From the NCBI GenBank assembly GCA_001179505.1, contig CDMY01000637.1, positions 1 through 37,792 on the forward strand: DNA of 37,792 nt. Direction: 5' to 3'. The notes under the pieces were generated by a model. The model searched no databases, was not told where the DNA came from, and saw only the letters and a program-made list of their open reading frames with translations. This document shows, in pieces, positions 1-37,792 of this stretch; position 1 is the first letter of the stretch, and each line of letters begins with the position of its first letter. The DNA is from Vitrella brassicaformis CCMP3155. Taxonomy: Eukaryota; Protista; Chromerida. Position numbers and translations under genes: made by a program.

Positions 1-43
1 CCGCATTGACCCTGTCCGCGAGAACGCTGTGGGACTCGCCCAT
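1..43 (-). CDS. 5' end (MGESHSVLADRVNA...) of a small hypothetical gene whose remainder lies at 35935-36564
   Basis: Reverse complement gives ATG at 43 (ttcttcgtcaagATG). Bases 1-33 are identical to 36532-36564 and run in frame into MVELGMDSESQ... The gene is head-to-head with the ATG at 183. Confidence 0.65.
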   Translation of the reverse strand, partial: MGESHSVLADRVNA

Positions 44-182
44 CTTGACGAAGAACAGGAAGGATGTCCCGCGGTGGACTCGGAAAAAACTGTGAGGTTT
101 TTGCGAGCTCACTGTAAAACTCCAGTGTGGTAAAAATAATAGTACAGTCCGCAGAGGTCCGCAGAGGCCGGTTGGTCGGCGC

Positions 183-3100
183 ATGGCAAAGCCTTCATCG
201 AGAGCAGCCATGGCGGCTGCGCCCCTTCCTCGGCGCCCCTTCCTCGGCGGCCTTCCCTGTCTGGTCGCCATCTGCACAAGCTTGCTCTCTGCCCCTGCGG
301 CACCGACAGTCAGCGGCAGGCCCCTCTCTCTCGACGCCACAAGCCACCAGGCGTCGGCAGCGGGGCTCCATCCACCCCGACACACTTACGGCGGCCACCC
401 ACCGAGAAGGCGGCGGGCCCGGCGACTCGCTGACACACAGGGGGAGGAAGAGAAGGCCAACGTGATGCGAGTGGAGATGGCGCCCGACAGGCTGGTGCAC
501 ATCGAGTCGACGCCCTTTCTGCGCTTCCGGCCGACCAATGGCGACGTCGAGGAGGCCGGGAGAGAGTGGCGGAGGCAGCAGGTGACCATTGAGAATAAGG
601 AGAGCGTCCCGCTGCCCATCTACGTCACTCTGGAGGGCAAGGACAAGGGCCTCTTTGCAGTGGAGCTCAGCCCCGATGACGCGGGGCGTGGTGCACAGCT
701 GCCCGCCGCCCTCCTGCTGCAGCCAAACGCGCCACAGACGCTGCACGTGACCATGTGGAAACCACAGAAATCTGCCCGTTCTGTTGGCTTCACGGCTGTG
801 GCTGCACTGGTGGGGACGGCTTACCCGTCGGAGGGCAGCGTGTCATCCTTCTATGCCGACGAGGAGCGGCAGACTGACGGGCGGACAGTGGTGCAGGTGC
901 CATTGCTGGCCGACACGCGAGCGGCGGGCGACAAAATGGCGTTTGACGTGTCTGTGCCGGCCAGCACCTTTGTGGGCTTCACGCTGCCGGGCGAGGACTT
1001 CTCCCACGGCCACGGCATTGAGAGCATCCTGGACATCGACGTCGAGGCGACGGAGAATACCACTGCTGAGGGCAAGAACAAGGGCGAGACGGCAAATGTC
1101 GTCTTCTGGGGCGACTCGGATGTCTTCAAGGTGGGCTGGGCGAGCGACGTACGAACATATATGTGGCTCTTTACTGACTGACCCTTCTCACCCTCTCCCA
1201 TCCATACTGCCTGCGTGCATTTAGGTGTCCTTTCCCTCAGTGTCACCCATGGATGTCGACGCGAGTGATGGTGTGGGTCATGCAGACGGCCTGCACCTGG
1301 GGGTAGGGAAGACGCCAGTGCGTGTCTTCTTCGGCGGGCCGACCAAGGGCACCCACAAGGGGTGCCTGGCCGTCATCGGCAGGGCCTCCTCCGCCGCCAT
1401 CGGCTGCTTCTCGGGCACCGTGTTGGACCACGTGCACCTTCATCCCGTCATCGACGTGCCGCAGGTGACAGTGCTGCCGGACGACCCCAACGGCAAGACG
1501 CCCACCAAGACGGTCGAGCTCAAGGCCGAGCGGTCACACACGCACGAGCAGGACAGCAACGCCCGCTTTCGCGTGACCAAGTACCAGTGGCGCGTGCACC
1601 AGCACCCCAACCTCGCTGCCGACCAAACACAGCCGCCGGTGAAGGTGTGGGCGAGCGGGGAGAGGGACGGCAGCAATGTCAATGTGACGTTGGGGCTGGG
1701 CAGCCACATTGCGATGCTGACCATATGGGATAACGAGGGCAAGGCCATCACCGACTCGGCCTTGATGCACGTGGTCACCACCAGACAGATCCCCGGGCCG
1801 AAGGTGACCCCACACACGCAAACATGGGGGAGATTTCTCGCCTCATTGCGTGTTGTGTGTTGTGTGTGTGCAGATATCTCTGTATGAGCCGGTAGACAAC
1901 GGCACCACTCTGAAGAGCCTGCTCAACGCCAACCAGGGTGACTTGCCCAAGCCGGTCTTTGTGTCGTCGCCAGCGTCCGTCAAGTCCCTCCCGCCCCCAC
2001 TCGCCAGCGCCATGGCCGTCACTCCGCCCACACCCACACTCGTCAAGTACTTTGAAGTGCCCATACAGGTAGGTCAGCAGGTTGGCCGCTTATCGATCGA
2101 CCGCAGAGACAGCACACAGACGGGCGCAAGCGTGATGCCGATCGGCATCATGATGTGATGTGTGTGTGATCAGAACGCCCCCAATGGCCGGCCCTTCATC
2201 GGCGGTGAGGGCTCTACATACGACAAGGGTGTCATGGTCCGGGCGACGGCCAGAGTGCCGTGGAGGTACCTGCAGGCGGCAAGGCGCGCCTCATCCCACC
2301 GCCCGATGCAGCGGCTCATGAACCAGCAGCAGGGTGCCCTTGACGAGGAGGACGACCATGTCATCCTCAATGCGTGGGGCGGCGAGGGTGTGGTGGGCAG
2401 CGTCCGTGTGGGCGGGCACGTGCTGCTGCACAACGAGCGCGGCGAGCACAAGATCCGGGGCAACGCGTACAAGGCTGACGAGGTGGTTGACTTGGAGGTC
2501 AGGTTCGCCGTCGAGCAGCCCACTACCGCACTCAGGGTGAGAAAGGGATGCACACACACAGTCAGACAGACACTCCCATGGCTTCATCTCCCACTGTCTA
2601 TCTCTCTGTGTGTGGTGTGGTATAGCTGCTGGTCAACGGCGATCCCTTTCCCCTCTTTCGGTCTGAGTGGCTGGCCAAGCACGGCACCAGCAGCAACCAT
2701 GACTTGAAGCACCTAGCCGCCCCCGCCGCTGCCCCCTCCCTCCCCCACCTGAATCCCAATGTGCTGGTCTTCCACGACACATCGACAGCCAAGCCGTTCA
2801 TCAACAAGATCGATCCACAGGCACTCCCGCATCCGCCATCCAGACAGCCAGAGGGAGGGGGCGCCCCTACGGCCATGATCCAGGTGTATGGCAACGCGCT
2901 GCTCAAGACGGAGGCGCCCGGCAGGGGTGTGGTGGTCAAGTGGGGTGACGATGTGATCACGCCCGAGGGCGTGGCGCACGACCGGCTGACGATTGAGGTG
3001 CCGCTGAAGGGCGTGGGTGGTGGGGCGATGACCATGCAGCAGGGGGAGAGGGGGGACGTGAGGGTGGGGGTGGCGGTGAAGATCGGCGACGACGAGTCCA

Positions 3101-4176
3101 ACACAGCCACATTCACCTTCTCTGACAAACTCGCAAAGGGCAATGGTACGGTATGGTACGCCCCCGTGCACCCGCCCGTCTCTCCCACACACACATTCTA
3201 TGTGTGCTGCATGCAGATGGCCCAGGTCCGTCCAAGCCGCTGCCCAAGATAGCATGGTACCCTCCTTTCGATTTCCCCATCGAGGGCGGCCCCACCGCCG
3301 CCACGATGGGCCCCGACGGCAACCTCTACGTCGGCACCGTCTCGGGCCTCATCCATGTGGTCCAGCTGGCGCACCAGTACAACGGCCCGGACGCCGCCCC
3401 CCTCACCGTCCGGAGTCACTCCACCATCCGGGCTCTCAAGGATGTCTACGGCGACGAGCATAGCATCCTCGGCATACGAATCGACCCCTACTCGGACCCC
3501 AACGCTCCCCACCTCTACGTGGCACACGCCGACATCTACGCCAAGGGCCACGGGTGCGACCGGGTGCTCAAGGAGGGGCTGGGCTTCATCGGGCGGATCA
3601 GCAGGATCACGCTGCGGCCGGAGGGGGACGAGCAGCCGCCGGCTGTGCAGCCGGTGCTGAGCAATTTGCCGTGCAGCAATGGGGACGTGTGTGTCAACGG
3701 GATGGATTTCGACTTCAACGGGACCATGTATTGGGGCCAGGGAAGCGTCACCAACGGCGGGCCGGCCGAGTGCTTCTTCGGCATGATTGAGGAGAGCCCT
3801 CTCTCAGGAGCCATCGGCAAGGTCAGTCAGTGGCCTGTGGGTGGGTGTGGGTTTAAACATGAACACGCATACAGCTGTCTGACTGTGGGTGGTGTCATCC
3901 ATTCATCCATCGATCAGGCCGAGATAAGGCGGCCCGACTTCAACGGCTACGTCATGTACGACTACAAGGACACCGTCTACACGCGCCACAAGGGGCTGGC
4001 GGGCAAGCCGGCGCCCAACGACCAGCGCAACGCCAGTCTGTTCGACATCAGCCCCAAAACCAGAGGCGTCGACTGGCACGCCGCGGGGTTCCACAACAGC
4101 TGGGAGCCCGTTGTCACCACAAAAGGTCGATCACGACCCCACCCATCCACTCACTCACCCACCCACACAAAAGTAC

Positions 4177-4207
<31 letters not shown>

Positions 4208-6869
4208 TATGCAGGTGACATCTGGTGCTCGGCGAATGGTGCGTCTGAGGGTCTGGGTAAGCGGTTCGACAACGCAGGTGTGGACGTCTTTCGCAGCCGC
4301 GTGGCGGCCGCCCAGGCGACGGCCAAGAAGACGGGCAGGGACCCCGCCACCATCGAGTGCGGCTTGGGGTGGCCCGAATGCCAACCCAGACAAGTGCCCT
4401 CATACTCGTCCGACAGAGTGAGTCAGTGAGTGAGCTCATCGCCCGCACACTCATGTGCATCGTGGTTGGTATGTTGGTTTGCGCCTGTGTGTGTGTGGCA
4501 GATATACGGTCCTCTGACGGGCCGCACATATCACGGGTACCCCAACCCCAACAGGGCGCAGAGCGACCCCCGTCAGTGGTACTTTTACGCTGCCTCCGAC
4601 CCGCCCAATCCGGCTCGCTACCAGCAGGGCTACCACATCGACTCGTCCACCAACGGAATCACCGAGTTCAGAGGTATGGTGGCCACAACAGCCAGCCAGC
4701 CAGCCAGCCATTGTGTCTGTCGGTGTTTGCGCATCGTGCGCTTGTGTGTGGGGCATGGCTTTGCAGGTGCTTGCTTCGGCGGCCAGCTGCGAGGCGACCT
4801 CGTCGCAGCCCAATGGAACCAGAAAGTCTTTCGGTCAGAGAAGAGACACCCACCACCCAGACGGACATCTCTCTGTGTTGTATGGTGTTTTGTGTGTATC
4901 AGTGTGCATCGTACGGCGTCCGACGCAGGGGATGGCTTCGCCCCGTCGGTTGCGGTGTCTGTGTTGAGCAACCAGCTCAAGGCCCTCGGCCTGGAGTACG
5001 GCCCCGGCTGTCAGCTCTTAGGCCTGGACTTCAGCGGCAACCGGCTCACCGTGCTCACACCGAAGGAGGAGCACCACCACCACGACCATGACGCAGAGGC
5101 AGACGACGGGCATGAGCCTGTGGTACGCAGAGAGAGAGAGAGAGAGAGAGAGAGCAGGTACACTGTGTGTGGGTGTGTGGGTCTACAGGTATGGGACGTG
5201 ACGCCGTGGCGAGGGAATGTGGACCACGACCAGAGGGTGGTCATCGGCGGCAGGAGGTTCCTCTCCAACAACGGGCTGGCGAGGCCCAACGGCATCACCA
5301 TCGGCCCACTGGCGTGCATCATCACAGACATCCAGGACATCTTCATGTCGTGCGCCGTGTCGATGGACCAGCCGCCGCCCTCACCTGCCCCGCCACACAA
5401 GACCTACCCCGCAGGCACGGCCACCCACCGCACGAGCAAGGGCATCGAGGTGCCGCTTGATGCGTGGACCGACATGACTGTGACCTTCGATGACGGCACC
5501 AATGTCACACTCGAGAGGGCCTTTCTCTTTCACAAACCTTCGCCCGTCGCTGAGCCATTCGGTGTGCTGGCGGGGGGAGGGCCGTGTCTCTCTCTCTCTC
5601 TCTCTCCCCTCTATAGCAATTTTTGTGTGTGTGTGTGTTTATGCAGAGGGCGAGATTGACCATGCTGATTGCGTCTTGGACGACGTCGACTTGCCCGACT
5701 ACGACGTCAAGTGGCTCGACTTCGTGCCGTCCGTCTACCTGTGCCAGCAGGAGTGCGTCCACCAGACCGACCCCCCCTGCGACGCCTTCAGCTATGTCCA
5801 CACAGAGCCCCTCTCCGCCATGAACTGCTGGCTCAAGCACATCACCAGCGCCACACCCACAGGCACATCAGCCGACCTCTCCACCGAGAGCACTCTGCGC
5901 CGGATGGCAGACACCAGCAGCCAGCTCCGCGTGACGCCCTCTCAGTTCGTCCGCAAGGCTGGCGTCACCATGGGCCCGCGTGTGTGTGGCGAGAGCAGGC
6001 AGTGGAAGTGGCTGAGGTCCGAGGCGCTGAAGCGCCTGCAGGAGATGCCTGTGATGCAGCTGGAGGGGAGGGAGGAGGGGATGATGCATCCGGCGGGCAG
6101 CAAGCCCGACGACGGCGAGGAGAAGATCCTCCCCGACACAAACACCAACGCCGCGATGGGCTACCGCGGCATTGCCGAGCAGGGGAGCCAGCATCACGGT
6201 TTTGACAACAGCCCCCTCTCGGGCCTGCCCTTTGGCCATGCCCAGCGGGCCGACGAGTGGCCCAATGGCGAAGACGCAGCCAAGCTGGCCGTTGGCGCAT
6301 CGGACAACACCACCAAGAGCGGCAGCCCCAGCCCCAGCAGCAGCAGCAAGAGCAGCAGCAAGTGCTCCGCGAGAAATGTCTACTTCACTGGGGACATCGC
6401 CCGTGCACTTGCCGATGTGCCGTCTGCCGACGCGTGTCAGGCGGCCTGCCGCCAAATGCGTGAGTGTCTCTTCTGGACGTTCATTGTCGGCATGAGGGAG
6501 AGGGTGGGCAAACAGGCCGACAACTGCGTGTAAGCACAGGACGACGGACCACTCGAATCAACCAACCCACATGTGTCTCCATCCATCCATTCTGTGTTTC
6601 GTGTGTGTGTGCACAGGCTGAAGCACACGGCCGGCAGCGTCAAGCCCAACGCAGAGGGTGCGCTTGAGACCATCAGCGGGCCGAAGGAGTGCTCTGCAGA
6701 CACAGACACACCCACGAGGAGGCGTAACAACAACAACAACAACAACAAGGGCAAGGGGAGGGGCAAGGGGAAGGGCGGGTGGAAAGGAAAGGGCAGGCAG
6801 GGCAAGTGGATGGGCAAGGGGAAGGGCAAGTGGGTGGGCAAGGGGAAGGGCAAGACACCGGGCGGGTGA
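183..6869 (+). CDS. Large secreted or signal-anchored multidomain protein, 1862 aa: Ig-like/PKD-like, PA14-like, glucose/sorbosone-dehydrogenase-like beta-propeller, IPT/TIG, two PAN/apple domains, Lys/Gly/Trp-rich tail
   Basis: 14 exons, all GT-AG with consistent phases (5589 nt): 183-1130, 1225-1803, 1874-2068, 2174-2536, 2626-3145, 3217-3821, 3918-4125, 4215-4417, 4502-4673, 4767-4833, 4903-5122, 5189-5561, 5647-6529, 6617-6869. N-terminal hydrophobic stretch LPCLVAICTSLLSA. Propeller motifs MGPDGNLYVGT, NGMDFDFNGTMYWGQGSVTNGG, ESPLSGAI, YHGYPNPNRA. PAN patterns C..DVDL...CQQEC...CDAFSY...CWLK and CQAACRQMRECLFWTF. Domain names are from motif recognition, not a database search. Confidence 0.85.
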
Positions 6870-8060
6870 GGTGATCGGTTGGGTCGGGTGTACATATATA
6901 CATACATACATACGCATACACAGACAGACAGACAGACAGACATTCAGACAGATATTCAGACAGACAGACGGTTTGTGCGCTGTTTCTTTTCTTTCTTGTG
7001 TACTAGCTGCCTGCCTGCCTGCCTGTCTGTCTATATTGCATTGTATTGTATTGGATGGTATTATATGTATTGCCTGCGCGCAGGCGGAGCACGTAGATAT
7101 GTAGGGCCGGATACGTATGATATGTGTATCTATTTATGGACCGACACATACGTACATGAAACATGATCCTGAGACGTGAGACGTGAGACATGGATGGATG
7201 GATGGATGGAGGAAGGAAATAAACGTGCTGTGTGGGTGTGGGTGTGAGTGTGGGTGTTATCTATCTATCTGTCCGTCCGTGGCCGCACGCGCACACTCAC
7301 ATGCAGTGGATGGATGGGAGGGTGTCTATACGCGCGTTAGCGGTGTCTTCATGACTGTCCCCACTCCCCTCTCTGTTTGTCGGTCGGTTTCCCCTCTGCA
7401 GATCTGGGGTGGTGTGGTGTGGTGTGGCATCGGTCTGTGTGCAGATTAGATACAACAGCTAGGGCTAACAATATATATTGATAACCGTATTTGTGCAGGT
7501 GTGTACAGAGAGAGAGAGAGAGAGAGAGTTACGGCCTTTCGTGCGCATATGTTTGTATGTATGTTGATAAGTCGGCTGCTGCGCTGCGCCGTGCAGTGCT
7601 GCGGGCGGCTCTCTGTCGGTGTGTATCTATGTCTCGCTCTCTGATGGATGGATGGATGGCCCGCGCCATAAAACGTTACGGAAGAGGGCGTTTTTGTCAG
7701 TCAGTCAGTCAGTCGGGTCGGTCGGATCGGTCGGTCCGTTGGATACGCATCGATGGACGTGTGGATGAAGAATGAGTGAATGACTCACATTTACTAAAGA
7801 CCGGCAGACCCACGCAATACCGTGTGCGTGTCAAAGAATTGGTATGCGTTTCACAAAACTGACACGCACGAGCCACAAAACAAGTCACTCACATACACAC
7901 GTGGAGAGGCAGAAAGAGAGAGAGAGGAGAGGGACAATCCACAGAAGCCCTCAGACGGCCACACAGCAACAAGACTTCACTGAAGAGCGGGAAACACGAA
8001 AGCAGTCGGGCAGGCAGGCAGGCAGGCCGGCAGGGAGGAAGGGACAGAGCAGAGGACTCA
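6870..8060. repeat. Microsatellite-dense intergenic tract: (CATA)n, (GACA)n, (GCCT)n, (ATTGT)n, (GATG)n, (AG)n, (GTCA)n
   Basis: Visible directly, e.g. 6897-6970 cata/gaca runs, 7190-7210 gatg, 7507-7528 ag. ORFs here are low-complexity artefacts. Confidence 0.85.
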
Positions 8061-8129
8061 GCCGTGGTCTCAACAGACACACACTGGCCCATCGTCACAT
8101 CCCTCCGCCCGACCTTGAGCCTTGAGGCG

Positions 8130-9173
8130 TCACACCAGCACCGAGCGCCGATCGATGACGTCACTCTCCAGGTCGAATCGCTTCAGCACACTGAGCCACC
8201 GGGGCATCGACACGGGAAAACGCTCATCGAGGGAGGCGGACGCACCAGCAGCAGCCGACTCGGTCGTCCACAGCCCGATTTTCCCCAACCCCACCCACAG
8301 ATAGACAGCGATGGTGTCTGTGGGGCGGAAGCCGCTCACAATCACATGACGACAGTCGATCGGATCGGCTGTATTGAGGTCCCTGCCGTCACGCCGGTAG
8401 TCGGCTGTGATGCCTAGCTGCTCGGGAATTTCGCCAGCTGTCACCAGCCTCTGGGAGCGGGGGTCGTGATGGTCGGTGAATGCCCGCAGCACCTCCTTCT
8501 CTCCCACTCCCTCGTGATCAGACCACCACTTCAGAAGCATCCACATGAGGAATGCCGTGAAGGATGGGAAGAGCCAGGCCTCATAGCGGATGACGGGATC
8601 GCTGTCCGTGTATGTGCTGCGGTAGGGATGATCGGCCGGCAGCTCATCCAACGGCACCACACGGAACACCTTATTGCCGATCCGATAGGCACCGTTGGCA
8701 GCTCGCTGCAGCTCCAGGCTGGTCCCCCGGTGGCTGAGCAAGTGGCCGAATGTGCTGTAGATGGCTATTGTGAGGGGCAGCTCATCGAATGCCGAAGTGG
8801 TGGGCAGCGAATCGGCCGACAGCATGAGGGGCCGCGTCGCATTGGGGGTGAGCTGGTGGATGAAGACCAGGGGGATGAAGGCCTTGATCATCTTCCAGTG
8901 GCCGCTGCATCGTTCCAGCACATGGGCCGTCTTGAGGGCCCCCGCCACGTCCGGAATGTCGAAGGCCAAGAGGTCATGAAGATCCTCGGGGTAAATGGCC
9001 CGCTCGATGCGCTGTTGCAGGACGGCCGGCAGGGTGACGCCTCTGGGGATCTCTGTGGGCGGCTGCTTGTCGATCTGTGTGACGAGTGCCGGCCGCCTGG
9101 AGGGGTCATCGAGCATGTGAGAGGCCTTCTTGAGTGAGAGGGCCCACAGAGAGGGAACAGAGTCAGACGCCAT
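8130..9173 (-). CDS. Intronless 347-aa member of a lineage-specific uncharacterised family (copy A, intact)
   Basis: ATG-to-stop ORF. Shares blocks with 27747-28885 and 24960-27207: AIYSTFGHLL, YRIGNKVFRVVP.DELPADHPYRSTY..SDPVIR, FPSFTAFL, ADPID.R.VIVSGFRPTDT.A, GLWTTES, LDERFPVSMP. Confidence 0.8.
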   Translation of the reverse strand: MASDSVPSLWALSLKKASHMLDDPSRRPALVTQIDKQPPTEIPRGVTLPAVLQQRIERAIYPEDLHDLLAFDIPDVAGALKTAHVLERCSGHWKMIKAFIPLVFIHQLTPNATRPLMLSADSLPTTSAFDELPLTIAIYSTFGHLLSHRGTSLELQRAANGAYRIGNKVFRVVPLDELPADHPYRSTYTDSDPVIRYEAWLFPSFTAFLMWMLLKWWSDHEGVGEKEVLRAFTDHHDPRSQRLVTAGEIPEQLGITADYRRDGRDLNTADPIDCRHVIVSGFRPTDTIAVYLWVGLGKIGLWTTESAAAGASASLDERFPVSMPRWLSVLKRFDLESDVIDRRSVLV

Positions 9174-9629
9174 GAGTGAGATCTAGAATGAACGACACAG
9201 AATGGCATGCAAACGGGATGTGTGAGCGCCTCGTCTGCCTCCTTACGTGTGCTGGTGACGATTCAACGGCCGTGCAGCGGCTGTCAATGGGGAAGCGATA
9301 CAGTGGGGCAGGTGACAAATCGAACCTGCCGCCTGCACACATCCGTGTGAACAAATGAACACACTCAATCGGCGCGTGAGTGGTCTGTCGCTCACCCGAC
9401 GTCGGTCAGTCAGTGATGGCGTGTGAGTGGCGGTGCAGACGACGGGTACACACAACACGAGATATGCAGTCAAAATCAAGAGACTGACAGACAGGCAGAT
9501 GAGGAGCAGATTAAAGGCATTTTCATCAATCAGGTGTTCGTGTGATTCCTTTCGCGAGCTGAGAAGCTCGCATTGCCTGGCCGAAAAACCTGGCCGTACG
9601 TACTTCCGTTGTCAGACCCTCATCGTGAG

Positions 9630-10512
9630 ATACTGAAGAGGAGAGGTACGCCGGCGGTACACAGTGAAGATGTGCACTGGAATGCATGGCCTCGCACATC
9701 TGGCTGCCCGGGTGAGAGCGCCATGAGACCTGCAGGTCGGTCTCCATGGCCAGATGTGTGTGCGCATCCCTCCGTTTCTTTAGTGTGCAGGACGGCCGGC
9801 CTGATCACATGAAGAGGAAATGTTTCACCGAAGCACAACACATCGATGTATCCACAGCACTTCACGCAGCCCATCACGTTGCATCCCTCCCTCCCTCCCT
9901 CTCTCCCTCCCTTGTGCTGTCTGTGTGTGTCGTGCAGAGGAGTGTGGATGGCCTGCATGTCGCTGTCAACACATTGTGACCAGCTCATGCATGCAACTTG
10001 GTGGGCAGCCATGTGCACGTGGGCACGGACGCATCCTATTGGCGGATGACGTCTGTGTGTCTGCCACGACCCACAGGATCATGAGCTTCGGCTGCCGACG
10101 GCTGGCGTGCTGCTCAACGGCATCGTATTCATCTTCGACCGGTACGCATGGGAGGCGGGGAGGGGAGAGGGGCATGGTGTGCTGTGTGTGGTGTGTGTTG
10201 GTGCGCTGCAGTCGGTGTGAGTGTCTGGAGGCCGGCCTCCTCGACTGCCTCTACAAACTACGCCAGCCTACACACCATCGCAGCACACACGGCGATGTAC
10301 GCCACCCCCTTCCCTCTGTGTTGTGTCCGTCCATCACATCAGTTGAAGACGGCGAGTCAGAGTGCGGCCCGCCCCTGGCCGATGGCGATGAGGGCGGCGA
10401 CGGCCTCCAACCCTTCGGCGGAATGAAACTTTGGCAACCGCCCGAGCAGCCGGTGTCTGACTTGTTCAGCCTGACGCACAAGACGCCCAATGTGGGCGTG
10501 TGCACCGACTGA
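9630..10512 (+). pseudogene. Possible decayed intron-containing gene fragment
   Basis: Typical intron-like segments (9736-9790, 9848-9937, about 10141-10210) separate coding-looking pieces (HELRLPTAGVLLNGIVFIFDR / RCECLEAGLLDCLYKLRQ). No phase-consistent full ORF could be built. Confidence 0.25.
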
Positions 10513-11018
10513 CATGAATATGGATGCCTTCTGGCGTTTGATGCTTGACGCCATTCAGAGGGCGGGATGCAGAATGTGAAGACACCACTCACTGACCCAC
10601 TCACTCAACTGGCTGTGTCATAGTGTCGAATTAAGTGGGGACGTGTGCCATGTGTGCAAGTCTCCCACAGCCACAGAAGTGAATGAATTGAGCATACACA
10701 CCTACCTACACGTACAGTAAACGCACTCGTTCGTCCGCTCACTCACGCCAATCAACGAACGACACACGAAAAGAACCAAGGGAACGAAGGGATTAGAAGC
10801 AAGGAAAGAAGGAAAGAAGAATGAACTACAAGAGAAGACAGCACGCTCCCCCTCACTCACCACACGCCCACGAGGGACAAAGAGAGACACACACATGACG
10901 CCCACACGCACCGCTCCACTCACTGCTCCCATCTGTCACAAATACAATCCATCCATTCCCCCCACCATCACAGCACGGCACAGCACAGCCACGAACATGC
11001 ACCCGGCTATCTAATTTC

Positions 11019-12685
11019 CTATGGCGCCATGAGGCCTTCCACGATCTTCTGGATGGCTCCTCCTCTCCGTCCTGGGACGGCCGGCGCATTGCCCGCTGAC
11101 CTCCTCGACGGAGCCATGAGTCCCTGCAAGAGCTTCTCAAAGCTCTGCTCCAGGCGGCCGACCCGACCCAGAAGCTCTTCAATGGTCTTCTTCATAGACT
11201 GGTTGCCCGTCCTCAGCTCCTCGTTGGCCTTCTTGAGGCCCTCAATCGTCTCGGCCTGGTTCTTGTCGGCCTTGATGTCGTCTTGAGCAGCGGCCATTTT
11301 GACAAAGTCAATCCGGCCCGACGACTCATCACCGGCAGTGGCGCCCTCTTCCAGACGAGCAATGCGATCCAGCATGGCCTCGTTGGCCTTTCTTAAGCCG
11401 TCCATGGCCTTGTTCATATCCTCGTTGGCCGTCCTCAGCTCCCCATTGGCCTTCTTGAGGCCCTCAATCGTCTTGGCCTGGTCTTGCCCAACAGCCACCT
11501 TCCGCAGCGCCTCAATCGGACCCAGCGGGCGCTGCTCATCGGCACCACTGTCCTGCTCCAGCCGCGTGATGCGATCCATCACGGTCTCATTGGCTTTCCT
11601 CAATCGCTCAAGCGTGTCGTTAACGTCAGCCATTGTCCCGGTAAGGCTATCGATGTTCTTGGCCATCCCCTTGTTGGTCTTGTTCAGTCGCTCCTTTTCG
11701 TCGATATAGTCGTCGATAAGGTCTTGAGTGACGGCCATTTGTGTGTAGAGCAGTTGTGTCATGTCGATGGTCAGTTGGCCAGCAGGCCCCTCTCCCTTCT
11801 GCGCATCGCCACCTTGTTCGTCACTGGCCCGGGACACGAACGTCTTGACTGCCGATGGGAAGACCTTCTGGACCTGAGCAGCTGCCAGACCGAGCCGCGC
11901 ATCGCCGTCAGAGAGCACACGCAGCTGTCGGAACGCCTGATACGCCGCCGACCGATCAGTGTTGCTCCACTCGGCCATCGATGAGGGCACCTGTTCGCCG
12001 TCTGCGAGTCGGTCGCTGCCTCGTACCTCGAAGGCGCCGGCAACAACACGGCGGCTGACGGTTTCGTCCCCGCAGTGGCACTCCCTTAAGGCCACGAGTT
12101 CGGTGGTGGTGACGCCGTCATCGATCAACGCTCCTCCCTGCACCAGCAGATTCCCCTCCGCGAGGATGTCGCCATTCTGTCCATTCAGGACAGGATTGCC
12201 CGAGATTATCTCTGCATCGAGAAAGACAGCCATCACACAGAGGGAACAAAAGAATAAAGCACGGTAGTGCGTCGGTCGATCCTCACTCTTGCAGCCGCCT
12301 GCGTCTGCCCTGCAGCCAGTCAGGACACACCATCACAAACATCATTCCAATCCGTTCAATTTCAAACGCGCCCGTCAGTCTTGTTTTATACAGCCGCTCA
12401 CTTTTTGTCGGCGTCACAATCGGCTTCCTTCTGCAGCGTCTCCGCCAACCGGTTCAGGAGAGCCTCGTCGTCGTCGTCGTTATCGCCGGCAGCCCTGACA
12501 TTGCTGCCAGACGTCTGGGCGGTCGAACCCGTCGAACCCTCTGTTGCCGTGTCCTTGGCTGCGGGGCGGTACTCTGACCCGTCAAGATTGAAATAACTGA
12601 AGCTCGGGTCCAGGCCACTCCCCGACTGCTGTGCGGCGACGGTGAGGCACGCAGCGAGGAGGAAAGTCACGCGGACGGCGGCCAT
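11019..12685 (-). CDS. Secreted 499-aa protein with a peptidase-S74-like (intramolecular chaperone) domain followed by three coiled-coil repeats; resembles a tail spike or fibre
   Basis: Exons 12685-12402, 12309-12287 (23 nt), 12211-11019; 1500 nt, phases consistent. Signal peptide MAAVRVTFLLAACLTVAA. S74-like motifs VAGAFEVRGSDRL, GLAAAQVQKVFPSAVK, LTIDMTQLLYTQMAVTQDL. Repeats end in RITRLE, RIARLE, RVGRLE. Confidence 0.75.
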
Positions 12686-12719
12686 TTGGTGTGCCGGATC
12701 AACGGCAACGGCTCGTAAA

Positions 12720-13920
12720 TTCGTGGAGAGGCGCACGCTGCCCTTGCCCGACGTCGTCAATGACGCTTGGATGGACCACATCACGTAAGGCACAGAAAAC
12801 TTGTTGTAACACGCATACAGGATCTCGTGTGTCGTGTGCGCCGCCATTTGTCCATTCATCTCAGGTCAGAGTGTGTGTTGCGTGAGGCGCAGAGGCTGCG
12901 GGAGTGCCCCGAGGTGCACGATCACAAAGAGCGCTGGAGACTGTTCAACCGGTAAGGAAAGAACCTACACGTACTATGTGGTGTCACAAGGCGATTTTCG
13001 ATGGATGCCCTGTGTGTTTCCTGCAGGTCGCTTCCACTCCATTTCCTCACCGAAGGAGGCCAACCTCCGTCGCTCTTGCAACCAAACGGGTCTGTGAATG
13101 GGGCGTCGAGGGCGGCGGGCTGAGGACAGCGCTGCGGAAGGCACTGCTAGGCGGAGGGGATTGATCCGACGAGGTCACTCGATGCTTACAGGAGGTGCGT
13201 AGATATCACACACACGCAATACACCTCCACATTCGCTGACCGTGTTGTGTGTGTGGTGGTCAGGCGTGCGTCCACCGCTCTGTTGAGGTATGTATCGCTG
13301 CGCCACTCCTCGCGTGTCTGCGTCAGTCCAGGAGTGCGCGAGGCGCCGTCACGGCACCCTCTGCGAGAGGATAGCACAGAAGTGGCGGGAGAGTGCCCCT
13401 GCTGCTGCCTCAACAGACAAGGGTGCTGACCCGCCGCCACATCAGGACTCTCAGCCTCTTCCTCCGTCACAATCCATTGAGGAAGCCACACCAGCCAGCG
13501 ACCTCCCAGCCCTCTCTCCCCCCTGCCGGCCTGCCAGCTGGCCCCTCCGTCAGCACACGGCAAGTAAGGCAGCGACAGCAAGTGGCTGGACTCCCTGCCG
13601 CCCAGGCCAGGAAGGGGCGAGCTGTGCAGCTCATCGAGACATACGGAAGAGGCCAACAAGAGCAGGAAGCGCAAGGCGGGCGACGGGGAGGATGGGAGGA
13701 GCCCAAGGTGCGCCAGCACGCACCTGTGGGCAGCACCGGCAAGATGCAGCTGCGCAGCAGGTGACGATCGAATGGGTGGCACGGGTTGACACGAAAAAAC
13801 ACTTCAAGCTAACGGATTGCTGCTGTCCACCTCTTTCCTTTTCAGGACTGGTCGTCGTGGCGCTTCCTCCTCGTCTGCCGTGATGGACGCCAAGGGCTTC
13901 CTTCGTCAGCAACTTCGAGG
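12720..13920 (+). pseudogene. Probable degenerate multi-exon gene remnant
   Basis: Splice-like boundaries (gtaagg near 12785 and 12951) and coding-like pieces (LPDVVNDAWMDHI; RLRECPEVHDHKERWRLFNR; QECARRRHGTLCERIAQKWRE), but phases are inconsistent and stops intervene. Confidence 0.3.
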
Positions 13921-15499
13921 TCAACGTTGACAGGGCCATGGCAGCAGCAGCGGCTGACGGAACCCTCCCCTGCCCTCCCCTTGCGCACCCCCCAACAGCC
14001 GCCATCGAGGGCTGTGCTGCTGACCAAGAAAAGACGACCGACCGGCGCAAGGCGGCGAGGGGTAAGAGGAGACACAGGCGTCGGGGACACGGCCGGAGGA
14101 GCTGGGAGACACGCCCGTACAGTATGTGGCGGGTGGGAAAGCGGCTGTGAGCAGTGAGGATCTGCTGCCGGAGTACGAAAGGGGCCTGTTGCCAAAGCCA
14201 GACTGCATGTGGGCGAAATGCGAGGGCTCACTGGAGAAGGAGGGAGGGAGGGAGTCTGTGTATCTGTCTGTGAGAATACACGTGGATGTGTAAGCCTTGT
14301 GTGGCCGTCTTCGTGTCTGCCGATGAGTACACAAAGTGGCATCATGGATTTGCTGCTCACGCCTGGGATGGGGGGCTTTGTGTTGTACTGCTGGTGGTGG
14401 GACCGCAGCCTGGCCATGCTGAGGTCCCACCGGCAGCAGTTCGCCACGATACATACACCCCATCTCCGATATCAGCAGCGACAACATGATCAAGCACAGC
14501 TGAACGATGACCCCACTGATTTCGCCGGCTGCAAAGACGATGGGACGTGTGTGATGACGTACGACTGTTTCACTGGCTTGTTGTCTCTATGCAGTGTGTG
14601 TCCCTTTTTCGTCTTTACTGCCTTGCCTGTTGACAGACTTGCTTTCTCTACTTAGTTGTGTACGTGATGGGAAGGGGTCTGCTGAAGCTTTCCTTCTCAT
14701 GCGTTGATTGAAGGCTTTGGATGCCGTCTGTCTTGAATGTTCGGACACTGGCCGGGTGTTTGTCATTCATTAATCGTAATCATTCTATATTTTCTGTGTG
14801 TGGGAATGGATTCGTTGTGTGTGTTGAAGTGAACGGACTAGCTTCTGTCTGCGTGGGGGAGGGAGGGGAGGGTTTGCGGGACTGGGGTGTGCTGATGGGG
14901 CGGGGATTGATCCCTCCTCCCCTTGAGCCTGTTTGACTCTGCGTGCTGATGGGACTGTATTTGTATGAGTATCACGGACACACAGACGAGTGTTACGGTT
15001 AATGACAGTTTCCCCCCCCCGTTGAAGTGAACGCACTCACTCACTCACCATGCAGTGGTCGTGAATTCCGGCTTCTTGCACACCCAATGCAGACAGACAG
15101 ACAGACGCTGTCAGACAGTCATCCGATCATGCATTCGTCCATTCATTTACACTCACTCAGACGGCCCAAGAGCATCCAGGCCATGTGTGTCTGTGACCGC
15201 CCTCGCCCTCTCCCTCTCTCTCCCTGTCCCACCTCGCTCCCTCTTTCTATGTCTGTTGGTTGGTCGGTCCACGTCAACGCAAACACACACGCGCCACGCC
15301 AATTTCTAGCGGCCGTGACATCGTTTCAGCCCATCAACCAATGCAATCCATCAAACCAAACGGACGGAAACAGCCTAGGCATTCCTTCCCCAACCATGGA
15401 CTTAGACCACATACCGACGGACAGACAGACAGACAGGCAGACAGACAGCCCAAGTTGCCCAACCGTGCATGTCACACCTTGCTATCCCTACTCCGTCTC

Positions 15500-15833
15500 A
15501 GGCATCATTTCACACACCACGTGCGCTGCTCTTGCCTGGTCTGTTGGCCGGGTCACGATGTCTTCGATGGTGATGGTAGTGGTAAACCCGACGGGCACGC
15601 GTATGCATACGCTCCACGAGAGTGCTGCCCAGCAGGGTCTCGACACCCCGACCGTCTACCACTGCAAGCTCGATAGAGAAGTCGCTGCAGGGCATGCACA
15701 CACATCAATGATCGATTTCGAATTGGTTGAGACAAAACGACACGTTCTCCTCACCCTCAAAACCAGCGGCAGTGACCTGCGCCCATCCTGCTGTCGAGAA
15801 ACAAACTTTTCACACATTTCACCACGACACTGA
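15500..15833 (+). other. Coding-like exon fragment of unknown function (VVVNPTGTRMHTLHES...IDFELVETKRHVLLTLKTSG)
   Basis: Open frame after a ctcag acceptor near 15500 with globular amino-acid composition. No homolog recognised. Confidence 0.2.
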
Positions 15834-16944
15834 TGGGCAGGCACACAGAACACAAGACGCGCACTTGGATCAACGGCTGTGCATCAGTGAGTATCGTTTT
15901 TCTCGCTATATCACTTGCTATATCATTTCGTTACCACAAGTCGGGGCCGGCTTTCGTTACCATTTGTTTGAAGCGTAGAAGGCCATGAGGCGGGCGGGCG
16001 ATGAGGCGATGGGCGTCGATCGAGAGAGAGATGAGGAGACAGCAGTCCATGACGTGCTATCGCCGGAGCCCCATTTCACGGATACACGCTGCGTACTGCT
16101 CAGTGTCCCGGCCAGCATCTGACAACAGCCATCCAAGAGACGTACGCGCATGATACATCAATGAATGGGGCACAGTGTGACAGGGGTGCGCGTGACTGAC
16201 TGGCATGCCCAGCCTTAGGGCGGAATAGATGGTGGATGACAAGACTGGGCATGCTCGTTGGAACCAGGGGATCTACCGTCGTTGGAACCGTGTCTGGATG
16301 CGGTTGCAGCCCTGCATTGCCGCCTGCACACGCACACAGACGCACACAGACACACACAGACACACACACACACACACAGAGACAGAGAGATGGATCTGTT
16401 CTTTGTCTGTCTGTCTGTCTGTCTATCTTTCAGTGCATGCATCCGCTACCACGGGTTGGTGAGCTTTGGAAGTCAGTAATGACGAATACAGGGCGTGTCT
16501 CTTCGTCTCCACTGACGTCGGGATATAAATTGTAGCCAGCGATATGACACTGTTTATCACGCCGCGGTCAACATTGATGACCTGAGCAAAATGAGAGGAA
16601 TGTAAAGCAAAAATGGATGGATTGCCACCCACTGAAGAAGTCTAGAGTTTCCCCTGGTGGCATGGCCTCCTGCAGACCTGCAGCACAGACAAGAACCACC
16701 AATCAATCGTGGCAGCGTGTGCATGGATGCACGATAGCTTACGGAGCAGTCTGTATTTCACAGCGTCAAACGCCAATGTACACAATCGCTGGCTGTCGAG
16801 TACACTATAGTCGGAGCCCGCAATCATCATCGACCGCAGCGAATCCACGTGCTCTTCAAATGTATCCCAAAGCTCGTTTTCGCTGGAAATTCAAGCGATC
16901 TTGTCACACCAGCTGTCGCCGGCCTCTGCACATAGGTCCATATA

Positions 16945-17152
16945 TCTGTTCTAGCTGCCTGTCTGCAACTTTGCGTGGGCGAATACCTTCGTATGTCACG
17001 GGCTTGTCACGAATGTCGACAAAGCCTTTACTTGTCTCTCCTACATACACACAGACAGACAGACTTCTACACACATACATGAATGCCCGTGGGTATGTAT
17101 TTCTGACTCACTCACCAGTCGCCATCCGCAGCTCTACTTGGGCCGTCTTGCT
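16945..17152 (+). repeat. Direct repeat copy 1 (208 bp)
   Basis: Colinear with 18842-19049 (offset 1897). The first ~95 bp are near-identical; the rest is similar apart from a microsatellite-containing middle. Confidence 0.9.
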
Positions 17153-17179
17153 ATGCCCTGCATGCCAACTCATGCACAG

Positions 17180-17916
17180 TCATGACGCGTGAGGCGGCTT
17201 TGCCTGGCTGCCTATAGCTACGTGTCGCGACATCTTTATACCAGGCAGCCGATCCGTCTTGGTGGATGGTGACATGCTCCCGCTGCCTCGCTCTAGAGTG
17301 GGGAGACACACACGCACATACGTCGCGAAGACATGATGCGTGGGTGCGTCCATGCTTGAGCACTCTTTTTACCTGCAGGCCGTGCACTTGGTGACGCTGA
17401 CGCCCCAGATGCTGCGGTCACCCTCTCCGCTACCCCTGCTGTAAGGCTGGGCTCCTGCTGACGGCCCGTCAACTGCTGGCGCTGGCACTGTTGGCGGAGG
17501 ATGGTGCCTGAGTCAGCCAAACACATAACGTAAGTACTATATATATATGCCCACATACACCCTTACACTTTATGTGTGCAGCCACGAAAAGCCGCAAAGT
17601 GCTCTGAAACGACGCAATGGCCTGAGGGTCGATGGCTCGGAGGTTGGCGCGGCGTGCGAATGCGTGAGCACGCTGCATCCACTCGCTAAGCCCCACGACA
17701 AAGTCAGGGAAACCATCGGCCGGCCCCGCATTGTAGAGCAGGTCTCCTTTCAGCCGATCAAGGTCGGCTGCATTCACAGACAGAAAAACTAAGGTCAAGT
17801 AGCTCTGTGTGAATGTATATCTCGGTATGTACCGGCGATGTATCTTTCTTGGAGCTCCTTAGCTCTCGGGCTGTCTGCGTGTCGCACATCAAGAAGGCAA
17901 GCGCCTCTCTCTCTTC

Positions 17917-17953
<37 letters not shown>

Positions 17954-18500
17954 TGTGTAGCGCACCAGGTCGGGCCGGCCCCAAGAGCATCATACCTGCA
18001 GAGGTAGATCTTGTCGCAGGCGCCCAGATCCTCTGGGGGGCGTTTTGGCGACTATTTCTCGGAGACACTGGGTTGTTCCCTAATGATACAGACACGCCTA
18101 TAGAAGGCACGGTTCTCGTCTCCTTTGTCTCGGTCACTCACTCCCTGCCCGCTCCCCACGGTGACGCCTGGGTGATCCTTCAACGGGCCTCGGAGGGGGA
18201 GGACGAGGCTGCACCATCGGAGGGCGCTGGCACTGTATGATCACCGGACCTGAGTGACAGCCGATTCATGCATTTCGCCTTGGGTGTATATATGTGGCTG
18301 TTACCACGCATCCCTGCACACATACCGACCAACACATAGAATAAATCGAACAAAGAATAAATCGAAGGGTGGTCGAACAATGAAGTGTTCTCCTTCCCCT
18401 CCAGCCACCCACCCATCGGCTGGCCAGTGAGTCGTTGCTGCTGCTGTTGCTGTTGTTGTTGCTGTTGCTCCTGCAGCCACATCGCTGCCCCACACACACA
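17180..18500 (-). pseudogene. Spliced hypothetical gene or pseudogene lying between the two direct repeats
   Basis: Phase-1-consistent exons ~18137-17969, 17767-17561 (DLDRLKGDLLYNAG...HIKCK), 17507-17373, ~17292-17180 (stop). Upstream, the same frame has two TGA stops (18182-18180, 18140-18138) and a CAG/CAA run near 18437-18470. The 5' end is uncertain. Confidence 0.4.
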
Positions 18501-18841
18501 CACACACATCCACACGTGACGTCATCACATGGCTTGAGACATATTTGACCCACCCCAGCACCGACCTTATTCGTAGTAGCCCTGCTGTGGTTGTATCCGC
18601 CTTACTGCATACGGGGCGCCGCGTACGGGGCGCCGCCTGAAACATTTGAGCCGGCGGTTCAAATTACTGGTCATTCATCCATCCCCCTCACTCACCGATG
18701 CCGCCCATGGCAGGCGGACCGCCATGGTAGGTCGGCGCCACAACGGGCGACGAAGGCCTGCAGTTTCCTGAAAGTGAGACACCAGCGGTAGGAAACTGTG
18801 AGTGTACTGTACCATGGTAGGGGAGACCTCCACAGCTTATG

Positions 18842-19049
18842 TCTGTTCTAGCTGCCTGTCTCAAACTTTGCGTGGGCGAATACCTTCGTATGTCACGGGC
18901 TTGTCACGAATGTCGACAAAGCCTTTACTTGTCTCTCGCATACAAAGAGCTACACAGATAAAGGCTGTCTACACACATACATGAAAGCCCGTGGGTATGT
19001 ATTTAATCTGACCCGGTCGCCATCCGCAGCTCTACTTGGTCGTCTTGCT
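18842..19049 (+). repeat. Direct repeat copy 2 (208 bp), occupying the proximal upstream region of DNAJC9
   Basis: Matches 16945-17152 and ends 56 bp before the DNAJC9 ATG. Confidence 0.9.
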
Positions 19050-19105
19050 CTGCGCCTATTCATCTTTGCGAGCTTGAAGCCGTTCTGAAGTGGAGAAGTG
19101 TCGCG

Positions 19106-20771
19106 ATGGTGAAGGACACGAAGCTGTACGAGTTGCTGGGTGTGGATGCGTCGGCGTCGCCGTCCGAGATCCAGCGGGCCTTCCGCCTCATGGCCCTCAA
19201 GGTACACCCCGACAAGAACCCAAACGACAAGGACGCCAAGGACAACTTCCAGCAGCTGAAGAAGGCGTATGACATACTCAAAGACCCCAAACAGAGGGAA
19301 ATCTACGACGAAACCGGTCAGCATGTGTGTCATATGTGTCTGCTCGATGGCAGCCCCCTTCTGCAGATGTCTGCTGTGTGTGTGGGTGGCCGTCATTGCA
19401 GGATTGGCTGACGAGGATGCGGCGGTGGAGTTTGAGACGGCGTATGAGTACTACCGCCGTGTGCGGCCCAAGATCACCCCGCAGGACATAGCAGAGTTCG
19501 AGCGCAGCTACAGGGGCAGCGACGAGGAGAAGGAAGACCTCAAGAACTTCTATGTCGAGTGAGTCCGCACGGCGAGGCCATTGGTGGGACGACAGATGGG
19601 GAATGGTGTGTTGTGTGTCACGTTTGTGTTTCAGTAAGGAGGGTGATGTCAGCCTGTTGCTCGATTACATCCCCCTGGCCAGGCCGGACGACCTCGACAG
19701 ATTCATACAAACACTAGACCAGCTCATCGCAGACAAGGTGCGCACACACACACACAGAGGGAGAGAGCACAGCACAGCGCAACACAACACAACCATCGTT
19801 CCTTCCTCCGTTGTCTGTCCTCCTGCCACTGATTGATGTGTCACGTAGGAGTTGCCCAAGAAGCGTCAGTACGGCCCGTCGCAGGCCAAGTTGCGCAAGG
19901 CGGCCGAGAAGCTGGCGCGGCGCATCTCACGCGAGGCCAAGGAGGCCGAGGAGGCCATGGAGGAACTCAAAGGCAAAGAGGGGGCCGGGGGCAGTGGCGG
20001 GAGGCGACGCCGGGGAGGTGGGAGTAGTGCTGCTGCCGCCGCGAGTAGTGCTGATGACGGCATGGGCGGGCTGATCGCTGCTATACAGGTCGAGGAGCAG
20101 GAAGGAGCTGTTTCCGTGTTTGATGTGTTAATTGTATTCCTGACACGTTGGATGTGTGTGTGTGTGTGTGTTGCAGCAGCGGAAGGCGAAGAATGCGTCG
20201 TTTCTGGATGACCTGGAGCAGCGCTTCTCGGCCAAAGAGAAACGAAAGGTCAGTCAGTCAGTCAGTCCGTCAGGCAACCACCTTCCTTCACACCGTCCTG
20301 CCCTGCAGCACCCACTCAACTCACTGTCTGTGCGTCCTTCCGTTCCTCTGTCCTGTCTTCTCCCTCCTTTGCAGAAGCCGGAGGAGCCCACCGAGGAGGA
20401 GTTTGAGGTACCGAACGCCCCCACGCCGGCTGCATCTCTCTGTCTGTCCGTGTGTCTGCCTGTCTGTCGTGCAGGCGGCCCGCCAGCGTCTGCAGCAGAA
20501 GGCGTCGGCGGATAGTGCCGAGAGGCGCAAGGGCCCCGCCCGCAAGGCCAGGGGCAAGGCAGCAGCGGCAGCAGCGGCGGCCGCAGTCCATGACGACATG
20601 GTCGATGATGAAGACGATGAGGGCGAAGATCAGAAGGAGGAGGAAGATCAGGAGGAGGATGAGGCGGGTGCAGGTGTGAAGGGCGGCAGGGGTGCTGGGA
20701 AGGGTACTAGGGGCGCTGGCCGTGCGGCGGGGGTGAGGAAGGAGGCCGGCAAGAAGAAAACCAAGAGGTGA
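19106..20771 (+). CDS. DNAJC9: DnaJ (Hsp40) subfamily C member 9-like co-chaperone, 370 aa
   Basis: Exons 19106-19316, 19402-19558, 19635-19737, 19849-20088, 20177-20248, 20375-20407, 20475-20771 (1113 nt). J domain with HPD (LKVHPDKNP, IYDETG). DNAJC9-type motifs KIT..DIAEFERSYRGSDEEKEDL, REAKEAEE, GGLIAAIQQR, FLDDLEQRF, EEPTEEEFEAAR. Confidence 0.92.
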
Positions 20772-21617
20772 ACAGAACACAGGTGAGTCAGAGGCGACAG
20801 TGTAGAGGATAGCGAGCTGACTGAATAGCTAGATGGTGCATTAGGCTGGTGCGGTGCGGGGGCGGCCTGCTTTTTGTCCGTGTCTGAATGGAGCGTGTGA
20901 CGCATGGATGGATGGATGGATGGCTGGATGGACGAGTGCATGGGTAGAGAGAAACGTCCCTGTGCATGTCGTGCCGTGCCGGTGTGTCGGTGCGTTGAAT
21001 TGCTTTTGTTCAATCTTTTCGTCTGGCTGCTGCTCTATGAACAACACGACCATGGTATGATAGCGATTCACTCAGCCCAGGTCCCTTCCCGTCTCTCCCC
21101 ATGCACACAACGACTGTCCAATGCCCTCGCTAGTGATACAACCAAACAGCCACTGCCACTCCGAGCTAGCAGGCAGACAGACACACAGGCAGGCAGGCAA
21201 TTACCCACAATCAAGCAATACCCACCCGCCCGCCCAGCCAGCCAGCCAGTACAAAACCGCCCCTTCCATCCCTCCCCCTCCCTCCCTCCCCGTCCGTTGG
21301 TCAATCGCATGTGTATCTGCACATGCATGCATCGGCTGCGTGCCTGCCTGTCTGTCTGTCATCGTTCGCCAGCCCCTCCCGCCCCGCCCCGCCCTATACT
21401 CCAACCGATAAACCAAACCGATGGGTAGACAAGACCGATGGGTAGACAAGACAAGACAAGCGAAAAACCAAAACACAAAACGATCGCATCGATCAGCTGC
21501 CTGCCTGCCTGCCTCGTTCAGTTCATGTAGCTATCTACACGTACGTGTGGTGATGCGATGCGCCATCGATCCCTTCATTCACTCTGCCTTATGCATGGCA
21601 TGGTCTGCCTGCCTCGT

Positions 21618-23048
21618 CTAGACAGCCAGTCGCTCCAGGCGCCTCAGTCGCTCCAGGCGCCTGTGTTTGGGGTCTTCTGTCCGTCGCTCGGTGTCATCTC
21701 TGCGGCTGGTGGCGTAAGCGCGGTCCATCTCCTCCTTCACTCTGAACAAAACAACACAACCACGGACACAAACACGGAGAGAGTGGTGTATGTACGGTCG
21801 CTGCTGTGGGCACACCACACGCACGCACCTGTGTAGAGTGGCGGGTTGTAGTGTCTGGACCTGCTTGACGATCCACCTGGGCACCGTGCCGCAGATGTCC
21901 ACCTTGCCGACCCACGCCACACGCACATCGCCATTGGACAAACGACTGCACTCACAACACAGCAATGATGCCACCAAGGGATGCACCGTGTGTGCATGTC
22001 TGTCGGTCTCGCTCACCGTGCGTCGACGCCTGCGGCGAAGATGTACCCTCTGACAGTGTCCCTCCGCCGCACGAACCGGTCCATCAGACCCTGCATGTCC
22101 ACACCACACAGCACAACACACCACACAGGGGCACAGCACACAGGAGGCAGCTGACCGATCGGCCCTTGCGTTGCCTTGGCGCCTCTCACCGATGCGGGTA
22201 AGGAGGTTGCAACGAGGACACACCTGTCCCCGCTGGAAGAAACGTCCTTGTACGTCAGATGGAAGAAATCCCTGGCTGAGGCACCCCATTGACGCCTGCA
22301 CATACCCACACACACAACACAACACAACACAACACAACACAACAAAACACAACACAACACAACACAAGACAACATGCCCCAATCAGATCAGACAGTCCCC
22401 CACACCGGGTTGTCTGTCCGTCGGTCAGCGCCTTCCTTACTTGAACTTCTGCCAGAAAATCGCCATTCTGTCAGAGTACTCGCGGATGACCTCTCCCCTC
22501 TCAAACATGCTGTCGTAGGACTTCTTGTGGTTGAAGTCATTTACAAAATCGATGATCTCCTGCGGCGAGTACTGCGGGCCGAACGACATGACGCCCTTGA
22601 CCACACACGGCTCGTCCGGGTCGTCAAAGTCCAAACGGCTGATCTGCACCCCGCGCAGTCGGCCCTTGTGCTTCCACTTGGAGGAGCCGTCACTCCACTC
22701 CACTATGGCACTCACCGCGCCCTTGCCCAGCTGCTCGAGCCGTGAGATGTTACGCACAAGATCCGCCGCTGATCGTGATGCCGATGACGCTGATGCAGCA
22801 GCGGGGGTCTCCTTCCGGGCATCTGCTGTGACAGTGTCGGCTGTGGTCTCCCTGGCAGATGTTCTGGCGGCGGTGTGTCTTGATCTGGGTCTTGACAGCG
22901 GGCGCCTTGGTCGTCTGGGTCTGCGTCGTGGTGTGGCGCCGGGGAAGGCCGCCAGTTGGCTGTCGGCATCCGATAAGTAGATGGCATCCACGAGAGCAGC
23001 AAAAGCACAAGACAAAAAGAGAAGAGTGCGAAGCAACGGCGATGCCAT
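21618..23048 (-). CDS. START-domain lipid-transfer protein with N-terminal signal peptide, 342 aa
   Basis: Exons 23048-22441, 22295-22190, 22090-22017, 21945-21829, 21741-21618 (1029 nt). Signal MASPLLRTLLFLSCAFAALVDA. START motifs SYDSMF, WGASARDF, VRGYIF, VDICGTVPRWIVKQV. Confidence 0.85.
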
Positions 23049-23238
23049 CAACTGCAGATGCCGGTCACTGAGGAGCGAGGCGACTCTCTTCGTCCCTCTT
23101 GGTCAGCGCAGATCCGTTGCGAGCTTGGCGAGCTTGAAAAGGCGAAACCTTACCAATGCGCTTGGAAAAGGAAGCAAAACAGCTGTATGACAGACGTGTG
23201 AAGAGATCTGGGCGAGATCTGGTGGGTGAGGCAAGATC

Positions 23239-24487
23239 ATGGCGTTTCCCGTCGTCAAGCTGATGAGTGTGCTCGTCAAGCAAGTGTCAAAACCCATGTG
23301 AGCAACCTGACAACAAACAGCCACGCCACCGATGCATCACTGGGATGAACAATGCTCTCTTGGTTGGTTGGTTTGTGTGGGTGACTGCACTGCACAGGGC
23401 CAAGTACATGCAGCAGCGGGCAGTCAACAACGCCTGGTTCCGCAACGCTTGCATCGCCTTTGCACAGACCTACCACAGGGGCGAGCAGTGGGTGCTCAGG
23501 TACAACCACATCATGGCTGTGACTGAATGGCGATTTATCAACAATGCATTGGGATGATTGTGTGTTCACTTAGGTCATTCTACGACCAGAAGCTGACGGC
23601 GACTTACATCCGGCCTCTCAATGAGGCGAAGGCCATTGAGGTCGGCACCGACATGCTCGGGTGAGTCCGAGGGTGGGTGGGTGGGAAAGATGAGAACAGC
23701 AGACATGCACAGAGAGAGCTCTCATTCTTTGATTCTCTGCCCCTCCCTCAGTGAGATTGTCGTTTTTTCCATTGTCGGTGGTGCTGTGTTGTGGGAGTAC
23801 CGGAGGTCAGCGGCCAAAGAGGCCGACAAGGAGAGGAAACTACAGACCAAACTCGGCAACCTGCAGGTCCGGCCGCCACGGCACTCACATGAAGCACATC
23901 ACAATGATACTTCGTGCAGTGCTTGAGTGGTGCTTTGGGATGTGTTGTGTTGTGTTGTGTTGTGCAGGAGCAGATCAGCGTGCTCCAGAGTGAAAATGAC
24001 CGGCTGATGGGGGCCGTCTTCCCCAACGTCGACCACGTCAGGCCAGAGCTGCCCGTATACAGGCAGAGCAGAAGTGAGGGCAAAGATAGACACATCTGCC
24101 TTTGTTTAAAAACTCACCCGGTTCTTGTTGCCTTCGCACGCAGGCTGGCTCTGGCGGACACTCTTTGGCGATCAGCAACGGACACAGCCAGAGGAGGACT
24201 CAGTCGACACTGATGCATCAGCACCAGCACCGGAGGCCTCTCCACCACCTCCTGCCACAGCCTCTCCACGCAATCCAAGCGTGTCCCCACCAGCACATGC
24301 CACCAGCAGTGCCTCCCCAATCAAGCCGGTGCCGAGCCAGACATCGCGAGTGCCGCCGGGCGGGGCTGCTGGTGGATCGTCCCCTGACCATGGTTTATCG
24401 ACAGAGGAGACAAGCGCCGTTAGAGGTATCAAGTGGGTGGCTGACAGAGGCAAGATCGTCACTTGTGGGTGTCGTTTCGAGTCCTGA
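23239..24487 (+). CDS. OPA3: OPA3 family protein (mitochondrial), about 270 aa
   Basis: Exons 23239-23297, 23398-23499, 23574-23660, 23752-23866, 23968-24073, 24144-24487. MAFPVVKLMSVLVKQVSKPMA, IRPLNEAKAIEVGTDMLGEIVVFSIVGG.VLWEY.RS and the following coiled coil match the OPA3 family. The last exon is low-complexity and less certain. Confidence 0.88.
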
Positions 24488-24959
24488 CTGGGTGATGGAG
24501 TGTCGTTGAGGGAGCGGCCGCAGCCTGAGGTGGCTGCTTGATGAATGAGTGCCGTTTTTTGGGTTTGCTTTTTTTGCCATGGGGCGTGCCATGAATTATG
24601 CGTTCGTGTAGATAGAGAGTAGGAATGGTGCACGTGTTTGCGCATCTTCGGCCGTCAGCGAGCGATGCTGGCAGGGCTTGCGTCTGGTAGAGACATTCGT
24701 TGTATTCTATTGGTAGAGTCCTACATATCTGACTCGATATACTGATGTGTCTGGGCATACACGCATCGACTTGCATGAGGGAAAAAGGCACCCAACCAAC
24801 ACGAGAAAAATGTCCACACCAAAGCCACCCACCCACAGCGTCACCCGCTCACTCAACAAGACAGCAACCAGCCTGAGCCAGAAATCACCACTTGCGCACA
24901 CCACAAAGCAGAAAACGGCTGCATGAAGCATTCCCTTTCATGAAGCATCCCTTTCACGA

Positions 24960-27207
24960 TTACCGCCTTGTCTGTGGGAACATTGCCCTCTCCAGCCCAT
25001 ATCTGGCTAGCAGAGGGCGAGCGGCAGCAGTACCGATGGGGAAATTCAATCCGTCGAAATTCCTGCTGCGTTCTGGTGCCTCATTTGAGTAAAGCTGGAT
25101 GCGGCCATCATGTTGGTCATTTGCCACCTCCAGGTAGGCAGCAATAGTGTCGGCCTGCCCGGTGCCCTTGAGGATGATGATTCGCTGGCGACCGTCATCT
25201 CTCTCGCCGAACGGATACTCATCAAAATAGTCGATAATCTTGAAGCCGTCGATGAGTTCCGTCAGCAGACGCATATACCGGGGGTCGTCACAAGAGAGAC
25301 GACAAACACCCACCAGCTTCCTCTCGACCCTATGTTGACGACACCACTCTGTCAGAGCCATTGCCTTGAGGAATGAAGTGAATGACCGATAGAGAGTGCC
25401 ACCAGAGCGGATGGGCGGATCGGCGGCGCTGTATGTTCGACGATAGGGGTAGACGATCGGCAGCTCCTACGGGCGGACGGGGGTGAAATCGACATTGCAG
25501 ATTCTGTACCGCTGCTGCGGCTCCAAGACGATATCTCCTCCACTATCACTGTCGCTGTCAATGTCCCACTCGTTGTCGCTCTCATCGCTGTCCCAGTCAT
25601 CGCCTCCCACTCCACTGCGCTGTCGCCTCAAACCAACACCAAGACCATCGTCGGGCTGCCCTTCGCCGTCCCCCGCAACCTGCCCGCTGTCCGAAGCCTC
25701 TCTCTCGGCATCCTCTGGGGTGCCCTGCTGCCCCTCTGCTTCGCTCCCAACTGATTTCTCCTCGTCAGATCCCTCCTCATGCTCGGCCGTGCCCTTGTTG
25801 TTGTCATCACTGGTGCTGTCGTCGTCCTCGTCGTCTTCATCCTGAGGCTCCTCTTGCCCGTCCACCCCGTCCTCTGAACCGTCAGGTCCCTCGTGACGCA
25901 GAGCCTGCTGCTGGGCGTACATGAGATCATCATCGTAAATAAAATCGCGGTAGTCAGAGTTCCTGTTCTCGCTGTCATCGAAATCCCTCACTCGCTGCAG
26001 CTGCAGGCTGATCCCTCGGTAGTTGAGCATGTGTCCGAATGTGCTGTAGATGGCCAAACCGAGTGGCATCTGTGGGAAGCCCGTCTTCTGTTGGAAGTCC
26101 CTCTTCCTGGCAAGCTGCTCGGCCATCCAGTCAATCGACAGCCGCAGCGGGAGTGCCTCCGTGAGCTTGTGAATGGCTGCCAGACGAATGAAGTCGGCCA
26201 TCTGCTGCCAAACCTTCCGTCCTTGCTCGAACACATAGGCGCATTTGCTGTAGTACTGAAATGTCGGCCGATGCACGTCGACGAGGCCGGTGAGGTGGTT
26301 GCCGTCGAGGGAGCCGTCGATGCGTCTGAGCATGAAGGCCTCGTTGATGAGTTGTGTGCCGTAGTGGGTGTTCGTTGCCCGCGCCGGGCTAATGGCCACG
26401 TCGACAGGGAGGTAGCCCACGACACCATCGCTATACAAGTCGTCCGGCAGCCGATTGGCCGTCACGTCCACGGCATCATCACCATCAGCAGCAGCTGTGG
26501 TGTCTGGCTGAGATGGGGGATGGGGCGGGTCGGGAAAGATGTGGTGGGTGATGGTGTCTACGGCAGCCGAGAGGGTCGACACGCTCGACTTGACGGATGA
26601 CCACTCATGGGCAATGACGAACGCCTGAAGCCATCATACAGACGACAGACAAGGCGGGATGTGTTGAGCCGCCCCCCTGACTGTGTCTGTGTGACTCACC
26701 TGGTCGTCGGTAATGGACGTCATTATCAACGGGTCGACGTCCGACACCTCAGTGGTCACCTGACACACACACACACACAGAGCAGACAGACCACGGCTGC
26801 ATCCCTCAGTGGGTCGATGTCTGTGTGTCATCCACCTGTTGAATGAGTGAGTGTATGGCCGCCAGCCGACCACACACATCACCCGACCCAACACACACAG
26901 GGGGGGACGCCTGCACAGAGAACGACCAAAGGCACACTCAGTGATACTCAGTGATTCACACAGTGGCGCAATGCATTTGCCTCACCGATGCTGCTTGACT
27001 GTGCCCCTGCTGGTGCTGCTCGTGGTGGTGAGCTGCAGCATCACTCATCCCACTGATGCCTGTGCAAACACATACAATGCACACGGATGTGTCTGTCAGT
27101 CAGGCTGTCAGCTGTGCTTGTGAGGTCTCACCGGCCGCATCAGCGGGATGGCTGTCGGTTTGCTGGCGCTTTGCATCACCTCCAACAGACTCACTGGAGG
27201 AGGACAT
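24960..27207 (-). pseudogene. Lineage-specific family copy B, with in-frame TAG at 25469-25467 and a ~160-aa acidic insertion
   Basis: Exons 27207-27132, 27059-26986, 26759-26700, 26624-24960, phases consistent. The ORFs 25467-26582 and 24960-25361 share one frame. Homology continues across the stop (VRP*ELPIVYPYRRTYSAADPPIR vs VVPLDELPADHPYRSTYTDSDPVIR). Confidence 0.7.
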
Positions 27208-27746
27208 TTCTGACGGAGACATGAATGGTGACACACACGGTGAGAGTCAGCCGAGCATTTGTAGCACATGCAGCCGTTCGTGTGCCTCACCACCGGACGG
27301 TTTTGCTTCAAGGCGATATTGTCACTGCCAAGCGCACACAGATCTCACTGATTCACGAAGACACCACGCAGTCTGCACGCGGCGGTGACGGAAGGGACCG
27401 GGCGCTTCAGCCTTCAGAAAGCACTTCACACACTCCTGCTTCTGGCGCCAAGCTCGCATTCGCGATCGCATTGCAGACATCGTAGATCTTCTCGGCTCGC
27501 TCTGGTTGGGAAGCCTGGCTCCGGGCTCCCTGGGGTGGTTGAGAGGCTCGCTCCAACCGACCACAGGCATCCAGCCGAAAGAAAAAAGGAGCGCGAAAAC
27601 CGAAGTGAGTGGCTCACGGTGAGTTCGAACACGAGAAGCGCCCAGAGGATTGATGCGTCATGACGTGGTGATGTGATGTGTGTTGGCTGTGTGTTTCAGA
27701 CTCTGCTTGGTGCCTCTGCCGTGCACAACCAACTGCTGCCATTGTG

Positions 27747-28885
27747 ATGTGTGACCTGGTGCCTGAGGAGCTCTGGCGTGAGCAGATTCTGCCCTCCCTT
27801 GTCGTCTGTGACGTCATTGCCCTGCGAGCGACCAGCAGTGCCAAGGCGGCTCTGATCACGGGTGGCCTGCTGCTGCAGCGCATCGACACATACCTCGCCC
27901 GCCACGAACTGAGTGGCACTGTTGATGTCAACCGCAACGCCTCTGCTGTTGCTGGCGATATCGATCAGCCTAGTGGCTTTGTTGCCGTCGTCCGTCACTC
28001 ACTGCTGGCATGCGCAAGGCGGCTTACCGGCCGACGGCTGACACACTTCGGCTACTTGGTGCGATGCCTTTATGTGCTGGAGCAGGGCGGCAGTGAGTGG
28101 CGTCTGATGGGCATGGTTGTCCGGCTGGCGGCCATCTATCGGCTGACCCCCAATGGGCTGCCATTGGCGCTGTCGGTAGCTCAGCTGCACAGCAAGTCGG
28201 CCTTTGATTCGGTGCCACTTGCCATGGCCATCTATCGGCTGATCGGACATCAACTGACACTCAGAGGACAGCGCCTGGCGCTGCGGCGGGCCGCCAACGG
28301 AGAGTATCGGATCGGCGATAGGTCGTTTCGTGTGGTGCCGTTCGGCGACCTGCCCGCCGACCATCCCTACCGCAGCACATACAACGAGAGCGACCCCGTC
28401 GTCCGCTGGGGTCGCGATCTATTTCCATCCTTCACGGCATTCCTCACCATGAGGCCTCTGATGTGGTGGTGGCCTTATGAAGCGGGGGTGGTCAGAGTGG
28501 TCTTCAAGGCGGTGCTGTGGGTCCACAAGGACCGTAGCAACCCCGGCTTTCAGAGGCTGCTGACAGCCGGCGACATCCCTGAGCAGCTGGGCTACACGGC
28601 TGACAACCGCTTTGACCGCGGGAACCTCAGTACGGCCGATCCGATTGACCGTCGTTATGTGATTGTGAGCGGCTTTCGGCCCACCGATACCGTCGCAGCC
28701 TTTATGCGGGTGGACAGAGGGGGCTCGGGCTGTGGACGACCGAGTCGCTTGCTGCCGGTGTGTCTGCCTCCCTCGATGAGCGCTTCCCCGTGTCGATGCC
28801 GTTGTGGCGCCGTGTACTGAGGCGATTCAGCTTGGAGGAGGACGTTATCAACAGAGGGAGCGACCCATCTGCTGATGACGGGTGA
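27747..28885 (+). pseudogene. Lineage-specific family copy C with F-box-like N-terminus; single 1-nt frameshift in the G5 run at 28719-28723
   Basis: MCDLVPEELWREQILPSLVVCDVIALRATS at the start. Restoring one G gives GLWTTESLAAGVSASLDERFPVSMPLWRRVLRRFSLEEDVINR, matching the copy A C-terminus. Could be a homopolymer sequencing error instead of a true pseudogene. Confidence 0.7.
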
Positions 28886-29573
28886 GGACATCGATCTGAA
28901 TACGACCGAGTCGGCAACTGCTGATTATCCCGTCTGATAACGCATTGCGCTGCGGCGATTCAACTTCAACCAAGACGCTCTCCCCTCGACGGGGAGAAGG
29001 AGAGCAAGGGATGGTGCCTATAGTGTTGTCTGTCCGTCTGGGTTGCTGGTCTGTGTGACACACATGATTTCAATCATGTTTATGCTCTGCTCCGTCACGT
29101 GTGCGTGTGTGCGCCCGTGTGTGTGTGCGATTCGTCATGGACCCTTGGTGTGACTCTACTTGAAATGGCGGTAAATGTGTTTATCGGCGATAGAGAGAGT
29201 GAGTGAGTGTGTCGACAACCCATCACATCCACTAGGACAGTCACGGAAAACTTCCAGCTGTCTGTCTCCCTCAGCGTGTCTATGACAACTTCACGGCCGG
29301 CCACGCGCACGCAGCCACCCCCCCTGCCCATGATGAGCACTCTAATGAGCAATGATAAGAAGTCAGCAGCTCACGGGTGTACCAATACCCATGTCATGTG
29401 CCCAGCCCAACACAGGCAGCAGCAGCAGACACGACAGTCCCCAGTGAGCGCAGTGAGTGACGACACATGCAGAGCAGACAAATAGTGTGGTGTGGTGTGC
29501 TTGTTTGTTTTCAACCTCATCCATTCCCCATCATCCCATTCCCCCCGCCCCCATCCATCTAACGATCGATCCC

Positions 29574-32120
29574 TCAGGTCCTCAGTGCCTCTTCGAGTGA
29601 GCAACGGATGTACTCGACCTTCCCGTCCGGCCGCGCAATTATCATCAGGTTCCTCTGCTCCTGCACACACACACACACACACATACATAGACAGACATCG
29701 ATCCATCCATCCATCAGGGTGTCAGTCATGTCACTGTGACCGCATCGGCCTACCGCCCGCACCTTGACTGGTTTTCGTTTCTTGTTCGGGTGGTACATGT
29801 GGCAGTAGGGGCACTCGAGGCCGTTCATGCAACCCTTGGGGCTCCAATAAAACATGCACGGCCGACAGCCGCGTGGATGGTCAACGCTGCCCAAGCTGCA
29901 GCAATCAAGAGGCATGGCCCAAGAGAGACACAGAGAGGGGGCCATCCAAGCGTGTCTCACAACAATGTCGTCCTCTCACCTCCTTTCGCCCATTTCCATC
30001 TCGTCAGCGTCGAAATCCCACTCGGGCGGCAGGTTCATCGACACACTCCTCATGCCGCCGCGCATCGCAGGGGGGCCCCACCCCCTCACCAAACCTCCCC
30101 CCCTAGTCGGCTCCCCGACCGCCCCAAACACCCCCCTGCCCACCTGCTGCGGATGCACACGCTCGTCCGAGTCGTGCCACAAGTTGTTGGCCGAGAAGCT
30201 GTGGGCCACCGCCGGGTTTTTGCGGTACACCTCGTCCTGACGGACATGCGGGGCGGACCGGAGAGGGGCCCGGCCGGTCCGCACTCGCTCCTGCGGCACC
30301 GGCAGTATCTGTGGCTGCGTGCGAATCGGCGGCTGCAGGATGATCGGCATAGAATGCTGCTGTTGCTGCTGTGGCGGGGCCACCGATGGCTGCTGCTTCG
30401 GTGCAGCGAGGAGCGAAGAGGAAGCCGGTGGGGCAGTGAGGGGGTTGGGCGGTGCCATAGGGGGCGGCGGGACGATTGGTCCATAGGGAGAGGGGAATAG
30501 CTGACTGGTCTCGGGAATGGGCGGAGCGGGCTGCCTCCAGGGCGTGTAGTTCTCCGCAGTGAGGGCATTCTGCGCCTGTGACCGTCGGGATGGTGGCGAG
30601 GGCCCAGGGCTGGCCTCGACGCTCATCCGCGGCAAGTCGAAGCACTCACGCAGCATCGACGACGTCCCCAGCATCGAAAAGACAGACGATCTCGCACCGC
30701 CAAACTGTCCACTCACCATGCTGTCTTCATCGCGCCACGCGGACGATTCGGTCGCATCAAACCCGTCAGAAGCCACGCAACTCGCTCTCTCGACGCCCTG
30801 CTCGGGCGTGTCGGCGCGCGACCTCCCCTGATACATCGGCTCCATCCCCGGCACCGCCAGAAAGTGGCGGAATGGCGAGTAGTTGGCCGGGGAGGTGGGG
30901 GGGAAGTGGATGGATCTCCGTGGCTGGGCCTGTGTTTCTACTTCGTTGGCGCCTTCTGGCCTGTCAGGTGTGGGCGCGCGGCTTGTGGACGGGGAGGGGG
31001 TTGCTGGGGTGGGTTTGTAGAGCAGAGAGTGGATCTGGCTGGCCCGGCGGTTCTCCATGCGAATCGACGAGAGAGAGGTGTCCTGAACGAGTCATTGCCA
31101 CAGAGACACAAACAGGTGGGTGGTTCTGCATGCTGCGTGTGTCTGTCCGTCCGTCCGTCCGTCCGTCCGTCTGTCCGTCTGTCTGTCTGTCTGTCTGTCT
31201 CACTCCGTCGTTGATCGAGGCACTGCGATATCCCGGGGCCGCCTGGTCGGCCCGAGGGTCGGCCATGTTCATGCTCTTGCTCCGGCTGCGATCCACAAAC
31301 ACACCAATGTCGGCCACCGCACGCTCCACCGACCCATCGTCAAAACTCACGCGCACACGATACCGTGTCTCCTCCCCCACCGGCCCCCCTCTTCCATCCC
31401 CAAGCCCCTCAAAAGGCTCATCAGCCGCCCGCGCCGCTGCATCAACCTCCAGAGGCTGTGAGTTGAACCGCAGAATGGACACCGGGGGGGCCTGGCCAAT
31501 CTCACACAGCGAGCTCGACCGCCGCAGTGAGCCGTCGAGGCCCACACCAGAGAAGCTGTAGGGACCCTGGTGGTTCCGTTTTGGTGGGGTGAACCACTCA
31601 GGAGTTGATTCGTCGTCTGCCCCGGCGTGTGACTGCCCGCTGTTGACGTAGCGGTTGGGGCTGAGGGCCTCGAAGCCGGGCGGCACCGCGGAAGGGCTGT
31701 CGGTCTGATCAGAGAGAGCTCGCCGAGCAGCGCCGGACACGTCACGGGCCACGATGGCACTGCTGTCCTGGAAGGAGATGAAGGTGTTCTTAACTGGGAA
31801 GGGTAATAGAAGAGAAACATACAGTGAGACTGCGAGGCTGTTGCCTCTCTTTGTCTGTGTGTGAATGGCTGCTCACCAAGTCCCTTCTGGACCAGGCTGG
31901 GCGAGAGGTCGCTCACGTCAGACGGGGGAATGTCCAGAATCCCCTCTTGCGGCTGGGGATGGTGGGGGGCGGGAACGGTGGCCTCGCGCTTGGGGAGCCA
32001 CTGACCACAGTGGCCCTCTCCCCTCCCTCTCCCTCTGGCTCGACCGCGCCCTCGGTGGCCCCGATGGTCGAATGTTCTTCTGTTGTGATGCACCCACTGG
32101 CAGGGCCTGCCGTAGAACAT
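29574..32120 (-). CDS. Low-complexity protein with RG-rich N-terminus, VKNTFI motif and C-terminal CCCH (C3H1) zinc finger; probable RNA-binding protein, about 718 aa
   Basis: Exons 32120-31877, 31793-31204, 31082-29980, 29895-29763, 29660-29574 (2157 nt, phases consistent). RGHRGRGRARGRGRG; spliced junction gives GLVKNTFISF; SLGSVDHPRGCRPCMFYWSPKGCMNGLECPYCH. Confidence 0.8.
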
Positions 32121-32449
32121 CCCCGTAACCTCCTCAGTATACGTAAGGAAAAAGATATATATACCCGGGTGCGGGAGAGGACCGACCCACACCTTACGGG
32201 GTGGAGTGCGAGCTGAGGGAAAAAGTCGAAAAAGTCGAGAAAGTCCGTTTCACGACACACGAAACCTCACTCCTCCCTTCTGTCTGCCCCCCTTTTTGTC
32301 TCCCCAGTGGGCCGGCGCCACCTCGCGCCGACACCCCGTCCATCCATCCATCTGTCCATCTGTCCATCTGTCCATCTGGCTCTCCACTCACTCAAGCCAC
32401 GTACACACCCGCTCGAAAGACCGACCCTCTGCGGCCGCCAACTGGCACG

Positions 32450-34840
32450 GAGACATCATTTAAAAGACGGCGGAATATAAAATGTAGGCAGCGATCCCAC
32501 CGGCCGCCTCGAGTACTTGGCCGCCTCCGAGAGGTTATCCTCACGGCTGAATCGGACGCCCTGCATGAGAACGACACCACGCGCCACATTGACTGACAAG
32601 TAAGTCCATGGTCGGTCTGGTTTGTGCTGTCCCTCCCCCTTCGACGGACTCACTCACTCACTCACCTGCTTGATGGCCTCCCACGAGTCCTCAGTCATGA
32701 CCCCATCGTCGCGAGGGTCGAAGGGAAAGCGGGCCGGTAACCATGCGATATCTGATCAATAGCGATATCCAACCACACATCGGATTCCATCCCATCCACA
32801 CAGGCATGGGATGGCACACACAGCAACCAGAGCATATTACATTGACAGCTGGATGGATGGAGCCAGTATCCCTCTCTGTGCTGTGTGTGTGACGTGGCTC
32901 ACATGCACACGCCCACGGCCCACATGTCGCTGGCCGGGCTGTACTCGAAACTCGTGAAGCATTCGGGCGCCTGCAGACAGACAGACGATCAAGTGGGAGG
33001 ATGGACGGATGAGTGCGTCATGCCGAGTGTGCTTACCAGGTACTTGGCCGTTTCGATGATTCGACTCGGCCGGCTGCAGGTGGGCGTGAGGGCCGTGTCG
33101 AAGTCCACCAGCATGACCCGATCCTCTCCCGCCGTCATGTTGTTGCGCAGCGACACGTCGGCGTGGGTGATCTGCACACACAGATGGGGCACGCAAGCAA
33201 TACGCTGGCTGGGGTCATATGTGGCTGTGTCTGCGTGTAGCCGTGTGTGCGTACGCTGTGCTCGTGCAGCACTTTGAGGCCCATCAACGCGCCTTCCGCG
33301 ATGTGGCGGGCCTCCACTTACGACATCTGGATGTAGTACGCCTCCTCGTCGCGGTAGATGCCGGCTGTGCAGCAGAGGTGCCGTGACAGCGGCAGGTGGA
33401 CCATCGCTATGTACTTGCGCACGAACTCGGCCTCGCCGCACTGCGGCGCCGTCTCATACCTGATAGGTGGGTCACACACACACACACACGTGTGTGTCAT
33501 AGCTATGAGTGTCGTTGTACTGCGTGTGTGTGATAGTGTGTGTCGTGAAGTGTGCTGACTGACGAATGTTCTCAATGGGCGCGGCCGTCGATTCTCCTTG
33601 GGTCCGCGCCTGTTTCTGAGGGAGACACATATTGAGGACAGGCATGAGCGCGTGTGTGTTCTTCTTTTCTTGTGGTGCGCCTTCTTCTCCCTGTGTCGAT
33701 GCTCCTTGGGTCCGCGCCTGTGTCTGAGGGAGACACATGTCTCGGCCTTGATAATGTACCCATTGCTGCATACCACACCCACCGCAACACACACCCGATG
33801 TGTTCGTTCCTGCGCACTCACTGACTGAATGCCCCATACTTACCCGCCGCTGTCGGCGTCGCTAACGTATCGGAAGCCCATGTCGTCGAGCATCGCCCAG
33901 AAGTCGGTGTATGACTGCGCAACGAACACAGCACAACAGCCAGCCATGACGAATGTTGAAATGCAAACCACTCTATGAGAACGTAATAGTGCTCCTGGTC
34001 GCGGTAGACGTCCCCCGTCGATCACAGGTGGGGCGAGGCCGGCAGCTTCAGCAGCGCTGACTTGTACTTGCGCACGAAGTCGGCCTCGCTGCATTGGGCC
34101 GTCTCGTAAGTGATGGATGGATGGGTCACACACACACACACACACACACAGATGCGCGTGTGAGGTTGATAGTTTGTATGTATTGTGTCCGCTCCTCTCG
34201 GCCCCTTCTTGGGCGCGTCGTTGTCGTCATTCGTCTTGATCGTCTGCGTCAGACACGAGGCCGGGCGGGATGTATGCGTTGAAGTCGACGGGGATCCCCT
34301 CTCAAAAGCGGCACACCGCCGACGCAGCAGCCGCTTGTTGTTGGGGCACACCTTCTCATTGATACAAGTGTCGACACCTTTCGCCAAGTGGTAGCCTGTC
34401 AATCAACAACCAACAACCACAACCCAACAATGGACACGCATACGGAAGAGCGTGAGCCTCGTCTGTCTGCCACTGACTCGTCTGTCTGCCACTAACCTCT
34501 GATATCATCGTGGCAGTTTCTTTATCGTGAATTCGCACGGTCCTGCGGGCCAAAACGACGCGGCGCTTGAACGTGTTTTCTCGTTCGGGTCTCACACGCC
34601 TTCTGGTTGTTGTTCGAAGGCGGATTGCGACCCCGGCAGCTACGTACTCTCCACCTTGATGATGTACCCATTGCTGCAGACAGAAAACACCCAGACAGAC
34701 ACAATCCAACCAGTGCGCATCGCACTCCAGGGTGGGGTGAATGGACGAGTGCATTCTATCTCACCCGCCGCTGTCGGCGTCGCTGACGTATCTGAAGCCC
34801 TTGGCGTCGAGCATCGCCCAGAAGTCGGTGCACGACTGCA
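32450..34840 (-). pseudogene. Degenerate Ser/Thr protein kinase-like gene with duplicated 5' exons and a frameshift
   Basis: Spliced pieces GLKVLHEHS|ITHADVSLRNNM...VMLVDFD...ETAKYL|APECFTSFEYSPASDMWAVG (subdomains VIa-IX). One extra C near 32731-32733 breaks YRMVTG-RFPF. Upstream exons occur twice. Confidence 0.65.
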
Positions 34841-34870
34841 CAATGAAGACAACACAACAGCCAGCCATGA
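33320..34870 (-). repeat. Imperfect tandem duplication of kinase 5' exon/intron blocks
   Basis: DFWAMLD.(M/K)GFRYVSDADSGG at ~33843-33915 and ~34763-34835, with shared flanking intron. NGYIIK at ~33750-33770 and ~34655-34675. YETA.QC.EA.FVRKY at ~33410-33460 and ~34065-34108. Confidence 0.8.
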
Positions 34871-34894
34871 CTAATGCACTGCATTCCATACCCT

Positions 34895-35297
34895 CAGTGA
34901 GTGCATTCGCCAGGCTTCTCTGACCGTGACGTAGGGGATGCGCTCCTGCATCTCAGTATACTATGGGCCATCTCGCCCACCTCCCTCGCCCCCCCAGCCT
35001 GTGTCCACCCAGCCATCAGCAGCAGCAAAAGATGATCCTCACTTGCGACTGCCGCGGAGTGCGGCATGCGCATGGGAACCAGCTGATGAGACGACGGTAG
35101 ACGACGGCGGTTCGACTCAGAATTCACTCGAATGGCTCTCTTTATCGAACAACCGAAAGCTCTGCAACGCTGCAACGCCTGTGAGAGCAGAAGCACTGCG
35201 CAGAAGGGCGATCCACTCAGCTCGCATGATGCGGCCATAAGCAGGGAGGCTTGCCGACGGCGATGCTGCCAGGAATCTTCGAAAAAGGAGCCCGTCT
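34895..35297 (+). repeat. 403-bp segment identical to 36565-36967
   Basis: Base-for-base match at offset 1670 (identical ORF translations), ending exactly at the N gap. Confidence 0.95.
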
Positions 35298-35597
35298 NNN
35301 NNNNNNNNNNNNNNNNNNNNNNNNNNNNNNNNNNNNNNNNNNNNNNNNNNNNNNNNNNNNNNNNNNNNNNNNNNNNNNNNNNNNNNNNNNNNNNNNNNNN
35401 NNNNNNNNNNNNNNNNNNNNNNNNNNNNNNNNNNNNNNNNNNNNNNNNNNNNNNNNNNNNNNNNNNNNNNNNNNNNNNNNNNNNNNNNNNNNNNNNNNNN
35501 NNNNNNNNNNNNNNNNNNNNNNNNNNNNNNNNNNNNNNNNNNNNNNNNNNNNNNNNNNNNNNNNNNNNNNNNNNNNNNNNNNNNNNNNNNNNNNNNN
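35298..35597. other. Assembly gap (300 N)
   Basis: Run of N. Confidence 1.
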
Positions 35598-35934
35598 CAA
35601 TGCAGTGCAGTGCAGTGCTCGCACATCATACATACAGCACTAGCATCACTGCAGCAGCTTCTCCATCGGCCACGTTGAGCGTCAGCGACAGACACATCAC
35701 GGCCAGCCAATTAGCAGGACATCATCTTCACACAAACACAAACACACCCACACACACATCCACCCACCTTCCCACCCACCCACCCACCCACCCACAAAGA
35801 GAGGATACAAGTAGGCACTAATTGCTCAGTGAGGCCTTCGCGCGCGGTGTGTTGATTGGCTCAATAGACAAGAAAAACGCATGAAAAAGAGCCATACATA
35901 CTCCCTTGGCCCAGACTCACAGCCATTGCGGTTA

Positions 35935-36564
35935 TCAGCACTTGAGCAGAGGCCTGGCGAGTTCTTGTTCATCCGCCCGGCCCCCTGCCTGGTGCGGTTG
36001 CTGTTGTCCGTCTGACTCGCCGCCTTGCCGCGGCTTGCGGCGCTGCCTGAGCTCCGGCGAGATATCACCGTGATCACCGTCTGCTGGGTGGCGGCCTTTG
36101 GGCGTCTGCACCGGGGCGTCGTGTCCGAGTGACGGCGGAGAGGGGCCAAACGAGGCGGCCGAGAGGGATTCGGGAGAGGAAGCAGGCTGCTCACCTGCTC
36201 CACAGGACGGGGCGGCTTGGTCCAGTTCTTCCTCCCTGAGCTCAAGATCATCAACAGACACAGACAGACACACACGGACACACATGTTCGTTTGCTGCAG
36301 CTGCGTATGGCTCTACTGACCTCCGCTTCTCCTCAAAGCGCCTGGCGAAGTCCTGCGCTTCAGCGAGATCTCTCACCAAAAACTTGAACATTTTCATGCT
36401 CTCGTCATCCTTGAAACGGCCTCGCGCGTCCATACACTCGCACAGCCCCAGCAGCTGGCCAGGGATCAGCTTGTTGAGGTCCAGCTCACGGATCATCTGC
36501 GACTCCGAATCCATGCCCAGCTCGACCATGGCCGCATTGACCCTGTCCGCGAGAACGCTGTGGG
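35935..36564 (-). CDS. Body of a small hypothetical gene (184 aa if joined to 1-43), 5'-truncated at 36564
   Basis: Exons 36564-36321 (...ADRVNAAMVELGMDSESQMIRELD...RRFEEKR) and 36235-35935 (EEELDQAAP...LLKC*), joined by a phase-2 GT-AG intron. Its start codon is found only at window position 43. Confidence 0.65.
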
Positions 36565-36967
36565 CAGTGAGTGCATTCGCCAGGCTTCTCTGACCGTGAC
36601 GTAGGGGATGCGCTCCTGCATCTCAGTATACTATGGGCCATCTCGCCCACCTCCCTCGCCCCCCCAGCCTGTGTCCACCCAGCCATCAGCAGCAGCAAAA
36701 GATGATCCTCACTTGCGACTGCCGCGGAGTGCGGCATGCGCATGGGAACCAGCTGATGAGACGACGGTAGACGACGGCGGTTCGACTCAGAATTCACTCG
36801 AATGGCTCTCTTTATCGAACAACCGAAAGCTCTGCAACGCTGCAACGCCTGTGAGAGCAGAAGCACTGCGCAGAAGGGCGATCCACTCAGCTCGCATGAT
36901 GCGGCCATAAGCAGGGAGGCTTGCCGACGGCGATGCTGCCAGGAATCTTCGAAAAAGGAGCCCGTCT
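36565..36967 (+). repeat. Second copy of 34895-35297
   Basis: Identical sequence. Begins immediately after the 33-bp match to the window start. Confidence 0.95.
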
Positions 36968-37792
36968 CCGTCTCGCCGTCTCGCCTTAATTAATTCTCGC
37001 CCACTCTCCCCCATATGTGGTTACGGGCTAAATCTGCCGCTCTTTACCTCCAATGCTTTTTCCATTTGCCCACGACTGACGACAGAGCCGCGATGGCACG
37101 AAAGGCAGCCTCTTCACGCGGCCTCAACTTCAGGGCGCGAAGGTGCTGCCAATCGGCGGCCATCGAGCCACAGGTGTTGGGTGCGCGGAGTGCGATGGAT
37201 GGACGCGTCGATGAACAAATTTGACCAGACCAAGAGTCTACCTACCAGCACCCCACACTAGTTACGCTATGCGCTCTGATAATCGGTCTGATAGATGTGT
37301 GAGGTGATGACACATCTCTAAATCTAAGCATGCATCATCAGTCAGACTTCTAACTAATTGCACACACATTAGCATAACGAACGTACAGAGGGGCATCCAA
37401 TCCAATCCAATCCAATCCAATTCCACACACGTAGTGTCATAACCTACCTGCACTTTAAGATGACATACGTAAGTATGACAGATATGATGTATCTGATCCG
37501 CGCTAAAACGAAACTACTCGAAGACTCGTCCGTCATGCCGACGTCATGCCTCACCACCAACAATCCCTCTCTCTCTCTCTCACTCATTGATGACATACAG
37601 ACCTTCCGGGCCACCCACCCTCCCTCCCACACACCCACATCCGTGCCCAGCCCACCTTGGCCCCCGGCTGTCCTCCATGAGTGGCTTGTTGCCCCGGCCA
37701 CCCACCCAACGCAGCTAGTCAAAACCTCGGGGGGGCATCGATGCGATGGATTCCACCCTCCCAATGCAATGCAATGCAGTGCAGTGCAGTGC

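What the first reader, a model, noticed from the sequence alone, without database searches (positions are those of the whole stretch)
11019..12685. Secreted eukaryotic protein built like a phage tail spike: beta-rich stalk, S74-like chaperone domain, trimer-motif coiled coils
Seen: signal peptide, a Gly/beta-branched stretch (GDILAEGNLLVQGGALIDDGVTTTELVA), then GSDRL...GLAAAQVQKVFPSAVK...LTIDMTQLLYTQMAVTQDL and three helical repeats. Established: Peptidase_S74 (PF13884) intramolecular chaperones, as in phage endosialidase tail spikes and MYRF, carry SDxRxK...GxIAQ(E/D)V..vfPeAV...l.vdy...l.A.qeL followed by a coiled coil and drive trimeric beta-helix folding. Inference: an intron-bearing, domesticated tail-fibre-like trimeric surface protein in an apicomplexan relative. 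This is the best candidate here for an undescribed system.
Basis: partly seen in the sequence, partly recalled or inferred. Interest (0 to 1): 0.8.

Follow-up and report, generated by a model that had tools for sequence, protein, structure and literature searches.

The report
Algal secreted fibre, dead phage-type cap
The coral-associated alga Vitrella brassicaformis expresses a spliced gene for a probably secreted protein whose centre is a distant, apparently no longer self-cutting relative of the trimer-forming "chaperone" cap of phage tail fibres and animal MYRF, followed by an unusually long triple-module coiled coil; it is one more member of an unstudied family specific to this alga.

Summary
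On the minus strand, 12685-11019, lies a three-exon gene of Vitrella brassicaformis CCMP3155. Its spliced CDS equals the annotated 499-aa protein, and transcript contigs from two studies remove both introns.

Pfam PF13884 does not hit it. Five other lines place residues ~185-330 in the Peptidase_S74/ICA fold:
- A profile search reaches genuine S74 proteins.
- hhalign gives 95-99% against phage-only and metagenomic S74 sets, even without the coiled coil. Shuffled controls fail.
- PHROGs hits fall on tail-fibre C-termini.
- ESM Atlas neighbours are S74 clusters.
- The AF2 model's top PDB matches are the known ICA structures, though weakly.

The cleavage centre is degenerate. No family member has the Ser-x4-Lys dyad, and the aligned Lys column is an invariant Pro. 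The S74-invariant Gln is Ala here.

My best reading is a secreted homotrimeric fibre. A permanently attached pseudo-chaperone would nucleate a short beta stalk and a triplicated RhxxhE coiled coil ending in a conserved GLMAP tail. Trimer state, secretion, lack of cleavage and function are inferred, not shown.

At least 14 Vitrella paralogues form one clade. UniProt auto-labels some of them S74, and no paper was found. This scan already reported paralogues of this family elsewhere in the same genome. I rate it a new variant of a known kind, of moderate interest.

The parts
11019..12685 (-). Whole coding span of the gene (3 exons, 499 codons plus stop). It encodes annotated protein P0001 of Vitrella brassicaformis CCMP3155.
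   Evidence: Spliced CDS equals P0001 exactly. 100% hit to the NCBI/UniRef protein. Spliced transcript contigs.
12402..12685 (-). Exon 1: leader peptide plus a Ser/Thr/Asp-rich acidic N-terminal extension (residues 1-94). The extension has no counterpart in the paralogues I aligned.
   Evidence: The transcript contig starts at 12699.
12629..12685 (-). Putative ER signal peptide, residues 1-19 (n-region Arg, hydrophobic core, small residues before QQ).
   Evidence: Hydropathy about 2-2.5 over residues 1-18, and no other hydrophobic stretch in the protein. Similar leaders in paralogues P0002, 5, 8, 9, 12, 17 and 19. SignalP was not available.
12287..12309 (-). 23-nt micro-exon encoding ADAGGCK(K). 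It carries the conserved Cys 'cap' that precedes the beta stalk.
   Evidence: Joints at 12308/12401 and 12211/12287 in RNA-derived contigs. The same micro-exon, in the same phase, is in paralogue P0002.
11019..12211 (-). Exon 3: stalk, S74-like domain, coiled coils and stop codon.
12024..12209 (-). Short beta-rich stalk (residues 104-165). It starts with I-I-S-G-N-P and ends with the strand VAGAFEV. It holds the conserved C-x-C-G motif (ECHCG, 12083-12069).
   Evidence: Translation. Short strands are predicted at low confidence. Paralogues have the same module in 1 to many copies, each starting at an exon start.
11967..12023 (-). Degenerate cleavage loop (residues 166-184, from R-G-S-D to M-A-E-W). 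It is the positional equivalent of S-D-x-R-x-K-x-N of working S74 domains. Ser168-Asp169 is kept in this protein, Arg is replaced by invariant Gln176, and Lys by invariant Pro178.
   Evidence: MAFFT A3 and global hhalign agree on this mapping. No S-x4-K occurs anywhere in the 75 aa upstream of FPSAV in any family member.
11721..11966 (-). S74/ICA-like core (residues 185-266): helix alpha1 (AAYQAFRQL), a beta hairpin, the LGLAAAQVQKVFPSAV element, an acidic loop, and the TIDMTQLLYTQMAVTQD start of the central helix.
   Evidence: hhalign 95-99% against three S74 sets. BLASTP to P0019, a genuine PF13884 protein, gives E 8e-12. AF2 pLDDT is 76-98 here. Foldseek and VIA match 7dc3, 4uw8, 3gud and 3gw6.
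11109..11762 (-). Long coiled-coil region (residues 253-470) in three modules. Each module ends in the RhxxhE trimer motif: RITRLE 11573-11556, RIARLE 11366-11349, RVGRLE 11165-11148.
   Evidence: Regex and translation. AF2 gives a single helix over residues 253-327 at pLDDT 92-98. Only generic coiled-coil Pfam hits appear. The motif equals MyRF R695-E700 (PMC8326128).
11022..11123 (-). C-terminal tail with two copies of the family's terminal motif G-L-M-A-P (11123-11109 and 11036-11022). The second copy is the very C-terminus.
   Evidence: GLMAP-COOH is also the C-terminus of P0002, 3, 6, 10, 11, 14, 16, 17 and 30.

Best explanation
This is an expressed nuclear gene of Vitrella brassicaformis for a secretory-pathway protein built, from N to C, as follows:
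- a signal peptide;
- an acidic Ser/Thr-rich extension;
- a Cys cap;
- a short beta-strand stalk ending in a C-x-C-G motif;
- a degenerate Peptidase_S74/ICA (intramolecular chaperone) domain;
- a triplicated coiled coil with three RhxxhE trimer motifs;
- a conserved GLMAP C-terminus.

Shown: the gene model and its splicing, homology of the core to S74/ICA domains, absence of the Ser-Lys dyad and of the invariant Gln, and monophyly and expansion of the family in Vitrella.

Inferred mechanism: as in phage tail fibres and MyRF, three chains are brought into register by the C-terminal three-helix coiled coil and the alpha1/alpha3 collars of the ICA-like domain. That would template folding of the upstream beta stalk. 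The catalytic Lys (here Pro178) and the cleavage-site Gln (here Ala214) are gone, so the domain is not cut off. It stays as a permanent trimerisation hub between a short stalk and a long coiled-coil rod. The conserved Cys cap and C-x-C would then lock the trimer by disulfides in an oxidising, extracellular or luminal setting.

The product would be a rod-like homotrimer, plausibly a cell-surface, cell-wall or matrix fibre. Its binding partner and biological role are unknown.
For: Gene and expression:
- The 100% hit is to a V. brassicaformis protein, and the spliced CDS equals P0001.
- Both introns are removed in transcript contigs of runs X6 and X1.

S74 identity:
- The family profile, searched against 1.84 billion representatives, finds only 26 proteins. 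They include P0019 (E 2.2e-6), P0023 and P0025. These carry PF13884; P0019 scores 57.5 bits, E 1.6e-15, with SDEKFK.
- BLASTP of P0001 against P0019 gives 36% identity over 102 aa, E 8e-12.
- hhalign of the 15-sequence Vitrella-type core gives 97.7% (E 2.5e-12) against phage-only C-termini. It gives 97.8% (E 1.2e-12) against 63 metagenomic PF13884 proteins.
- With the coiled coil removed it still gives 96.5% and 95.0%. Column-shuffled controls reach no better than E 0.079.
- PHROGs tail-fibre C-termini hit 5 of 5 paralogues.
- In the ESM Atlas, 30 of 30 feature hits and 7 of 8 structure rows are PF13884 clusters, including MYRF.
- The AF2 model has pLDDT 76.7. Its Foldseek ranks 1-8 are all ICA structures, with 7dc3 at probability 0.98-0.99.
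- VIA-align gives Z 5.6 over 92 aa to 7dc3, 5.0 to 3gw6, 4.6 to 4uw8 and 4.4 to 3gud, all across the non-helical core.

Dead cleavage centre:
- No S-x4-K occurs in any family member, and several have no Lys at all in that 75-aa region. In contrast, 51 of 69 metagenomic S74 proteins have SDxxxK.
- The Lys column is an invariant Pro.
- The S74-invariant Gln (63 of 63) is Ala214 here.
- S587A and K592A abolish MyRF cleavage, and Q639 contacts the cleavage site (PMC8326128).

Retention of the C-terminal part:
- The RhxxhE and GLMAP motifs are conserved downstream of the domain across paralogues. This would not be expected of a discarded chaperone.

Long residence in the genome:
- The micro-exon and its phase are shared with P0002, and stalk modules sit one per exon.
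- The family forms one clade with SH-aLRT 99.
Against: - PF13884 itself gives no hit at E up to 10 for this protein or its close paralogues. PDB sequence and profile searches are empty.
- The structural matches are weak in absolute terms: Foldseek E >= 6.7e-3, TM 0.36-0.48, VIA Z 4.4-5.6. On their own they would not establish the fold.
- The alignment of the N-terminal loop to SDxRxK is low-confidence. A third MAFFT run (A9) placed it differently.
- P0001 itself keeps Ser168-Asp169, so cleavage with another base cannot be excluded.
- The signal peptide was judged by hydropathy only.
- Trimer state, disulfides, location and function are all untested.
Confidence: 0.65

Rival explanations
1. The domain is still a working self-cleaving chaperone. 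It trimerises, folds the stalk, then cuts at or near Ser168 using a different general base. The mature product would be the small N-terminal stalk, and the coiled-coil part would be released or serve a separate role.
For: P0001 keeps a Ser-Asp pair at the position aligned to the S74 nucleophile. Vitrella also has a canonical paralogue, P0019, with SDEKFK, so working S74 domains exist in this organism.
Against: The Ser is not conserved in the clade; the column reads A, D, L or T in other members. There is no Lys anywhere nearby, and the aligned Lys column is an invariant Pro. The invariant cleavage-site Gln is lost. K592A alone abolishes MyRF cleavage (PMC8326128). The strongest conservation lies downstream of the putative cut (core, RhxxhE, GLMAP), while the N-terminal part is short and variable.
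Confidence: 0.12
2. The S74 homology is correct, but the protein is not a surface fibre. The leader would send it to an internal compartment of the secretory system (an extrusome-like or microneme-like organelle, alveolar sacs, or the complex plastid), where it would act as a structural coiled-coil scaffold.
For: Alveolates route many leader-bearing coiled-coil proteins to internal secretory organelles, and chromerid plastid proteins also start with a signal peptide (general knowledge, not tested here). There is no transmembrane segment or GPI-like tail to hold the protein at the surface.
Against: The region after the leader is acidic (14% Asp, a DNDDDDE run), unlike a basic transit peptide. 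The paralogues go straight from the leader to the Cys cap. The conserved Cys cap and C-x-C fit an oxidising compartment but do not tell the lumen from the exterior.
Confidence: 0.2
3. The resemblance to S74 is due to chance or composition. The gene would encode an ordinary secreted coiled-coil protein, and the motif matches would be fortuitous.
For: Pfam PF13884 and PDB sequence searches are negative. The only Pfam hits are generic coiled-coil families below threshold. VIA also matches NadA and SadA coiled coils at similar Z.
Against: hhalign stays at 95-96.5% with the coiled coil removed, while shuffles give E >= 0.079. Hits to three independent S74 sets agree on the same columns. There is pairwise E 8e-12 to a 57-bit PF13884 protein. 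All four kinds of solved ICA structure are matched over the non-helical core, and they take Foldseek ranks 1-8 of 350,542 chains.
Confidence: 0.03

Closest known systems
MYRF/MyRF ICA domain with upstream beta-helical stalk (PDB 7DC3; Pfam PF13884 + PF13887)
   Same: It is the best structural match: Foldseek probability 0.98-0.99, and VIA Z 5.6 over 92 residues, model 39-142 to MyRF 598-705. Both have the same order of alpha1 helix, hairpin, G-x-x-A-x-x-V...P-x-A-V element and a long C-terminal helix. Both carry an RhxxhE element (MyRF R695-I-D-E-L-E700; here RITRLE). Both are eukaryotic, intron-bearing genes.
   Different: MyRF is a type-II ER-membrane transcription factor that must self-cleave through S587/K592. 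This protein has a cleavable-type leader, no DNA-binding domain and no transmembrane segment. It has Pro in place of the Lys and Ala in place of Q639. A further ~170 residues of coiled coil follow the domain.
Phage tail-fibre/tailspike C-terminal intramolecular chaperone domains (endoNF/K1F CIMCD 3GW6, T5 pb1 4UW8, GA-1 gp12 3GUD; T4-like and T5-like fibre C-termini)
   Same: The layout is a beta stalk followed by the chaperone domain. Profile-profile homology is 97.7%, E 2.5e-12, to phage-only sequences. PHROGs tail-fibre C-terminal hits are present. VIA gives Z 4.4-5.0.
   Different: Phage domains sit at the extreme C-terminus, carry the SDxRxK dyad and are discarded after folding. Here the dyad is absent, and the domain is internal and apparently retained. 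The stalk is very short (about 60 aa). The gene is nuclear, spliced and has a eukaryotic leader.
Vitrella paralogue P0019 (CEM34855, 276 aa, UniProt 'Peptidase S74 domain-containing protein')
   Same: Same organism, with a signal-peptide-like leader. It shares 36% identity over the core and an RhxxhE-type motif (RVNALE).
   Different: P0019 passes PF13884 at 57.5 bits and keeps SDEKFK and the invariant Gln. It lacks the repeat stalk, the C-x-C and the GLMAP tail, and it branches outside the pseudo-S74 clade.
Trimeric autotransporter adhesin coiled-coil stalks (NadA 6EUN, SadA 2YO3)
   Same: VIA Z 5.1-5.9 over the long helix. Both are extracellular trimeric rods.
   Different: The match covers the helix only. 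There is no sequence relationship, no membrane anchor domain and no YadA-type head. This is an analogy, not membership.

Membership tests
Peptidase_S74 / ICA domain (Pfam PF13884, PROSITE PS51688) | Hit to the curated Pfam model PF13884 at or above its gathering score (22 bits) | tested here: not met
   There is no PF13884 row at E up to 10 for P0001, its sub-regions, or paralogues P0002-P0005, P0009, P0014, P0015, P0017 and P0026. The same scan gives 57.5 bits for P0019.
Peptidase_S74 / ICA domain (Pfam PF13884, PROSITE PS51688) | Detectable homology of the core (alpha1 helix, G-x-I-A-Q-E-V...P-x-A-V element, start of the central helix) to genuine S74 domains | tested here: met
   hhalign gives 97.7-98.9%. 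It gives 95-96.5% without the coiled coil, and shuffled controls are negative. The profile search reaches PF13884 proteins at E 2e-6 to 4e-4 in 1.84 billion sequences. BLASTP to P0019 gives E 8e-12.
Peptidase_S74 / ICA domain (Pfam PF13884, PROSITE PS51688) | Fold like solved ICA domains (7DC3, 3GW6, 4UW8, 3GUD) | tested here: inconclusive
   ICA structures take Foldseek ranks 1-8, but E is 6.7e-3 at best and TM is 0.36/0.48. VIA Z is 4.4-5.6, within the range the tool calls middling. The model is a monomer of an obligate trimer. The ranking supports the fold; the scores alone do not.
Peptidase_S74 / ICA domain (Pfam PF13884, PROSITE PS51688) | Catalytic Ser-Lys dyad in S-D-x-R-x-K (endoNF S911/K916, MyRF S587/K592) | tested here: not met
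   No S-x4-K occurs upstream of the core in any clade member, and P0001 has one Lys in 75 aa, inside the QKVFP helix. The aligned Lys column is invariant Pro178 and the Arg column is invariant Gln176. The dyad's necessity comes from PMC8326128.
Peptidase_S74 / ICA domain (Pfam PF13884, PROSITE PS51688) | Invariant Gln of G-x-I-A-Q-E-V (MyRF Q639, which contacts the cleavage site) | tested here: not met
   It is Gln in 63 of 63 metagenomic S74 proteins and in P0019. It is Ala214 in P0001 and Gln in only 2 of 13 clade rows.
Peptidase_S74 / ICA domain (Pfam PF13884, PROSITE PS51688) | C-terminal three-helix coiled coil with an R-h-x-x-h-E element that drives trimerisation | tested here: met
   At sequence level, RITRLE at 316 directly follows the core, two more copies lie downstream, and the motif is present in nearly all paralogues and in P0019, P0021 and P0023. 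AF2 gives a long helix at pLDDT 92-98. The trimer state itself was not tested.
Peptidase_S74 / ICA domain (Pfam PF13884, PROSITE PS51688) | Homotrimer formation and autoproteolytic release of the domain | not testable with these tools
   Only single-chain AF2 is available. This needs a multimer model and biochemistry.
Bactofilin / polymer-forming cytoskeletal (PF04519), the UniRef name of paralogue P0002 | Pfam bactofilin hit on the repeat stalk | tested here: not met
   There is no PF04519 hit for any paralogue. There is only a 0.81 Atlas feature lead for the P0002 stalk, below the tool's 0.9 level.

The most novel reading that the evidence does not exclude
Chromerid algae captured the phage tail-fibre stalk-plus-chaperone module independently of MYRF. 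In Vitrella they turned it into a lineage-specific toolkit of extracellular homotrimeric fibres. The chaperone lost its protease chemistry and became a permanent trimerisation hub. Stalk length is tuned by exon-sized repeat modules, and rod length by duplicating the coiled-coil module, three times in this gene. A conserved GLMAP C-terminus would serve as an anchoring or sorting signal. That would make this a eukaryotic structural-protein family of phage ancestry, working in a different way from both phage fibres and MYRF.
Probability: 0.3. Interest if true: 0.7.

Novelty: new variant of a known kind. Interest (0 to 1): 0.5.

Why it matters
The ICA/S74 domain is known in two roles. In phage fibres it is a disposable folding cap. 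In MYRF it is the self-cleaving switch of one animal and amoebozoan transcription factor.

A clade of at least 14 spliced, expressed, leader-bearing genes in a close photosynthetic relative of apicomplexans keeps the fold and has lost the cutting chemistry. That would be a third use of the module, as a permanent trimerisation hub in secreted fibres. It would also be a natural experiment separating the domain's chaperone and trimerisation function from its protease function.

This particular gene is the clade member with the shortest stalk and the longest, triplicated coiled coil. That makes it a convenient construct for testing whether the dead domain still nucleates trimers. The family may also bear on the cell wall, sporangium or surface biology of chromerids, which is almost unexplored at the protein level.

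Tried and rejected
- Direct Pfam scans of the whole ORF, of residues ~1-179 of exon 3, and of the 117-aa core gave no S74 hit, only sub-threshold coiled-coil families.
- phmmer and a 5-sequence profile against PDB sequences found nothing relevant.
- The first AF2 run used 25 sequences and was too poor to rely on (pLDDT 55.8). I collected 63 PF13884 proteins and refolded with them.
- The word search with P0019 found only itself, so no donor lineage could be named. The tree leaves the deep order unresolved, with long branches. I therefore make no claim on phage versus bacterial versus viral donor, or on independence from MYRF.
The stretch includes a P0001-specific 5-residue insert and is not conserved.
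- The bactofilin reading of the stalk, taken from the UniRef name of P0002, is not supported by Pfam, and the Atlas lead is weak.
- DNA-level tandem duplication of the three coiled-coil modules was not detected by TRF. The modules are diverged at the DNA level, so the triplication is not recent.
- tblastn found no second family copy in this window.
- Plastid targeting was considered and judged unlikely because of the acidic post-leader region. It was not formally tested.
- Literature searches for Vitrella with tail fibre, endosialidase or S74 found no paper.
Full report
**1. What is there**

The window is a contig of Vitrella brassicaformis CCMP3155. The 405-aa ORF at 12236-11022 (minus strand) is 100% identical to an NCBI/UniRef 'unnamed protein product / uncharacterized protein' of 499 aa, P0001, whose longest contig has the window's length.

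Mapping that protein back gives three exons:
- exon 1, 12685-12402;
- exon 2, a 23-nt micro-exon at 12309-12287;
- exon 3, 12211-11019 including the stop.

The introns are GT..AG, 92 and 75 nt. The spliced 1500-nt CDS translates exactly to P0001.

Logan contigs of four public runs were laid on 10700-13000. One 2000-nt contig (run X6) and one 223-nt contig (run X1, a different study) skip exactly 12211/12287 and 12308/12401. A genomic run (X3) is collinear. The gene is therefore transcribed and spliced as annotated. The transcript contig begins at 12699, so the ATG at 12685 is its first.

**2. Anatomy**

- Residues 1-19 are a hydrophobic leader.
- Residues 20-94 are an acidic Ser/Thr/Asp-rich stretch, absent from the paralogues I aligned.
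- The micro-exon supplies a conserved Cys cap (GGCKK).
- Residues 104-165 are a short Gly/beta-branched stalk that ends in C-x-C-G and the strand VAGAFEV.
- Residues 166-184 are a loop with invariant Gln176, Pro178, Ser180 and A-E-W.
- Residues 185-266 are the conserved core (AAYxAFRQL, LGLAAAxVxKxFPSAV, acidic loop, TIDxTQLxYTQMAVxQD).
- Residues 253-470 are coiled coil in three modules, each ending in R-h-x-x-h-E (316, 385, 452).
- The tail carries GLMAP twice, the second copy at the C-terminus.

There is no second hydrophobic segment.

**3. Is it an S74/ICA domain?**

PDB sequence searches are also empty.

(a) *Profile search.* A profile of the core was searched against 1.84 billion representatives and returned only 26 proteins. 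Most are Vitrella paralogues or short metagenomic contigs. The list also holds P0019 (E 2.2e-6), P0023 (8.6e-5) and P0025 (4.1e-4). P0019 passes PF13884 at 57.5 bits over the full model and has SDEKFKRNI. The other two reach the cut-off. P0001 and P0019 align pairwise at 36% over 102 aa, E 8e-12. P0019 in turn matches MyRF 7DC3 and T4-like and T5-like tail-fibre C-termini.

(b) *Profile-profile comparison.* I compared a 15-sequence alignment of the Vitrella-type core, with P0019 excluded, against three S74 sets.

| S74 set | Probability | E-value |
|---|---|---|
| Three phage fibre C-termini only | 97.7% | 2.5e-12 |
| Phage C-termini plus P0019, P0023, P0025 | 98.9% | 1.4e-17 |
| 63 metagenomic proteins carrying PF13884 | 97.8% | 1.2e-12 |

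With the coiled coil cut away the values are still 96.5% (E 9e-10) and 95.0% (E 3.7e-8). Column-shuffled versions of the query never beat E 0.079; of 20 shuffles, one failed to parse. Coiled-coil bias is therefore not the cause.

(c) *PHROGs.* Tail-fibre families match the same region through their last ~80 profile positions in all five paralogues tested. The best is 3.8e-5, and P0001 scores 0.002.

(d) *ESM Atlas.* All 30 feature neighbours are PF13884 clusters (score 0.91). Seven of eight structure rows carry PF13884, including the MYRF cluster.

(e) *Structure.* A first AF2 monomer from 25 sequences was poor (pLDDT 55.8). With 82 sequences the model of residues 146-335 reached 76.7, and 76-98 over residues 185-330.
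- Foldseek against 350,542 PDB chains puts ICA structures at ranks 1-8, and at 12 of the top 13: 7dc3 (three chains, probability 0.98-0.99, E 6.7e-3), 4uw8, 3gud and 3gw6.
- VIA-align gives Z 5.6 (92 aa, 4.5 Å; model 39-142 to MyRF 598-705), 5.0 (3gw6), 4.6 (4uw8) and 4.4 (3gud), all across the non-helical core.
- Unrelated rows such as NadA and SadA match only the long helix.
- These scores are modest, as expected for a monomer model of an intertwined trimer. I count them as consistent, not decisive.

Together these lines establish homology of the core to S74/ICA domains.

**4. What is different: the cutting chemistry is gone**

Working domains cleave at the Ser of S-D-x-R-x-K with the Lys as base. 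S587A or K592A abolishes MyRF cleavage, these residues equal endoNF S911 and K916, and Q639 is among the residues contacting the cleavage site (PMC8326128).

In the Vitrella clade:
- MAFFT and a global hhalign both place the phage S-D on P0001 Ser168-Asp169. After a P0001-specific five-residue insert, they place Arg on invariant Gln176, Lys on invariant Pro178 and Asn on invariant Ser180.
- That part of the alignment is low-confidence, and a third MAFFT run placed it elsewhere, so I also tested it without any alignment. No clade member has S-x4-K anywhere in the 75 residues before FPSAV. Several have no Lys there at all, and P0001 has one, inside the QKVFP helix. By contrast P0019 has SDEKFK, and 51 of 69 metagenomic S74 proteins have SDxxxK.
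- The Ser column itself varies (S, T, A, D, L).
- The S74-invariant Gln (63 of 63, and P0019) is Ala214 in P0001 and is kept in 2 of 13 clade rows.

By the family's defining catalytic features this is not a working S74 peptidase. It is a pseudo-enzyme version of the domain.

**5. What is kept: the trimer-making parts**

The R-h-x-x-h-E element right after the core (RITRLE) corresponds to MyRF R695-I-D-E-L-E700. There, R695 makes inter-helix salt bridges, and I696 and L699 are needed for trimerisation. The element is present in nearly every paralogue, in P0019, P0021 and P0023, and three times in P0001. As I recall it, not checked here, this is also the short-coiled-coil trimerisation motif of Kammerer and colleagues.

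Conservation continues beyond the domain into the coiled coil and the terminal GPIEAL..GLMAP motif. That is hard to reconcile with a cap that is thrown away.

The conserved Cys cap and the C-x-C before the domain suggest inter-chain disulfides, and so an oxidising compartment. This is inference.

**6. Family and history**

At 50% clustering the profile search finds at least 14 Vitrella genes: P0001, 2, 4, 5, 7, 8, 9, 11, 12, 17, 19, 26, 29 and 31. There are also relatives on short ENA and JGI metagenome contigs. One of those contigs sits beside a diphthamide-synthase gene. No hit was traced to any other named organism; the remaining hits are unnamed metagenome contigs.

UniRef already names P0005, 8, 9, 11, 17 and 19 'Peptidase S74 domain-containing protein', but not P0001. 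Some paralogues have MMETSP transcripts.

A quick maximum-likelihood tree on 96 columns puts all dyad-less members in one clade (SH-aLRT 99, stem 1.45 changes per site). P0019 and a metagenomic relative lie outside it. The deeper order is unresolved.

The P0002 gene has five exons. It shares the Cys-cap micro-exon and its phase with this gene, and each stalk module (IVAGNP, LIAGDP, VQAGDP) starts at an exon start. The family therefore diversified inside an intron-bearing genome, partly by exon-sized modules. This supports 'domesticated'. It says nothing about the donor, which I could not determine.

Within the clade, P0001 has the shortest stalk, a unique acidic N-terminal extension and the only triplicated coiled coil. 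The three modules are too diverged at DNA level for TRF to find them.

**7. Mechanism proposed**

Shown: gene model, expression, homology, loss of the dyad and the Gln, retention of the coiled-coil motif, clade structure.

Inferred: co-translational entry into the ER; C-to-N trimer nucleation by the three-helix bundle and the collars of the ICA-like domain; templating of the short stalk; no self-cleavage; disulfide locking. The result would be a rod-like homotrimer, with stalk tip and acidic extension at one end and a ~220-residue coiled coil ending in GLMAP at the other.

Function: a structural or adhesive fibre of the wall, surface or matrix is the most economical guess. An internal secretory organelle is a live alternative. 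Residual cleavage through another base is possible but unlikely.

**8. Novelty and score**

The domain, its phage origin and its use in MYRF are well known. Databases auto-label some paralogues. I found no paper on these algal proteins.

This scan has already reported paralogues of the same family on other pieces of this genome, with the same conclusion that the lysine is lost. I reached that conclusion independently here and re-derived the five-exon structure of one of those paralogues.

The gene is a new variant of a known kind: a catalytically dead, retained ICA domain in a secreted eukaryotic fibre. Interest is moderate, 0.5. It is surprising to specialists in phage fibres and MYRF, and readily testable, but function is unknown and the key properties (trimer, no cleavage, location) remain inferred.

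Noticed in passing
window 11022-11123 (and the C-termini of P0002, P0003, P0006, P0010, P0011, P0014, P0016, P0017, P0030): A strictly C-terminal G-L-M-A-P motif, usually preceded by GPIEAL.K, ends many family members. It occurs twice in this protein, 29 residues apart. No hydrophobic tail follows it. It could be a sorting, anchoring or processing signal. No known motif was matched.
   Followed up: partly
P0029 (CEL94505, 1154 aa, UniRef 'Tubulin--tyrosine ligase-like protein 9'): This annotated Vitrella protein is in the same 90% cluster as the 188-aa MMETSP transcript product P0010. It contains two RVGRLE motifs and ends in GLMAP. It looks like a gene-model fusion of a TTLL gene with one or two family members.
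   Followed up: no
P0020 / P0034 (JGI metagenome, 2045 and 2129 aa): These giant 'hypothetical proteins' match profile positions 25-80 of the family core (the AFEV-to-FRQL part) in six separate stretches, E 5.6e-6, without any PF13884 hit. This looks like a repeated use of the N-terminal half of the domain. It remains unexplained.
   Followed up: no
L005:1501-3051 (paralogue P0002, contig CDMY01000347): Each beta-stalk module begins at an exon start with [IL][IV]AG[ND]P, and the donor sites of two stalk introns are non-GT (AAGCTG...). This suggests exon-module duplication, and possibly non-canonical splice sites or small errors in my exon mapping.
   Followed up: partly
window 35001-36000: A sharp drop in G+C, to 0.39 against about 0.58 elsewhere in the window.
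   Followed up: no
window 183-6869: An earlier first-stage note (s1-227131) describes an 1862-aa secreted mosaic (sugar-dehydrogenase propeller plus PAN/apple domains) about 4 kb downstream of this gene's end, so two leader-bearing genes lie in one 13-kb stretch. I did not examine it.
   Followed up: no
P0024 (498 aa, unknown source): A highly repetitive protein whose repeat contains P-I-A-E-W-S-N hit the profile through that short word alone (E 2.3e-4). I treat it as a spurious match.
   Followed up: no
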